From an uncultured Gemmatimonadota bacterium (GTDB lineage: Bacteria > Blakebacterota > Blakebacteria > Blakebacterales > Blakebacteraceae): 64,000 bases of DNA. Position 1 is the first letter of the stretch; each line of letters opens with the position of its first letter. A program made the translations under genes and the position numbers. The notes under the pieces were generated by a model. The model ran no database searches. It worked only from the letters and a program-made list of their open reading frames with translations, and had not been told where the DNA came from. Where the stretch lies: the NCBI GenBank assembly GCA_964576115.1, contig CAZNUA010000008.1, positions 1 to 64,000 of the forward strand. The letters are read 5' to 3'. This document shows positions 1 to 64,000 of this stretch, in pieces.

Positions 1-1623
1 GCCGGGGCGCAGCACTCCCGTCACCTCTTCCTGAAAACCGGCATACGCCGCCCAGACCGTCCAGGCCCGGACCGCCTCCTCGGGGGTGACGGCCTGATGG
101 GGGTACCAGCCCCCTTCCGGTTGCAGATCCTTGTCGCGGCGGGTCATGGCGGCGTGCAGACCGTAGAAGATCGAATGGTCCGAGCCGGGCAGATCGGAGT
201 TGAAAGCCAGCTCGGCCCCCGCCACCCGCATGGTGCGCCAGGCGAAGGCGCCCCGGCAGCGGTCGGGTCCGATCCGATCCTCTATCCAGGCCTTGTCTTC
301 GACCGTCTGGCAGGGCTGCATCGAGGCAATCAGGTCCAGCTCACCGAAGCGCAGGAAATCGTCGGGATGCACTACCTGGGCGTGTTCGATGCGGTGGCGC
401 AGCGCTCGCGTCCCGGGATTGGCGGCGATGACGCGCTCGTAGAAATCGAGCACCTCGCGGTTGCCGGCGTCGCCGATGGCGTGGATGGCGGCCTGAAACC
501 CGGCCTCCATCGCCTCGGCTACCAGATCTTCGTCGTAGCCGTACTCGTCGCCGCTCACCCCCCGGTGACCGGGCCGGTCGGAATAATCCGCCAGCAGGCG
601 GGCTCCGCGCGAGCCGAGCGAGGCGTCGTAGTAGGCCTTGACGCATTTGACGAGCAGCATGCTGTCGTGATCGGTATCGGGACCGCGCGCGATCCACTCC
701 CGGGTCAGGTCGGGATCGCGGGTCGAGACCATGGCGTAGATCCTGATCGGCAGGTCCCCCCGCTCCTCCATGACCTGGAAGGTTTCCATCAGTTCACTCT
801 TCGTCCCGGCCTGGTGCAGACAGACGAAACCGTCGCGGGCCATCTGCATCAGAGCCGTGCGCATGGTCTGCACCCGACGTTCGAGACTCAGCGGCGGGAC
901 GGCCTCGCGCAGCAGGTTGACGCCCTGATTGACGAGCACCCCGGTCGGCTCACCGTCGGCGTCACGCAGGATCTCCCCCCCCACCGGGTCGGGGGTGTCG
1001 CGGGTTACCCCGGCCACTTCGAGCGCCCGGCGGTTGGCCCAGACCCCGAAGCCGTGCAGGCCGTCGACCAGAACGGGATGGTCGGGAAAAGCTTCGGTCA
1101 GGGGGCGATGATCGGGGTAGCGGTTGGCCCAGTTCCCCTCGTCCCAGCCGTAGCCGACGATCCACTCCCAGGAAGGGACCTCATGCACACTCTCCTGCAG
1201 TCGGGCCACGATCTCTTCGATCGTGTCGAGCCCGCGCAGATCGACCCGGCTCAGATTGCGAGCCACCTCGTCGATATGGACATGCGATTCGATCAGGCCG
1301 GGCAGCACGGTCGCCCCGTTCAGATCGACGGTGCGGGTCGCCTCACCGGCATAACGGCGGGCCCCGGCGTCGCTGCCGACATACAGAATGCGCCCGCCGG
1401 CCACGGCCACCGCCGCCGCATCGGGGTGCCAGCCTTCGGGATCCCAGGGCGCGTCCTCGGCCGGCGTGCCGTCGATGGCGGGATCGGCCCAGTCGAGACT
1501 GTAGACCCGGGCGTTGGTGAGAATCAGCTCGGCCTCGGGGGTTCCCGACCCGCAACCCGACACGAGTCCGAGGGCGAACAGCCCGGTGAACAGACAAGCG
1601 ACGGAGTGATACAGCTGCGGCAT
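1..1623 (-). CDS. YtcJ-like metal-dependent amidohydrolase (amidohydrolase_3), probable lipoprotein; 3' end runs off the window
   Basis: Not in the ORF track because it has no stop in the window. Manual translation gives MPQLYHSVACLFTGLFALGLVSGC (lipobox), DLNGATVLPGLIESHVH, HAIGD, RIEHAQ, ASMQP, FNSDLP. AAGGAG RBS lies upstream of ATG 1623. Confidence 0.88.
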   Translation of the reverse strand, partial: MPQLYHSVACLFTGLFALGLVSGCGSGTPEAELILTNARVYSLDWADPAIDGTPAEDAPWDPEGWHPDAAAVAVAGGRILYVGSDAGARRYAGEATRTVDLNGATVLPGLIESHVHIDEVARNLSRVDLRGLDTIEEIVARLQESVHEVPSWEWIVGYGWDEGNWANRYPDHRPLTEAFPDHPVLVDGLHGFGVWANRRALEVAGVTRDTPDPVGGEILRDADGEPTGVLVNQGVNLLREAVPPLSLERRVQTMRTALMQMARDGFVCLHQAGTKSELMETFQVMEERGDLPIRIYAMVSTRDPDLTREWIARGPDTDHDSMLLVKCVKAYYDASLGSRGARLLADYSDRPGHRGVSGDEYGYDEDLVAEAMEAGFQAAIHAIGDAGNREVLDFYERVIAANPGTRALRHRIEHAQVVHPDDFLRFGELDLIASMQPCQTVEDKAWIEDRIGPDRCRGAFAWRTMRVAGAELAFNSDLPGSDHSIFYGLHAAMTRRDKDLQPEGGWYPHQAVTPEEAVRAWTVWAAYAGFQEEVTGVLRPG

Positions 1624-1787
1624 GACGGACTCCTTCATTCCGGTCGAACGGCGACCGCGGACGCAATCTGTTTCCAGCCGGTTCCGCGGCTGTGATCATC
1701 GTCCCGATCGCCACCGGTTGCAAGCCGGCGACGTGGCCGATAGGGTGCAGGAAAACAACCGGGATCCCTCCGACAGGATAGAGAGAT

Positions 1788-3299
1788 ATGCCTGCTGTCC
1801 CCCGCCGCCGGTTTCTGCAGAATCTCGCTGCCGGCACCGCCGCCGTCACCCTGCCCGGCTTCATGGGCTCCCTGACAGGCTGTTCTCGTCGTCCGGGACG
1901 CCGGCCCAACTTCGTCTTCTTTCTCATCGACGACATGGGCTGGACCGACGCCGGCTGCTACGGCAGTACTCTCTACGAAACGCTTCACATCGACCGGCTC
2001 GCCGCCGACGGCATGCGCTTCACCGACGCCTATGCCGCCTGTCCGGTCTGCTCCCCCACCCGGGCCAGCATCATGACCGGCAGGTACCCGGCCCGGCTCA
2101 ACATCACCGACTGGATCGGAGGGCGCCAACGGGGTTTGATGCTGCCGGCCGAGTACGAACACGCCCTGCCCCTGGAAGAGGTCACCATCGCCGAGGCCCT
2201 GCACGAGGCCGGATATTCCACCGGTTTTTTCGGCAAGTGGCACCTGGGCGACGAGGAACGCTTTCACCCCGAGCATCAGGGTTTCGACACCAATGTGGCC
2301 GGTCACGGCGCCGGCCATCCGGCTTCGTACTGGTACCCGTATGAACGGGGTGGCGACGGCAACACTTACTGGGACGTGCCCGATCTGGAAAACGGCCGTG
2401 AGGGCGAGTACCTGACCGACCGGCTCACCGACGAGGCGCTGGCCTGGCTCGACACGAACGCCGGCGATCCCTTCCTGCTCTATCTGGCACACTACGCGGT
2501 CCATACGCCGATTCAGGGCAAACCGGACCTGACCGCCCGATACGAGGACAAGCTGGCCGGAATGGCCCCGCCGGAAGGGCCGCTGAGCCGGCGGCAGAAG
2601 GAATGGGGCGGCGTCACCCGGCTGGTGCAGGACAATCCCGAGTACGCCGCCATGGTCTCCAGCGTGGACGAGAGTGTGGGACGGGTGATGGCGAAACTTG
2701 ACCAGCTGGGGGTCAGTCAGGACACGATCGTTATCTTCATGAGCGACAACGGCGGGCTGACCACCTTCGCCAACTCCCCCGGCGCCCCGACGGCGGTCCT
2801 CCCCCTGCGGGCCGGCAAGGGCTGGCTGTACGAGGGGGGCATCCGGGAGCCGATGATCGTGCGTTGGCCCGGGGTCGTCGAGCCCGGTTCGGTCTGCCCC
2901 GAAGTCGTCACCAGCACCGACTTCTACCCCACCATGCTGGCCATGGCGGGCCTCGAGTCGCGCCCCGCCCAGCACCTCGACGGTCTCGACCTCACCCCGC
3001 TCCTGCGCGGAAGCGGCTCTCCGGGCCGGGAGGCGGTTTACTGGCATTTCCCCCACTATCACGGTTCGGGGATGCGGCCGGCCGGAGCGGTCCGGGCCGG
3101 GGAGTGGAAACTGATCGAATGGTACGAGGACAGGCGAATCGAACTCTACAACCTGCGTGACGACATCGGCGAGGAACACGATCTGGCCGCGGCAGAACCG
3201 CAGAAAGCGGCTGAACTCAAAGCCATGCTCGAGGCCTGGCGCCGCGCCACCGACGCCCGGATGCCGCGCCACGATCCCGGCCGGGCCCCGGTTCCCTGA
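1788..3299 (+). CDS. Formylglycine-dependent sulfatase (arylsulfatase A-like), Tat-exported, possible lipoprotein
   Basis: RRRFL Tat motif and LTGC; PNFVFFLIDD; CSPTRAS-IMTG sulfatase signature; GKWHLG; SDNG; KGWLYEGG. Confidence 0.93.
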   Translation: MPAVPRRRFLQNLAAGTAAVTLPGFMGSLTGCSRRPGRRPNFVFFLIDDMGWTDAGCYGSTLYETLHIDRLAADGMRFTDAYAACPVCSPTRASIMTGRYPARLNITDWIGGRQRGLMLPAEYEHALPLEEVTIAEALHEAGYSTGFFGKWHLGDEERFHPEHQGFDTNVAGHGAGHPASYWYPYERGGDGNTYWDVPDLENGREGEYLTDRLTDEALAWLDTNAGDPFLLYLAHYAVHTPIQGKPDLTARYEDKLAGMAPPEGPLSRRQKEWGGVTRLVQDNPEYAAMVSSVDESVGRVMAKLDQLGVSQDTIVIFMSDNGGLTTFANSPGAPTAVLPLRAGKGWLYEGGIREPMIVRWPGVVEPGSVCPEVVTSTDFYPTMLAMAGLESRPAQHLDGLDLTPLLRGSGSPGREAVYWHFPHYHGSGMRPAGAVRAGEWKLIEWYEDRRIELYNLRDDIGEEHDLAAAEPQKAAELKAMLEAWRRATDARMPRHDPGRAPVP

Positions 3300-3340
3300 A
3301 AGCGATTCCACAAAGCGGCATCCCTGCACCGTTCGGGGCG

Positions 3341-3388
3341 TATAATAAAACTGACCGGTGAACATTTCGAGCCGACTGTTGGTAGTAT
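3341..3388 (+). promoter_or_regulatory. Candidate sigma70 -10 elements upstream of the M28 gene
   Basis: Perfect TATAAT at 3341-3346 and extended -10 TGGTAGTAT at 3380-3388 in an AT-richer intergenic gap; no good -35. Confidence 0.35.
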
Positions 3389-3429
3389 ATAACGAACGTT
3401 CCGACCCACCCAAGCGAAGGGGAGCAACC

Positions 3430-5055
3430 ATGTTCCGGCGACCGACCATCGTCCTGACCGCAGCCCTGCTTCTGCTCGGCTGCACCACTTCTCTGAGCGC
3501 CCAGCAGCATGCCCTCGATTCGATCACGGCCGATGAACTGCGCATGCACCTCTCGTTCATCGCCGCCGACGAACTGATGGGGCGCGATACTCCGTCACCT
3601 GGTTTGAAGATCGCCGCCCGCTATCTGGCCACCCGGGTCGAATCGTACGGCCTGACCCCGCTCATGCCCGATGGTTCCTTCTACCAGATCATCCCCCTGG
3701 AGCGGACCCGCCCTTCGACCGCCTCGTCCATCACCGCCGGCGGGCGGACTTTCCACTTCCCGTCCGACTTCGGTGTGAGCGGAGCGACCGAAGCCCATTT
3801 CGAAGGTGAACTCGTCCTGGCCGGATACGGCGCCAGTGACGAGGAAGCGGGGTGGGATGACTACAGCGGACTGGATTGTGAAGGCAGGATCGTGGTCATC
3901 CTCGAGGGCGAACTGCCCGCGGGACACGCCCTGCGCCTGGAGGACAACCGGCGGCTGCGGATGATGCGCACCTACACCCCGGCCGGAGCGGGTGCGGTGG
4001 CGGTCCTCAATGTCATCTCCCCCTCGCGCGAACGGGAGATGGCCGCCGGCGCCGGGTTCGAGGTCAGCACCGGTCGGGCTTCGTGGCCGGCCGGAGCCAG
4101 CTCGCCCCCGCGCGGCGGTAGCAGTGGTGAACGGCGCGGCGGGATGCAGCGCGGCGGACGGGCACCGGTGCTCGAACTGCGGCACGACTCAGCCGCGGCC
4201 CTGCTCGGCATCTCCCGGGCCGACCTGGACGCGATGTTCGCCCGCCTGGCTCGCGGCGAGCGGGTCGAGGGCCGGGCCATGACCGGCCGCCAGGTCACGA
4301 TCGATCTGACGACCGAATCCGAGTCCGAACACACCCAGAACGTGGTGGCCATGGTGCCGGGCTCCGACCCTGTACTCAAGGACGAGTACGTCGTCATCGG
4401 CGCCCACTACGACCACGTCGGGATCAGGCACGGCGCCTACCCCGACAGCATCTGCAACGGCGCCGACGATGACGGTTCGGGCACGGTCTCGATGCTCGAG
4501 ATCGCCCAGGCCATGATGATCGAGCGCCCGAAGCGGTCGGTTATCTTCGTCTGGCACACCGGCGAGGAGAAGGGCCTGCGCGGTGCCTGGTGGTTCGTGA
4601 ACAACTGCCCCGTGCCGCTCGAGAACATCAACGCCATGCTGCAAATGGACATGATCAGCCGCAACGACCCCGATTCGATCTGCCTTATCGGCTCCCATTT
4701 CGTCAGTTCGGAGCTCGATGCCGTCCACCGGCGGGTCTGCGAGCGGCTCGACCTGATCGCGATCGACGACAAGTACAACGACCCCGACCTGCCCACGAAC
4801 AACTACCACCGACAGAGCGATCACTACGCCTACCACAGCTACTCGATCCCGGCCACCTTCTTCTTCTCCGATATCACGCCGGAGCTGCACACTCCGGCCG
4901 ACGAAGTCCCCCTCTGCGACTTCGACAAGGCCGAACGGGTCACCAAGTTCCTCTACGCCTCGGCTTTGGAACTGGGGAACATGCCCGACATGGTCGCACT
5001 GGACCGCGATCCCGAAATCACCCGTCGGGGTCAGCGGATCGACACCGGGCGCTGA
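3430..5055 (+). CDS. M28 family aminopeptidase with PA domain, secreted
   Basis: Signal peptide; GAHYDH, NGADDDGSG, GEEKGL, MDMI, SDH, HTPAD motifs; GGAG RBS before ATG 3430. Confidence 0.92.
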   Translation: MFRRPTIVLTAALLLLGCTTSLSAQQHALDSITADELRMHLSFIAADELMGRDTPSPGLKIAARYLATRVESYGLTPLMPDGSFYQIIPLERTRPSTASSITAGGRTFHFPSDFGVSGATEAHFEGELVLAGYGASDEEAGWDDYSGLDCEGRIVVILEGELPAGHALRLEDNRRLRMMRTYTPAGAGAVAVLNVISPSREREMAAGAGFEVSTGRASWPAGASSPPRGGSSGERRGGMQRGGRAPVLELRHDSAAALLGISRADLDAMFARLARGERVEGRAMTGRQVTIDLTTESESEHTQNVVAMVPGSDPVLKDEYVVIGAHYDHVGIRHGAYPDSICNGADDDGSGTVSMLEIAQAMMIERPKRSVIFVWHTGEEKGLRGAWWFVNNCPVPLENINAMLQMDMISRNDPDSICLIGSHFVSSELDAVHRRVCERLDLIAIDDKYNDPDLPTNNYHRQSDHYAYHSYSIPATFFFSDITPELHTPADEVPLCDFDKAERVTKFLYASALELGNMPDMVALDRDPEITRRGQRIDTGR

Positions 5056-5060
5056 GCACC

Positions 5061-5096
5061 AAATCAAAGCCCCCCGTGACTCATGTCGCGGGGGGC
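5061..5096 (-). terminator. Intrinsic terminator between convergent M28 and csp genes
   Basis: GCCCCCCGTGAC-TCAT-GTCGCGGGGGGC hairpin (5069-5096), followed by TTTGATTT on the minus strand. Confidence 0.75.
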
Positions 5097-5122
5097 GCAT
5101 AAAGGGTGATGTTGTCCGGATA

Positions 5123-5326
5123 TCAGACCCGGCGTACGTTCTCCGCCGCCGGGCCCTTCTGGCCTTCAACGACATCGAACTCCACGACGTCACCTTCGTT
5201 GAGGGTCTTGAATCCTTCGCCGACTATCGCTGAGTGGTGAACGAAGCAATCGCCCGATCCATCATCATGCGTGATAAAACCGTAGCCCTTTGTTTCGCTG
5301 AACCACTTGACTGTGCCTCGTGCCAT
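5123..5326 (-). CDS. cspA: Cold-shock protein (CspA family), 67 aa
   Basis: [18 protein letters not shown] (RNP1), CFVHHSAI (RNP2), [10 protein letters not shown]. Confidence 0.96.
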
Positions 5327-5413
5327 ATCTGGTGCATTCCTTCTTGTGTCCGGGACTCGTCCCGTGGTACAGATCGGCCCGCTGGGCCGTGACGCTTCCT
5401 GCGTCGCGGCTTC

Positions 5414-5443
5414 ACAGTAGTGGGGGTGTGCCGAACACTGCAA
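5414..5443 (-). promoter_or_regulatory. Candidate sigma70 promoter for csp
   Basis: TTGCAG-18 nt-TACTGT on the minus strand, implying a ~80 nt 5' leader; long leaders are typical of csp genes. Confidence 0.4.
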
Positions 5444-5449
5444 GTGCGT

Positions 5450-7069
5450 TCAGAAACGGCTCCGGTACAGGTTCCAGAGCTCATCGCCCGCCTCCCACAT
5501 ACGGTCGAGCACAAGCCGGGCGAAGCTGTTCGAGTAGCTGTTCACGAATTCCTCCGCTGCGGCGGGATCCTCGGCGTACAATTCAACCGCCCGTTCTTCG
5601 ATCAGGGGCAGCTCGGCGAAAGCCTTGTCGAGCAGTTCTGCCCGCACTCCCAGCAGGTAGTCACGGTCGCGGTAGTAGTGGATCTGGGTCAGCCGGCAGG
5701 CCCGGTGGAAAGGCCAGGCCGCGGCGTCGCGGCGGAAGCGGTGCTGTGAGGAGATCGAGAACTCGAGTGGCAGTTCGTGGGTGCCGGCGAAGATCGGGAT
5801 GCGTGGGATGAGGGTGGGACAGTCGAACCCGAGCCAGAGGATGGCTCCGATCGGATCGGGGAGCCACTCCCGGCACTGGATCACGGTCGAGTAGGACGCG
5901 GCGTTGACGGCAATGGTGCGGTGCCGCGGCGCCGAGCCCGGTTCGAGAGTGTTGTAGAGGTTCCGCATGTCCCCGCTCATCCACGGGTTGGCGGCCGGGC
6001 TCGGCTCCAGCTCACCCGAGCGCCGGTTCTCGACTTTGAGGCCCCCGACCGGATCGAGTTCGGAACCCTCATAGGTCGCCCCGAGCAGGTCCATCACATC
6101 GCGGACCGAGACCCTGGCGTCGGGCCGCACCGAGAGGGGCAGTTCGTCGGCGTCGTACTGCAGGTTCAGCGAGGGCGCCAGCCGGCTCAGGGCCCAGTAC
6201 TCGCGATCCGAAAAGGGACGACGGCCGCTGTACGCCTGCCACAGCTTGAAGGGCTCGCCGCTGGCCGGGTCCCACCACCCCATCTCCTGAGCCAGGCTGA
6301 AGACGTTGTCCGAGGCGATGCAGTTGTAGGAATCGGACGGACTGATTTCGGCGATGCGGGGAATGTTGGCCGAGACCGCCACGTGATCGTCGGGAATGCG
6401 CACCGCCGCCCAGACCGCTCCCTTGCGGTCCCGCCCGGGGCCGAAGATTTCGAAGTACCAGGCTTCCTGCGGATCGATGACGGTCAGGCACTCGCCGGTA
6501 TCGGTATAGCCGTACTCCTCGGCCAGAGCGCCCATCATCGCGATCGCTTCCCGGGCGGTACGGCTGCGGGCGATGGCGATTTTCTGCAGTTCTTCGATAC
6601 TGAAGATGCCGTTGGAACTACGCAGCTCGCGCCGTCCCCCGATGGTGGTTTCCCCCATGGCGAGCTGATGCTCGTTCAGGCAGGGGTAGACGGTGTGCAC
6701 GAAGCGGTAGGTTTCGGGGGCCTGGGGAATCTCGCCGAGCGCCTCGAGGGTGCGCAGGTCGCCCACGAACTCGGTCTTCTTGATACGCTTGTTCCAGACC
6801 GGCACCATCTCCCCGGCTTCGTGGGTGCCGCCGGGCACGATCTCGATCCAGTTCCGGCTGGTCCCGTCGCAGGTGTGCGAGGTGATCGTCGAACCGTCGG
6901 TGGTGGCCAGGCGGCCCGCGACGACACTCGAACAGCCATCGGGCGAATCCTTGTCGGCCGGCTCCTGTACGCGGCGATCGGGGCCCGCCAGCAACACGGC
7001 CACGAGTACGAGGCCGAGAAGGGGAGCGACGAGCAGGGCCAGCTGACGGGGACGGGAGGAAGACCGCAT
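5450..7069 (-). CDS. C69 family dipeptidase (Ntn-hydrolase), secreted
   Basis: Signal/propeptide then CSSVVAG (N-terminal nucleophile Cys), SHTCD, NEHQLAMGETT, ARTAREAI, GECLTVID; AGGAG RBS. Confidence 0.88.
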   Translation of the reverse strand: MRSSSRPRQLALLVAPLLGLVLVAVLLAGPDRRVQEPADKDSPDGCSSVVAGRLATTDGSTITSHTCDGTSRNWIEIVPGGTHEAGEMVPVWNKRIKKTEFVGDLRTLEALGEIPQAPETYRFVHTVYPCLNEHQLAMGETTIGGRRELRSSNGIFSIEELQKIAIARSRTAREAIAMMGALAEEYGYTDTGECLTVIDPQEAWYFEIFGPGRDRKGAVWAAVRIPDDHVAVSANIPRIAEISPSDSYNCIASDNVFSLAQEMGWWDPASGEPFKLWQAYSGRRPFSDREYWALSRLAPSLNLQYDADELPLSVRPDARVSVRDVMDLLGATYEGSELDPVGGLKVENRRSGELEPSPAANPWMSGDMRNLYNTLEPGSAPRHRTIAVNAASYSTVIQCREWLPDPIGAILWLGFDCPTLIPRIPIFAGTHELPLEFSISSQHRFRRDAAAWPFHRACRLTQIHYYRDRDYLLGVRAELLDKAFAELPLIEERAVELYAEDPAAAEEFVNSYSNSFARLVLDRMWEAGDELWNLYRSRF

Positions 7070-7172
7070 GAGAGACTCCTTCATCTTGGATGACCGGGGC
7101 ATTCAGAGTAGCATCATACGCCGATCAGCTGATGACGCCAAATGTCTCGAACCGGAATCCCGGGGGTCCGCC

Positions 7173-9503
7173 GTGAAGAGAATCAGAACCCGCACCGTCC
7201 GTCCGGGCGGATTCGCCGCCACCGACGCCCGGCCGGTCAACCTCAGTGTAATCGCCCTCCTGCTGGGCACACTCGCCTGGCCGGGGATCACGCCGACCGC
7301 CCTCGCCCAGAGCGAGGAGGCCCTGCTCACCGTCGACCGTATCTTCAACTCGGCCGAATTCATGACCGAAGGTTTCGGTCAGGCCCGCTGGCTGGCGGAC
7401 GGATCGGGTTACACCATGCTCGAACGGTCGGACGAGGTACGCGGGGGTACCGATATCGTCCGCTACTCGCCGGCCACCGGTCAGCGCGAGGTGCTCGTTC
7501 CGGCCGACTGGTTCGTGCCCCCGGGAGCCGACCGGCCGCTGCGGATCGAGGACTACACCTGGTCCGATGACGGCTCGAAGCTGATGATCTTCACCAACTC
7601 CCGGCGCGTCTGGCGCCGCAATACCCGCGGCGACTTCTGGGTGCTCGACCTCGAAAGCGGCCGCCTGCAGCAGCTGGGGGGCCACGCCGCGCCCTCGACC
7701 CTCATGTTCGCCAAGTTCGACCCGCAGGCCACCCGGGCCGCCTATGTGAGCTCGGTCTCGCACAATCTCTATGTCGAGGATCTGGCCTCGGGAGAGATCA
7801 CGGCCCTGACCGGTGATGGCTCCGAGACCGTCATCAACGGCACCTCCGACTGGGTCTACGAGGAGGAATTCGGGCTACGCGACGGGTTCCGCTGGAGCCC
7901 CGACGGCAGCCGTATCGCCTACTGGCAGTTCGACGCCTCGGGGGTGGGCACTTTCTTCATGATCAACAACACCGACTCGCTCTATGCCCGGATCGTTCCG
8001 GTCCAGTACCCGAAAGCGGGGACGACCAACTCCGCCTGCCGGGTCGGGGTGGTTTCGGCCGCTGGCGGGCCGACGGTCTGGCTCCGGACTCCCGGCGATC
8101 CCCGCAACACCTATCTCCCCCGCCTCGAGTGGGCGGCCTCTGCCGATGAAGTCGTCATCCAGTGCCTGAACCGGCACCAGAACACCAACCGGGTTCTGCT
8201 GGGTTCGGCTCGCACGGGCGAGGTGCGCACTCTCTTCACCGACCGCGACGAGGCCTGGCTCGATGTCGTCGACGACTGGCGCTGGCTCGAGCAGGGCCGG
8301 CTGATGACCTGGGTCAGCGAACGGGACGGCTGGCGCCACGTCTATATGGCCGACCGCGAGAGCGGAGAACTCACTCTCGTGACTCCCGGCGACTACGACG
8401 TGGTGAACATCCTTTCGATCGACGAAGCCGGCGGCTGGCTCTACTTCATCGCCTCGCCCGACAACCCGGCCCAGCGCTACCTGTACCGCACCCGTCTCTT
8501 CGGTCCCGGACGGCCCGAACGGCTCACTCCCGGCGCGATGGTAGGCACCCACGGCTACACCCTTTCTCCCGACGCCGCCTGGGCCTTTCATACCTGGAGC
8601 TGCTCCGGCGAACCGCCCCGGACCGAACTGATCCGTCTGCCCTCGCACGAGAACGTGCGCACCTTCGTCGACAATGCCCGCCTGCGCTCACGCCTCTCGA
8701 CCCTGGCTCTGGCTGAAACCGAATTTTTCCGGGTCGAGATCGAACCCGGGATCGAGCTCGACGGCTGGTTGATGAAACCGCACGACTTCGACCCGGCACT
8801 GCGCTACCCGGTTCTCTTCCACGTCTACGGCGAACCCGCCGGACAGACCGTGCTCGATCGGTGGGGCGGCACGCGCTACCTCTGGCACACCATGCTGACC
8901 CAGAAAGGGTATCTCGTCATCAGTGTGGACAACCGCGGCACCCCGGCTCCGCGCGGGCGCGAGTGGCGCAAGTGCATCTACGGGCAGATCGGGATCCTGG
9001 CCTCGAAGGACCAGGCGGCGGCCCTGGGCGCGATCGGGCAGTGGGACTTCGTGGACACCGATCGGGTCGGGATCTGGGGCTGGAGCGGCGGCGGTTCGAT
9101 GAGCCTGAACATGATCTTCCGCTATCCCGACCTCTACCACACCGCCATGAGCGTGGCTCCCGTGACCAACCAGCGCTATTACGACACCATCTACCAGGAA
9201 CGCTACATGGGCCTGCCCTCGGAGAACGCCGAAGGCTACCGGCTCGGCTCCCCGATCACCTTCGCCCGCCGGCTCGAAGGCAATCTCCTGCTCGTGCACG
9301 GTACCGGGGACGACAACGTGCACTGGCAGAGTTCGGAAGCCCTGGTGAACGAGCTGATCGCACACAACAAGCAGTTCACCTACTTTCCCTATCCCAACCG
9401 CTCGCACGGCATCTACGAGGGGCCCAACACAACCCGCCATCTCTACACCCTTCTCACCGACTACCTGCTCGAGCACCTGCCCCCCGGCCCCATCGGCCGC
9501 TGA
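7173..9503 (+). CDS. Dipeptidyl-peptidase IV (S9B)
   Basis: DWVYEEE, YPKAG, GWSGGG nucleophile, HGTGDDNVH, catalytic His in RSHGI; start codon uncertain (GTG 7173). Confidence 0.93.
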   Translation: MKRIRTRTVRPGGFAATDARPVNLSVIALLLGTLAWPGITPTALAQSEEALLTVDRIFNSAEFMTEGFGQARWLADGSGYTMLERSDEVRGGTDIVRYSPATGQREVLVPADWFVPPGADRPLRIEDYTWSDDGSKLMIFTNSRRVWRRNTRGDFWVLDLESGRLQQLGGHAAPSTLMFAKFDPQATRAAYVSSVSHNLYVEDLASGEITALTGDGSETVINGTSDWVYEEEFGLRDGFRWSPDGSRIAYWQFDASGVGTFFMINNTDSLYARIVPVQYPKAGTTNSACRVGVVSAAGGPTVWLRTPGDPRNTYLPRLEWAASADEVVIQCLNRHQNTNRVLLGSARTGEVRTLFTDRDEAWLDVVDDWRWLEQGRLMTWVSERDGWRHVYMADRESGELTLVTPGDYDVVNILSIDEAGGWLYFIASPDNPAQRYLYRTRLFGPGRPERLTPGAMVGTHGYTLSPDAAWAFHTWSCSGEPPRTELIRLPSHENVRTFVDNARLRSRLSTLALAETEFFRVEIEPGIELDGWLMKPHDFDPALRYPVLFHVYGEPAGQTVLDRWGGTRYLWHTMLTQKGYLVISVDNRGTPAPRGREWRKCIYGQIGILASKDQAAALGAIGQWDFVDTDRVGIWGWSGGGSMSLNMIFRYPDLYHTAMSVAPVTNQRYYDTIYQERYMGLPSENAEGYRLGSPITFARRLEGNLLLVHGTGDDNVHWQSSEALVNELIAHNKQFTYFPYPNRSHGIYEGPNTTRHLYTLLTDYLLEHLPPGPIGR

Positions 9504-9516
9504 GGAGACCCAGATC

Positions 9517-11634
9517 ATGAACTGCAGACCGATCCTGCTCCGGAGAACGATCATGCGCCCGACTATCTTCTTCTCTCTCATCCTCGCTCTCATCCTGACC
9601 GCAGTCGGGCCGGCACCGGCGGCAGCCCAGCCGGAGGGGTTCGCGATCCTCCCCGAACCGAAGAGTATCCAGATCGATCCCGGCGAATCCGGCCTGGCCT
9701 TCGACGAGCTGCGGTTCATCCACCTCGAGGCGGGCACCGAGCGTCCCCCCGCGCTGCCCCCCCTGCTCGATCGCCTCCCGGTGGGATCGGGCCCGGGTCC
9801 GGGGGTCCTCTCGCTGAGCCTGGGACGGACCGGGATCACCCCCGACCATCCCCAGGGATACGAACTGAGGATCGTCGGCGGTGCGGCGCACATCGTCAGT
9901 CTGGGCGAAGCCGGTCTTTTCTACGGCTGTCAGACCCTGCAACAGCTGCTCGAAGACGCCCGCGACACCGGCCTCAAGATCCCGGCTCTCTCGATCATCG
10001 ACTGGCCCGCGATCGATTACCGGGCGGTTCATTTCGATGTCAAGCACCACCTCGACCGGATGGAGTACTACTACCGGGCCGTCGACCGGCTGGCGGCGAT
10101 GAAGATCAACGCCGTCATCTTCGAACTCGAGGACAAGCTCCGCTACCGCCGCCAGCCGGCGGTCGGAGCTCAAAACGCCATGAGCATCGAAGAAGTAGCC
10201 GCCCTGACCCGCTATGCGGCTGAACGGCACGTCGAGTTCAGCCCCCTGGTGCAGGGGCTCGGTCACGCCGCCTTCATCCTGAAGCACCCCGAATACCGCG
10301 ACCTGCGTGACGACCCGGCCCGCGACTGGGCCTTCGACCCCCTGAACGAACGTACCTACGAGATACAGTTCGATCTCTATCTCGACGCCATCGAGGCCAC
10401 CCCGGGGAGCCGCTACCTGCACATCGGCGGCGACGAGGTCGAGGTCGGCTCCGGCGAAGCGGGCCGGGCCTCGGGACTCTCCAGCTTCGAACTGCAGATG
10501 CAGTGGCTCCGGCGGGTGGCCGCCTTCGCCGAGGAACACGGCCGGATACCGATCATGTGGGACGACATGCCGCTGAAGCACGCCGGGGTATACCGGACCA
10601 CCCATTCCCGACTCGAGCCGGCACAGCTCGATCGAATCTGGGCCGAGAACGGGCCGAATCTCGAAAACAGCCTCGACCTCTTCCCCCGGAACTGCATCTA
10701 CATGCGGTGGAATTACGGTTCGCCCCTGGTCGAGGGCAATGTCCGCACCCTGCAGTGGTATGCCGAACACGGCCTGCGGGCCATGGCGGCCACCGCGGCC
10801 CAGACGACCTGGCCGATCCACCCGCGCAACGGCTCCAACGCCGTCCCGATCAGCGATTTCAACCGCCTGACGGCTGAATACGGTCTGGAGGGCATTCTCT
10901 GCACCGCCTGGGACGACTCCTCCCCCCACATGGAGTTCTACTGGAGGGGGTGGATCGCTCACGCCGAGTACGCCTGGTCGCCCGAAGGCAGGAGTATCGA
11001 GGCCTTCAACGCCGCCTACGGTCAGCGACGTTTCGGCCCCGCCGGCGCCGAGCTGGCCCCCGCGATCCATACCGGACTCGAAGCCGCCCTGAACGCCGGC
11101 GACACGATTCTGCGCGAGGAGCGGGGTCGGCGGGGGCCCTTCCCCACGCTCGCGGATGCGGTTGCGGTCGCACTCATGATGCCCGATCCGGCCCGACCGG
11201 GAGCCTGGAGCGAGCGCCACGCCGAACGTCTCAGCCGCGCCCGGGCCGAACTCGTACGGTACGAAGAGACCCGCGGGCAGATCGCCGAACTGCTCCGGCG
11301 GTCCACCCGCGGTCGCTATGCTCTGCGCCTGATGGACGCCCTGCACGAGGTCCAGGCCTGCTCCTGGCGGCTGCTCTCAGCCACCGCGGCCTGCGACGAG
11401 CAAGGTCGTGATGCGGCCGGGGATCGCCTGCGGGCCGAGATCGAGCGCTTCCGGCGGGCCGAGGCTCGCTACCTGGCCGTATTCGGCGAGATGCGCTTTC
11501 TCACCAACCCGCCCGGGTACGAGCTCGACCAGAACTTCCACCCCCACCTGGCCAACGTGCGCAACGATCCTTCCTGGATCTTCGCGCTCGAAGCGGGTTA
11601 CTGCGCCCGGGCTCTGGCCTGGCTGGATCGCTGA
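9517..11634 (+). CDS. GH20 family beta-N-acetylhexosaminidase-like hydrolase, secreted
   Basis: ILPEPK and GYEL...GLFYGCQTLQQL domain 2, IIDWP..YRAVHFD, HIGGDE catalytic pair, MWDD. Confidence 0.88.
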   Translation: MNCRPILLRRTIMRPTIFFSLILALILTAVGPAPAAAQPEGFAILPEPKSIQIDPGESGLAFDELRFIHLEAGTERPPALPPLLDRLPVGSGPGPGVLSLSLGRTGITPDHPQGYELRIVGGAAHIVSLGEAGLFYGCQTLQQLLEDARDTGLKIPALSIIDWPAIDYRAVHFDVKHHLDRMEYYYRAVDRLAAMKINAVIFELEDKLRYRRQPAVGAQNAMSIEEVAALTRYAAERHVEFSPLVQGLGHAAFILKHPEYRDLRDDPARDWAFDPLNERTYEIQFDLYLDAIEATPGSRYLHIGGDEVEVGSGEAGRASGLSSFELQMQWLRRVAAFAEEHGRIPIMWDDMPLKHAGVYRTTHSRLEPAQLDRIWAENGPNLENSLDLFPRNCIYMRWNYGSPLVEGNVRTLQWYAEHGLRAMAATAAQTTWPIHPRNGSNAVPISDFNRLTAEYGLEGILCTAWDDSSPHMEFYWRGWIAHAEYAWSPEGRSIEAFNAAYGQRRFGPAGAELAPAIHTGLEAALNAGDTILREERGRRGPFPTLADAVAVALMMPDPARPGAWSERHAERLSRARAELVRYEETRGQIAELLRRSTRGRYALRLMDALHEVQACSWRLLSATAACDEQGRDAAGDRLRAEIERFRRAEARYLAVFGEMRFLTNPPGYELDQNFHPHLANVRNDPSWIFALEAGYCARALAWLDR

Positions 11635-11670
11635 GGGCCCCGAGCCCCGCACCCAATCGCCCGGCAGGCA

Positions 11671-12843
11671 TCAGCCGAAGTATCGCTCCATACGGTCGAA
11701 AGCGTCGTCGATCATCGCTTCGGGCACGCAGAAGGAAAGCCGCAGGTGCCCCTCCCCCGTCGGGCCGAAGGCCGACCCCGGAGTGGTGGAGACTCCCGCC
11801 TCCTGCAGGAGCTTGATACAGAAGGTCCTGGAATCGCGCGCCCCCTCCTCGACCAGGATCCGGGGGAACATGAGATAGGACCCCTCCGGTTTCTGATAGC
11901 CGAACACCTCCGGCAGGGAGTCGAGACGGGCGCACATCAGATCGCGGGCGGCCAGGTAGTGCTCCCGGAACTCATCCACGCAGGCCTGCGAACCGCGCAG
12001 CGCTTCCAGTGCGGCGTACTGCGAGACCACCGGGGCGCAGATGGCGAAGGGAATGTGGGCCTTGGTGATCTGGGGGATCAGCTCGGCGGCGGCGTGCAGG
12101 TAGCCGATCCGCCAGCCGGTCATGGCATAGGTCTTGGTAAAGGTAAAACAGCTGACGACCCGCCCCGCCAGTTCGGGCATCGAACCGATACTGAAGTGTT
12201 TCGCCCCATCGAAGGTGAAGTACTCGTAAGCCTCGTCGGTGATGATCGCCAGATCGTGCTCCATGGCGATCGCGGCCAGCTCGCGCAGATCGGCTTCCGC
12301 AAAGACCGTCCCGGTCGGATTGGAGGGACTGCAGTAGACGATGGCGCGCGTGCGGGGCCCGATGGCCGCCCGCACGGCCTCCAGATCGAGCCGGAAACCC
12401 TCGTCCTCGATCAGCGGGGCGAAGACCGGCTTGCCCGAAGCGATCACGACCTGGCGGATGTGGGTCGAGTAGGTCGGAGTGGGCAGGATGACCTCATCCC
12501 CGGGATCGATGAGGGCCATGATCGCCGCCGCCAGCCCCTCGATGGCTCCGACGGTAACCACGATTTCGCCTGGTTCGGCCCTGATGCCGTTGTCGCGGGC
12601 CAGCTTGGCGCAGATCTCCTCGCGCAGGGCGGGCAGGCCCGCGGTCGGGGAGTACCCCGCCGTCAGGCCCTCCCGGATGGCGGCGATCGCCGCCTCGTTG
12701 ATGTGCCCGGGGGTACCCGAGGTCGGCTTGGCCCAGGAGAGGAAAGCCACGTCGTTCAACTGCGCGGAGAGCCGGGTCATCTCGTGGATGGCCGAGGCTC
12801 CGATCGTACGTACCCGCTCCGAAACGCGCGCTTCTGCTGCCAC
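11671..12843 (-). CDS. PLP-dependent aminotransferase class I/II (AspC/AlaT-like)
   Basis: YSPTAGLPALRE, SPSNPTG, DEAY, TFTKTYAMTGWRIGY, PGSAFG, HLRLSF. Confidence 0.93.
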   Translation of the reverse strand: MAAEARVSERVRTIGASAIHEMTRLSAQLNDVAFLSWAKPTSGTPGHINEAAIAAIREGLTAGYSPTAGLPALREEICAKLARDNGIRAEPGEIVVTVGAIEGLAAAIMALIDPGDEVILPTPTYSTHIRQVVIASGKPVFAPLIEDEGFRLDLEAVRAAIGPRTRAIVYCSPSNPTGTVFAEADLRELAAIAMEHDLAIITDEAYEYFTFDGAKHFSIGSMPELAGRVVSCFTFTKTYAMTGWRIGYLHAAAELIPQITKAHIPFAICAPVVSQYAALEALRGSQACVDEFREHYLAARDLMCARLDSLPEVFGYQKPEGSYLMFPRILVEEGARDSRTFCIKLLQEAGVSTTPGSAFGPTGEGHLRLSFCVPEAMIDDAFDRMERYFG

Positions 12844-13155
12844 GGCACTCCTCCTCGTTGCCGGGGGCCGGTACCGGTTCGACCGGAACCCCAGGTGGAA
12901 CTCACGAGCCGGGCAACGGGCAGCAGGCAGACAGTCGGGAACGTTGGAAGGGTATCATACTCCGTCGCTCTGCGGCAAAGTCTCAGAACATCACGCCGCC
13001 GCAGATGAAGAAGCCGATCCCGTCGAAACCGCCCAGCGGCAGACGGCTGTTTTTTTGCGGCACGGAGGCGCTGTCGAACACTAGTTTGAGAGCTGGAGTA
13101 TCAATCGACTGCCGCAGACAGGTCGGACATCTCGAGAAGGCAACGGAGGAGCACG

Positions 13156-13944
13156 ATGTCAGAAACACCCAGAATCCTGATTGTCGACGATGAACAGCCG
13201 GTGTGCCGGAGTATCGCCAGCGCGCTCGAGGGCCAGCAGGGCGAGATCGTAACCGCCCTGAGCGGCGAGGAAGCGTTGGAGAAGGATCAGGAGAATCCCC
13301 ACGATATCATCGTCGCCGACCTGATGATGCCCGGCATCTCCGGTATGGACCTGCTCAAGACCGTCAGGGAACGGAGGCCCGACACCGTTTTCATCATGAT
13401 CACCGGATATCCCTCCATCCATACCGCGGTCCAGGCGGTCAAGCTGGGCGCTTTCGACTACGTCACCAAACCCTTCACTCCCGACGAAATCCGAAGCACC
13501 ATCTCGCGTGCGCTGGAGAGAAAGAAAATCCTGGCGGAAGAACTCTCGGGCGCAGCCAGCGGGTACCCGGAGGTATCGATCCCCGACGGCACTCATGTCA
13601 TCCCGGGCAACTCGTGGGTCAGGGAAAGCGGCGACGGAAACGCTCATGTCGGCGTGCACCACATGCTGCTGAGAACCATCGGGAAAATCGCTTCGGTCGA
13701 ATTCCCCGGCGTGGACGAGAAAAAAACCCAGGGTGACTCCTGTCTCTGGATCATCGACGAGCAGAAGCGCATCCACCGCGTCTGGTGCCCGGCCACGGGA
13801 AGGGTCGTGGCTGTGAACACCGAGCTCGAGAAAGACATCTCGAAACTGCTGAACGATCCCTATCGCAGCGGCTGGATCCTGCTCATCGCACCCGCCGATC
13901 TGGAGAAAGACCTCGAAAATCTGAAGAACTGGGGCGGATTCTGA
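13156..13944 (+). CDS. Response-regulator receiver fused to a glycine-cleavage H-protein-like (lipoyl) domain
   Basis: ILIVDDE, DLMMP, ITG, KPF receiver motifs; C-terminal NSWV..GNAHVG..P.TGRVVAVN.EL..LNDPY..GW, matching the GcvH fold. Confidence 0.85.
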   Translation: MSETPRILIVDDEQPVCRSIASALEGQQGEIVTALSGEEALEKDQENPHDIIVADLMMPGISGMDLLKTVRERRPDTVFIMITGYPSIHTAVQAVKLGAFDYVTKPFTPDEIRSTISRALERKKILAEELSGAASGYPEVSIPDGTHVIPGNSWVRESGDGNAHVGVHHMLLRTIGKIASVEFPGVDEKKTQGDSCLWIIDEQKRIHRVWCPATGRVVAVNTELEKDISKLLNDPYRSGWILLIAPADLEKDLENLKNWGGF

Positions 13945-13969
13945 ACTTCTGCGCGCGGGGGATAGCGCT

Positions 13970-14893
13970 GTGACGACGGGGCTCGTGTTCGACATCAAGA
14001 AGTTCGCCCTGCACGATGGGCCCGGTCTGCGCACGACCGTTTTTCTGAAAGGCTGTCCGCTGGCCTGTGCCATCTGCCACAACCCCGAATCGCAGTCGAG
14101 CGCACCCGAAATCTGGGTGCGGCACGAGCGCTGCGTGCACTGCTACACCTGTCTGGAGATCTGCCCCGAGAAAGCCGTGAGCTTCGACGGGGAGCGAATC
14201 GGCATCGATCGCGGCCGCTGTACACTGTGCGGTGAGTGCGCGCGGCTCTGCACCGCCGGCGCGATCGAGATCGTCGGACGGGAAATGAGTGTGGCCGAGG
14301 TGATGACCGAACTCGAAAAGGATGCCGTCTTTTACGACGAATCGGGGGGCGGGGTGACATTTTCGGGGGGCGAACCGCTGGCCCAGCCGGCATTTCTGCT
14401 CGACCTGCTCGCAGCCTGTCGCGAGCGCGGATTCCATGCCGTTGTGGATACCTGCGGCCACGCCCCGCCCGACGTCGTCGCAGCTGCGGCCGAACTGACC
14501 GATCTCTTTCTCTTCGATCTCAAATTCATGGATCCGGCCCGGCACGCCGAATACACCGGCGTGGGAAACGAGCTCATCCTCGCCAACCTGAGGTCCCTGG
14601 CCCACGGCGGTGCCGGGCTGATCGTCCGCTACCCCCCCATTCCGGGAGTAAACGACGACGAGACCGACCTGCGCTCGATGGGGGCGCTCCTGAGCGCGCT
14701 GCCCGGACCGCCCCCGGTGGATCTGCTTCCCTATCACCGGATCGGGACAACGAAATACGACCGGCTCGAGAGAGACTACCTGCTGCCCGACCTGGAACCC
14801 CCGCCACCCGAACGGCTAGAATGGATCGTGGATATCCTCTCCGGCTGCGGGCTGGAGGTTACGGTGCGAGGTGAGAAGTATGGCGTTGAGTGA
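13970..14893 (+). CDS. Glycyl-radical enzyme activating enzyme (radical SAM with ferredoxin insert)
   Basis: HDGPGLRTTVFLKGCPLACAICHNPES (CX3CX2C), two CxxCxxCxxxC motifs, GGVTFSGGEP, LLPYH. Confidence 0.95.
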   Translation: MTTGLVFDIKKFALHDGPGLRTTVFLKGCPLACAICHNPESQSSAPEIWVRHERCVHCYTCLEICPEKAVSFDGERIGIDRGRCTLCGECARLCTAGAIEIVGREMSVAEVMTELEKDAVFYDESGGGVTFSGGEPLAQPAFLLDLLAACRERGFHAVVDTCGHAPPDVVAAAAELTDLFLFDLKFMDPARHAEYTGVGNELILANLRSLAHGGAGLIVRYPPIPGVNDDETDLRSMGALLSALPGPPPVDLLPYHRIGTTKYDRLERDYLLPDLEPPPPERLEWIVDILSGCGLEVTVRGEKYGVE

Positions 14894-17252
14894 ACGGGTA
14901 CGCACCCTGCGGGACGCGAGTCTGGCGGCTGAAGCCGTCCTATCCACCGAGCGGGCCGAGCTGATCACGGACTACTACTCCCGGCACGGCTGGCAGCAGC
15001 CGGCCCCCCTGCGTCGGGCCCGCGCCTTTCATCACCTCCTGACTTGTAAGGCAATCGAGATCGGACCCGGCGAACTGATCGTCGGTGAACGCGGCCCGGC
15101 ACCCAAAGCCACTCCCACCTACCCCGAGGTCTGCTGTCACACCCCCGAGGATCTCGAGATCCTCGACCGCCGCCAGAAAGTGAGTTTCCGGGTCGACGAA
15201 GCCACCCGCACCCTTTTTCTGGACCGTTTCATCCCCTTCTGGCGGGGTCGTTCGATCCGCGACCTGATCTTCGCCGAGATGGCCCCGGAATGGATCGCGG
15301 CGTATGAAGCCGGGATCTTCACCGAGTTCATGGAGCAGCGCGCCCCGGGGCACACCGTACTCGATGACAAGATCTACCGGCTGGGATTTGAAGACCTGCG
15401 ACAACAGATCGTTGCGAGCATCGCCGCCCTGGATTGGCACGCCGATCCCGAGGCGCTGGCGAAAAAAACCGAACTCGAGGCCATGGATATCGCCGCCGAG
15501 GCGCTGATCGCCTATGCCGGACGCTATGCCGACCGGGCCCGCGAACTGGCGGCGGCCGAAGAGGACGCCGGCCGCCGGTCCGAACTGGAGCGGATCGCCG
15601 AGGTCTGCGAGCGGGTTCCGGCTCAGGCGCCGCGAAATTACTGGGAGGCGATTCAGTACTACTGGTTCGTACACGTCGGGGTCACCACCGAACTCAACAC
15701 CTGGGACAGCTTCAACCCCGGCCACCTCGACCGGCACCTGCTTCCCTTCTATCGCCGCGGCCTGGCCGACGGTGAACTCACCGAAGAGCTGGCCCGCGAA
15801 CTGCTGCAGTGCCTCTGGATCAAGTTCAACAACCAGCCGGCCCCTCCGAAGGTGGGGGTGACCGCCGAGGAGTCGAACACCTACACCGATTTCGCCCAGA
15901 TCAACACCGGGGGGGTATACGCCGACGGCACCGACGCCGTGAGCGAGATGACCTTCCTCATCCTCGATGTCATCGAGGAGATGCGCCTGCTGCAGCCGTC
16001 GAGTTCGATCCAGGTCAGCAAGAAAAATCCCGATGCCTTTATCCGTCGGGCCGGACAGATCATCCGAACGGGCTTCGGTCAACCTTCGATCTTCAACGCC
16101 GACCTGATCGTGCAGGAACTGGTGCGCCAGGGCAAGAGTGTCGAAGATGCCCGCGAGGGCGGCTCGAGCGGCTGCGTCGAGGTCGGAGCCTTCGGCAAGG
16201 AGAACTATAATCTCACCGGGTACTTCAACATGCCGAAGGTGTTCGAGATCACCCTGAACAACGGCCTCGATCCCCGCACGGGTGAGCGGATCGGAATCGA
16301 AACCGGCGATCCGCGTGACTTCGCCACTTTCTCCGAACTCCTCGACGCGTACCGGCGCCAGCTCGAGCACTTCGTGGACATCAAGATCCGCGGCAACAAC
16401 GTCATAGAGCGGCTCTGGGCCCGGGAGATTCCCACTCCCTTCCTCAGCCTGCTGATCGACGACTGCATCGCGACCGGGCGCGATTATCACGACGGCGGCG
16501 CCCGCTACGACACCTCCTACATCCAGGGGGTCGGGCTGGGCACCCTGACCGACTCCGTCACAGCCGTCAAATACAACGTCTTCGACGAACGGACGCTCTC
16601 GATGGCCGAGCTGCTCGACGCTCTGGCCGACGATTTTGCCGACGAGGAGAACCTGGCGACCCGGCTGCGCGAGCGAACCCCGAAGTACGGTAACGACGAT
16701 TCCTACCCCGACCGGCTCATGCAGGAACTCTTCGAGATCTACTACGCCGCCATCGAGGATCGTCCCAACACCCGGGGAGGGCGCTATCACATCAACCTGC
16801 TGCCCACCACCTGCCATGTCTACTTCGGCGCGGTCTGCGGAGCCTCGGCCGACGGCCGCCGTTCGGGAACGCCTCTCTCGGAAGGTGTCTCGCCGGTCCA
16901 GGGCGCCGACCGCGCCGGGCCGACCGGGGTGCTGAAATCGGTGGCCAGGATGGATCATGTCCGCACCGGCGGCACCCTGCTGAACCTCAAGCTCACCCCT
17001 CATATCATGGAGGGCGAAACCGGCCTGGAGCAGTTCACCCATCTGGTACGTTCCTACTTTCGTCTGGACGGTCATCACCTGCAGTTCAACGTCGTCGACG
17101 CCTCGACCCTGCGCGCCGCCCAGGCCGAACCCGAAGCCTATCGCGATCTCATCGTGCGGGTGGCGGGATACAGCGATTACTTCTGCGATCTCGCCAAGGT
17201 TCTGCAGGACGAGATCATCGCCCGGACCGAGCATAACTCTTTCAGCGAGTGA
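14880..17252 (+). CDS. hypD: Glycyl-radical trans-4-hydroxy-L-proline dehydratase
   Basis: SGCVE Cys loop and RVAGYS Gly loop. HypD-typical segments: PTYPEVCCH, FTEFMEQRAPGHTV, NNQPAPPKVG, ESNTYTDF, LTGY, LPTTCH (compared with recalled HypD sequence). Confidence 0.88.
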   Translation: MALSERVRTLRDASLAAEAVLSTERAELITDYYSRHGWQQPAPLRRARAFHHLLTCKAIEIGPGELIVGERGPAPKATPTYPEVCCHTPEDLEILDRRQKVSFRVDEATRTLFLDRFIPFWRGRSIRDLIFAEMAPEWIAAYEAGIFTEFMEQRAPGHTVLDDKIYRLGFEDLRQQIVASIAALDWHADPEALAKKTELEAMDIAAEALIAYAGRYADRARELAAAEEDAGRRSELERIAEVCERVPAQAPRNYWEAIQYYWFVHVGVTTELNTWDSFNPGHLDRHLLPFYRRGLADGELTEELARELLQCLWIKFNNQPAPPKVGVTAEESNTYTDFAQINTGGVYADGTDAVSEMTFLILDVIEEMRLLQPSSSIQVSKKNPDAFIRRAGQIIRTGFGQPSIFNADLIVQELVRQGKSVEDAREGGSSGCVEVGAFGKENYNLTGYFNMPKVFEITLNNGLDPRTGERIGIETGDPRDFATFSELLDAYRRQLEHFVDIKIRGNNVIERLWAREIPTPFLSLLIDDCIATGRDYHDGGARYDTSYIQGVGLGTLTDSVTAVKYNVFDERTLSMAELLDALADDFADEENLATRLRERTPKYGNDDSYPDRLMQELFEIYYAAIEDRPNTRGGRYHINLLPTTCHVYFGAVCGASADGRRSGTPLSEGVSPVQGADRAGPTGVLKSVARMDHVRTGGTLLNLKLTPHIMEGETGLEQFTHLVRSYFRLDGHHLQFNVVDASTLRAAQAEPEAYRDLIVRVAGYSDYFCDLAKVLQDEIIARTEHNSFSE

Positions 17253-18808
17253 GCCCGATCGACCGGATCAGCATTCTCAATCACGTGATCGGCCCCGTTA
17301 TGCGGGGTCCTTCGAGTTCGCACACCGCCGGCGCCTGGCGGATCGGCCGGCTCGCAGCCGACCTGCTCGGCTCGCCCCCCCGCTCGGCTCAGGTTCTCTT
17401 CGATTCCTCGGGCTCCTACGCCCGGACCTATACCGCCCAGGGGGCCGATGCGGCCTTCATCTGCGGCCTGCTCGATATTCCCCTGACCGACGAGCGGTAC
17501 CTCGCGGCGGGCGAGGCGGCCGACCGGGCCGGTCTCGCGGTCACCTTCGCCACCGGCTCCCTCGAACGGGCCGACCATCCCAACGCTCTCGTCGCTGATC
17601 TCACCTCGATCGGGGATGAAGCGATCGTACTCGAGGCCCGTTCGGTCGGCGGAGGAGCGGTTCTCCTCACCCGTCTCGACGATCGTCCCCTCGCGCTGGA
17701 CGGTTCTTTCCACACCCTCGTCGCCGCCGGTTCGCAGTCATCTCTGGCCGAGTGTGCTGAGCTGGCCGGCGATTCCGGGGACACCGCCATCGTGATCGAG
17801 GAGGGCCTGCTCGTCATCGAACAGGGCTCTCCTTTCGCCGCCGCGATTGTGGACCGGATCCGTTCGCATCCCGGCGTGACCGCAGTCCGCACCGCCGCAC
17901 CGGTCCTGCTGCCTCCCCGGGGTCGACCTCTCTTCGAATCGGCCGCCGCCATGGTCGCCCTGGCCGAGCGCCGGCAGCTCTCCCTGGGCCGGTTGGCATT
18001 GGCCTACGAAGCGGAGCTGCTCGGTCTGACGGCCGGGGAGGTACGGGCGGAAATCGACCGTCGTCTCGAGGTGATGCGTGCCAGCGTGCGCCGGGGGCTG
18101 ACCGGCGAGGGACTCGACCTGCAACTGCTCGTCCCCTCGGCGGGAGCGGTGGCGGCCGCCGAGGCCGCCGGAACCCTGCCCGCGGGGGGCCTGAACACCC
18201 GGAGCGCAGCCCGGGCCCTGGCGGTCATGCATGTGGCCGCCTCGCGCGGTGTCATCTGCGCCGCTCCGACCGGCGGCAGTGCCGGAGTGGTGGCGGCCGT
18301 ACTCGAGACCCTCATCACCGAGCGCGGTCTCGACCCGGAGCGGGCCGGCGAGGCTCTGCTGGCGGCGGGTGCGATCGGCCTGGCCGTGGCGCGCAAGGCG
18401 ACGTTCGCGGCCGAAGTGGCCGGCTGTCAGGTCGAGATCGGCGCCGCCGGCGCCATGGCCGCAGCCGCGGTCGTCGAGGCCGCCGGGGGGAGCCCGGCCC
18501 GGGCGGCCGGAGCCGCAGCCATCGTCCTGCAGAACGCGATGGGCAGCGTCTGCGACCTGGTCCAGGGCATCGTGGAGATCCCCTGCCATACCCGTAACGC
18601 CGCCGCCGCTTCCGATGCTTTCCTCTGCGCCGATCTCGTTCTGGGCGGGTACACCGATCCGATCGGTCTCGACGACACCCTGACAGCCGTCCGTCAGGTG
18701 GGCGAGGCCATGCCTGGCGAACTGCGCTGTACCGCCCGCGGCGGGCTGGCCGCCACACCGACCGCACAAAACCTGCCCAACCGGCGGGCGGGCGAGCGAA
18801 CAGGATAG
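17249..18808 (+). CDS. Fe-S-dependent L-serine dehydratase-like protein, beta and alpha subunits fused
   Basis: GPVMRGPSSSHTAG, SVGGG, APTGGSAG, AGCQVEIG, GSVCD..GIVEIPC..RN, ELRCTARGGLA; 4-nt overlap with hypD. Confidence 0.88.
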   Translation: MSPIDRISILNHVIGPVMRGPSSSHTAGAWRIGRLAADLLGSPPRSAQVLFDSSGSYARTYTAQGADAAFICGLLDIPLTDERYLAAGEAADRAGLAVTFATGSLERADHPNALVADLTSIGDEAIVLEARSVGGGAVLLTRLDDRPLALDGSFHTLVAAGSQSSLAECAELAGDSGDTAIVIEEGLLVIEQGSPFAAAIVDRIRSHPGVTAVRTAAPVLLPPRGRPLFESAAAMVALAERRQLSLGRLALAYEAELLGLTAGEVRAEIDRRLEVMRASVRRGLTGEGLDLQLLVPSAGAVAAAEAAGTLPAGGLNTRSAARALAVMHVAASRGVICAAPTGGSAGVVAAVLETLITERGLDPERAGEALLAAGAIGLAVARKATFAAEVAGCQVEIGAAGAMAAAAVVEAAGGSPARAAGAAAIVLQNAMGSVCDLVQGIVEIPCHTRNAAAASDAFLCADLVLGGYTDPIGLDDTLTAVRQVGEAMPGELRCTARGGLAATPTAQNLPNRRAGERTG

Positions 18809-18818
18809 AAGGGGAACC

Positions 18819-20696
18819 ATGCAGCTGGCTGGAATCGACTGGATCGTCATGGCCGCCTACGGCCTGATCGCTCTCGGGGTCGGCCTCTACTTCATGCGCC
18901 GGGCCGGCCAGGGGATCGACGAGTTCTTCCTCTCGGGACGCAAACTGCCCTGGTGGCTGCTGGGTACCTCGATGGTGGCCACCACCTTCTCGACCGATAC
19001 CCCCAACCTGGTGACCGATATCGTGCGTACCGGGGGGGTGAGCGGCAACTGGGTCTGGTGGGCCTTCGTTATCACCGGCATGTGCACGGTGTTCTTCTAC
19101 GCCAAACTCTGGCGGCGCTCGGGGGCCATGACCGACATGGGCTTTTACGAACTGCGCTACTCGGGCCGCCCGGCCGCCTTCCTGCGCGGTTTCCGTTCGA
19201 TCTACCTGGGGCTGTTCTTCAACGTCATGATCATGGCCACGGTGACCATGGCGGCCATCAAGATCGCCGGGGTCCTGCTGGGGGTGGACAAATACACCAC
19301 CGTGCTCATCTGCGCCACCGTGACAGCCATCTACTCCGCCTCCTCCGGTCTGTGGGGAGTGGTCATGACCGACCTGCTCCTGTTCGTGATCGCCATGGTG
19401 GGTTCGATCGCCGCCGCCGTCTTCGCCCTGCAGCAGCCCCAGGTGGGGGGCCTCGGCGGCCTGCTCAGTTCCCCCACCCTGGCCGGCAAGCTGAGCTTCC
19501 TGCCTGATTTCACCGACACCAGCTCGCTGCTGGCGATCTTCATCGTCCCCGTAGCGGTGCAGTGGTGGAGTACCTGGTACCCGGGAGCCGAACCAGGGGG
19601 AGGCGGGTACATTGCCCAGCGCATGCTTGCGGCCCGCAATGAAAAAGAGTCGATGCTCTCTACCCTGTGGTTCAACGTCGCCCACTACGCCCTGCGCCCC
19701 TGGCCGTGGATCCTTGTGGCCCTCTGTTCGGTTCTGGTCTACCCCACCCTCGATTCGATCCAGGCCGCTTTCCCGAACCTCGACCCCTCGATCATCGGCC
19801 ACGACCTGGCCTACCCGGCCATGCTGGTCTTCCTGCCCCACGGCCTGCTCGGTCTGGCGGTCGCCAGTCTGGCCGCGGCCTACATGTCGACCGTCAGCAC
19901 CCACCTGAACTGGGGTTCCTCCTATATCGTCGACGATTTCTACCGCCGCTTCATCACCACCTCGGCGAGCCCGAAACACTATGTTCTGGTCGCCCGGATC
20001 TCGACCGTCCTGCTCGTGATCCTGGCTTCGGTCGTCTCCCTCTGGCTCGAGAACGCCCTGCAGGCTTTCCGGATCCTGCTGCAGATCGGAGCCGGGACCG
20101 GCCTGATCTTCCTGCTGCGCTGGTTCTGGTGGCGGATCAACGCCTGGGGCGAGATCGCCGCCATGGTCATCTCCTTCACGGTGGCGATCTGGTTCGAATT
20201 CGTCCACGAGGCGGTGGGTCTGCCCCTGCTCGACCCCTCGCTGCGGCTCGTGATCGGCGTGGCCATCACTACCATCGGCTGGATCGCGGTCATGTTCCTG
20301 ACCCGGCCGGCTGATGAGGCCACCCTGCGTTCCTTCTACGAGAAAATCCGTCCCCTCGGGCCGGGCTGGCGACGGGTCGTCGGGCCGGATCCCGAGCCCG
20401 AGCGCGGTCCCGACGGCCGCCCGCGGGAAAACCTGAGTGCGGCCTTCCTGGCCTGGTTCCTGGGAATCGTGACGATTTACAGCGCCCTGTTCGGAACCGG
20501 CTTCCTGCTGTATGGCAAATTCGCACCCGCCGCCGTCGGTCTGGCCGTCTTCGTGGTTGCGGGGCGCTATCTGATTCAGATCTTCCCCCGGGTGGGCTTC
20601 GGCTCCAGCTCTACGGGGGAACCGACGGTACCGGGAGCCGGCCCGGTTGCTCCAGAAGAGGAGAATCGCGCCGGCGGAGAGGATCGATCGGGGTGA
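18819..20696 (+). CDS. Sodium:solute symporter (SSS/SLC5 family)
   Basis: Multiple TM helices; FFLSGRKLPWW, SMVATTFS, QRMLAA, LAAAYMST. Confidence 0.92.
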   Translation: MQLAGIDWIVMAAYGLIALGVGLYFMRRAGQGIDEFFLSGRKLPWWLLGTSMVATTFSTDTPNLVTDIVRTGGVSGNWVWWAFVITGMCTVFFYAKLWRRSGAMTDMGFYELRYSGRPAAFLRGFRSIYLGLFFNVMIMATVTMAAIKIAGVLLGVDKYTTVLICATVTAIYSASSGLWGVVMTDLLLFVIAMVGSIAAAVFALQQPQVGGLGGLLSSPTLAGKLSFLPDFTDTSSLLAIFIVPVAVQWWSTWYPGAEPGGGGYIAQRMLAARNEKESMLSTLWFNVAHYALRPWPWILVALCSVLVYPTLDSIQAAFPNLDPSIIGHDLAYPAMLVFLPHGLLGLAVASLAAAYMSTVSTHLNWGSSYIVDDFYRRFITTSASPKHYVLVARISTVLLVILASVVSLWLENALQAFRILLQIGAGTGLIFLLRWFWWRINAWGEIAAMVISFTVAIWFEFVHEAVGLPLLDPSLRLVIGVAITTIGWIAVMFLTRPADEATLRSFYEKIRPLGPGWRRVVGPDPEPERGPDGRPRENLSAAFLAWFLGIVTIYSALFGTGFLLYGKFAPAAVGLAVFVVAGRYLIQIFPRVGFGSSSTGEPTVPGAGPVAPEEENRAGGEDRSG

Positions 20697-21535
20697 CGAA
20701 CACGACCACGCATCGGGCCGTCGTCCTGGCGGCCGGTCTGGGAACCCGCATGCGCCGGGGCAGCGAGGCGGCCGGTCTGTCGGGGGCGAACCTGGAAGCC
20801 GCCCGGCAGGGCCTGAAGGGTCTCATCCGCCTGAACGGACGGCCCTTTCTCGATTATCAGATCCAGCGCCTGATCGAAGCCGGCTGCGACGAAATCTGTC
20901 TGGTACTGGCTCCGACCCGCACCCCTCTGCACGAACGGTACGAACGACTGGCTGAACGGCTCACCGACACCCGGCTGGCTTTCGCGGTCCAGGCCGAACC
21001 CCTGGGCACGGCCGATGCCCTGCTGGCCGCCGAAGAGTTCGCCGCCGGCGAACCCTTCCTGCTGCTGAACTCGGATAATCTCTACCCCCTGGAAGCCCTG
21101 CGCCGCCTGCTCTCCGGGCCCGCCCCCGCCCTGGTCGCCTTCGAGCGCAGCGGCATCGTCCGTTCCAATATTGCTCCGGAGAGAATCGCCGAGATGGCGA
21201 TCGTGACCGGCTACGAGGAAGGGGTACTGACCGACATCATCGAGAAGCCGGGTCGAGCGGAACGCGACCGTTTCCCCGAGGCGCCTCTCTCGATGAACTG
21301 CTGGCATTTCACCACCGGCATGTTCGCCGCCTGCCGGAGTATCGAGCCGCACCAGGAGCGCGGCGAGCTCGAGATCCCCACCGCGGTCCTGCACGGCATC
21401 CGCGAGATGGGGATGACCTTCCGGATTGTGCGCAGTGACCAGCCGGTCTTCGACATGACCGGCACGGCCGACATCCCCTCCCTGGAAGCGGTGACCCGCG
21501 AGATCTCCCTGACCCTGCCGGAGATCGAGGCGTGA
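20693..21535 (+). CDS. Sugar-1-phosphate nucleotidyltransferase (RmlA/GlmU-like)
   Basis: LAAGLGTRMR, K.L..GRPFLDY, Q.EPLGTADA, NSDNLY, IEKP, RGELEI. Confidence 0.88.
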   Translation: MTNTTTHRAVVLAAGLGTRMRRGSEAAGLSGANLEAARQGLKGLIRLNGRPFLDYQIQRLIEAGCDEICLVLAPTRTPLHERYERLAERLTDTRLAFAVQAEPLGTADALLAAEEFAAGEPFLLLNSDNLYPLEALRRLLSGPAPALVAFERSGIVRSNIAPERIAEMAIVTGYEEGVLTDIIEKPGRAERDRFPEAPLSMNCWHFTTGMFAACRSIEPHQERGELEIPTAVLHGIREMGMTFRIVRSDQPVFDMTGTADIPSLEAVTREISLTLPEIEA

Positions 21536-22905
21536 GGATCCCGGACGAGACCGACTTCATCAACGATCCTCTCCTCGACCGCTGCCGGGACACTCTCGGG
21601 CCCGGGCCGGATCCCGTGCGGGCCTTCGTTCCCGGCCGGGTCGAGCTGTTCGGCAAGCACACCGATTACGCCGGCGGCTCGAGTCTGCTGCTGGCTACCC
21701 GGCAGGGCCTGCGTATGGCCGCCCGCCCCGCCGCCGAAGAGCGGATCAGGATCATTCCGGCCGACCGGCCCGGTGACGTCCGTCTCTTCCGGCCCGGCGA
21801 ACGCCCCACCCTGCCCCCGGGTGACTGGCTGAACTATCCCGCCACCACAGCTCGCCGACTGGCTCTGAACTTCGGCTCTCAGGCTTCCCTCACCGGGGTC
21901 GATATCGCCTTTGCCGGCGACCTGCCGATCGCGGCCGGCATGAGCAGTTCGAGCGCCCTGATGGTGGCCACCTTTCTCGTGCTCGCCCACCTGTGGCATC
22001 TGGACGAGACCCCTGCCTGGCGGGCCGAGCTGAGCGAGGTCGAACGTCTGGTCGAGTACCTGGGGTGCGTGGAGAACGGCGAGAACTACGGCACCCTGGT
22101 CGGGGAATCGGGCGTGGGCACCTTCGGGGGAAGCGAAGACCATGCCGCCATGCTGCTCTGCCGTCCCGGTCGGATTGCGTCCTGCTCCTTCGCTCCCACC
22201 CGCCTGCACGAACAGATCGTCTGGCCCCGGGATTGGAGCTGTGTGATCGCTTCCTCTGGTGTCAGGGCCGAGAAGACCGGCGCCAGGCTCGCCGACTACA
22301 ACCGGGCCTCCCGCCGTGCCCGGCTGGCCGTCGAACTCTGGAACGAGGCCCGCGGAACCGGGCTGCGCCATCTCGGGGAACTCGCCGCTGGTCGGGACCG
22401 GAGCGAATGCGACGCGATCGTCGACTTCCTGGCCGCGCGGGGCCGGGCACGGGAGAACCGGAACGGACCGGGAGAACCGCAACCGGAACCGGAGGATCTC
22501 GATCCGGCCGGGCGGTTCCGTCAGTTCGTCGGTGAAGAATGTGTCTACACTCCGGCGGCCCGTGAAGCTCTTCGCACCGCCGACCTCGAGGCTCTCGGCC
22601 GGGCAGCCGAGCGGTCCCATCGGGCGGCCCGCGAGGACCTGGGCACCGTGATCCCCGAAACCGACCGGCTTCAGGCTCTGGCCCGTGAGGCGGGCGCGCC
22701 CGCGGCCTCGTATTTCGGGGCGGGCTTCGGGGGCAGCGTCTGGGCGGTCGTGCCCGAGACCGGAAGCGGTGCCGAAGCCTTCGCACGGACCTGGCTCGAG
22801 GCGTATACTCACGAGTTCCCGGAGCGATCGGAAACCGCGCTCACCCTCATCACCCGTCCCGGAGCTCCCGCCCGGGTCGCAGCGGCAGGAGAACAAGCGT
22901 GCTGA
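21532..22905 (+). CDS. GHMP-family galactokinase-like anomeric sugar kinase
   Basis: PGRVELFGKHTDY, PIAAGMSSSSA ATP loop, GSEDH, GAGFGG. Confidence 0.85.
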   Translation: MRIPDETDFINDPLLDRCRDTLGPGPDPVRAFVPGRVELFGKHTDYAGGSSLLLATRQGLRMAARPAAEERIRIIPADRPGDVRLFRPGERPTLPPGDWLNYPATTARRLALNFGSQASLTGVDIAFAGDLPIAAGMSSSSALMVATFLVLAHLWHLDETPAWRAELSEVERLVEYLGCVENGENYGTLVGESGVGTFGGSEDHAAMLLCRPGRIASCSFAPTRLHEQIVWPRDWSCVIASSGVRAEKTGARLADYNRASRRARLAVELWNEARGTGLRHLGELAAGRDRSECDAIVDFLAARGRARENRNGPGEPQPEPEDLDPAGRFRQFVGEECVYTPAAREALRTADLEALGRAAERSHRAAREDLGTVIPETDRLQALAREAGAPAASYFGAGFGGSVWAVVPETGSGAEAFARTWLEAYTHEFPERSETALTLITRPGAPARVAAAGEQAC

Positions 22906-24794
22906 CGCAGAAAGAGAGGATCCGGGTCGTCGTCCTCGACGATCATCGCCGGATCGCCCACGCCGTGGCCGACCGGATCAGCGACCTCATCACGGCCAAC
23001 AACGCCCGGGAACGGGCGACCGTCCTTGGTCTGGCCACCGGCTCGACCCCCCTCGGCATCTATCGCGAACTCATCCGGCGCCACCGCGACGAGGCCCTCG
23101 ATTTCTCCCGCGTCATCACTTTCAACCTCGACGAGTACTTCCCGCTCGATCCCGGTTCGATTCACTCCTACCGCCGCTACATGCACGAGAACTTCTTCGA
23201 CCACATCAACCTAGACCCCGCCAACATCCATATTCCCCGCAGCGACATCCCCGAGGATTCGGTGGACGATTTCTGCCACGAATACGAAGCGGCGATAGCC
23301 CGGGCGGGAGGCATCGATTTACAGATTCTCGGCATCGGCCGGACCGGTCACATCGGCTTCAACGAACCAGGGTCGGGGCGCGACTCGCGTACCCGGCTCA
23401 TCTACCTCGACACTGTCACCCGGCGCGACGCGGCCTCTGATTTCTTCGGCGAGGACAACGTCCCACTCAAGGCGATCACGATGGGCGTGGCCACCATCCT
23501 CGAAGCCCGCGAAATCGCCATGATCGCCCTGGGCGAGCACAAGGCCGAGATCATCCGGCGGGCGGTCGAAGGACCGGTCGACCAGGAGGTGGCAGCCAGC
23601 TACCTGCAGCAGCATCCCGACGCCACCGTCTACCTCGATCCCCCCACCGCGGCCGCCCTGACCCGCTTCCGGACCCCCTGGCTGCTCGGGCCGGTGGAGT
23701 GGAACCAGGCGGCCGAAACCAAGGCCGTCATGTGGTTGAGCCGGACCACGGGTAAATCGATCCTGCGCCTCGAAACCCGCGACTACCGGACAAACCATCT
23801 CAGCGCCCTGGCGGCCCGGTGGGGTTCAGCCGCCCCCCTGAACGGCGAAATCTTCAACCGGCTGATCGCCAAGATCCGGGGCCGCAGCAAGCTGCCTGAA
23901 GACCGTCGCATTCTCGTTTTTTCCCCCCACCCCGACGACGACGTCATCTCGATGGGGGGGATCCTGCACAAGCTGCAGCTCAACGGTAACGAGATCACGG
24001 TCGCGTACCAGACCTCGGGGAACATCGCCGTTTTCGACCACGAGGTCCGGCGCTACCTCGACTTCATCCGGCGGGCCGAGGGGGTGCTCGGTATCGGCCC
24101 CGAGGAACTCGGCTCGGTGAGCAACCGGATCGAAACCTTCCTCGCCGCCAAGGAACCGGGCGAAGTTGATATCGAGGAGGTCCTGCAGCTCAAACGGGCC
24201 ATCCGGGAGTCCGAAGCGGTGTCGGCGATCAGAACCCTGGGTCTGGTGCCCGATCAGGCCCGCTTTCTCAACCTGCCCTTCTACCGCACCGGCGAGGTCC
24301 GCAAGGACCCGGTCGGGCCCGAGGACGTTGCCATCATCCTCGCCCTGCTCGAGGAACTCGAGCCCGAGATCGTCTTCGCGGCCGGCGACATGTCCGATCC
24401 ACACGGCACCCATCGCATGTGCCTCGAAGCCATTCAGCAGGCACTCGACGCCTGTGGCGGGCCCGAACCCGAGATCTGGCTCTACCGCGGGGCCTGGCAG
24501 GAGTGGCCGCTGGCCGAGGCGACCGTCCTGGTGCCCCTCTCGCAGGAAGAACTGAATCTGAAGATCCTGGCCATTTTCAAGCACGAATCGCAGAAGGACC
24601 GGGCACCCTTCCCCGGTCCCGAGGAACGCGAGTTCTGGCAACGGGTGGAGGACCGCAACCGGGGAGCGGCGGTCGAACTCGAGCGCCTCGGGCTGCCGGC
24701 CTACTACGCCCTGGAAACCTACGTTGTACGCCATGGCGGGGCCCTGCTCGACAACCCGCCGATCGCCACCGCCGAACTGGCCGACGGGGTCTGA
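22899..24794 (+). CDS. nagB: Glucosamine-6-phosphate deaminase, long form with C-terminal PIG-L-like deacetylase domain
   Basis: LGLATGSTP, FNLDEY, LGIGRTGHIGFNEPGS, ITMGV; C-terminal SPHPDDD and DPHGTH. Confidence 0.93.
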   Translation: MLTQKERIRVVVLDDHRRIAHAVADRISDLITANNARERATVLGLATGSTPLGIYRELIRRHRDEALDFSRVITFNLDEYFPLDPGSIHSYRRYMHENFFDHINLDPANIHIPRSDIPEDSVDDFCHEYEAAIARAGGIDLQILGIGRTGHIGFNEPGSGRDSRTRLIYLDTVTRRDAASDFFGEDNVPLKAITMGVATILEAREIAMIALGEHKAEIIRRAVEGPVDQEVAASYLQQHPDATVYLDPPTAAALTRFRTPWLLGPVEWNQAAETKAVMWLSRTTGKSILRLETRDYRTNHLSALAARWGSAAPLNGEIFNRLIAKIRGRSKLPEDRRILVFSPHPDDDVISMGGILHKLQLNGNEITVAYQTSGNIAVFDHEVRRYLDFIRRAEGVLGIGPEELGSVSNRIETFLAAKEPGEVDIEEVLQLKRAIRESEAVSAIRTLGLVPDQARFLNLPFYRTGEVRKDPVGPEDVAIILALLEELEPEIVFAAGDMSDPHGTHRMCLEAIQQALDACGGPEPEIWLYRGAWQEWPLAEATVLVPLSQEELNLKILAIFKHESQKDRAPFPGPEEREFWQRVEDRNRGAAVELERLGLPAYYALETYVVRHGGALLDNPPIATAELADGV

Positions 24795-24898
24795 GCCGGG
24801 GTTCGGGCCCGGTCCCGGGAACGGAACCGCACCCGTACCGGCGGGCGCAACGCTGCCCGCGTGCCGCCAAAACCGGAACACCTGAGGGAGAACCGAGC

Positions 24899-25654
24899 AT
24901 GAAGGGTCTGACCGACAAACGGGTTCTGATCACCGGCGGAGCCGGAGGAATCGGCCTGGCCGCCGCCGAACGTTTTCTGGCCGAGGGGAGCCTGGTCACC
25001 CTGCTGGACGCCGACTCCGACGCCCTCGACCGGGCGTCGTCGGAGCTGCCCGGCCTGACCGGAACTCTCGTCGCCGACGTCACCTCGCCGCCGGAGGTCC
25101 AGAGTGCTCTCGACGAACTGGCCGGCAACCTCGGCGGGCTCGACGTGCTGATCAACAACGCCGGGATCAGCCTGCGGCATCCTTTTCTCGAGATCACAGA
25201 CGACGAGTGGCGGCGGGTGATCGACGTCAACCTGACCGGAATCTTCACCGTGGGTCAGCTCACCGCCCGACGCATGCTCGCGGGCGGCGGGGGGACGATC
25301 GTCAATACCGCTTCGACCAACGCCCTGGTCGGGTATCACTATTACGCCGACTACAACGCCTCGAAGGCCGGCGTGGTCGAGCTGACCCGCTCGATGGCAC
25401 TCGAGCTGGCCCCGGCGATCCGGGTCAACGCGGTCTGCCCCGGTTTCATCCTCACACCCATGCAGGAAGCCGAATACACCGCCGAGATGCAGCAGGCGTT
25501 CGCCGCCAGGCTCCCCCTCGACCGGCTCGGCCGGCCCGAGGACGTCGCCGCCCTCTTCGCCTTTCTGGCCTCGGATGAGGCCGCCTTCATCACCGGTCAG
25601 ACAGTCGTCATCGACGGGGGCGAGATCGCCGGCGGGTTGACCAGCCAGCCCTGA
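24899..25654 (+). CDS. Classical SDR oxidoreductase (probably NAD-dependent)
   Basis: TGGAGGIG, Asp after beta2, NNAG, YNASK, VNAVCPG, FITGQ..DGG. Confidence 0.92.
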   Translation: MKGLTDKRVLITGGAGGIGLAAAERFLAEGSLVTLLDADSDALDRASSELPGLTGTLVADVTSPPEVQSALDELAGNLGGLDVLINNAGISLRHPFLEITDDEWRRVIDVNLTGIFTVGQLTARRMLAGGGGTIVNTASTNALVGYHYYADYNASKAGVVELTRSMALELAPAIRVNAVCPGFILTPMQEAEYTAEMQQAFAARLPLDRLGRPEDVAALFAFLASDEAAFITGQTVVIDGGEIAGGLTSQP

Positions 25655-25657
25655 CGA

Positions 25658-26791
25658 TCAACCCAGCAGGCCCGCATCGGCAGCCACGAAACGGTCCCGC
25701 CAGGTGCTGAGCATGCGGGTGAATCCCTTGACCAGGTCGGGAGCGAATTTGGATCCGGTGCCTGCGGTGAGGACCTCCATGATACGCTCGAGTCCCAGCT
25801 CGGGTTCGTACGGCCGCCTGGTGCGCATGGCGTCATAGACGTCGCAGAGACGAACGACCTGACTGATGCGGTGCGGAGTGCGCGGGTAGATGAATTCGGG
25901 GTACCCCGAACCGTCGAGATCGAGATGATGCTCGCTGGCTGCCACCGCAGCGGCGCCGAACCGCTCCCCCGAACGCATCAGGATCCGGGCTCCCTCCAGG
26001 GGATGGCGGCGGATCACCGACCACTCCTCGTCGGTCAGCTCGCCCGGCTTGTTGAGGATCTCCTCGGGCACGGTCACCTTGCCGATATCGTGCAGCAGGG
26101 CGGCTTCGGCGATGAGCATTATCTCCGGTTCGGCCAGCTGCATGAACTCGCCCAGGGCCACCGCCAGCACGCTGGTGTTGAGCGCACGGACGACCGCGAG
26201 TTCGGAGCCTTCGGTTATCGGCACCTGGGGAATGACGAGTTCCTCTTCGGCGTGCATCACACCCCAGATCGAATCGAGCACGCCGGCCGACAGCGCCGCG
26301 TGGATGGCTCCGTTGGCGCTTGCTTCGGTGAAGAGCCCGTCGGCCATTTCGGCCTGTTCGTAGAGGTTGAAGAGGGTGTAGCCGCCGGTCCCGTCAAGCA
26401 GGCTGACCGGGCCGAAACGGATGTTATCGAATTCCCCCGGCTGGATATCGGCGTACTCCTTGCGGCCGGCGATCAGGTCGGCCAGCTCGATGACGAAGAC
26501 TCCGACCTCTTCGCGGGTGACGCCGGTCCCCAGTTCGAGCCGTTCGATTCCGTTTTCCGCCAGACGGGCCGCGAGAGCCCAATTGCGCAGTCCGCGCAGG
26601 GGTGTCTCGCCGTACACGACCTCGTCGGCGAGAAAGGTGAAAACCACGGTCGCGCTATCTTCCTGCAGGTCGAGGAGGTTGGTATAGGCGTCTTCGAGAG
26701 CCTTCTCGCGAGCCGGGTGCCCTTCGGCGTAGAGCCCTATCGCCGACAGACAGTGCGAGAGGGCGTGCAGGAAACCTACCGCGGCGCTCAT
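25658..26791 (-). CDS. HD-GYP domain protein (c-di-GMP phosphodiesterase-like) with uncharacterised N-terminal domain
   Basis: LHDIGK, ILNKPG.LT, HP..GA, HHLDLDGSGYP, DVYDAM..RPY. Confidence 0.85.
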   Translation of the reverse strand: MSAAVGFLHALSHCLSAIGLYAEGHPAREKALEDAYTNLLDLQEDSATVVFTFLADEVVYGETPLRGLRNWALAARLAENGIERLELGTGVTREEVGVFVIELADLIAGRKEYADIQPGEFDNIRFGPVSLLDGTGGYTLFNLYEQAEMADGLFTEASANGAIHAALSAGVLDSIWGVMHAEEELVIPQVPITEGSELAVVRALNTSVLAVALGEFMQLAEPEIMLIAEAALLHDIGKVTVPEEILNKPGELTDEEWSVIRRHPLEGARILMRSGERFGAAAVAASEHHLDLDGSGYPEFIYPRTPHRISQVVRLCDVYDAMRTRRPYEPELGLERIMEVLTAGTGSKFAPDLVKGFTRMLSTWRDRFVAADAGLLG

Positions 26792-28698
26792 GCCTGGCCT
26801 CTCCCCGCTCCGTCCGTACGATCCCCGCCGGTTTCACTCGCTGAGGTCGGCCTGGGGCCGGACCTGGTCGCCACCGCCTTGATCTGGGGATCCTTCGACT
26901 TGCGGGCCGCCGCGACGATGCGGCGCACCCGGGAGTTCGAGGCCCAGTTGCGGACCAGTATCTCCAGGGCTTCGAGCATCTCCGAACTCTTCGGCGCCAG
27001 GGCGTAGATGACGAAAAAACGCCGCTGCCAGGTCAATTCTATGAGAGCGGACAGCACCTCGGGTGAATCGGCGTACGCCAGGGCCCTGATACCGGCCCGG
27101 CGCATGGCCGCCGGCTCGCGCCGGTCGGTGGCCATGCGGATGAGCCGGGAAACCAGATCGGGGGGACAATCCCGGGCGATCTCGGTCAGCGCGAAAGACA
27201 CGATGTCTGGATCGGGATCGCGCAGGGCGGTATAGAGTACACGCTCCCGCTCATCGTCGAGCTGCAGGCCGAATTCGAGCGCCTGCCGGCGCACCCCCCG
27301 GTCGTCATCGAGATAAAAGGAGGAGGGATGAAAATTTTCGGGGAGCGGGTCGATCCGGCTCAGGATGCTGAGCATGGCGCCGCGTACCCGGGGATCGGGT
27401 TCCTCCAGACGTTCGACCGCCAGCGGACCGACCTCCCCACCCAGGGCGATCAGTCGTCGGGCGAGTTCGCCGCGCACGTCCTCCTGCGTAGCGTCCACCA
27501 GGGTTGCCAACAGAGCCGGGGCTGCGGCGGAACCGAAGATTCGGATCAATCGGTCGACGGCGTCCAGGTCGGGGGACTCTCCGGCCATGAGCCGTTGCAG
27601 ATTTTTCGGACGGCCGATCCACTCCCGGATCTCCCCGGCCCCGGCATTGTCTTCGGGTGCCGCTTCCAGGATGTCGGCTACCGTGCCGGCCCGGGCCTCG
27701 GCGACCAGGGTCTTCATGGACCGCTGGGCCGCGGGCGAGATCTCGGCCAGTTCGACCCCGAGCCGGAGCACACGTTCCGGCTCGATCGGTCCGACCCAGA
27801 CCGCCTCGACGGTCTCGAAGCCCTCCCCGACACCACCCGATGGGTCTCCCTCACCGGTCCGGCCCTCGAGCTGGCCGACCAGTTCGCCGAGCACCTCACC
27901 CGGCGAAACCCGTCGCTCGCTGCCCTCCCCGGCGAGCGATTTCCCGAGACGCGAAATCAGACCCAGCATGGTGGCGGCCGCCCGGTCCTGCCCCCCGCTC
28001 GAGCGGACCCGTTCGATGAGCCGGGCCACCGCCCGCTCGGGAATCCCGCCGACACCCTCGCTCTTCATGACTGTCTGGAACGCTTCCCGCAACCGGTCAC
28101 GGGCCCCGGAGTCGAGGTTGTCCAGCAGACCGGCGATCTGGCGCTGCAGCTCGCTCTCCCCGGCGTCGCCCGTACCCCCCGGGCCGCCCTCCCCGGCTTC
28201 GCCTCCCCGGCCGCTGCCGGCCAGCACGTCGCCGGTCTGGTCCTCATCATCGTCCTCCTCCGAGCCCCGGGCCAGTCTCAGGTCGGCATAGGGAACCGGT
28301 TCGAGATCGATATGCGGCCAGCGGGCCAGGACCTCGGGGGCTGAAGCTCCGAAGGGTTCTCCCACCGCTCCCGCCGCCTCGGCCAGCACACCCAACAGGC
28401 CGGCCAGTTCCTCGGTCGTGATCCCCGCCCGCAGAGTGATCTGGTGCAGCTGGTGGGAGTGGACGCGCCGGGCGAAACCGGACAGCAAAGCGCTGTCGGG
28501 ATCGGTCTCGATCCCGCCGCACACGATCCGGTCACCGGTCACCCGCATGTTCACGGCTTCTTCGGTGCGCAGCAGTTCCAGCAGCCGGTCGTGCACCTCG
28601 GCTGCGGTCGAGGTGCGCGCGGGATGCCCCTCCGGGTACATGCCGTAGCGCTGGACCGCCCGCGCCAGTTCGCTCAGCAGTCCCTCAATGTCCGCCAA
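26788..28698 (-). CDS. HEAT-repeat protein with uncharacterised N-terminal domain
   Basis: C-terminal HEAT-like units (EPDPRVRGAMLSIL, DDDRGVRRQAL, DPDPDIVSFAL); TTG start; 4-nt overlap with the HD-GYP gene. Confidence 0.75.
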   Translation of the reverse strand: MADIEGLLSELARAVQRYGMYPEGHPARTSTAAEVHDRLLELLRTEEAVNMRVTGDRIVCGGIETDPDSALLSGFARRVHSHQLHQITLRAGITTEELAGLLGVLAEAAGAVGEPFGASAPEVLARWPHIDLEPVPYADLRLARGSEEDDDEDQTGDVLAGSGRGGEAGEGGPGGTGDAGESELQRQIAGLLDNLDSGARDRLREAFQTVMKSEGVGGIPERAVARLIERVRSSGGQDRAAATMLGLISRLGKSLAGEGSERRVSPGEVLGELVGQLEGRTGEGDPSGGVGEGFETVEAVWVGPIEPERVLRLGVELAEISPAAQRSMKTLVAEARAGTVADILEAAPEDNAGAGEIREWIGRPKNLQRLMAGESPDLDAVDRLIRIFGSAAAPALLATLVDATQEDVRGELARRLIALGGEVGPLAVERLEEPDPRVRGAMLSILSRIDPLPENFHPSSFYLDDDRGVRRQALEFGLQLDDERERVLYTALRDPDPDIVSFALTEIARDCPPDLVSRLIRMATDRREPAAMRRAGIRALAYADSPEVLSALIELTWQRRFFVIYALAPKSSEMLEALEILVRNWASNSRVRRIVAAARKSKDPQIKAVATRSGPRPTSASETGGDRTDGAGRGQA

Positions 28699-30007
28699 GA
28701 CGCATCACCATGTCGCTTTCCCTTTCGGATCCTCGCCGCAGAGTCAGAACCACCGGTTCGCCCACCAGCAGCCAGCGGCCGCCGGCTTCGGGAGCGCTCA
28801 TCGGTCCCTCGGGATGAATGAAGAGACCGGTTGCATCGATGACTTCGAGAGCATACACCCCTTCCAGGTCGCCGACATCGGTCACGATCAGACCTTCCCG
28901 CCGCACACCGTCCTCCCAGGCCAGGGCCAGATCGAGCCGGACCGGTTCGCCCCGGTTCAGGACCACCATCCCCCCCCGGAGCAGGAGATCGTGGGTGAAC
29001 CCGTGGTTGGGAGGCAGATTGTCGTAGAGTTGCGGGTCGGCCCGGCGCCAGTCGCCGGTGGCGATGAGGTCGAGCGCTGTGAGCAGGGCCATGCCGTTGA
29101 GGTCCCGCAGGCGCTGTTTTTCAGGGTCGTTGTCGAGCACCCCCGTTTCGATCAGAACGGTGCTGGTCCCCCACTTCTGCATCAGATCCCCGAAAGCCCG
29201 GGGATTGAAGGCGTCGTTGTATCGGGCCACCCGCCCGGGGACCTCGGACTCGAGCACGGCCGCCAGAGCCGCGGCCACGAACCGGGCCCGCTCCCGGACC
29301 GGTCCCCAGCTGCGGTCGGCGTCGGCTGCCGGCGCCAGCAGGGCGAAAGCCGCCCGCTCGCCGCCGCGCCCCGCCTGCGTGTGCGGGTTCTGATCGTGCA
29401 GATTGAAACCGAAGTCGGGGGCGAAGTCGTCGCGGACCTGCTTGAGAATCCGGCCCTCGGGAGTCGCCAGACGCCGGGCGTCGCGGTTGACGTCGACACC
29501 GAACGCGTTGCGGCGCTGAAAAAGCCGGGCCCCGTCGGGATTGAGCATGGGGATCATCACGATCGTCAGTTCGTCATGCAACCGCCGGGCCAGAGGATGT
29601 GAAGGTTCGGCGGCCAGAAAGGCAATCAGGTCTGCCAGGGCCATGGTGGCGGAAGATTCGTCGCCGTGCATCTGCGACCAGAGCAGAACCCGCACCGGGC
29701 CGTTCCCGTATCGGACGGTGAGAATCGAGCGCCCCTGGACCGAGCGTCCGGCTTCGGCGACCTCGAAGGGGCCGGCCGACAGCGGGCCCCCGAGCGCCGT
29801 CCAGAGCTCGTCGTGGGTAAAGCGGCGGGTTGCGATCCCGGCCACCCGGTGCCGTCGCACGAGCGTCAGGGCGCGCTCGCCCAGAGCCCTCACCTCGGAC
29901 GCAAAGGCCGGATCGGAAGGTGCGGGATCCGACCGGCGCACCGGTTCGGCCCGGTGGGCGCAACCGGCGGCCAGCAACAACCCGATCAGAAGCAGTCTGA
30001 CTTTCAT
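28685..30007 (-). CDS. M14 zinc carboxypeptidase family protein, lipoprotein
   Basis: LAAGC lipobox; GRSVQGR, HGDE (HxxE), NPDG, DVNRD, LHDQ, LIETG. Confidence 0.88.
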   Translation of the reverse strand: MKVRLLLIGLLLAAGCAHRAEPVRRSDPAPSDPAFASEVRALGERALTLVRRHRVAGIATRRFTHDELWTALGGPLSAGPFEVAEAGRSVQGRSILTVRYGNGPVRVLLWSQMHGDESSATMALADLIAFLAAEPSHPLARRLHDELTIVMIPMLNPDGARLFQRRNAFGVDVNRDARRLATPEGRILKQVRDDFAPDFGFNLHDQNPHTQAGRGGERAAFALLAPAADADRSWGPVRERARFVAAALAAVLESEVPGRVARYNDAFNPRAFGDLMQKWGTSTVLIETGVLDNDPEKQRLRDLNGMALLTALDLIATGDWRRADPQLYDNLPPNHGFTHDLLLRGGMVVLNRGEPVRLDLALAWEDGVRREGLIVTDVGDLEGVYALEVIDATGLFIHPEGPMSAPEAGGRWLLVGEPVVLTLRRGSERESDMVMRLGGH

Positions 30008-30023
30008 GCCTTTCTTCACCGGC

Positions 30024-33000
30024 TCACCTCTTCCAGACCCGGATCGGATAGGGCGGCCGCTCAGACTGCACGGGAGGATTGGCCTCGAGTTGACGCAGGA
30101 TCTCCTCGATCGCCCGTTCGAGCTGCGGATCGCGCCCCGCGATCACATCGGCCGGGAACTGCTCGACCTCGATGTCGGGCGGCACTCCCACGTTCTCGAC
30201 CACGAAGCCGTCCTCGGTCCAGATGGCCAGGTTCGGCGCCGTGACTGACCCCCCGTCGAGCAGAACGGGGAATCCCAGGGTGCCGACCAGTCCTCCCCAG
30301 GTCCGCCGGCCGATCAGCAGACCCAGGCCGAGTTTGCGCCACATCCAGGGCAGCAGATCGCCCCCCGAACCGGCGGTCTCGTCGATCAGCATCACTTTCG
30401 GGCCCTGGATCGAGGAGAGCGGTGTGGGCAGGTCCTCGCCGTAGCGCATCGCCCAGTGGCAGATTTCGGGCCGGCGCAGCAGGTCGATGTAGTAATCGGC
30501 CACCGAGCCGCCGCCGTTGAACCGCTCGTCGACGATGATGGCGTCCTTGTGCGCCTGGGGGAAGAAGTAGCGTTTGAAATAGACATGCCCCGAGGTGGAC
30601 GTGTTGGGCACATAGGTGTAGGCCACCCGGCCGCCGGTGGCTTCGTCGACCCGGCGCAGGTTACCCTCGACCCAGTCGCGGTTGCGCAGGGCATATTCGG
30701 AGGTGATCGGGACGACCGTGACGGTGCGCGCCTCGCGGCCGTCGGGGCGCGGTCCGACCGTGATCTCGACCATCTTCCCGGTGGTGTTCTCGAAACGGGC
30801 GTAGAGGTTGTCGGGGGGGCGCAGTTCGACCCCGTTGACGGCCAGCAGGTACTCGCCGGCCTGCACCTCGACCCCCGGCTCTGTCAGCGGCGAGCGCAGA
30901 TTCCCGTTCCAGTTCAGGCCGCCGTAGACCTTCTCGAACCGGTAGCGGCCCCGGTCGATCACGTAGTCGGCTCCGAGCAGCCCGCCGGGCACGCTCTCGG
31001 CCCGGTGCAGGTAATCCCCCCCGCCGACCCGGTGGTGGCCGACCCCGATTTCGGAGCACATCCACATCATGACCCGGTTCAGATCGGCCCGGGTGGCGCA
31101 GTGAGGCAGGAAGATGCTGTATTTCTCGCGCATCGCCGGCCAGTCGGCGCCGTGCATGCCGGGGTCGTAGAAGTAATCGCGGTTGATCCGCCAGGCCTCG
31201 TTGAAGATCTGCTCCCACTCGGCGCGGGGATCGATCCGGACTTCGATCTCATCGACCGCCAGACGCCCCGACCCGGGCCGGATCGCACTCCCGGCACCGG
31301 CGATCAGCCAGTTCGAGCCCTGCAATACCAGCACCTTCTTCCGGTCGGCCGACAGACGGTAGTCTCTGACCCCTTCGAGCAGGGTTTCTTCGGAGCGCTC
31401 CTCCAGATCGAAGAGGCAGAGGCTGGTGGTCCGGTCAGCAGCGGTCTTCAGGTAATAGAGGGTGCCCGCGGGGCCGGCCTGCAGGTTGGTGTAAAGGGCC
31501 GAGCGCAGAGGCAGGGCGAGGATGCGCTGATCGAGCCCGGAGAAATCGATCACGACCTCGACCTCTTCGGCGCTCTCATCCCTCTCACGGCCGCCGCGTG
31601 TCGTGCCTGCCTGCTCACCGGCCTCGCCGGCGGCCTCCTCGTCACTGCGGCGCGCCAGGGGTGAGAGTTCCCCCTGCGGCAGGACCGCCAGGTAGAGAGC
31701 GTTCGACATCTCCATGTCGGCGTTCGACATCGCGAACCAGCTGCGCACCGGCCCGGCATCGGTCGAAGCGGCCATATAGAGGTATTTCCCGCCGGCATCG
31801 AAGACAGGTGAGGTCACATCGCTCAGGCCGTCGGTGATGTGATAGGAGCGGTCCTCGGCGACACTGTAGAGATAGACCTGCTGGAAATAGGTCCGGGTGT
31901 AGAGGGTGTAGGCCAGCCAGCGCGAATCGGGCGACCAGTTGTGATGCATGATCTTCTGCGGACCGTAGAGAATCTCCCGGGCGATCTCCTTCACCTCGCC
32001 CGAAGCGACGTCGAGCACGTAGAGCGACCACGAATTGTCGCTGAAACTGATCCGGGTTCCGTCCGGCGACCAGACCGGATCCTCGTAGAAGCCCGCTCCC
32101 GGAACCGCGAAGGTGCGCACCTCGCCCTCTCCATCCTGGGGAGCGAGGACGAGTTCGTATTCGCCCGAGGCGTCGGAGAAATACGCGATCTGCGTACCGT
32201 CGGGCGACCAGGCCGGGGAACGCTCGTGCGAATCCGAAGTGGCGGTGAGCAGGCGCACGTCGCCCTCCTCGGCCGGCACGGTGGCGATGTCGCCCCGGAA
32301 CTCGAACACGGCCCGCACCCCCGAGGGGGAGATGTCGGCGTTGCGCACCCAGCGGGCCCCGCTGATGTAGCGCGGCCTGACCTCGAGCAGATCGGCGGCC
32401 ACGCCGATCGTGAGACGGCCGCAGGTATCGGTCGCGGGATCGAAGAGATGCAGCCAGCCGGCCTGCTCGTAGATGATCATCCCGGCTCCGGCCGAGCAGT
32501 TGACGATGGGGAAATCCTCGTGCCGGGTGTGCTGGACGACTTCCTTCGAGCGGGGATCGAAGCTGAAGAGATTGAACTCCCCGTTGCGGTCGGAGCGGAA
32601 CCAGACACGGTCATCGAACCACATCGGATCGGTGTCGTTGCAGCGCCCCTCCGGCTGCGGGATCTGCTCCACGTCGTGAGTGCGGGTATTGTACAGCCAG
32701 ATCCGCGAAGCGGTGCCCCCGCGGTAGTTCTTCCACTGGTTAAAGCGCTCCCCCAGCGGAGTGTAGGCCATCATCCGGCCGTCGGGACTGTAGACGGCCT
32801 TATCGGCGTTCGGGATCGGCAGCGCCGTCGGATGCCCCCCCTCGACCGGAATGGTGAAGAGCTGGGAATACCGGTTGGTGAAGGTCTGGCGCGAGGAACG
32901 GAAGAGCACCTCCGAACCGTCGGTCGTAAAGCCCTGCACCACATCGGCCCCGGGGTGCCAGGTCAACCGGCGCGGCACTCCACCGGCGCTCTCGACCACG

Positions 33001-33287
33001 TAGACATCGGTGTTTCCGTCATACTGGGCGCTGAAGGCCAGCAGCCGGCCGTCGGGAGAAAAGCGCGGATTCGATTCGCTGCCGACATGGGTGGTCAGGC
33101 GCCGGACCCCGCTCCCATCGCGGTTGGCGGTCCAGAGATCTCCGGCGTAGAGGAAGGCGATAGCCCCGGCGCTGACCGCCGGTTCGGCGAGCAGTCGGGT
33201 ATCGCGGATGTCCTGGGCATCGGTCGTGAGCGGACCCGCCCCCGGAAGCAGGAGCAGGGCAACGAGTGCCAGCGGCTTCGTTCTCAT
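30024..33287 (-). CDS. Tricorn-like protease (S41)
   Basis: Signal peptide, PD40/beta-propeller repeats, WKNYRGG, PDZ region, DERFNGGG, AGSGGD catalytic Ser, TWGG, ENVGVPPD. Confidence 0.94.
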   Translation of the reverse strand: MRTKPLALVALLLLPGAGPLTTDAQDIRDTRLLAEPAVSAGAIAFLYAGDLWTANRDGSGVRRLTTHVGSESNPRFSPDGRLLAFSAQYDGNTDVYVVESAGGVPRRLTWHPGADVVQGFTTDGSEVLFRSSRQTFTNRYSQLFTIPVEGGHPTALPIPNADKAVYSPDGRMMAYTPLGERFNQWKNYRGGTASRIWLYNTRTHDVEQIPQPEGRCNDTDPMWFDDRVWFRSDRNGEFNLFSFDPRSKEVVQHTRHEDFPIVNCSAGAGMIIYEQAGWLHLFDPATDTCGRLTIGVAADLLEVRPRYISGARWVRNADISPSGVRAVFEFRGDIATVPAEEGDVRLLTATSDSHERSPAWSPDGTQIAYFSDASGEYELVLAPQDGEGEVRTFAVPGAGFYEDPVWSPDGTRISFSDNSWSLYVLDVASGEVKEIAREILYGPQKIMHHNWSPDSRWLAYTLYTRTYFQQVYLYSVAEDRSYHITDGLSDVTSPVFDAGGKYLYMAASTDAGPVRSWFAMSNADMEMSNALYLAVLPQGELSPLARRSDEEAAGEAGEQAGTTRGGRERDESAEEVEVVIDFSGLDQRILALPLRSALYTNLQAGPAGTLYYLKTAADRTTSLCLFDLEERSEETLLEGVRDYRLSADRKKVLVLQGSNWLIAGAGSAIRPGSGRLAVDEIEVRIDPRAEWEQIFNEAWRINRDYFYDPGMHGADWPAMREKYSIFLPHCATRADLNRVMMWMCSEIGVGHHRVGGGDYLHRAESVPGGLLGADYVIDRGRYRFEKVYGGLNWNGNLRSPLTEPGVEVQAGEYLLAVNGVELRPPDNLYARFENTTGKMVEITVGPRPDGREARTVTVVPITSEYALRNRDWVEGNLRRVDEATGGRVAYTYVPNTSTSGHVYFKRYFFPQAHKDAIIVDERFNGGGSVADYYIDLLRRPEICHWAMRYGEDLPTPLSSIQGPKVMLIDETAGSGGDLLPWMWRKLGLGLLIGRRTWGGLVGTLGFPVLLDGGSVTAPNLAIWTEDGFVVENVGVPPDIEVEQFPADVIAGRDPQLERAIEEILRQLEANPPVQSERPPYPIRVWKR

Positions 33288-33475
33288 GGTCGGGTACCTT
33301 TCTTCGATTCCGTCGTTCCGGTCTGATCCGATCCGAGTGTAATCCCCCGGCCCCGGCTGCGCCAATCCCGCCGTGGCCGGACGCCGGGTTGGCTGTACCC
33401 GCGGTGCGGTTGCAGGTAGAATCCCCTCCGGAGTCGAGCGGACCCTGGACAGCCCTGACACCCAGGAGGAATGCG

Positions 33476-35044
33476 GTGACCATCGACGAGATCGCAACGC
33501 GGCTCGACCGGGCGAACCTCGACCGCCTTGCCGCCCGGGTGACAGCGCTCGGAGCCCGGGAGAGCTTCGCCGTCGCGGCCCCCTGGACCGGCGAAGTCCT
33601 GGCCGAGGCGCCGCTGTGCACCGCCGCCGACGCGCTCGCAGCCGTCGCCGGAGCCCGGGAGGTCCAGCGGGAGTGGGCCGCCCGCCCGCTCCGGAAGCGG
33701 GCCCGCCTGCTGGTCGGGATCCACGACCTGATCTGGCGCGAGAGCGAGGCGATCCTCGACATTATCCAGGCCGAGACCGGCAAGGCCCGCTGTCACTGTT
33801 TCGAAGAGGTGGGCGATGTCGCCGTCATGGCCCGCTACTACGCCTTCCACGGCCCCCGCCACCTGCGCCCCCGCCGCCGGCGCGGCGGCGTTCCTCTCCT
33901 GACCCGGATCCGCGAATACCGTCACCCGGTCGGGATCGCGGCCCTGATCTCGCCCTGGAACTACCCTCTGACGCTGAGTCTCTCCGATCTGCTCGCCGCC
34001 CTGCTGGCGGGCAATGGTGCGGTCCTCAAGCCCGACCGGCTCACACCGTTTACCGCCCTGTGGGCCCTCGACCTGCTCGAACGCGCCGGCCTTCCGGCGG
34101 GGCTGGTGCGGGTCGTGACCGGCCGGGGCTCAGAACTGGCCCCGGCCCTGATCGCGGCCTCCGACTTCCTGATGTTCACCGGCAGTACGCAGACCGGTCG
34201 GCTGCTCGCTTCGGAGGCCGGATCGCATCTCGTCGACTGCACCATGGAACTGGGCGGCAAGAACGCCATGATCGTCTGCGCCGGAGCCGATCTGGACCGG
34301 GCGGCGCGGGTGGCGGTCTGGGACTGTTTTTCCTCCACCGGACAGCTCTGTGTGTCGATCGAACGAATCTACGTCGAGGCGGCGGTCGCCGACGACTTCG
34401 CCGCCCGGTTCGTGCGCGAAACGGAACGGCTTCGCCTCGGGGCCGCTTTCGATTACTCCGCCGACATGGGTTCGCTGATCAGTGCCGAGCAGCTGGCCAA
34501 GGTCACCGCTCATGTCGATGAGGCGGTCGCGGCCGGGGCCCGCGTGCTGACCGGCGGCCGCCCCCGCCCCGATCTGGGCCCCCTCTTCTACGAACCGACC
34601 ATCCTGAGTGATGTCCCTGAAGACGCGGTCGTCCTGGGCGAGGAGACCTTCGGTCCGGTCGTATCTCTTCTCCCGGTCGCCGGGATCGAGGAGGCCGTCG
34701 CGGCCGCCAACGATTCCCCCTACGGCCTGAACGCCGCGGTCTGGGACCGCAACGCGCGCCGCGCCCGGGCCCTCGCCCGGCGCCTGGAAACCGGTACGGT
34801 GAGCGTGAACGATTCCTACCGGGCCAGCTGGATCAGTGCCGACGCCCCTCAGGGGGGGTGGAAAGACTCGGGGCTGGGACGCCGGCACGGCCGGGAGGGT
34901 CTGCTCAAATACACCGAGGTGCAGACCGTGGCGGTTCAGCGCCTGCTGCCGATCGGCCCCCCTCCCGGCTGGAGCGAGGAACGCTTCCACCGCCTGCTCG
35001 AACGCCTGCTCCGGCTCCTGCGCCGTATTCCCGGCCTGCGCTGA
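33476..35044 (+). CDS. NAD(P)-dependent aldehyde dehydrogenase (succinate-semialdehyde dehydrogenase-like)
   Basis: ISPWNYP, FTGST..G, ELGGKN, GQLC, EETFGP, YGL, GG.K.SG.GR; AGGAGG RBS before GTG 33476. Confidence 0.92.
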   Translation: MTIDEIATRLDRANLDRLAARVTALGARESFAVAAPWTGEVLAEAPLCTAADALAAVAGAREVQREWAARPLRKRARLLVGIHDLIWRESEAILDIIQAETGKARCHCFEEVGDVAVMARYYAFHGPRHLRPRRRRGGVPLLTRIREYRHPVGIAALISPWNYPLTLSLSDLLAALLAGNGAVLKPDRLTPFTALWALDLLERAGLPAGLVRVVTGRGSELAPALIAASDFLMFTGSTQTGRLLASEAGSHLVDCTMELGGKNAMIVCAGADLDRAARVAVWDCFSSTGQLCVSIERIYVEAAVADDFAARFVRETERLRLGAAFDYSADMGSLISAEQLAKVTAHVDEAVAAGARVLTGGRPRPDLGPLFYEPTILSDVPEDAVVLGEETFGPVVSLLPVAGIEEAVAAANDSPYGLNAAVWDRNARRARALARRLETGTVSVNDSYRASWISADAPQGGWKDSGLGRRHGREGLLKYTEVQTVAVQRLLPIGPPPGWSEERFHRLLERLLRLLRRIPGLR

Positions 35045-35061
35045 CGAGAGCGCAGACCGTA

Positions 35062-37410
35062 CTACCGCTGCCCGCCGGGGCCTGAGACGGTCCGCGCCCG
35101 GGGCAGAAGGAATTCGGCCACCTCTTCCAGACCGGCGGGAACGATCCCCATCCGCAGGGTGTCGATCCAGGCCCGGGCTTCGCGGTCGCCGGGCATGATC
35201 GTGAGCCAGCGTTCGATCACTCCCACCGCCCGCTCGAACTGCCCCGTGACGGCATAGGAATGGATCAGCGCCAAGAAGGCACGGGCACGGTAGCCCGGTA
35301 TCTGGAATTCGGCGTCGAGGACCTCTTCGAGCATCTCCTGGGCCCGCAGGGTGTCCCCGGCGGCCTGGGTCAGAATGCCGTGAAAGTACTGAAAGTCGGA
35401 ACCGGCAAAATCGACCATCTGGTCGCCGTACTCGAGCAGAGCGGCGGCCCGTTCCACCTCGCCGCGGAGCAGCAGGGCGTGGGCCGTGTTCTGGAACACC
35501 ACCCGGTAATTGTGGATCAGGGTCGAAGCGTTCTCGTCCTTGTATACCCTTTTGTCGATGATGGCCCGGTACTTGAAGACCTCACGGAGCCGGCGCTCGG
35601 TCAGGTCGACGTTGACCATTTCGGCGTCGGGCACCAGCTGCAGGGCGAAGCCCTGGATCTCGGCGTGGTGGTCGAAAAAAGCCATGTTCTCGGTCGGGAC
35701 CGTGATGGCGAAATAGACCGGGCGCCGCCCGTTGTTGGCGGCCAGGATCCAGGCCACCATCTGATCCTGGATGCGGATATAGCGCTGGCCCGGAATGCGC
35801 CACTCAAGTCCGGCCACGGTCAGGGTGGTGTCCTGCGGCATGGCCTGCAGACCGAGCTGGGCGATCTGCCTGTCTGTCAGGGAGATCGGCACCCCCAGCA
35901 CGTCCCTGAGCCAGGTGATGTACCACTGCAGATTGAGGATGCTCAGGTTGATCACGGCCACGTCGGGCCTGATGCCCTCGACCGTCTGCAGGTACCAGAG
36001 CGGGTAGGTATCGTTGTCTCCGTTGGTGAAGATGATCGCGTCCTGCTCGCACGACTGCAGGATGTTATAGCCGTAGTCCCAGGCCACCCAGTCGCCGCTG
36101 CGGTCGTGGGAGTGGAAGTTCGAGCCGAACTGGAAGCCGACCAGGGCGATCCCGATCACGAGTATGACCATGGCCGCCGAGCGGACGGCACCCGAGATGG
36201 CAGCCGGGGCCGTATCTTTATCCCGGTTGGTCAGGTAATCCCGCACCAGGGCGGCCAGACCGGCCATGCCGGTGCCGATCCAGATGGCGGTGGCGAAATA
36301 ACAGCCCACGAAGATGTAATCCCGATCCCGGGGTTGCGGATCGGGCATATTCAGGTAGACCACCAGTCCCAGACCCATGATCGTCCACAGGGCCGCATTG
36401 GCCAGGAAGGTACGCCGGTCGCGCTGGAAATTGATCACCGCCCCGAAAAGAGCGATGAAGTAGAAGGGCAGGAAGAACTCGCGGCGCAGATACCGCAGGA
36501 AGTGATAGTCGAGCTGGTAGGACCAGAAGTCGGCCTTGCGATCGAAGATCGCGAGCAGCATCGATTCCGATCCGTACTGGCGCCGCTGCAGGACCTGCAT
36601 GAAGTTCTGCCAGTTTTCCGGGTTGGTCATATCGACCGGCGGATCGAGCCCGCTCCGGATATAGATCAGGGCGTAGATCGTAAATCCGAGTCCGGCCAGA
36701 AGAACCGCCCAGACCCAGATATCGACCCGCTTGAGCACCGGCCGGTCGAAGTACCAGAGCAGAATCAGGATGGTGGGGATGGTGAGCAGGGCCAGCAGGT
36801 GGTTGGCGGCCCCGACCCCGAAGAGATACCCGATCAGCAGCAACAGGGGCGCCCGCCGGCTGTCGAGCCCGCCGCGCAGGTGGCGGAAAACGAGCCAGAT
36901 GCAGAGCGCGGTGACCATTATCGATAGGCTGTAGACCTCGGCCTCGACGGCGTTGAACCAGGCCGAATGGCTGAAGGCGTACGCCAGGGCGCCGGTCCCG
37001 GCCGCAACCGCCTGGACCAGCGGCGAGTAGACCTCGTTCTCTTCCTTCACCGCCCCGGAATGCAGCACACCCTTTTCGGTCGTCTGTCCCCCGCTTCCCC
37101 AGAGCCGGACGATCTCGAGAATGATGGCGTACAGCAGCACGGCGGTGACGGTCGAGGTCACGACCGAAATGAAATTCACCTCGGCGGCGACGTTGACGGG
37201 GGTGGGAATCAGGGTAAAGAGCCGGCCCAGCAGAACGAAGGTCGGGGCGGCGGGCGGATGGGTGATACCGAGCGACCAGGCCGCCGCAATGAACTCGCCC
37301 GCATCCCAGAAAGCCACCGTCGGGGCGATAGTGATGAAGTAGACGAAAAACGAAGCCAGTCCGACGATCCAGGCCCCGATGGTGCGTGGATCACGCGAGC
37401 TCTTCTCCAT
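35062..37410 (-). CDS. DUF2723/TMEM260-like polytopic membrane glycosyltransferase with C-terminal TPR-like region
   Basis: APTVAFWDAGEF, HPP, AVEAEVY, R.QYG, PRDRDY, FTNGDNDTYPLWY. Confidence 0.85.
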   Translation of the reverse strand: MEKSSRDPRTIGAWIVGLASFFVYFITIAPTVAFWDAGEFIAAAWSLGITHPPAAPTFVLLGRLFTLIPTPVNVAAEVNFISVVTSTVTAVLLYAIILEIVRLWGSGGQTTEKGVLHSGAVKEENEVYSPLVQAVAAGTGALAYAFSHSAWFNAVEAEVYSLSIMVTALCIWLVFRHLRGGLDSRRAPLLLLIGYLFGVGAANHLLALLTIPTILILLWYFDRPVLKRVDIWVWAVLLAGLGFTIYALIYIRSGLDPPVDMTNPENWQNFMQVLQRRQYGSESMLLAIFDRKADFWSYQLDYHFLRYLRREFFLPFYFIALFGAVINFQRDRRTFLANAALWTIMGLGLVVYLNMPDPQPRDRDYIFVGCYFATAIWIGTGMAGLAALVRDYLTNRDKDTAPAAISGAVRSAAMVILVIGIALVGFQFGSNFHSHDRSGDWVAWDYGYNILQSCEQDAIIFTNGDNDTYPLWYLQTVEGIRPDVAVINLSILNLQWYITWLRDVLGVPISLTDRQIAQLGLQAMPQDTTLTVAGLEWRIPGQRYIRIQDQMVAWILAANNGRRPVYFAITVPTENMAFFDHHAEIQGFALQLVPDAEMVNVDLTERRLREVFKYRAIIDKRVYKDENASTLIHNYRVVFQNTAHALLLRGEVERAAALLEYGDQMVDFAGSDFQYFHGILTQAAGDTLRAQEMLEEVLDAEFQIPGYRARAFLALIHSYAVTGQFERAVGVIERWLTIMPGDREARAWIDTLRMGIVPAGLEEVAEFLLPRARTVSGPGGQR

Positions 37411-37685
37411 GAAGATGCATACCCTCCTGAGACGGGGAACGAGAAGGTGCCTGCATGCTATATGTCCGGGTTGGACCGGGCAAGCCCCGGCGTATCCGGG
37501 CAGACGGTCCGATTCTGATTCAAGACTCCCGAAACTCCGGCCGGTTCGCCGCCGTCATCACAAATAATCCACAGGTTGACATGGCGCCGGAGGTGTAGTA
37601 TCGAGCCGACTTATGATGTACGAGGAAGCGGGGCGGTTCGTCCGGCCCGACTCCGCTGAAGATGCCTCGTTCCGGGGAGAGTGCA

Positions 37686-39011
37686 ATGGATCAGACGTTC
37701 GGCTTCGCCTGCTGGGACTGCGGACACGCCATGGATTGGGACGGACATAGCCCCAAGGAGGCCTGCCCGGCCTGCGGCGGGAACGTCCTGACCGTCACCT
37801 ACCCGGGGCTGACCGCCGACCGGCTGCGTCGCATCATCGAAGACGATACGGGCGTCGAAGGACTCTGGCGCTACTTCGAGGTACTGCCCCTGCAGGATCG
37901 GGCCAACATCGTCTCGCGCGGCGAAGGGGCGGTGCCGATCGAACGGTGGTCTTTCCTGGAAGAATTCGCCCGCTCGACCGTCGGGCTCGAGGTGATGGTA
38001 TGGGTGCACCGCCACGACTCGAACCCCGGCACCGGCAGTTTCAAGGATCTGGCCGGCAGCCTGGTCTCGAGCGCCATGAAGGAACGCGGGGTCGGCGAGT
38101 ACGTGGTCTCGAGTACGGGGAATACGGCCACGGCCTATTCCTGCTACCTGGCCGCAGCCGGATGCACCCTGTATGCCTTCATCCCCCGTTTCGCTCCGCC
38201 CTTCAAGGTGGCCGACATCGCCGCCTTCGGACAGCATGTCTATCAGATCGACGGCGACTACCCCACCGCCCGGGCGTTCGCCGGCTCCTTTGCAACCGAA
38301 CACGGTCTGGCCATGGCGGGGGGCACCTTCGACCCCTTCCGGATCGAGGCCAAGCGGACCATGGCCTTCGAGTGGTACCGGCACTGCGAGGTCTTCCCGA
38401 CGGTGTACATTCAGGCGCTGAGCGGGGGCACCGGTCCGCTCGGAACCGACCGGGGAGCCCGCGAGCTGCGCGCCTACGGCCTGATCGAAGAGGTGCCGCG
38501 TCTGCTGCTCTGTCAGACGAGCCGCTGCGCGCCCATGGCCAGTTCGTGGCGCAAGGCCCGGGAGGCAGGCTTCCCCGAGGGCTGGCATGAAACCTTCGAC
38601 ACCATCGACGATCCCGAGACCGAGGTGCCCACTCTGGCCGAGGGGCATCCCGCCGCTTACCCGCGCCTGGCGGCTCTGGTCAGGGATTCGGGGGGCGAGA
38701 TCTTCGACTTCCCCGAGGAACTCACCCCGGCCGTGGGCCGCCTGATCGCCTACGAGACCGGAATCCGCATCGGCAGCGCCGGGGCGGTAAGCCTGGGTGG
38801 TTTCTTCGCCGCCCTGCGGGGTGGCTGGCTGCGCGAAGGCGACAGCATTCTGCTGACCACCGGCGAAGGGATCCAGCGCGATCCCGATTTCCTGCCCAAG
38901 ATGTCCGGAGCCGTCCGGCACGCCGACGCTCCGGAAAACGTCTCGCGGCAGGATCGGATATCTCTGCGCGAGGAAATCTATGATCCCCTGCGCACCTATA
39001 CCCGAGGCTGA
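37686..39011 (+). CDS. Threonine-synthase-fold PLP enzyme with N-terminal Zn ribbon; candidate cysteate synthase
   Basis: CWDC..CPAC; LWRY..LP; GEG; NPGTGSFKD (PLP Lys); SSTGNTA; YIQALSGGTG; LTTGEG. Confidence 0.8.
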   Translation: MDQTFGFACWDCGHAMDWDGHSPKEACPACGGNVLTVTYPGLTADRLRRIIEDDTGVEGLWRYFEVLPLQDRANIVSRGEGAVPIERWSFLEEFARSTVGLEVMVWVHRHDSNPGTGSFKDLAGSLVSSAMKERGVGEYVVSSTGNTATAYSCYLAAAGCTLYAFIPRFAPPFKVADIAAFGQHVYQIDGDYPTARAFAGSFATEHGLAMAGGTFDPFRIEAKRTMAFEWYRHCEVFPTVYIQALSGGTGPLGTDRGARELRAYGLIEEVPRLLLCQTSRCAPMASSWRKAREAGFPEGWHETFDTIDDPETEVPTLAEGHPAAYPRLAALVRDSGGEIFDFPEELTPAVGRLIAYETGIRIGSAGAVSLGGFFAALRGGWLREGDSILLTTGEGIQRDPDFLPKMSGAVRHADAPENVSRQDRISLREEIYDPLRTYTRG

Positions 39012-39053
39012 ATGACCGTGTAATTCGGACCGAGAGTCCGGGAGACCCCTGTC

Positions 39054-40670
39054 ATGCCCATACCAAAAGACGAACTGGCCCGCGCCAACCGGGAACTGAA
39101 TGACGCCGATGTCTTCACGATCCTGCGCTGGGCCGACGGGACCTTCCCCAACGACGTCGCCATCACCACCGCTTTCGGGTACAGCGGGCTGGTCCTGCTC
39201 CACCACGCCATCCAGATCATGCCCGACATGCCGGTCTACTTCATCGACACCGGCTGGCACTTCCCCGAAACCCTGGAGTTCTGCGAGCGGCTGCGCTCCG
39301 AATGGGATCTGAAACTGGAGATCATCACCCCGGCCAAGCCGAAGTCCGAACTGATCTCCGAACTCGGTCCCGAACCGTACACGTCGAACCCCGACCTCTG
39401 CTGCCATCACTGCAAGGTCGAGCCCCTGCTCCACTTCGTGCACAACTCCACCGCCTGGCTTTCGGGCATCAGGCGCGACCAGAGCAAGACGCGGGCGGGC
39501 ATCGATATCGTCGAGGTCGACGGCCGCGGCGTGGTCAAGGTCTCTCCCATGGCCAACTGGACCCGGGAGCAGACCTGGGAGTACATCCACCAGCACGAAC
39601 TGCCCTATCATCCGCTGCACGACCAGGGCTACCCCAGCATCGGCTGTCAACCCTGCACCCTGCCGGTCACCGCCGGCGGCGACGAGCGCGACGGCCGCTG
39701 GCCCTTCATGCAGAAGATGGAATGCGGCATCCACCTGGTCGAAGAAGAGGTCGTGACCGGTCCGCGGCCCCGCATCCTGGTCGCTTCGGCCATCGCTGAT
39801 GACGCCGTCTCGCGTCTGCGCGAACGGTTCGACGTGGATGTGATCCCGACCTCCGACGAAGACGAACTGCTGGCCAAGATCCCCGACTACGACGGTCTCA
39901 TCGTGCGCAGCAAACCCAAGGTATCGAAACGGGTCATGGCGGCGGGCGGCAAGCTGAAGGTCGTGGGCCGCGCCGGCGTGGGTCTGGACAACATCGATCT
40001 CGAAGCCGCCGAAAAGCAGGGCATCGCGGTCGTCAACTCGCCGGCGGCCTCGACCGCCTCGGCCGCCGAACTCGTCTTCGCCCACATCCTGGCCTTCACC
40101 CGCCGGGTCACCCAGGCCGATGCCTCGCTCAAGAGCAACCAGTGGATCAAGAGCCGTCTGAGCGGTTTCGAAATGGTCGGCAAGACGATCGGCATCGTCG
40201 GCTGCGGCCGGATCGGCGGGCACGTGGCCAAGATCGCCCGGGGCTTCGGCATGCGGGTGCTGGCTCACGACGTGGAGCAGAACAACGACCTGGTCCGGGA
40301 CTTCGCGGTCGAGTACACCGACCTGGTGAATCTGCTCCGCCGCTCCGACATCGTCAGCCTGCACGTGCCCATGTTGGCCGAAACGCGGCACCTGATCTCG
40401 ACCGAGGAGTTCAAGTTGATGAAGAGCTCGGCGATTCTGGTCAACGTGGCCCGCGGCGGAGTGGTGGACGAGAAGGCCCTCTACGACGCCCTCGTGACCG
40501 ACGAGATCGCCGGCGCCTGCCTCGACGTCTTCGAGACCGAGCCGCCCTTCGACAATCCCCTGCTCACCCTCGAGAACGTGCTCGTCACCCCCCATCTGGG
40601 GGCCAGCACCGCCGAGGCGCAGAAGAAGGCGGGAATGATCGTGGCCGAGGCTATGATGCGGATTCTCTGA
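39054..40670 (+). CDS. Fusion: [4Fe-4S] APS/PAPS reductase (CysH) + D-3-phosphoglycerate dehydrogenase-like (SerA) domain
   Basis: N-half: TAFG, FIDTG.HF.ET, CC..K, G.RRDQ..R, YPSIGCQPCT, ER.GRW, ECGIH. C-half: LIVRS, GRAGVGLDNID, GCGRIG, NVARG, LDVFETEP, TPHLGAST. One continuous frame. Confidence 0.9.
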   Translation: MPIPKDELARANRELNDADVFTILRWADGTFPNDVAITTAFGYSGLVLLHHAIQIMPDMPVYFIDTGWHFPETLEFCERLRSEWDLKLEIITPAKPKSELISELGPEPYTSNPDLCCHHCKVEPLLHFVHNSTAWLSGIRRDQSKTRAGIDIVEVDGRGVVKVSPMANWTREQTWEYIHQHELPYHPLHDQGYPSIGCQPCTLPVTAGGDERDGRWPFMQKMECGIHLVEEEVVTGPRPRILVASAIADDAVSRLRERFDVDVIPTSDEDELLAKIPDYDGLIVRSKPKVSKRVMAAGGKLKVVGRAGVGLDNIDLEAAEKQGIAVVNSPAASTASAAELVFAHILAFTRRVTQADASLKSNQWIKSRLSGFEMVGKTIGIVGCGRIGGHVAKIARGFGMRVLAHDVEQNNDLVRDFAVEYTDLVNLLRRSDIVSLHVPMLAETRHLISTEEFKLMKSSAILVNVARGGVVDEKALYDALVTDEIAGACLDVFETEPPFDNPLLTLENVLVTPHLGASTAEAQKKAGMIVAEAMMRIL

Positions 40671-41562
40671 GCCGGACGGTACAGCAGACTTCGGTCCCCC
40701 CCGCCCGATACTCGATGGCATCGAAGCTGACCATATTGGCCATGGCGATACCCCGGCCGTGATTGTCGGTCACCCGATCGGGATCGAGCTGCATATAGGG
40801 AGCCGGATCGAACCCCTCGCCCTCGTCACGGATGATCAGGCGCAGTTCGGTAGCGGTCCGCTCGTAACTGACGCGGACCGTGCGGTCGGCATGATCGGAA
40901 TCGTGCAGGAGTGACTCGATTTCTTCCCGCCATCTTCCCTGCCGGGTCAGCTCGGTCTTGCGCTCGTATCCGATTCCCAGATTGCCGTGTTCCACGGCGT
41001 TGACGAGCAGTTCCGAAAGCCCCAGAACCACATTGTCGGGCTCGGGGTAGAAGGCGGCGATGAACACCGCCAGATCCTGCGCCTGTTCGAGGGTGCGGAA
41101 CTCGAAGGTGGCGCCTGAAACCAGACCGAGCATCTGCCGGTTCCGGTCGACCTCGGTCCTGAGCATCGACTGATAGCGATAATCCCGAACGGCGGTCTCG
41201 ACGATCGAGAGCAGAATATCCACATGGAAGGGTTTGGTAATGTAGTAATAGGCGCCGGCGTCGATCCCCTCGACGATCTCGTGGCGGGCCCTGGCGGCCG
41301 TTTCCATGATGACCGGTATGCGTTGTTTGGCCGGATCGTCCTTGATTCGCCGCAGCAGTTCCAGACCGTCCAGACGGGGCATCCGGCGGTCGAGGAGAAC
41401 GGCGTCGATGACGCTGTCGTGCTCGTCGAGCAGTTCCCAGCCCGCCATCCCGTCTCGGGCCAGGAGGACCTCGTAGTTGTTCTTCGTCAGGGCGGTTTCG
41501 AGCAGTTTCAGAATAACGGGATCGTCATCAACGGCCAGAACGGTGCCGTTGTACTCGGGCAT
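40651..41562 (-). CDS. Response-regulator receiver + HATPase_c (RsbW/SpoIIAB-like Ser kinase) protein
   Basis: VDDD, LDRRMP, KPF; ELLVNAVEHGN, DEGEGFD, HGRG. Confidence 0.88.
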   Translation of the reverse strand: MPEYNGTVLAVDDDPVILKLLETALTKNNYEVLLARDGMAGWELLDEHDSVIDAVLLDRRMPRLDGLELLRRIKDDPAKQRIPVIMETAARARHEIVEGIDAGAYYYITKPFHVDILLSIVETAVRDYRYQSMLRTEVDRNRQMLGLVSGATFEFRTLEQAQDLAVFIAAFYPEPDNVVLGLSELLVNAVEHGNLGIGYERKTELTRQGRWREEIESLLHDSDHADRTVRVSYERTATELRLIIRDEGEGFDPAPYMQLDPDRVTDNHGRGIAMANMVSFDAIEYRAGGTEVCCTVRLRESAS

Positions 41563-42718
41563 GGTCGGTCTCCTTGCGTCGAGACGTCCACTCACGACCG
41601 TACACCAGATCGTCGCACAGACGGGCGATATGACGCAGCCATGGATTCAGCTTGATGATCGCCCGCACCAGATTGTGGAACCAGGTATCGCGGTGCGAGA
41701 AGGGACAGATCGCCATGCAGATTCCGCAGTCGGTTCCCACCTGTCTCCAGTAGGCATAGCACCGCTCGACCGCAGTCGTCCACTTCTCAACCCCGCGGTC
41801 CACCGGCCGGGCTCCGGTCTCGAGAGCGTGGGCGGGGCAGTTTTCGGCGCACTTGCGGCAGATCCGGCAGAAATGGTCCACCCCCAGGTGAACCGGCCGG
41901 TCGTAGCGGACCGGCAGATCGGTCGTCACCGCCCCGAGGCGAACCCGGCTGCCGTACCGGTCGGCGATGAGAATATTGTTCCGGCCGACTTCACCCAGAC
42001 CGGCAGCTGCAGCCAGCGGCGGCAGGATCAGATCCCAGTGGGCGTCGTAGTGGGCCTTCGCCTGCCAGCCTGACTGTTGCAGGGCCGCCGCCACGGTCCG
42101 GGCGATGACCGCCCCCCGCCGATACTGCCGGGCCGATTCCCGGACCACCTCGGCCTGCGGCGCGCGCCTCATGGCTTTGAACTCCATTTCGAGCAGAAAG
42201 AGAATCACGGCGGGATGATCGAGGTCGATCGGCGTACCGTATTCGTCGTCGAAACGCCCCTTGTGGGTGTAGACCCAGGCCTTTCGCAGCGGGGTGCATC
42301 CCACCGCCACGGCCCCCAGACCGGTGATGATCGACCGGACGGTCCGGTCGGGATCGCCGCCGGCGCACAGCTCCGCCGTCAGACGGTCCACCTGGTCCCG
42401 ATCGGGTTCGAACGTCTCGATGGCCTCGAAATGCCGCTCGGCCTCCGCACTCAGGACAGGATCGTAGTGGGTCGCCCCCGGTTTCAGGAACGGCGTCATG
42501 GCCCGGATGCGGTCATCGGTCGCCTTCCACTCAGGCCGGCGGGCGTAAAAATCGTCGTAGGCGGGTGTCCCCCCCGAGCGGTTGATCCGGCTGAACATCA
42601 CCTCGCGTTCGTCGACCCGTTCATCCGGCTCGGCCGGCCCCCGGCGCCGGCGCAGCGGATCGAGAGGGAAGAAAAGGCAGACGAGTGCGCCTGCGGTGAC
42701 GATCAGAACAGTTGACAT
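41528..42718 (-). CDS. Reductive-dehalogenase/QueG-like cobalamin Fe-S protein with N-terminal membrane anchor
   Basis: AAAGLGEVGR, YGSRVRL..VTTDLP, FCRICRKCAENCP, CYAYW...DCGICMAICPF; GGAGG RBS before ATG 42718. Confidence 0.82.
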   Translation of the reverse strand: MSTVLIVTAGALVCLFFPLDPLRRRRGPAEPDERVDEREVMFSRINRSGGTPAYDDFYARRPEWKATDDRIRAMTPFLKPGATHYDPVLSAEAERHFEAIETFEPDRDQVDRLTAELCAGGDPDRTVRSIITGLGAVAVGCTPLRKAWVYTHKGRFDDEYGTPIDLDHPAVILFLLEMEFKAMRRAPQAEVVRESARQYRRGAVIARTVAAALQQSGWQAKAHYDAHWDLILPPLAAAAGLGEVGRNNILIADRYGSRVRLGAVTTDLPVRYDRPVHLGVDHFCRICRKCAENCPAHALETGARPVDRGVEKWTTAVERCYAYWRQVGTDCGICMAICPFSHRDTWFHNLVRAIIKLNPWLRHIARLCDDLVYGREWTSRRKETDHARVQRHRSGR

Positions 42719-42892
42719 GGCCTCCAATCTGCCTCCGGCTTCCGGTCGTGGCCAGTCCGGATTCCGGCCCGCCCCCGGATCCTGCAGCCGCAGGAGGATG
42801 CAGGCGGTGTTATTCTCCTGCCTCGGCACCCCGGCATGGGGTATCATGAACCGGTGCGTCCGAGGTGCAACCCGCAGCGGGAGAGAGGGACT

Positions 42893-44419
42893 GTGGCACG
42901 GAGCGGAGCAGAGAAGTCGGTCATCGTCATCGGAGCCGGTCCGGGGGGGCTGACAGCGGCCATGATCCTGGCCCACCGCGGCTTCCGGGTGACCGTACTG
43001 GAAAAGCGCGACCGGGTCGGGGGCCGCAACGGCGAGTTACGGGTCGGCGAGTACAGTCACGACATCGGCCCGACCTTCCTGATGATGAAGTTCCTGCTCG
43101 ACAGCATTTTCGAGATCACCGGCCGCCGGGTTGAGGATTACATGGAGTTCCGGCTTCTCGATCCGATGTACGAACTCGTCCACGACGGCTACTCGTTTTT
43201 CCCCACTTCCGATCGGGAGAAGATGCGGGCCGAAGTGGCACGGGTTTTCCCCGGCCAGGAAGCGGGCTATGAGACCTTCATGAAGCGCGAGCAGGTCCGC
43301 TTCAACCGTATGTACCCCTGCCTGCAGAAGCACTACTCGACCCTGGGCTCCTATCTCGATCCGGTCCTGGTGCGGGCCATGCCGCACCTGGCGTTCACCA
43401 AATCGCTCTACGGCGTGCTCTCGCGCTACTTCGGCCCCGAGGCAATGCGGATCAGCTTCACCTTTCAATCGAAATATCTCGGCATGTCGCCCTGGTCGTG
43501 CCCGGGGGCTTTCGCGATCATCCCCTTCATCGAGCACGGCTACGGGATCTGGCACGTGCAGGGCGGGCTCTGCCGCATATCCGACGGCATGGCCCGGGTC
43601 GTCGAAGAAGAGGGGGGCGAGATCCGTCTCGAGACCCCGGTCAGGAAAATCATCACCGAGGGCCGGTCGGCCCGCGGGGTCGAACTGACCGACGGCACCC
43701 GGCTCGAAGCCGACGATGTGATCATCAACGCCGATTTCGCTCACGCCATGACGCACCTGACCGAACCGGGCCAGGTACGCAAGTACACTCCCGCCGACCT
43801 CGACCGCCGGGAGTACTCCTGCTCGACCTACATGCTCTACCTGGGTCTGGACACCCTGTACGAGATGCCCCACCACACCATCGTCTTCGCGTCCGATTAC
43901 GAGCGGAACCTCGATGAGATCGCCAACCGTAAAGTGCTCTCCGAGGATTTCAGCTTCTACGTGCGCAACGCGTCGGTCACCGATCCGCATATCGCCCCGG
44001 CCGGTCACAGCTCGGTCTATATCCTGGTGCCGGTGCCCAACAACCAGAGCACAATCGACTGGGACTCTGAAGCCGGTCCCTTCCGCGAGCGGGTACTCTC
44101 AGCCATCGAGAAGCGCACCGCCATGACCGATCTGCGCCGGCACATCGTCTCCGAAGAGGTCATCCACCCCGGCACCTGGGAAAGCGAGCGGGATGTTTAC
44201 TGCGGGGCAACCTTCAACCTGGCGCACAGCCTGAACCAGATGCTCTACCTGCGGCCGCGCAACCGCTTCGAGGAATGGGATCACTGCTATCTGGTTGGAG
44301 GAGGCACCCACCCCGGGAGCGGTCTGCCGACGATCTACGAATCGGGCCGCATCTCGGCCGACATGCTCTCGAAGCGTTACGGTTATCCGGTCGATCCGCC
44401 GCTCCCCCTGCCGGAGTGA
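42893..44419 (+). CDS. Phytoene desaturase family (CrtI/CrtN-like) FAD oxidoreductase
   Basis: VIGAGPGGL, LEK..VGGR, DIGPT, GG...I, NAD, YLVGGGTHPGSGLP. Confidence 0.9.
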   Translation: MARSGAEKSVIVIGAGPGGLTAAMILAHRGFRVTVLEKRDRVGGRNGELRVGEYSHDIGPTFLMMKFLLDSIFEITGRRVEDYMEFRLLDPMYELVHDGYSFFPTSDREKMRAEVARVFPGQEAGYETFMKREQVRFNRMYPCLQKHYSTLGSYLDPVLVRAMPHLAFTKSLYGVLSRYFGPEAMRISFTFQSKYLGMSPWSCPGAFAIIPFIEHGYGIWHVQGGLCRISDGMARVVEEEGGEIRLETPVRKIITEGRSARGVELTDGTRLEADDVIINADFAHAMTHLTEPGQVRKYTPADLDRREYSCSTYMLYLGLDTLYEMPHHTIVFASDYERNLDEIANRKVLSEDFSFYVRNASVTDPHIAPAGHSSVYILVPVPNNQSTIDWDSEAGPFRERVLSAIEKRTAMTDLRRHIVSEEVIHPGTWESERDVYCGATFNLAHSLNQMLYLRPRNRFEEWDHCYLVGGGTHPGSGLPTIYESGRISADMLSKRYGYPVDPPLPLPE

Positions 44420-44472
44420 AAGCCCTCAAACCGTGGCCTGCAACCGGCGGACGGGAGGACGGCAAAGAGTGA

Positions 44473-45798
44473 TCACTGCCCCCGGTGATCGCGGTGGAAA
44501 GCTTCCAGGCGGTGTCGCAGTTCGGGTACCTGTTCCAGTGAGGTGAGCGAAACGCAGGCCCGGATCCCCTCTCCGACATGGCTCCCGGTGGTGTTCAGAC
44601 CGATGGCGCTGATGCCGTAATAGATCAGTTCCTCGACCAGTCCGGCGCAGTCGAAACCGGGATAGGTAACGGTGAAATAAAAGCCGTCGGCCAGCGGTTC
44701 GCCCAGATCGTTGTCGTACACCAGGCTGAAGCCGTTCTCGAGGAAAGCGGCTTTCATGGCCTCGGCCCGGCGGGCGTACTCGCGCACCGGTTCGGTGAAG
44801 CGGAAGTCCCCCTCGACGGCCGCCCGCAGGATCGCCGCCAGGCCGTACTGCGGACCTTCCGGCACGCCGGCGGTGGTGGGGTAGATCCCGCCGGCAACGA
44901 AGGCGTAGCCGGGACTCGAGGTGCCGAAGTAGCGGGCCAGATTCTCCGATTCCTCGTCGAAGAGCGCCGGGCTGACAACCGCCAGGGCGACCCGCTGTCC
45001 GGCATAGGAAAAGATCTTCGAGGAGGAGATCAGCAGAACGTACTGATCGGTGTAGCGGGCCACCGTGGGCTGATAGGGCGGCTCGAAAGGCACGCCGTAC
45101 TCGGCCCGGAAATCCATACCGAAGTAGGCCAGGTCCTCGATGGCCAGAACACCGTACTCGCTGCAGAGCCGACCGATCCCCTCGAGTTCCGATTCCTTGA
45201 AACAGACCCAGGAGGGGTTGTTGGGATTGCTGTAGAGCAAACCGCCGACCCGCCCGGTGGCGAAGTGCTTTTCAACTGCCGCCACCAGGTCGTCACCCCG
45301 GCAGGAATGCACGTCGATCGAGTCGTTCTCGAGTCCCCACACCCGGCACTGCAGTTTGTTGACCGGGAAACCCGGATCGAGAAAAAGAATGGTGTCGCGG
45401 CCGGGCAGCCGCCGTCCGGCGATACCCATGCTGATGAAACCGCCGTGCATGGCCCCGACGGTCGGGATACAGCACTCCGCCGGCAGATCGAGATCAAGGA
45501 AGGCCCGGACGAAATTTCGGCCGGCCTCTTTGAGAACCGGCACCCCGTCGAAGGGAGCATAGACCCGGGCCAGTCCCCGCTCGCGCAGGGCCTCGATCTC
45601 GGCCTCGATGGCGATCGGATTCGGTTCCAGACCGGGCACACCGAGTTCCATCCGGATGAAGGACAGGCCGGTGCTCTCCTCGATGGCGCTGATGATCCGG
45701 TTCACTTCACGGATCGACGCGTTACCGACCGCAATGCCGTGCTCGGCGATGATGCCGTCGACGACTGTCCGCTCGAGAGGAACGGGCTGGAAGGACAT
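44473..45798 (-). CDS. PLP-dependent aminotransferase class I/II
   Basis: RMELGVPG, YSNPNNP, EDLAY, SSSKIFSYAGQR, GIRAC. Confidence 0.88.
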   Translation of the reverse strand: MSFQPVPLERTVVDGIIAEHGIAVGNASIREVNRIISAIEESTGLSFIRMELGVPGLEPNPIAIEAEIEALRERGLARVYAPFDGVPVLKEAGRNFVRAFLDLDLPAECCIPTVGAMHGGFISMGIAGRRLPGRDTILFLDPGFPVNKLQCRVWGLENDSIDVHSCRGDDLVAAVEKHFATGRVGGLLYSNPNNPSWVCFKESELEGIGRLCSEYGVLAIEDLAYFGMDFRAEYGVPFEPPYQPTVARYTDQYVLLISSSKIFSYAGQRVALAVVSPALFDEESENLARYFGTSSPGYAFVAGGIYPTTAGVPEGPQYGLAAILRAAVEGDFRFTEPVREYARRAEAMKAAFLENGFSLVYDNDLGEPLADGFYFTVTYPGFDCAGLVEELIYYGISAIGLNTTGSHVGEGIRACVSLTSLEQVPELRHRLEAFHRDHRGQ

Positions 45799-45950
45799 GG
45801 GGCAGCCTCCGTGGTGCGAGCCGGGAACGCAGAAGCGGGGCAGGCGACGGGCGCCGGGGCGCAGATGCGCCGGAGCGCCTCCGGCAATGTAATACGGGCT
45901 CACCGTCAGCGGCAATTCCCCTTCCCGGTTCTCTCCCCTATTATGCAGGC

Positions 45951-46310
45951 ATGGATCTCGAACAGCTGGCCGAAGAGTGCGATATCGAATTCACCCGCAC
46001 GGGGGGACCCGGGGGGCAGCACCGCAACCGCTCCTCGACTGCGGTGCGCCTGACCCACCGCCCGACCGGTATCAGCGTGGTGGCCGGTGATTCCCGCTCG
46101 CAGTACCAGAACCGTCTGGCCGCCCTCGAGCGGCTGTCCGAAAAACTCGACGCCCTCGAGCGTGAGCGCCGCGAGACCGAACGCCGGAAGAAACGGAAGA
46201 AACGAGCCTTCCGCGCCGACCGTGAAAAGCGCCTGCGCGAAAAAAAGGAACGGGCGCGGAAGAAAGCGCTCAGAACCCGGATCCGGCCCTCGGACGCCGA
46301 CCGGATCTGA
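45951..46310 (+). CDS. RF-1-domain peptidyl-tRNA hydrolase (ArfB/YaeJ-like ribosome rescue factor)
   Basis: GGPGGQHRN, VRLTHRPTG, RSQYQN, and a strongly basic C-terminal tail. Confidence 0.88.
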   Translation: MDLEQLAEECDIEFTRTGGPGGQHRNRSSTAVRLTHRPTGISVVAGDSRSQYQNRLAALERLSEKLDALERERRETERRKKRKKRAFRADREKRLREKKERARKKALRTRIRPSDADRI

Positions 46311-46327
46311 CCCCGGGGAGGATACCC

Positions 46328-46753
46328 ATGTCATTCGGACTCGATCCGCTGCAGCAGGACCGCACCGATTCCCTCTGGACAATCAGGGATACGATCGGCC
46401 TGATTCTGCTCGCCATCGGAGCCTTCATCGGGATATGGATCTTCGTGCAGGTCATGCAGCTATTCCGGGATCCGTTGACGATGGATGTGTTCCGTGCCCT
46501 GGTCAGCGGCGATCTCCTCCTCACCCCGGCCCGCAGTGCCAATCCGGGCCTGCAGGTACCCCGGGAGTTTCTCAGCTACCTGATCGTGATCTTCCTGCTG
46601 ATGGTCGCCACTGGGGTGGCCAAGGCATTCATCACCGGGGGCGTCAGCCTCCTCACCGGCGACCTGCAGCGGATGATCAAACGGCTGACCGGCCGGTTCG
46701 AAGAACAGTTGAGCGGCGTAAAGGATTCGATCCGTCGCCAGTTCCCCCAGTAG
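46328..46753 (+). CDS. Small hypothetical membrane protein (2 TM)
   Basis: GGAGG RBS, two hydrophobic segments, fills the gap between neighbours. Confidence 0.7.
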   Translation: MSFGLDPLQQDRTDSLWTIRDTIGLILLAIGAFIGIWIFVQVMQLFRDPLTMDVFRALVSGDLLLTPARSANPGLQVPREFLSYLIVIFLLMVATGVAKAFITGGVSLLTGDLQRMIKRLTGRFEEQLSGVKDSIRRQFPQ

Positions 46754-46778
46754 CGGATCTATCAATGCTCCAGGTTTA

Positions 46779-47459
46779 TTATCTCCGCGAGAACCGCTCC
46801 GAGTAGGAATGCAGCGTATAGAGCGCCGCCAGCGGATTATGCCCCATGACCCTGTCCTTGGCCGCGAAGACGGTGACCGGGGCCACCGAGTGTTTGAAAA
46901 AGAGCGAATCGTGCCCCACGCAGAGGCCGATCAGAATGTTGAAATCGGTGCCGGCTTCGTTCAGGACCAGGGCCTGGGCGATCGGACTGCACATCGATTC
47001 GAATTCCCCGATCCGGATCTTCTCGGTATCGCGGATACCGATCGTCTCTTTCGGCGTGCAGCCCACCTTGCAGACGATCGAGACCGTTTCGAAGCCGGCG
47101 GCCTCCAGCGCCTCTTCGAGCAGAGCGGCTTCGCCGTGCAGGCCGGCGCAGAAGGCGATTCCCAGCCGCCTGAAGTTCATCTTGCGGGCGAAGTCGATGA
47201 TCTCCTCCAGGCGCGGTTTGATGGGATGCTTGATATACGGTTTCTGCTCGCGGTTGCCGTAGCCCTCGGCTTCCTGGATCGACGCCTGGCGGGCGAACTC
47301 GCGGATGTCGGGGTCCTCGTAGCGGGCCGTGGCCCGTTCCACGACCTCCTTCATCTTCACCGTCGGGCAGGTCCCGGGGCCGGTTCCCTCGGGGGTCCGG
47401 CAGATTCGATCGGCGGCTTGTACGGCGCAGCTGGCGCATCGGGGCAGTTCTGAGGCCAT
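46779..47459 (-). CDS. DUF1847 family Cys-rich putative metal-binding protein
   Basis: CASC..C..CP; RLEE...GIAFC.GL; CKVG; MCSPIAQA; GLCVGHDSLF; KDRV.GHNP. Confidence 0.85.
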   Translation of the reverse strand: MASELPRCASCAVQAADRICRTPEGTGPGTCPTVKMKEVVERATARYEDPDIREFARQASIQEAEGYGNREQKPYIKHPIKPRLEEIIDFARKMNFRRLGIAFCAGLHGEAALLEEALEAAGFETVSIVCKVGCTPKETIGIRDTEKIRIGEFESMCSPIAQALVLNEAGTDFNILIGLCVGHDSLFFKHSVAPVTVFAAKDRVMGHNPLAALYTLHSYSERFSRR

Positions 47460-47655
47460 CGTTCGTCTCCTTGCCTGTTCGACGGTCGTGCAGGTTCGAT
47501 GATTCTCTACGATACGTTGCGATTGCGCGCAAGACGACGCCAAAGCGGGCGGCCCGGGCCCCGCTTGCGCCGGGGGTGCGGGCGGGAATAGACTCCGATA
47601 CAGCCCGTCGCGGCCCGGCGCCGGCATCGACCCGACACCCGCAGGAGTACTGCTG

Positions 47656-50286
47656 ATGAACCTCCTCCCCGTTTCCGTGCGCACCCGACACGTCTCCGGC
47701 ACCCTGGTGGTGCTGCTTCTGGCCCTGGTCCTCTCCCCACCCCTGCAGCTCGAGGCGCAGACTCTGATCACTCCCGAGGAGCACCTCGGTTTCCCGGTCG
47801 GCACCGACAACGAGCTGGCCCACTGGGACGAGATCCTGGCCTACCTGCACCTGGCCGATGCGGCCACCGACCGCATCACGGTCGACATTCTGGGCCAGAG
47901 CACCCTGGGACGCGATCTTCCCCTGGTCATCGTGACCAGCGAGGCGAACATGGCCGATCTGGATCGGATCAGAACGATCAATCAGCGGCTCTACGATCCC
48001 GACTCGATCACGACCGAAGCCGAAGCACAGCGGCTCATCGCCGAGGGCAAGGTCGTTGTCGCGGTCACCCTGGCCATCCACGCTTCCGAGATCGGTTCGA
48101 CCCAGATGGTGCTCGACGCCGTCTACCGGCTGGCCACCGAAGAGAGCCCCTACATCCGGAACATTCTCGACAATGTCGTCCTCCTGCTCTTCCCCTGCCT
48201 GAATCCCGACGGTCAGGCGATGGAGGTGGAGTGGTTCGATCAGACGTTCGGAACCGAGTATGAAGGCGCCCGCCTGCCTACCCTCTACCATCACTATGTC
48301 GGGCACGACACCAACCGCGACGCGTACATGTTCAGTCAGGTCGAGACCCGCCTGCTCGGTCGCGTGCTGTACCATGAATGGTTCCCCGAGGTCTGGCTCG
48401 ACGAGCACCAGATGGGTAACCGCGGGGCCCGCATCTTCATCATGCCGGCCGACGGCCCCCCAAACCCGAACGTCGATCCCTGGATCTACCGCACCGCCGG
48501 CCTGCTCGGCTTCGCCCAGGCTCTGGCTCTCGACGAGGCGGGCAAGCCCGGTGCGGTGTACGGGCAGACCTATACCTACTGGTGGCAGGGTGCCATGGGG
48601 TGGACCGGCTGGTGGCACAACATGGCCGGCATGCTCAGCGAACTGGCCAGTGTGAACAACCTGGCCTCGCCGGTCGAGACACCGGTCGGCGAACTGCAGC
48701 TCCAGCCCGGCGGGGAGCGCGGCGGTGGAGGCGGATATGCGCGCACTGCCGGTGGATCTCCGCCCCGCGACCGCTATCCGCGGGTCAATTACCTGGTGCC
48801 GTGGCAGGGCGGCCGCTGGACTCTGCGCGACATCGTCGATTACGAGCTCATCATCACCTTCGCCCTGCTCGATGCCTGCGCCGACATGCGCGAGAATCTC
48901 CTCTCGGGAATCCGGGAGGTGAACCGGCGCACGGTCGAGAAGGGCCGGGCCGGCAACCCGTGGGCGATCCTGGTTCCCGCCGATCAGCACGACGAGCCCA
49001 CGGTGGCTAAATTCATCTCGATCCTGCGCATGGGCGGGATCGAGATCGAACGGGCCACCGCCCCCTTTACGGCCGGCGGTGAAGCATACCCGGAGGGCAC
49101 CTATGTCATTCCGATGGCGCAGGTCTTCCGCAATTACGCCAAGGACCTGCTCGAACCGCAGGTCTACCCCTCGACCGACGCCCCCTACGACGTCGCGGGC
49201 TGGAGCCTGGGGATGCAGATGGGGATCGAGACAATCTTCGTGGATGATGCCTTTACCTATGAGGGTGAGGCGATCGGCGACGCCCCACCCCTTTCCTGGG
49301 GCCTTTTCGGCGAGGGGAACACCTTCCTGCTCGACGCCCGGGCCAACGACAGCTTCACCGCCGCCCTGCGTCTGCTGCGGGCCGGGCACACGGTCGGTCG
49401 GCTGACCGAGCCGGTCGCGGCGGCCGGCTCTGAACTGCCGGCCGGCACTTTCGTGGTCAGCGGCTCCCGGGCCAGGGCCGACGTCGAAGCCGCTGCCCGC
49501 GACCTGGGTCTCGCGGTGCACGCCGTGGGCCGGACGCGGGCCGGGGTGCGACTCGATCGGGCTCCGCGGGTGGCGCTCTACCAGGCCTGGGGGGGCAACA
49601 TGGAAGAGGGATGGACCCGCTACGTGCTGGACACCTTTGACTTCGAACCGATCACCATCCACCCCGCCGACATCCGGGACCGGACCGATCTGCGCTCATC
49701 GTATGATGCCATCATCTTCGCCGGCGACCGAGTGCGCACCGTCCTCTCGGGGCAGACGGGCGACCGAACCCCCGAGGAGTACCGGGGGGGGATCGAGGAA
49801 TCGGGGATCGAAGCCCTGCGGGAGTTCGTCGACTCCGGCGGCACCCTTGTCCTGATCGGGGGTGCCACCCAGATCGGCACCGAGTGGTTCGAGGTTCCTT
49901 TCGAGAACATGCTGCAGGGCGTGCCGCGCGACAGTTTCTACTGCCCCGGCTCGGTCCTCGAGGTTGACGTTGATCCCTCGGTGTCGATGGCCTGGGGCAT
50001 GCCCGAGCGGGCCTGCGTCATGTTTGCCAGCGATCAGGTCTTCGCACCCGCCGGAGGGGTGGATCCCGAAGCCATGCAGGTCGCCGCCCGTTTCGGGGAC
50101 GAGGATCCCCTGCGCTCGGGCTGGCTGCGCGGGCCCGGGTACCTGGCCGGCGGGATCGGGGCGGTCACCTGGTCATACGGTGACGGCCGGATCGTGCTGC
50201 TGCCCCTGCGCGTACAGCGCCGCTCGCAGACCCACGGCACTTTCAAACTGCTCTTCAATCCGCTTCTGAACAGCGTCAAGAGATGA
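47656..50286 (+). CDS. Large secreted M14-like zinc carboxypeptidase with C-terminal GATase-like domain
   Basis: GQSTLGR, IHASE (HxxE), NPDG, HDTNRD, DEHQMG, YDVAGWSL, EGWTR. Confidence 0.87.
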   Translation: MNLLPVSVRTRHVSGTLVVLLLALVLSPPLQLEAQTLITPEEHLGFPVGTDNELAHWDEILAYLHLADAATDRITVDILGQSTLGRDLPLVIVTSEANMADLDRIRTINQRLYDPDSITTEAEAQRLIAEGKVVVAVTLAIHASEIGSTQMVLDAVYRLATEESPYIRNILDNVVLLLFPCLNPDGQAMEVEWFDQTFGTEYEGARLPTLYHHYVGHDTNRDAYMFSQVETRLLGRVLYHEWFPEVWLDEHQMGNRGARIFIMPADGPPNPNVDPWIYRTAGLLGFAQALALDEAGKPGAVYGQTYTYWWQGAMGWTGWWHNMAGMLSELASVNNLASPVETPVGELQLQPGGERGGGGGYARTAGGSPPRDRYPRVNYLVPWQGGRWTLRDIVDYELIITFALLDACADMRENLLSGIREVNRRTVEKGRAGNPWAILVPADQHDEPTVAKFISILRMGGIEIERATAPFTAGGEAYPEGTYVIPMAQVFRNYAKDLLEPQVYPSTDAPYDVAGWSLGMQMGIETIFVDDAFTYEGEAIGDAPPLSWGLFGEGNTFLLDARANDSFTAALRLLRAGHTVGRLTEPVAAAGSELPAGTFVVSGSRARADVEAAARDLGLAVHAVGRTRAGVRLDRAPRVALYQAWGGNMEEGWTRYVLDTFDFEPITIHPADIRDRTDLRSSYDAIIFAGDRVRTVLSGQTGDRTPEEYRGGIEESGIEALREFVDSGGTLVLIGGATQIGTEWFEVPFENMLQGVPRDSFYCPGSVLEVDVDPSVSMAWGMPERACVMFASDQVFAPAGGVDPEAMQVAARFGDEDPLRSGWLRGPGYLAGGIGAVTWSYGDGRIVLLPLRVQRRSQTHGTFKLLFNPLLNSVKR

Positions 50287-50326
50287 GCCCGGGAGCCCGA
50301 ACCGGGACACGTCCAAAGGAGTATCG

Positions 50327-53200
50327 ATGATGACAATCCGCAGATGGTTCCAGACCGGCCTGGCGGCCGGACTCTGCCTGCTCGTCACGGCCGGCGGCGC
50401 CGGAGCCCAGGTCGGAGCCGAGCACTTGATCCGGGACCTTGCCTGGCGCAACATCGGCCCGGCCAACATGTCGGGCCGGGTCACAGACATCGAGGCCCTC
50501 GATGACGATTACCGGTTCGTGATCGTCGCCTCAGCCTCGGGAGGAGTGTGGAAGTCGGTCAACGCCGGCACGACCTGGGAGCCGATCTTCGACGACTACG
50601 GAGCCGCGTCGATCGGCTCGGTGGCCATCTTCCAGCCCGATCCCGATCTCATCTGGGTCGGCACCGGAGAGCCGAACAACCGCAACAGCGTCGCCTGGGG
50701 GAACGGGATCTACAAGTCCACCGACGGCGGCGAGACCTTCACCCACATGGGTCTTGAGGACACCCACCAGATCTCGCACGTGCTGACCCACCCCACCGAT
50801 CCCGACATCGTTTACGTGGGCGCGATCGGGCATCTGTGGGGCTACAGCGGTGATCGGGGGGTGTTCAAGACCACCGACGGGGGCCGGAACTGGGAGCGGA
50901 TCTTCTACAAGGGGCCCGAGACCGGGTGCAGTGCCCTGGTCATGGACCCGCGCGAGCCCGAAACCCTGTATGCCGGCATGTACCAGCGGCTGCGCCGGCC
51001 GTGGCGGTTCGACAGCGGCGGCCCCGACGGGGGGATCTTCAAGACCACCGACGGAGGGAACACCTGGCGCGAGCTCACCAACGGCCTGCCCCCCGGCGAC
51101 ACCGGTAAGATCGGGCTGGCCATCTCCCGTTCGAATCCCGATGTGCTGGCCGCCTGCGTGGAGGCCGAACAGATCGAGCGGGATGCCGAACTCGATCCCG
51201 CCGATCCGAAATCGGGCATCTACCGCTCCGAGGACGCCGGCGAGAGCTGGAGCTATGTGAACTCCTACAACAACCGCCCCTTCTACTACAGCCATATCTT
51301 CATCAATCCGCAGATCGATGACCGGGTCTACCTCGTCATGGGCAGTTTCCGGTACTCGGAGGACGGCGGCAGCACCCTGCAGCGCATGGGGGGCGGGATC
51401 CACGGCGACTATCACGCCATGTGGTGCGACCCGCACAACCCCGACCGGTTCTACATCGGTAACGACGGCGGGGTGGCCCTGACCCACGACCACTCCGACT
51501 CGTATATCTTCTTCGACAACCTGACCCTGGCCCAGTTCTACGCCGTCGGGGCCGACATGCGCGACCCCTACTACGTCTACGGCGGTCTGCAGGACAACGG
51601 CACCTGGGGCGGTCCCAGCCGCAGCCGCGATTCGCGCGGCATCCTGACCGATGACTGGGCCTCGATCGGCGGCGGGGACGGTTTCCACGTCCAGGTCGAT
51701 CCCGACGACTGGCGCAGCGTCTGGCTCGAGAGCCAGGGGGGGTCGATCCGGCGGATCAACGTCGAGACCCGGCAGAGCTTCGGCGTCCGGCCGGGCGAGG
51801 GGAACATTCTGAACTGGGATGAGTACGTCACCGACGAGATCGTGGCCGCCAACGAGGCCTCCGGGTGGCGCGGCCCCTTCCGCTTCAACTGGTCGGCCCC
51901 GATCGTGATGAGCCCGCACAACGGCCACACGGTCTACTTCGGCGGCAATTACCTCTTCAAGACGGTCGACGAGGGCCGGCACTGGACAATCATCAGTCCC
52001 GACCTCTCGACCGCCGATCCGGTGAAGATGGACCGCGACACCGGCGGCCTGACCTCCGACGTGACCGGGGCCGAGAATCACTGCACCATCATCACCATCT
52101 CGGAATCGCCGCTCACACCGGGGCTGGTCTGGGTCGGCACCGACGACGGCAACGTGCAGCTCACCCGCGACGGCGGCACCACCTGGACCAACGTGCGCTC
52201 CAACGTGCCCCGGGTTCCCGACGGGCTCTGGGTCAGCCGGGTCGAGGCCTCCCACCACGATGAGGGCACCTGCTACCTGACCTTCGACGGCCACCGCTCG
52301 GACGAGTTCACCCCCTGGGTGTTCAAGACCGACGATTACGGCCGGACCTGGACCGACATCTCCTCCAACCTCCCCGACGGGCACTGCGTCTACGTCATCA
52401 AGGAGGATCTGGAGAATCCCGACCTGCTCTTCCTGGGAACCGAGTTCTCCTGCTTCGTCACGCTCACCGGCGGAGCCCGGTGGCACCGGCTCATGAACGG
52501 CCTGCCCACAGTGGCGGTCCACGATCTGCTCATCCATCCCCGCGACCGGGATCTGATCGCCGGCACGCACGGCCGGGGCATCTGGATCCTCGACGACATC
52601 ACCGCCCTGGAGCAGTACAGCGCCGAGATCGCCGAGACCGGGGCGGCCCTGTTCGAAATCCGGCCCGTGACCGACTGGCTCACGGTGAGCCGGGGCGGCT
52701 CGCGCGGCAGCTTCTACTTCTCGGGCGAGAATCCCCCCGACGGGGCCCTGATCCACTTCTACCTCGAGACCCCGGGGACGGTCATCCTGACGGTGAGCGA
52801 CGTGAGCGGCGAACTGGTCTACAGCGAGAACATCGAAGCCGAAGCGGGTCTGACGCGCTGGATCTGGGATCTGAGGTTCGATCCCACCGCCGAGGCTCTG
52901 CGAGAGGCGATTGCCGATCTGCGCGAAACCATCGGCTGGGTTCGCGAGAGCGGCGAACTCAACCGCAGTCAGTTGCGCGAACTTGATCAGATCGAGGCCG
53001 AACTCGGGGGCGAAGTGACCCTGGTCCGTTTCAATGAACTCATGGGTCAGGTCTCCTCCGCCATGGGGTACCGCGGTCGCGGTCCGCGCCGGCCGCTGGC
53101 CGAGCCGGGGACCTACCGGGTCACGCTGACCGTCAACGGCCAGGAATACACCCGGACCGTCACGGTCCGGGCCGATCCGCTGCTCGATCCGGAGCGCTGA
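50327..53200 (+). CDS. Secreted VPS10/BNR (Asp-box) beta-propeller glycoside-hydrolase-like protein
   Basis: WRNIGPANMSGR; about ten S/TxDGGxxW Asp-boxes; GGLQDNG, GGGDGF, GTHGRG. Confidence 0.88.
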   Translation: MMTIRRWFQTGLAAGLCLLVTAGGAGAQVGAEHLIRDLAWRNIGPANMSGRVTDIEALDDDYRFVIVASASGGVWKSVNAGTTWEPIFDDYGAASIGSVAIFQPDPDLIWVGTGEPNNRNSVAWGNGIYKSTDGGETFTHMGLEDTHQISHVLTHPTDPDIVYVGAIGHLWGYSGDRGVFKTTDGGRNWERIFYKGPETGCSALVMDPREPETLYAGMYQRLRRPWRFDSGGPDGGIFKTTDGGNTWRELTNGLPPGDTGKIGLAISRSNPDVLAACVEAEQIERDAELDPADPKSGIYRSEDAGESWSYVNSYNNRPFYYSHIFINPQIDDRVYLVMGSFRYSEDGGSTLQRMGGGIHGDYHAMWCDPHNPDRFYIGNDGGVALTHDHSDSYIFFDNLTLAQFYAVGADMRDPYYVYGGLQDNGTWGGPSRSRDSRGILTDDWASIGGGDGFHVQVDPDDWRSVWLESQGGSIRRINVETRQSFGVRPGEGNILNWDEYVTDEIVAANEASGWRGPFRFNWSAPIVMSPHNGHTVYFGGNYLFKTVDEGRHWTIISPDLSTADPVKMDRDTGGLTSDVTGAENHCTIITISESPLTPGLVWVGTDDGNVQLTRDGGTTWTNVRSNVPRVPDGLWVSRVEASHHDEGTCYLTFDGHRSDEFTPWVFKTDDYGRTWTDISSNLPDGHCVYVIKEDLENPDLLFLGTEFSCFVTLTGGARWHRLMNGLPTVAVHDLLIHPRDRDLIAGTHGRGIWILDDITALEQYSAEIAETGAALFEIRPVTDWLTVSRGGSRGSFYFSGENPPDGALIHFYLETPGTVILTVSDVSGELVYSENIEAEAGLTRWIWDLRFDPTAEALREAIADLRETIGWVRESGELNRSQLRELDQIEAELGGEVTLVRFNELMGQVSSAMGYRGRGPRRPLAEPGTYRVTLTVNGQEYTRTVTVRADPLLDPER

Positions 53201-53274
53201 TCGGTTCCGGGCTGAGACCCCGGGCAGCAGGGTTACCGGGTACAGGATACCCGGGACAGAATTCTGCCGGATTG

Positions 53275-53310
53275 AAAGCGGCGGGGCCGAGTACAGCCCC
53301 GCCGCTTTAT
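53275..53310. terminator. Bidirectional-type intrinsic terminator
   Basis: Perfect 13-bp inverted repeat AAAGCGGCGGGGC-N8-GCCCCGCCGCTTT (53275-53308). Confidence 0.85.
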
Positions 53311-53520
53311 CAACCTTATATACATATTATGCGTCTTTAAAACATCTATATAACACATAATCAACTATATATGTCGATTTATACTCCCTTGACTCTCCTA
53401 TATTCCACAATAATATTCATTCATATGTTAATGAGTATAAATGATTATCATACATATATTACATAAGAATATAATTCTCATTACGTCTTATTATGCTTTA
53501 TTTAATTCATAAGATGCTTA
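53305..53520. other. AT-rich non-coding island
   Basis: 42 G+C in 180 nt (53341-53520, about 23%) in an otherwise strongly GC-rich window. Confidence 0.95.
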
Positions 53521-54219
53521 TTCCGTTGTCCTCGCTCGTACTTTGTCGCTGGTGATCTCCTTCAGAACATCGTTGGCGACCCAGCGCGAGGCCGCCGAGT
53601 CGATGGCGGCGATCCGTTCGGCCGAGCGGATGGCCTCGGCGTTCAGGAAGAGGTTCCGCTTGCCGATCTGGCGCAGAGCCCAGCTCACGGCCTTCTTGAC
53701 ATAGTTGCGTCCGTCATCGCTCTCGTGCTCGAGGCGGGGCAGAAACGCGAGGAAACGTTCGTCGGGGGCATCCTTGTCGTGCCAGGCCAGACAGGCCATC
53801 AGCGCGAACCCCGCTCGTTTCTCGAATTCCCGCTTCCGGCCGCTCCACTCCCGGGCCTTCTCCCAGGCATGGGGGGTGCGGTCGAAGAGGTTCTGGCAGA
53901 CCTGGTCGCACACATCCCAGGAATCGAAGTCTTCGATCCAGGCATCCATCTGCCCGGGGGTGACCTTCTCCGGCTCCCCGACCAGGGCGGCCAGGATCCG
54001 TGCTTCGTGCAGGCCGGTATCCCAGAGGGCGAGCGAAAGCTCCTGGTCCGGCCCGTATTCCTCTCCCAACCGGCGCAGCACCGGCATGGAGATCCCCAGG
54101 GTGTTCTCCGAATTGATCCCGAAGCTGGCCATCCCGTCGACTTTCCCCGGATCGGCCAGGGCCTTCAGGCGTTCGACAACCTCCGCGACCAGCAGCGTTT
54201 TTGTTCTGTCGGTGCTCAC
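53518..54219 (-). CDS. DNA alkylation repair protein (AlkD-like HEAT glycosylase family)
   Basis: GISMP.LR, LW....EARILA, FDSWDVCD, EFEKRAG, D.RNYVKKAVSWALRQIGKR; GTG start overlaps the upstream stop. Confidence 0.88.
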   Translation of the reverse strand: MSTDRTKTLLVAEVVERLKALADPGKVDGMASFGINSENTLGISMPVLRRLGEEYGPDQELSLALWDTGLHEARILAALVGEPEKVTPGQMDAWIEDFDSWDVCDQVCQNLFDRTPHAWEKAREWSGRKREFEKRAGFALMACLAWHDKDAPDERFLAFLPRLEHESDDGRNYVKKAVSWALRQIGKRNLFLNAEAIRSAERIAAIDSAASRWVANDVLKEITSDKVRARTTE

Positions 54220-55730
54220 CGCCGGCCCCGGAAATCGAGCTCGTCCTCGTCGGCCATGTCCATGACCGCCATGAATATCAGCTGAGCCAGATCCTCCATG
54301 ATCTCGGGCGTAATGGTCTCGATCGCATCCAGGGTGTGATGGTAGTACGAAAGCGAGCCCGAAGTCGAAAACGAGAGCGAGGGGACTCCGGCCCACATGA
54401 AGCGGGCCGCATCCAGACGCGGCCGGCCCAGATTGGCATTGGTCGAGGCCCTCATCTGGCGGTGGACGTACGTCTCGTTGGCACGGTCGAGGAAAGCCTG
54501 AAAATCGGGGTAGTTCTGCCCCGCCCCGGCGTTGATGCGATCGCCGCACCCCACCCCGTCCATATTGATCAGACCCACCGTGCGTTCGAGGGGGAAGATC
54601 GGGTGTTCGAGGTAGTACTGCGAACCCACCACGCCCTGCTCCTCGGCGCCGAAGAGCAGAAAGAGGACCGAACGCTTCGGTTTCACGGCAGAACCGGCCA
54701 TGGCACGGGCGATCCCCATGGCGACCGCCACCGCCGAGGCATTGTCGTTTGCTCCGGGGATCATTTCGTAGCAGTAGCCCAGGTGATCGAGATGGCCGCC
54801 GATGATGATCACGTCATTGCGCAGGACCGGATCGGAGCCTTCGATCAGTCCGATCACATTGGCGCCGATCCCTTCGGGATGATGCTCGGTGGTGTTCCTG
54901 ATCGTGAAGGTCTTGCCGGTGGCAAAGGAGTGTGGCTCGAGGGTGTCCCGGATCTGTCCGACGACCTCGCCGTGATCGTACCCTGTCCCGGCAAAGAGAT
55001 CGGCCAGAACGCGCCGGCTGACCATCGAATAGACGAATCCCTCGGCATAGGCGTTGTTGGGATTGACGATGTGATAGTCGTAGAGCAGACCCGCCGCGCC
55101 GTGGGCCACGGCGTTTTCGAGCTTGTACTGATGAAAGGAATAGGACCGCCACGGCATGAAGGTTTCCTCGCCATCCCCCGGCGAGACTGGGGCCTCGGGC
55201 TCAAAGGCCACGATCTTGCCTCTGACATCCACCCCGGCATAGTCGTCATAGCCCAGTTCTGGAGCCGTTATCCCGTAGCCGACGTAGACGACCTCGGCGG
55301 TGACCTCGCCGCTGCCCGAGGTCGAACCGGGGTACCAGTCCTCTTCGTAGACGTAGTGCTTCTCGATCACATTCTCTCCGGCCGGCAGGTGCAGGTAGAG
55401 ATCGCAGTCCCTGAAAACAAGGGTATAGGGAATCGGGAAAGCCTGAAGGTAGGTACCGTTCTCCCCTCCGGGGGCCACTCCCCAGGCCCGGAAGTGGTCG
55501 ATCACCCAGGCGGCGCATTCGTCGAAGGCCCGGGTTCCGGTCAGCCGCCCTTCGAAACGCTCCGAGGCCAGGGTGTCCACCCATCCGTAGAGAGTCTGCG
55601 AGTCGATCGTGTGCATGGCCTGCAGCAGCTGCTCTTCGGCGGTGAGCTGAGCCCGCCCTCTCTGTCCGAGCGCGTTCACCGGCAGGAGCAGAACCAGGCC
55701 CAGCGCAGCCGTCAACGTCTTGCGTGTCAT
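54216..55730 (-). CDS. M28 family aminopeptidase with PA domain, secreted
   Basis: EGRLTG, YVGYGI, GGHLDH, PGANDNAS, AEEQG, NMD, YHH..D. Confidence 0.92.
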   Translation of the reverse strand: MTRKTLTAALGLVLLLPVNALGQRGRAQLTAEEQLLQAMHTIDSQTLYGWVDTLASERFEGRLTGTRAFDECAAWVIDHFRAWGVAPGGENGTYLQAFPIPYTLVFRDCDLYLHLPAGENVIEKHYVYEEDWYPGSTSGSGEVTAEVVYVGYGITAPELGYDDYAGVDVRGKIVAFEPEAPVSPGDGEETFMPWRSYSFHQYKLENAVAHGAAGLLYDYHIVNPNNAYAEGFVYSMVSRRVLADLFAGTGYDHGEVVGQIRDTLEPHSFATGKTFTIRNTTEHHPEGIGANVIGLIEGSDPVLRNDVIIIGGHLDHLGYCYEMIPGANDNASAVAVAMGIARAMAGSAVKPKRSVLFLLFGAEEQGVVGSQYYLEHPIFPLERTVGLINMDGVGCGDRINAGAGQNYPDFQAFLDRANETYVHRQMRASTNANLGRPRLDAARFMWAGVPSLSFSTSGSLSYYHHTLDAIETITPEIMEDLAQLIFMAVMDMADEDELDFRGRR

Positions 55731-55877
55731 CGTATTCCCCTCACTTCGACTTTCTGGTGTCCTCACGGAGTGTAGCCCTGCCGCCCGGGTCTGTCATCGG
55801 GTGATTAGGCCGGATACTGAGTGAATATGCCTGACCTCGTGGAGGGGGGAAAGCCTCGGCCGGATAAACGAATAAAC

Positions 55878-55909
55878 TTGATACGTTTAATCGTATGTTC
55901 TAGTATCAA
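55878..55909 (+). promoter_or_regulatory. Sigma70 promoter overlapped by a candidate TetR operator
   Basis: TTGATA-17 nt-TAGTAT (55878-55906). Inverted repeats: TTGATAC...GTATCAA (55878-55909) and ATACG-N6-CGTAT (55881-55896). Confidence 0.7.
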
Positions 55910-55985
55910 TACCGAGAGCGGAACCGACGGTCAAAGCCGATCCGGACGGGAATCCGCACTGGACAAGCACAGAGGATTGATACCG

Positions 55986-56621
55986 ATGCCGGACGAACCG
56001 GACGGAAAGACCGAATCCAGACCCGAGCGCGATCCGCGGCAGGAGCGGCTCTTTACCGCCGCCACCCCGCTCTTCGAACGGTACGGGTACCGCAAGACAA
56101 CCATCCAGGAGATCTGCCGCTCGGCGGGTATGAGCAAGCGGACCTTCTACGAGCTTTTCAGCGACAAGGCCGACCTCTTCATCCAGCTGATGGAAAGTGT
56201 GATGAACCGGGAAGCCGAGCGATGGGAAGCCGAACTGCCCGCCGATCTCGATCCCCTCGGCCGCCTGCACGCCCTGATCGACCTCTACGATCGCATCATC
56301 CGGGAACACCCCTCGATGATGGCGATCCTGGAAGACATCGACATGATGAAGCGGTTTTCCGAGCGGATGGAACAGGTCCGTTTCGTGCAGATGGGCGGAA
56401 CCCTGCACCAGATTCTCAACGATGGTGTCGCGACCGGCCAGTTCCGCTCGATGGAGACCGGAATCGCCGTCTGGCTCATCTTCACCCTGCTCGACACCGT
56501 CTACATGCTCTTCCCCACCCTCATGGGAATTCCCGGTGCGCTCGAAAACCCCGTCCTGGCTGAAGAAACTCGCCGTTTCATCGTCCACAGCCTGGGAGTG
56601 AGCGAGGAGACAATCCGATGA
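55986..56621 (+). CDS. TetR/AcrR family transcriptional regulator
   Basis: LF..YGY..TTIQEICRSAGMSKRTFY..F..K HTH; G...GQFR. Confidence 0.93.
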   Translation: MPDEPDGKTESRPERDPRQERLFTAATPLFERYGYRKTTIQEICRSAGMSKRTFYELFSDKADLFIQLMESVMNREAERWEAELPADLDPLGRLHALIDLYDRIIREHPSMMAILEDIDMMKRFSERMEQVRFVQMGGTLHQILNDGVATGQFRSMETGIAVWLIFTLLDTVYMLFPTLMGIPGALENPVLAEETRRFIVHSLGVSEETIR

Positions 56622-59389
56622 AAGACACCGACCGAAACGCCGGCACCCCGGTACGCTCCCGACGCTGGGTCGAGTTCCTGGTGCACCTGACCACCAAACG
56701 CTCCCGGGCGGTGCTGATCGTGGTCGGCCTCCTCACCCTGATCAGCATCATCCTCTCCGAACACATCGTCCTGCGCATGACCTGGACCGACCTGCTGCCC
56801 GAACACAATCCCGATGCGCTGGCCTACCGGAACATCCAGGACCGGTTCGGCGAGCCCTCGCTGGTCGTCGCCCTGGAGGGCGAGCGGGACGCGATCGCGG
56901 CCATGGCGCGCGACCTCGAACCCCGATTGCGGGACCTCGAGTGCCTCGACAACGTGCTGGGCGAGTTCCCGCTCGAGTTCATGCGCGACCACGGTTTCAT
57001 GCTGATCAAACCCGATCAGTTCGAGCGAACCCTGCGCATGCTCCGGGACTGGACCCTGACCGGCGCTCTACGCGGTCTCAACGACGACTTCGAGGGCGAG
57101 TACACCAGTGACGAGGGCAACCTGCGGCGCGACGAGGTCACCATCGCCCGCACCATGCTCGGCCTGACGCGCACCCTCGAACTCCTTGCGGCCGGCGCCA
57201 CCGGTGAGGTGGAACCCGCGGCGATGGCCGAGGCCGCCGACGCTTTCGCCCTCGGCGAGCCGTGGACCCTCTCCTTCGACCGGCAGATGCTCCTGATCAT
57301 GTGCACGCCGGTGGCGAGCATGAACGATATCGACCTGCTCATTGCCACCACCGCGGAGGTCGAGACGGTGGTGGAGGAGGTGGCCGCCGACCACCCCGCG
57401 GTCACGGCGGCCCTGACCGGCATGGCCAAGATCAGCCAGGACGAGATGAACTCGGTCGGTGTCTATACCATCCTGCTGAGCCTGCTGGCCCTGGTGCTGA
57501 TCTACATTCTGCTGACCCGCACCCTGGGCGGCAAACTGATCCCCCTGGTGGCGGTAGCCAGCCTGCTGGTCGGGGTGATGTGGGCCATGGGAGCGATCAT
57601 GATCCTCTTCGGGAGCATGAACGTCATGACCGCCATGATGGCCCTGGTCCTGCTGGGACTGGGGATCGATTTCTCGATCCACCTGGTAACCCGCTTCCGG
57701 CAGGAGCGCGACGCCGGGGTCGAGATCGAGGAGGCCCTGCGCCGCACCATCGGGGGCAGCGGAGTGGGGGTGATCACCGGCGCTCTCACCACCGCCCTGG
57801 CGTTCTTCACCCTGGTCGTGGGCGAGACGGTAGGGGTGCACGAATTCGGAGTCTCGGCCGGCCTGGGGGTGCTGCTGACCCTGCTGGCGGTCTTCCTCAT
57901 TCTCCCCACCCTGCTGGTACTGCGCGAGCGCCGTATCATCGCTCACGGCGGCGACCCGTCGGCAAAATCGCGGATCTCCCTGGCCGGTAACGGCTATGGC
58001 TGGATCGGAACGGTGGCCGCAACCGGGTACCGCCGCCCGGCTCTCTTCCTGGGCGTCACCCTCGTCATCATGGCTCTCTCCTTCTGGGCCAGCAGGAAGA
58101 CCGCCTTCGAATACGACTTCCTCGAGCTCGAGGCCAAAGGCCTGCGCAGCGTCGAACTGCAGCGTGAGATCCCCAGGCGCTTCGGCACCTCTGATCACGC
58201 CGCCTGGATCACGGCCGCATCTGTCGAAGAGAGCCGGCGCCTGAAAGATGCCTTCGAGGACCTGCCCGACGTGGCCGAGGTCAACGCCATCTCCGACTAC
58301 CTCCCCTCCCCCGGGCGTCTGGAGAGCTACACCCCCGCCCTGCGCGACTTCCGCGAGCGTTACCTGAACCGGAGTCTCCCGGCCTGGCGCTCCGGTGACG
58401 GAGCCGTCCTGAACGCCGAGGTCGATCGCCTGTGGGACAACCTCGACCTGATGTCGAACCTGGCCTACATGGCCGGGCTCGACCGTATCGTGCAGTCGAT
58501 CGACGTCATCACCGGGGTTGATTCGGAAACGGGCGAGGTCGATCCCGCCGCCATCCTCCCCACTCTCTCGCGGCGGCTGGCAGACGGCGTCGACGACCGA
58601 GCCTTCCAGCCCTACGCTGAAGTCTGGGCCCAGAGACTGCACGCCACCCTGGGGCAGATGTCCCGCCCCGAACCGGTCGAGCCTGGCGACATCCCCGGCC
58701 ACGTGGCCCGGATGTTCGAGGCTCGGCAAGGGGACGGCTACCTGATCCACATCGTGCCCCGCGGCTACCTCTTCGACAAGGAGCAGCTCGAACGGTTCAC
58801 CGAGCAGACCGAGAACGTCGATCCGGCGGTGGTGAGCACCGAGAAACTCTTCCTGGTCATGATCGAGGAGACGATCGCCGACGGTCGCGAGGCGGTCCTG
58901 CTGGCGATCGGGGTGATCATGCTGCTGCTCATGATCCACTTCCGCGGCCCGACCGGATTGCTGGCTATGGTGCCCCTGGTGGCAGGTGTACTGGGCATGC
59001 TCGGGCTGATGTACCTGATCGGGGAGAAGTACAACTACATCAACTTCATCGCCACTCCGATCATCCTCGGGATAGGCATCGACGACGGGGTACATGCCCT
59101 GCACCGCTATCGTGAGGAGGCGGGTCGGGGCTCAGACCGGACCGCCCGCAGCTTCCGGCTGGTAGGCAAGGCGATCCTGCTCACTTCGCTGACCACCATG
59201 ATCGGCTTCGGGAGCGTGGCTTTCTACGAGATGCGGGGCATGGCCAGTTTCGGCCGGGTGCTCTTCATGGGCGTGGGAATGTGCTTTGTCGCCACCATCT
59301 TCGTCCTGCCTCCCCTGCTGCGGATCTTCCACCCCGGCGAGCGGGAGGGCGAAGCGGCGCCCACAACGGCAGTCCCGACGCAGAGCTGA
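56618..59389 (+). CDS. MMPL/RND (HpnN/HAE3-like) lipid exporter
   Basis: Two repeats of 1+5 TM helices with large periplasmic loops; GLGIDFSIH, GIGIDDGVH, LTT..F motifs. Confidence 0.9.
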   Translation: MKDTDRNAGTPVRSRRWVEFLVHLTTKRSRAVLIVVGLLTLISIILSEHIVLRMTWTDLLPEHNPDALAYRNIQDRFGEPSLVVALEGERDAIAAMARDLEPRLRDLECLDNVLGEFPLEFMRDHGFMLIKPDQFERTLRMLRDWTLTGALRGLNDDFEGEYTSDEGNLRRDEVTIARTMLGLTRTLELLAAGATGEVEPAAMAEAADAFALGEPWTLSFDRQMLLIMCTPVASMNDIDLLIATTAEVETVVEEVAADHPAVTAALTGMAKISQDEMNSVGVYTILLSLLALVLIYILLTRTLGGKLIPLVAVASLLVGVMWAMGAIMILFGSMNVMTAMMALVLLGLGIDFSIHLVTRFRQERDAGVEIEEALRRTIGGSGVGVITGALTTALAFFTLVVGETVGVHEFGVSAGLGVLLTLLAVFLILPTLLVLRERRIIAHGGDPSAKSRISLAGNGYGWIGTVAATGYRRPALFLGVTLVIMALSFWASRKTAFEYDFLELEAKGLRSVELQREIPRRFGTSDHAAWITAASVEESRRLKDAFEDLPDVAEVNAISDYLPSPGRLESYTPALRDFRERYLNRSLPAWRSGDGAVLNAEVDRLWDNLDLMSNLAYMAGLDRIVQSIDVITGVDSETGEVDPAAILPTLSRRLADGVDDRAFQPYAEVWAQRLHATLGQMSRPEPVEPGDIPGHVARMFEARQGDGYLIHIVPRGYLFDKEQLERFTEQTENVDPAVVSTEKLFLVMIEETIADGREAVLLAIGVIMLLLMIHFRGPTGLLAMVPLVAGVLGMLGLMYLIGEKYNYINFIATPIILGIGIDDGVHALHRYREEAGRGSDRTARSFRLVGKAILLTSLTTMIGFGSVAFYEMRGMASFGRVLFMGVGMCFVATIFVLPPLLRIFHPGEREGEAAPTTAVPTQS

Positions 59390-59543
59390 ACCGCCTGCAC
59401 ATACCAGATCGTCCCAGCCGCCAGCCCGGGGACCGATTCGGCCTGCTCGATGCAGCCAGCCGGGAGTATCCTGCGTACACTATAGGAAACGTCTCCCCGG
59501 GGAGAGAGCGGTCGGAGAGATCCGCCGAAGGGAAGGAAGCCGC

Positions 59544-61355
59544 TTGAGCACCAGCACCGGAGCCCGCACACCGCACGATATCTACACCGCCCGGGTCGAA
59601 GAGGCCCGGGCCCGGTTGGCGGTCCTCACCCGCCGCTTCGAGCGTCTGGCCAATCTACGCCTGGCCGTGGCCCTCATCGGTCTGGCCCTGGCTGTAACCG
59701 CCCTGACCTCCACAGCCGTTACCGCCGCCTGGCTCTACCTGCCGGCGGCGCTCTTCCTGGGACTGGTCGTCGCCCACGACCGCAGTGACAGGGGCCGTCG
59801 CCGGGCCGCCCTGCAGGTCGATTTTTACGAACGGGGTCTGAGCCGGCTCGAGAACACCTGGCCGGGAGGCGGGATCGACGGCTCCGGATTCCTGACCGAA
59901 GACCATCCCTTTGCGGCCGATCTCGATCTCTTCGGGCCGGCCTCGCTCTTCGAACTGCTCTGCACCGCCCGCACCCGGGCCGGGGAAGAGGCCCTGGCGC
60001 GCTGGTTGCTGACACCCGCCGACGCGGACGAAATCGCCGCCCGTCAGAGAGCGCTGGCCGAACTGGCCCCCGACCTCGACCTGCGCGAAGAACTGGCCCT
60101 GCTCGGCGGCGGAGTGCGCTCCGAGGTCGATCCGACCCGACTCACGGCCTGGGGCGAGGCCCCCCCCGCGGTCGGAGCCCTGGAGACCCTCCTGCTGCGT
60201 ATCGGGGCCTTCATCGGTTCGGCCGGCCTGCTGACCTCGATGGTTTTGTGGGCCATGCGGATCTGGGGCCCCCTGCCCTTCTGGCTCTTCCTGCTGGCCC
60301 TGTGGGGCCTGTTCAGCGTGCGGGGCTACCGCCTGCAACGTTTGATTCAGGCGCTGGAAGAACCGCGGCGCGAACTCAAGGTGCTCGCCCTGGTCCTGCG
60401 GCGTCTCGAAACCCTTCAGGTCACCTCACCCCGCCTGATCGGCCTGCGCGACAGTTTCACCGCCGGCGGTCTGACCGCCAGCCGGGCCATCCGGCGCCTC
60501 GACCGCCTGGTGCAGTGGCTCGATGCGGGCCGCAACCTGATCTTCGCCCCGGTGGCCTGGTTCCTCATGTGGCCCCTGCACTTCGGACTGGCGATCGAAG
60601 CCTGGCGGCTCGAGGCCGGTCCCCGGATCCGGGCGTGGCTGGCGGCGCTGGGCGAGTACGAGGCGCTCTGTTCACTGGCCTCCCACGCCTGGGAGCACCC
60701 CGACGATCCCTGGCCCGAACTCCTCGAATCAGGACCGGTCTACGACGGTGAGGATCTCCGACACCCCCTGCTGCCCGAAGGGGAATGCGTGGCCAACTCG
60801 GTCCGCCTCGACGAGACCACCCGGGCCTGGGTGGTGAGCGGTTCGAACATGAGCGGCAAGAGCACCCTGCTGCGCACGGTGGGTATCAACGCCGTGCTCG
60901 CCTTCGCCGGCGCGCCGGTTCGAGCCCACCGTCTGCACCTGTCGCCGCTGGCGATCGGCGCCACCATCCGTCTCGAAGACTCCCTGCAGGCCGGCCGCTC
61001 CCGCTTCTACGCCGAGATCAGCCGCCTCAAACAGCTCCTCGATCTGGCCCGGGGCGAGCGCCCCCTGCTCTTCCTGCTCGACGAGATCCTGCACGGCACC
61101 AACTCCCACGACCGGGGTATCGGTTCGGCCGCGGTAGTGCGCAGCCTGGTCGGGGCCGGTGCGATCGGGCTGGTGACCACTCACGATCTGGCCTTGACCC
61201 GGGTGGCCGACGAAATGGCCGGCCGGGTGGTGAACATGCATTTCCGGGACGAACTGCGCGGGGGCGAGTTGACCTTCGATTACCGGGTGCGTCCCGGCAT
61301 TCTCGAGCGCGGCAACGCCCTGGAGCTGATGCGTTCGGTGGGGCTGGACGTCTGA
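59544..61355 (+). CDS. MutS-related protein: N-terminal TM helices + MutS domain V ATPase only
   Basis: ADLDLFG..SLF, HPL, SGSNMSGKST, SRFYAE, LLDEILHGTNS.DR, TTHD, FDY; TTG start. Confidence 0.88.
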   Translation: MSTSTGARTPHDIYTARVEEARARLAVLTRRFERLANLRLAVALIGLALAVTALTSTAVTAAWLYLPAALFLGLVVAHDRSDRGRRRAALQVDFYERGLSRLENTWPGGGIDGSGFLTEDHPFAADLDLFGPASLFELLCTARTRAGEEALARWLLTPADADEIAARQRALAELAPDLDLREELALLGGGVRSEVDPTRLTAWGEAPPAVGALETLLLRIGAFIGSAGLLTSMVLWAMRIWGPLPFWLFLLALWGLFSVRGYRLQRLIQALEEPRRELKVLALVLRRLETLQVTSPRLIGLRDSFTAGGLTASRAIRRLDRLVQWLDAGRNLIFAPVAWFLMWPLHFGLAIEAWRLEAGPRIRAWLAALGEYEALCSLASHAWEHPDDPWPELLESGPVYDGEDLRHPLLPEGECVANSVRLDETTRAWVVSGSNMSGKSTLLRTVGINAVLAFAGAPVRAHRLHLSPLAIGATIRLEDSLQAGRSRFYAEISRLKQLLDLARGERPLLFLLDEILHGTNSHDRGIGSAAVVRSLVGAGAIGLVTTHDLALTRVADEMAGRVVNMHFRDELRGGELTFDYRVRPGILERGNALELMRSVGLDV

Positions 61356-61402
61356 GATACCTGGCGGGCTCATCTCACAGGAAAGGAACGGTTGACATCG
61401 CC

Positions 61403-62545
61403 ATGAACAGAATCCTCGTGCTGGGAGCCGGACTCGTCGGCGGACCGATGGCCCGCGACCTGGCCGGTGACGACGCCTTCGATGTCACCGTCGCAGATAT
61501 GCAGGAAAATGCGCTGGCCGGGCTTACGGAAGGACACGCCGGAACGACGCTCGCGACCCGGCAGGTCGATCTCTCCGATCACGACGCCCTGGCTTCGCTG
61601 GTCGGCGATTTCGATCTGGTTCTGAACGCGCTGCCCGGGTTCATGGGCTTCCAGACCCTGCGCACCGTCATCGAAGCCGGCAGAGATGCCGTCGATATCG
61701 CCTTTTATCCCGAGGATCCTTTCGAACTGCACGAGCTGGCGGTCGAACGCAATATCACAGCGATCGTGGACTGCGGGGTCGCGCCCGGCATGAGCAATAT
61801 TCTGGCGGCGCACGCCGTCGACCGGCTCGATGTCGCCGAGACCATACTGATCTATGTCGGGGGCCTGCCCGAGGAACGCCGGGGCCCCTGGGAGTACACA
61901 GCCGTGTTCTCGCCCGCCGACGTGATCGAGGAATACACCCGTCCGGCCCGCTATGTTGAAAACGGCCGGGTTGTGATCCGCCCCGCCCTGAGCGAGCCCG
62001 AACTCCTGGAGTTCCCGGGTGTCGGCACCCTGGAGGCATTCAACAGCGACGGCCTGCGCACCCTGATCACGACCCTTGAGGTACCCAACATGAAGGAGAA
62101 GACCCTGCGCTACCCCGGTCATATCGACAAGGTGGCGGCTCTGCGCGATTCGGGCTTCTTCAGCACCGAACCGGTCCATATCGGCGGGGTAGAGGTCGTT
62201 CCGCTCGATTTCACCTCTCGCCTGCTCTTTCACGAATGGCAGATGAAACCGGGTGAGGGCGACCTGACGATCATGCAGGTGATCGTCGAAGGCCTGCAGG
62301 CTGACAGGCAGACGCGTATCACCTGGGATCTGCTCGATCGTTTCGACCGCACGGCAGGGGTTCATTCCATGGCCCGGACGACCGGGTACACGGCCACCAT
62401 GGCCTGCCGGCTTCTGGCCGCCGGCCTCTACCGCGAGAAGGGCATCTCTCCGCCCGAGTATCTCGGCCGTCGCCCCGATTGTGTGCAATTCATTCTCGGG
62501 GGCCTGCGCGAGCGGGGCGTGAAATACCGGGAGACAGTGGACTGA
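61403..62545 (+). CDS. Saccharopine dehydrogenase / lysine 6-dehydrogenase-like oxidoreductase
   Basis: VLGAGLVG, DCGVAPG.SN, VGGLP, EEY.RP, DGLRTL, KTLRYPGH, MARTTG. Confidence 0.88.
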   Translation: MNRILVLGAGLVGGPMARDLAGDDAFDVTVADMQENALAGLTEGHAGTTLATRQVDLSDHDALASLVGDFDLVLNALPGFMGFQTLRTVIEAGRDAVDIAFYPEDPFELHELAVERNITAIVDCGVAPGMSNILAAHAVDRLDVAETILIYVGGLPEERRGPWEYTAVFSPADVIEEYTRPARYVENGRVVIRPALSEPELLEFPGVGTLEAFNSDGLRTLITTLEVPNMKEKTLRYPGHIDKVAALRDSGFFSTEPVHIGGVEVVPLDFTSRLLFHEWQMKPGEGDLTIMQVIVEGLQADRQTRITWDLLDRFDRTAGVHSMARTTGYTATMACRLLAAGLYREKGISPPEYLGRRPDCVQFILGGLRERGVKYRETVD

Positions 62546-62595
62546 GGAACATCAAGACCCCGGAAACGCCCGGAACGATAACCCGATTATTCCCC

Positions 62596-64000
62596 TCACT
62601 CTTCACGGATGATCCGGGCGGGATCCACGGCCGCCGCCCGCAGGGCCGGAGGCAGCAGCGCGACCAGGCTGATGAGAAGATACAGCCCGACCGCTCCCAG
62701 GTACATACCGGGCGCATGCGGTTCGACGCCGCCCAGGAAGACACCGAAGATCGGCGAGACGAGCCAGGCGATGATCAGTCCGGCGACAAGACCCGGTGCG
62801 ATCCAGCGCCAGCCCCGGCTGATGATCTCCCGTACGATCCGGCGCCGACCGGCCCCGACGGCGAGTCGTATCCCCATCTCGCGGGTCCGCTGCCGGACAT
62901 GGAAAGCGAGCGCTCCGTAGATCCCGACCAGGGCGACCACCAGTCCGCCGAGACTGCCCAGCAGAGCCAGCAATCCGGTGGTTTCGAAGAAACGGCCGGC
63001 ATAGGCCAGCATCTCTTCGGCCCCGAACACGGGCGAGTCCAGAAAGGCGGAATACAGAGGCAGCCGGGGATCGGCCTGCCGCAGGGCATCCCGCAGGCGG
63101 GGAGCGAGAGCGGCCGGGGTTTCGTCACTGGCCAGGGCCAGAAAGACCCGGTCGGGATCGGCCTGCTCGATCGGAATGTAGACCAGGTTGAGTCGGGCAT
63201 TTTCGGACAGCCCCTGCACTTCATCGGGCACGATTCCAACGATCCGCATCCACTCACCGGCACCGGCCACACCGGTCACCCGCAGTCGGACCTGCAGGGG
63301 GTCGACTCCGGACAGGTGTCGGGCCCGGAACCCCTCGCTGATGACAACCACCGGATCCGTCAGACCGTCACCGGCGACAAGGGTTCGGCCGGCCTGCGGG
63401 TCGAGCCCGAGGATTGTAAAAGCACCGGGGGAAAGGGCGTTGACCATGACCGCTTCACGCTCGGTTTGCGGTCCGGCCGGACGCCCCTCGATCTCGAACC
63501 GGCCGATCGGCGCCTGGAAACCGGGCAGACCGGTCATCAAGGCGGCCGGCGCGCCCCCGGTACGATCCGAGACGAGCGCCGGCAGCCGGTTGCGCAGTTC
63601 CCGGCGAGCCGCGGCGGTCCGGTAGCGCTCCCCCTCGATCACGATGCCGGCCATGACAATCCGGTCGGGTTCGAACGAAAGGACTGCCTGCCGCCTCAGG
63701 GTCAGCCCGGAGGTCACGAAACCCGAGGTAATCAGGGCGATGACCGAGAAGGTCACCTGCAGGCCGAGAAGCGTGCGTCCGATCCGGTTCCGGCCGCGGC
63801 GACCGCCGCTGACACGGACACCGCTCAGAATCGCGCCCGGATCGGAGCCCGCTGCCTGCCGGGCGGGCAGGGTTCCCGAAACGAGGGCGGTCACGACCAT
63901 CGCCAGAGCCAGGAAGATCACGACCGGGACATCGAGCGAGACCTGCATCCAGTAGAAGCCCCAGTTCGCGGCCAGGGTGCCCTCGACGTACCCGATCGCT
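62596..64000 (-). CDS. ABC transporter permease (MacB/FtsX family); 5' end outside the window
   Basis: PARQA..DP, LQV.FS, GIYG....V.QRTREMGIR.A.GA, PA.RAA.VDP. Confidence 0.9.
   Translation of the reverse strand, partial: AIGYVEGTLAANWGFYWMQVSLDVPVVIFLALAMVVTALVSGTLPARQAAGSDPGAILSGVRVSGGRRGRNRIGRTLLGLQVTFSVIALITSGFVTSGLTLRRQAVLSFEPDRIVMAGIVIEGERYRTAAARRELRNRLPALVSDRTGGAPAALMTGLPGFQAPIGRFEIEGRPAGPQTEREAVMVNALSPGAFTILGLDPQAGRTLVAGDGLTDPVVVISEGFRARHLSGVDPLQVRLRVTGVAGAGEWMRIVGIVPDEVQGLSENARLNLVYIPIEQADPDRVFLALASDETPAALAPRLRDALRQADPRLPLYSAFLDSPVFGAEEMLAYAGRFFETTGLLALLGSLGGLVVALVGIYGALAFHVRQRTREMGIRLAVGAGRRRIVREIISRGWRWIAPGLVAGLIIAWLVSPIFGVFLGGVEPHAPGMYLGAVGLYLLISLVALLPPALRAAAVDPARIIREE

Follow-up and report, generated by a model that had tools for sequence, protein, structure and literature searches.

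A candidate third type of cysteate synthase encoded beside an APS reductase–phosphoglycerate dehydrogenase fusion in an uncultured Gemmatimonadota bacterium

Introduction

Which reaction is catalysed by a PLP enzyme of the threonine synthase (ThrC) fold whose gene directly precedes a fusion of an APS reductase and a phosphoglycerate dehydrogenase, and could that fusion supply its substrates? The question is raised by two genes, gene 1 and gene 2, in a 64,000-nucleotide stretch of DNA from an uncultured Gemmatimonadota bacterium, the whole of which was analysed and is called the window below. A preliminary description of this DNA had read the pair as a candidate sulfonate-forming module, in which gene 1 would be a ThrC paralogue acting as a cysteate synthase of the Methanosarcina type and would be fed with both of its substrates by gene 2.

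Cysteate is the entry to sulfonolipids, to coenzyme M in some archaea and to several sulfonate osmolytes. To our knowledge, only two enzyme types form it from phosphoserine and sulfite: the archaeal type of Methanosarcina, reportedly described by Graham et al. in 2009, and CapA, the CBS/CysK-like cysteate synthase of the capnine pathway, which is said to have been described by Liu et al. in Biochemistry in 2022.

The CapA reaction is given as O-phosphoserine plus sulfite to cysteate (PMC13692747). The capnine/sulfonolipid pathway of Bacteroidota is outlined in three sources as a cysteate synthase followed by SulA/CapB/CFAT and then a ketoreductase (PMC9304779, PMC11211663, PMC13692747).

Results

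The two genes form a unit with a gap of 42 nt and with a minus-strand gene on either side (35062-37410 and 40651-41595), as had been described from the open reading frames (Table 1). The frame enclosing gene 1 extends from 37662 to 39011 on the plus strand and could also be read from the upstream ATG at 37662; the 441-aa product of the database versions results from the start at 37686. Neither a promoter-like site nor a convincing terminator was detected in the spacer 39012-39053. The cassette is an insertion into this lineage. Three family relatives (L340, L341 and L342) lack the inserted segment at this site, and in them a TMEM260-like gene directly adjoins the homologue of the Fe-S gene 41528-42976, and gene 1 was absent from 9 genus-to-order relatives.

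Table 1. Positions of the cassette and its features in the window
Feature	Position	Strand	Remark
Inserted segment	37411..41527		gene 1, gene 2 and a response-regulator/HATPase_c_2 gene (40651-41595, minus strand)
Gene 1	37686..39011	+	ThrC-fold PLP enzyme, 441 aa; candidate third-type cysteate synthase
Zinc-ribbon-like four-Cys motif, N-terminal	37710..37775	+	CWDC aa 9-12, CPAC aa 27-30
SFKD motif, PLP-binding lysine K120	38037..38048	+	followed by Leu, where ThrC has Arg
QALSGGTGP loop, aa 243-251	38412..38438	+	at the position of the PLP-phosphate loop
Intergenic spacer	39012..39053	+	42 nt
Gene 2	39054..40670	+	538 aa; fusion of APS reductase and short phosphoglycerate dehydrogenase
CysH domain, aa 1-227	39054..39734	+	PDB 7lhr, 146.1 bits
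CCHHC, aa 116-120	39399-39413	+	in CysH domain
CQPC, aa 198-201	39645-39656	+	in CysH domain
ECGIH, aa 223-227	39720-39734	+	in CysH domain
Linker, 12 residues	39735..39770	+	LVEEEVVTGPRP; between CysH and dehydrogenase
Short (type III-like) D-3-phosphoglycerate dehydrogenase domain	39771..40667	+	no ASB or ACT regulatory domains
GCGRIG	40200-40217	+	in dehydrogenase domain
PHLGAST	40590-40610	+	in dehydrogenase domain

In Pfam, gene 1 matched PALP only (135.8 bits). Its best NCBIfam matches were to threonine synthase models, none of which reached its cut-off; among them are PRK08197 (149.9 bits, cut-off 303) and TIGR00260 (50.5 bits, cut-off 167.1), and the cysteate synthase model cysteate_syn (TIGR03844) was not reached either (101.3 bits, cut-off 324.9). 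The CBS-like CapA type was rejected as an identity for gene 1, because the CapA model NF053679 (cut-off 600) was not among its 18 NCBIfam matches with E<=0.001. We also rejected the housekeeping thrC, since a separate canonical thrC, for which the preliminary description had proposed a check, is present at C29:21470-22537 (221.2 bits, over the cut-off of 167.1) and gene 1 stays under every ThrC cut-off.

The motifs SFKDL and QALSGGTG quoted for gene 1 are both there, the former at aa 118-122, and C9, C12, C27 and C30 of the four-Cys motif are at least 90% conserved across 23 gene 1 family members (alignment A1). GSFKD and SSTGN are ThrC-like in gene 1, which also retains a ThrC-like DPxRxEAK, while its QALSGGTGP is cysteate-synthase-like: at the PLP-phosphate loop, the TIGR03844 type has QAVGSGTGA and ThrC has vPvGNxGN, and the proposed closeness of this loop to cysteate synthases therefore holds. 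The eight aligned TIGR03844-type members carry CSFKE, ASAGN and QAVGSGTGA, and FKDR and GNxGN were taken as the ThrC reference from 19 aligned ThrC rows.

An AlphaFold model of gene 1 (pLDDT 92.5) was compared with solved structures by Foldseek, and the top matches were all ThrC (best E 1.3e-21, TM 0.87 by target), with the cysteate synthase structure 9k3c in 22nd place. The A1 profile likewise scored 129 bits to ThrC 2zsj versus 68.6 bits to 9k3c. Both sequence and fold place gene 1 nearer to true ThrC than to the solved cysteate synthase.

A tree was built from 50 rows, comprising 23 gene 1 family members, 19 ThrC and 8 TIGR03844-type proteins of the Bacteroidales order that score 442-494 bits. 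A single branch separates each group from the rest (SH-aLRT 99, 96 and 100, respectively), and the TIGR03844-type clade excludes all 23 gene 1 family members. Among PLP enzymes of the threonine synthase fold, the gene 1 family makes up a clade that is distinct and uncharacterised. Gene 1 is thus a ThrC paralogue distinct from the true thrC on contig C29, as had been suggested, and it lies in a clade of its own apart from ThrC; its assignment to the Methanosarcina type did not survive, as it groups with neither of the two reference families and falls far below the TIGR03844 cut-off.

Gene 2 is a CysH domain joined to a phosphoglycerate dehydrogenase, in line with its first description and on the evidence of Pfam, NCBIfam and PDB matches. 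PAPS_reduct covers aa 35-204 (162.3 bits), and 2-Hacid_dh_C and 2-Hacid_dh together span aa 241-537. The CysH half passes the cut-offs of both NF002537 (234.5 bits, cut-off 154) and TIGR00434 (207.6 bits, cut-off 165.1) over aa 5-230. The cysteines of CCHHC and CQPC correspond to the Fe-S signature that marks the APS type, and ECGIH matches ECG[LI]H, the C-terminal catalytic motif of APS/PAPS reductase.

For the dehydrogenase half, the closest solved structures are those of phosphoglycerate dehydrogenases, which bears out its SerA-like character: 1wwk gave 282 bits over aa 238-538, 3ddn/1ygy 249 bits and 9jcm 246 bits, versus 227 bits for the glyoxylate reductase 6bii; the glyoxylate reductase model PRK13243 gave 277.2 bits. 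The match to TIGR01327 covers model positions 1-301 of 525 and falls short of the cut-off (356.6 bits, cut-off 454) because the ASB/ACT half is missing. Its nearest relatives are archaeal-type proteins of ∼300 aa with 50-60% identity, mostly annotated just as 'hydroxyacid dehydrogenase'.

The fusion is real yet very rare. Gene 2 was found with an identical sequence on a separate metagenome contig (L103), and one other CysH-dehydrogenase fusion occurred among the best 120 matches (L104/P0384), which is 77% identical and in frame, with DSGIL replacing the catalytic ECGIH.

We then surveyed the gene neighbourhoods of 146 distinct related loci. In 49 of them a cysH gene was located on the same strand at no more than 300 bp, and 56 had one within 5 kb. 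A cysD gene lay within this 5-kb range in 10. A gene with 55% identity or more to the acyltransferase of locus L056 was the direct neighbour in 12 and lay inside the 5-kb range in 19, so that 74 of the 146 loci had at least one of the three. The L056 acyltransferase itself scored 627.7 bits against SulA (PDB 7u7h) and 585.2 bits against the 'cysteate-C-fatty acyltransferase' 28eh, and in locus L153 the gene order is acyltransferase, cysH and gene 1 type. The linkage of gene 1 homologues to cysH, cysDN and cysteate acyltransferase-like genes is therefore strong, as anticipated, whereas the expected general linkage to serA was not found, with a SerA-like neighbour in a single locus of the 146.

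In the whole of the own genome, which is 93.66% complete, no sulfite reductase was found by an NIR_SIR search, extending genome-wide an absence first noted in the window. The only CysK-like protein of the genome, a CysK/CysM-like gene on contig C1, scored 328.4 bits to cysKM and 182.5 bits to the CapA model NF053679 (cut-off 600), and the best match to TIGR03844 was gene 1 itself (101.2 bits). Gene 2 is the sole PAPS_reduct member. Its APS reductase half has no visible substrate source, because no ATP sulfurylase of either type was found in this genome (PF01747, or CysD/CysN by tblastn). The fused dehydrogenase is an extra copy, since a second short phosphoglycerate dehydrogenase is paired with a class-V aminotransferase on contig C9.

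Among five other genomes with cysH beside a gene of the gene 1 type, all five had the ATP sulfurylase PF01747 and none had an NIR_SIR sulfite reductase; in these five carriers, as in the own genome, sulfite has no other visible sink by this search. In five genomes with the acyltransferase beside a gene of the gene 1 type, none reached the cut-off of TIGR03844 and none that of CapA. Across 101 Bacteroidales-order genomes, 13 carried the TIGR03844 type and 23 the gene 1 type, with both in none of the 36 carriers (hypergeometric P 0.027, for related genomes that are not independent), and CapA exceeded its cut-off in none of the 101.

The own genome also encodes a CFAT-like protein, at C80:7354-8604 and hence on a contig other than that of the cassette, which scored 424.4 bits against 28eh and 395.1 bits against 7u7h versus 261.2 bits against the Spt structure 3a2b. 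We inspected active-site residues that separate CFAT from Spt (3A2B), including Lys281 of SulA, as given in PMC13692747 and PMC9304779. The protein is of the cysteate type at 12 of 13 differing sites (N112, Y115, G117, C141, E187, G191, F245, A249, A279, K280, L282 and P283) and Spt-like at S82. The discriminating power of the Lys is doubtful within Bacteroidales-order homologues, because all 74 readable close homologues carry it, including 43 from genomes that lack a candidate cysteate synthase. The acyltransferase link is also less specific than it appears, as a close acyltransferase-like gene that has this Lys is still present in 45 of the 65 genomes of the sampled order with neither ThrC-type synthase. 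Among 10 genomes outside Bacteroidota that carry the gene 1 type, only 3 had an acyltransferase of at least 48% identity. Any cysteate formed must often be put to a different use.

Discussion

Gene 1 most likely catalyses the formation of L-cysteate from O-phosphoserine and sulfite, a prediction whose support is genomic context. In the proposed reaction, sulfite would replace the phosphate of O-phospho-L-serine, the Fe-S-type APS reductase half of gene 2 would release this sulfite, and the unregulated short dehydrogenase half would direct 3-phosphoglycerate into the phosphoserine pathway, to be completed by an aminotransferase encoded elsewhere. The fusion is the most explicit genomic hint to both substrates of gene 1, and may supply the two of them. 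The predicted end product is a lipid. We consider it probable, taking these parts together, that gene 1 represents a third cysteate synthase type in addition to the archaeal/CapA2 and the CBS-like CapA types, and that gene 2, which was inserted with it, serves its substrate supply.

A wider reading can be put forward tentatively, and as a whole we would not favour it: the cassette may be a self-sufficient cysteate module of an independently evolved ThrC-derived synthase and a 'Rosetta-stone' fusion, possibly with channelling, which was acquired horizontally and leads to sulfonolipids outside Bacteroidota, and the clade may form the main sulfite sink of many uncultured anaerobes (Aminicenantes, Acidobacteriota, Thermoguttaceae and Bacteroidales) that take sulfate to sulfite and lack a sulfite reductase. 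From the sulfonate module of the preliminary description, the ThrC paralogue, its loop, the cysH linkage and the missing sulfite reductase have stood, while the Methanosarcina type and the serA linkage have fallen away.

Other activities were weighed on the same data. Gene 1 might join sulfite to another skeleton, converting O-phosphohomoserine to homocysteate, or make a different sulfonated amino acid; O-phosphohomoserine is the substrate of ThrC, which provides the best structural matches and whose FKD, STGN and DPxRxEAK motifs are kept, and 7 of the 10 non-Bacteroidota carriers have no close cysteate acyltransferase. We nevertheless find this rather unlikely, as the loop is of the cysteate synthase type, cysteate-acyltransferase-like genes recur beside or near genes of the gene 1 type and the fused partner belongs to the phosphoserine pathway, not to the homoserine pathway. 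An unusual cysteine pathway, in which gene 1 would combine O-phosphoserine with sulfide, thiosulfate or a protein persulfide, would suit the linkage to cysH and cysDN and the CysK-like GTG loop, but it appears improbable given the lack of a sulfide-making sulfite reductase in the own genome and all five other carriers and the CysK/CysM-like gene already on contig C1, and it leaves the adjacency of the acyltransferase unexplained. That gene 1 is a second, divergent threonine synthase in a neighbourhood that reflects general amino-acid operon organisation is highly improbable: it has the fold and motifs of ThrC, and three genomes (G016, G019 and G023) do have ThrC paralogues passing the ThrC cut-off at a distance of a few kb from cysH-like genes, but a canonical thrC is present, gene 1 has neither the GNxGN loop nor an Arg after FKD and reaches no ThrC cut-off, it is absent from the 9 genus-to-order relatives, and it was inserted along with the fusion.

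A further alternative concerns gene 2 only and is compatible with gene 1 as a cysteate synthase, namely that the dehydrogenase interconverts sulfopyruvate and sulfolactate, or another 2-oxo acid, and leads from cysteate to sulfolactate-type products. The score below the phosphoglycerate dehydrogenase equivalog cut-off, the match to the glyoxylate reductase PRK13243, the loosely named relatives and an aminotransferase gene at 44473-45915, 4 kb from the cassette, all point this way; on the other hand, the best solved matches are all phosphoglycerate dehydrogenases and the shortfall is accounted for by the missing regulatory half, and we regard such a role as improbable too.

As a third cysteate synthase, gene 1 would resemble the archaeal type (TIGR03844; CapA2 of Alistipes finegoldii, PDB 9k3c/9k3o) in its ThrC-superfamily PLP fold, its length (∼430-440 aa), its xGTG-type PLP-phosphate loop and the proposed reaction, but it differs in having FKD instead of FKE, STGN instead of SAGN and a four-Cys motif at the N-terminus, and in its separate clade on a very long branch with a profile closer to ThrC. 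CapA (NF053679) shares with it the proposed reaction and the proposed role upstream of a cysteate acyltransferase, although the two belong to different branches of fold-type II enzymes. ThrC (PDB 2d1f, 1v7c, 2zsj and 6nmx) is the best fold and sequence match and agrees in the FKD lysine, STGN and the Arg of DPxRxEAK, whereas SGGTG replaces GNxGN and Leu replaces the Arg after FKD in gene 1. The N-terminal half of gene 2 has the CC..C, CxxC and ECGIH of the assimilatory Fe-S APS reductase CysH (PDB 7lhr), but is fused to a dehydrogenase in a genome with no detected ATP sulfurylase or sulfite reductase. Its C-terminal half lacks regulatory domains like the type III enzyme of Pyrococcus horikoshii (PDB 1wwk), from which it differs as a part of the CysH fusion.

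With its compact two-gene cassette, gene 1 is a candidate new kind of cysteate synthase that lends itself to direct testing. If true, a third type that is widespread in uncultured anaerobic lineages would change how the capacity for sulfonates and sulfonolipids is called from genomes and metagenomes, would be missed by surveys using only validated enzymes as queries, and would explain genomes that have ATP sulfurylase and APS reductase yet no sulfite reductase. As in the capnine pathway, a cysteate-forming candidate and a CFAT-type condensing enzyme occur here in one genome, although their genes lie on separate contigs, the synthase comes from another clade and no ketoreductase is assigned. 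The logic of the capnine pathway recurs in operons of the loci related to gene 1.

Organization of the gene pair

All of the sequence features quoted for the two genes in the preliminary description were found again. Gene 1, encoding a ThrC-fold PLP enzyme, and gene 2 lie on the same strand with a spacing of 42 nt, flanked by two genes of the opposite strand, one of which encodes a response-regulator receiver joined to a HATPase_c_2 domain of RsbW-like type and shares 20 nt with the end of gene 2. A promoter and terminator scan of the locus gave nothing usable. The first half of the gene 2 product scored above the NCBIfam cut-offs for CysH and contains the motifs CCHHC, CQPC and ECGIH. The second half matched TIGR01327 with 356.6 bits over model positions 1–301 of 525, corresponding to the catalytic half of phosphoglycerate dehydrogenase (PGDH), and its top solved relative was the short PGDH 1wwk (282 bits).

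Features of the locus and related genes of the host genome (G000; C-numbers are its contigs)
Feature	Location	Strand	Basis or remark
TMEM260-like glycosyltransferase gene	35062-37410	-	Pfam; one flank of the gene pair
Gene 1	37686-39011	+	441-aa ORF; upstream ATG at 37662 also open
Gene 2	39054-40670	+	538-aa ORF
PAPS_reduct domain	gene 2, aa 35-204	+	Pfam
D-2-hydroxyacid dehydrogenase domain	gene 2, aa 241-537	+	Pfam
Response-regulator/HATPase_c_2 gene	40651-41595	-	Pfam; other flank of the gene pair
Alpha-oxoamine synthase (CFAT-like)	C80:7354-8604		PDB matches
Class-V aminotransferase	C9:13725-14954 (L338:1226-2455)		BhcA/AGXT-like, 210 bits
Short PGDH-like dehydrogenase	C9:15001-15999 (L338:2502-3500)		TIGR01327, 278.4 bits
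CuyA (D-cysteate sulfo-lyase)-like/D-cysteine desulfhydrase family gene	C15:53711-54772 (L186)		357.4 bits versus cut-off of 450

Gene 1 belongs to a separate clade

Pfam assigned gene 1 to the PALP family alone. Its top NCBIfam matches were threonine synthase models (149.9 versus a cut-off of 303, and 50.5 versus 167.1) and the archaeal/CapA2-type cysteate synthase model TIGR03844 (101.3 versus 324.9), all far under the cut-offs, and it did not match NF053679, the model of the CBS-like CapA type. A profile of 23 family members matched solved ThrC with 129 bits and the solved ‘Cysteate synthase’ 9k3c, which is CapA2 of Alistipes finegoldii by its Foldseek title, with 68.6 bits only. When the predicted structure of gene 1 (pLDDT 92.5) was searched with Foldseek, ThrC structures likewise came first and 9k3c appeared at rank 22.

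A tree of 50 sequences, comprising 23 of the gene 1 family, 19 of ThrC type and 8 of TIGR03844 type from genomes of a Bacteroidales order, was split cleanly into these three groups with SH-aLRT values of 99, 96 and 100, respectively; it omits two TIGR03844-type loci without a BLASTP-matching ORF and eleven ThrC loci, including the long ThrC of the host lineage, whose BLASTP matches with gene 1 fell short of 1e-3. Membership of gene 1 in the TIGR03844, CapA or ThrC types was ruled out by score, and in the TIGR03844 and ThrC types by the tree as well, so that membership in the Methanosarcina-type cysteate synthase family was not upheld. The earlier remark on its loop did hold, in that QALSGGTGP of the gene 1 family resembles QAVGSGTGA of cysteate synthases and is unlike GNxGN of ThrC. 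The family retains FKD, STGN and DPxRxEAK as in ThrC but has Leu after FKD where ThrC has Arg.

In an Atlas look-up with gene 1, clusters named ‘Threonine synthase family protein’ led, and a cluster automatically named ‘putative cysteate synthase’ was third with a score of 0.95, which we take as a lead only. Another Atlas cluster, structurally similar to gene 1, consisted of PALP enzymes fused to a receiver domain (568 aa, Chloroflexota).

The CysH-PGDH fusion is genuine and rare

An assembly artefact was ruled out as the origin of the fusion by two further contigs. One separate metagenome contig (L103) was identical to the window over 8950 bases with 0 mismatches, and another from a related organism (L104) kept the order of TMEM260-like gene, gene 1 and gene 2 and the same in-frame junction at identities of 72% for gene 1 and 77% for gene 2. 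Among the best 120 matches of a search of 5.8 billion proteins, the gene 2 homologue of L104 alone was likewise a full-length fusion, and the remaining matches covered 59% or less of gene 2. In a search of 1.84 billion representatives, the best 150 matches included no sequence matching both halves; this evidence is weak, as the cluster of the window itself has a fragment or single-domain protein for its representative. The L104 homologue (L104:5594-7207) has DSGIL in place of the catalytic ECGIH and retains the CC..C and CxxC Fe-S cysteines; judged by this replacement, its reductase half may be inactive, a pseudo-enzyme.

Neighbourhoods of gene 1 homologues

We gathered 80 loci from species genomes and 80 from metagenomes, of which 146 were distinct after removal of duplicates and the window copy. 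The expected linkage with sulfur-activation and cysteate acyltransferase genes was recovered in this survey, as 74 of the 146 loci had at least one cysH, cysD or acyltransferase-like neighbour. A cysH gene was located within 300 bp on the same strand at 49 loci and within 5 kb at 56, cysD within 5 kb at 10 (in cysH-cysD-cysN-gene 1 operons), and an acyltransferase-like gene with 55% or higher identity to that of locus L056 adjoined the gene 1 homologue at 12 loci and lay within 5 kb at 19; all of these counts are lower bounds because many contigs are short. The L056 acyltransferase matched SulA (7u7h) with 627.7 bits and a ‘cysteate-C-fatty acyltransferase’ (28eh) with 585.2 bits, and locus L153 has acyltransferase, cysH and gene 1 homologue in a row.

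According to database records, the carriers include Aminicenantes, Acidobacteriota, Thermoguttaceae, Nitrospirae and Bacteroidales, and the named records are MAGs throughout. No cultured sulfonolipid producer was present among the 120 matches listed for a homologue (L078) recorded under the flavobacterial family Ichthyobacteriaceae. At Aminicenantes/Acidobacteriota-type loci (L011, L012, L014, L016, L017 and L024), cysH and the gene 1 homologue follow two TldD/PmbA-family metallopeptidase genes. At Bacteroidales-type loci (L032, L037, L041, L042, L045, L047, L049 and others), the homologue stands in a conserved string of DUF4301, TPR protein, gene 1 homologue, VCA0040-like (undecaprenyl-phosphate translocase-like) and shikimate-dehydrogenase-N-domain genes, without a sulfur gene. 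ThrC paralogues of ∼410–420 aa found 4–5 kb from cysH-like genes in three genomes (G016:C42, G019:C28 and G023:C26) pass the ThrC cut-off (292–307 bits) and are outside the gene 1 family, with no match to its alignment at E ≤ 1e-40.

Five genomes with an acyltransferase gene beside the gene 1 homologue had nothing at the TIGR03844 or CapA cut-offs. Among 101 genomes of one Bacteroidales order (that of G041), 13 had the TIGR03844 type, 23 the gene 1 type, none both and none CapA above cut-off; the hypergeometric P for this split was 0.027, a significance inflated by kinship among the genomes. A close acyltransferase-like gene was found in 22 of the 23 gene 1-type genomes, all 13 TIGR03844-type genomes and 45 of the 65 with neither. 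As a point against the link, these 45 have a close SulA/CFAT-like gene (at least 59% identical) and none of the three candidate synthase types above threshold; either some members of the acyltransferase family lack specificity for cysteate, or cysteate also comes from elsewhere. Lys281 of SulA, a discriminator of acyltransferase type published in PMC13692747 and PMC9304779, was uninformative for separating cysteate from serine types, as Lys was found in 74 of 74 readable sequences whatever the synthase class (80 genomes of one order, six off-pattern).

Sulfur metabolism and related genes of the host

The lack of a sulfite reductase noted earlier for the window extends to the host genome (93.66% complete), where NIR_SIR was not found. 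We then considered five other genomes with cysH beside the gene 1 homologue (two Aminicenantes, one Acidobacteriota, one Thermoguttaceae and one Neomarinimicrobiota). NIR_SIR was found in none of them and CysD above cut-off in none, Sat-type ATP sulfurylase was found in all five, and NIR_SIR was found in 11 of 14 well-known control genomes. A gene set for activating sulfate and reducing APS/PAPS, but not sulfite, is consistent with direct consumption of sulfite by an enzyme. In the host genome, neither PF01747 nor, by tblastn, CysD/CysN was found, and gene 2 is the only PAPS_reduct member; APS supply is the weak point of a cysteate module there.

The alpha-oxoamine synthase on contig C80 matched 28eh (424.4 bits) and 7u7h (395.1 bits) better than serine palmitoyltransferase 3a2b (261.2 bits). 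At 13 sites separating cysteate enzymes from 3a2b, taken from PMC13692747 and PMC9304779, it was of cysteate type at 12, and the comparison leans towards a cysteate enzyme rather than a sphingolipid Spt, with the caveat that the discriminating power of Lys281 is doubtful within one order. Three genes lie upstream on the same strand (L088:4318-6596), one for a TetR regulator, one for an NmrA-like NAD(P)-binding protein and one for a PEMT/ICMT-like methyltransferase; the NmrA-like product might be the ketoreductase still missing from the pathway. The CuyA-like gene on C15, adjoined by a class-V aminotransferase gene (C15:54827-55795), is a possible cysteate-degrading counterpart.

Proposed function and alternatives

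The most economical explanation, and in our judgement a fairly probable one, is that genes 1 and 2 form a cysteate module. The APS reductase half of gene 2 would release sulfite, the fused PGDH half would provide more phosphoserine, and gene 1 would join the two. The very fusion of two substrate-supplying enzymes beside gene 1 speaks for these putative substrates. The host has seven PALP-family genes (gene 1, thrC, two dehydratase-like, one CysK/CysM-like, one CuyA/D-cysteine-desulfhydrase-like and one TrpB-like), a make-up that leaves gene 1 as the sole candidate cysteate synthase.

Use of sulfite with another acceptor such as O-phosphohomoserine would share the sulfite supply and is unlikely, given the phosphoserine-directed fusion partner. 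A cysteine-forming reaction of gene 1 seems quite improbable beside the CysK/CysM-like gene and the missing sulfite reductase. A plain second ThrC, to which the top structural matches would point, is very improbable in view of the separate clade; gene 1 is also distinct from the canonical thrC, which was found on contig C29 (221.2 bits, above cut-off). For the dehydrogenase half of gene 2, a sulfopyruvate/sulfolactate role is similarly doubtful, its best matches being PGDHs. Ordinary serine synthesis is probably handled by the adjacent aminotransferase and PGDH-like genes on C9, likely a housekeeping pair of phosphoserine or hydroxypyruvate type, and the fused dehydrogenase is therefore an extra, unregulated copy.

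The cysteate-forming reaction and its downstream pathway are already known from PMC13692747, PMC11211663 and PMC9304779. The clade of gene 1 and the CysH-PGDH fusion would be new, with no description of either found in literature outside subscription journals and supplements.

Insertion and history of the gene pair

No gene 1-type or CysH-half match was found in nine genus-, family- or order-level relatives. In three relatives (G002, G003 and G005), the TMEM260-like gene directly abuts the gene homologous to the Fe-S gene at 41528-42976. The segment 37411-41527 (∼4.1 kb), with the gene pair and the response-regulator gene, is therefore inserted DNA in the host; the loci of G001 and G004 were uninformative. 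The next nearest relative of gene 1 (54%), from Thermoguttaceae, is followed by a stand-alone cysH 63% identical to the CysH half, and the closest relatives of the dehydrogenase half are archaeal-type PGDHs of ∼300 aa. The Thermoguttaceae arrangement suggests that the gene 1-cysH pair came first and that the dehydrogenase was captured later by such a pair.
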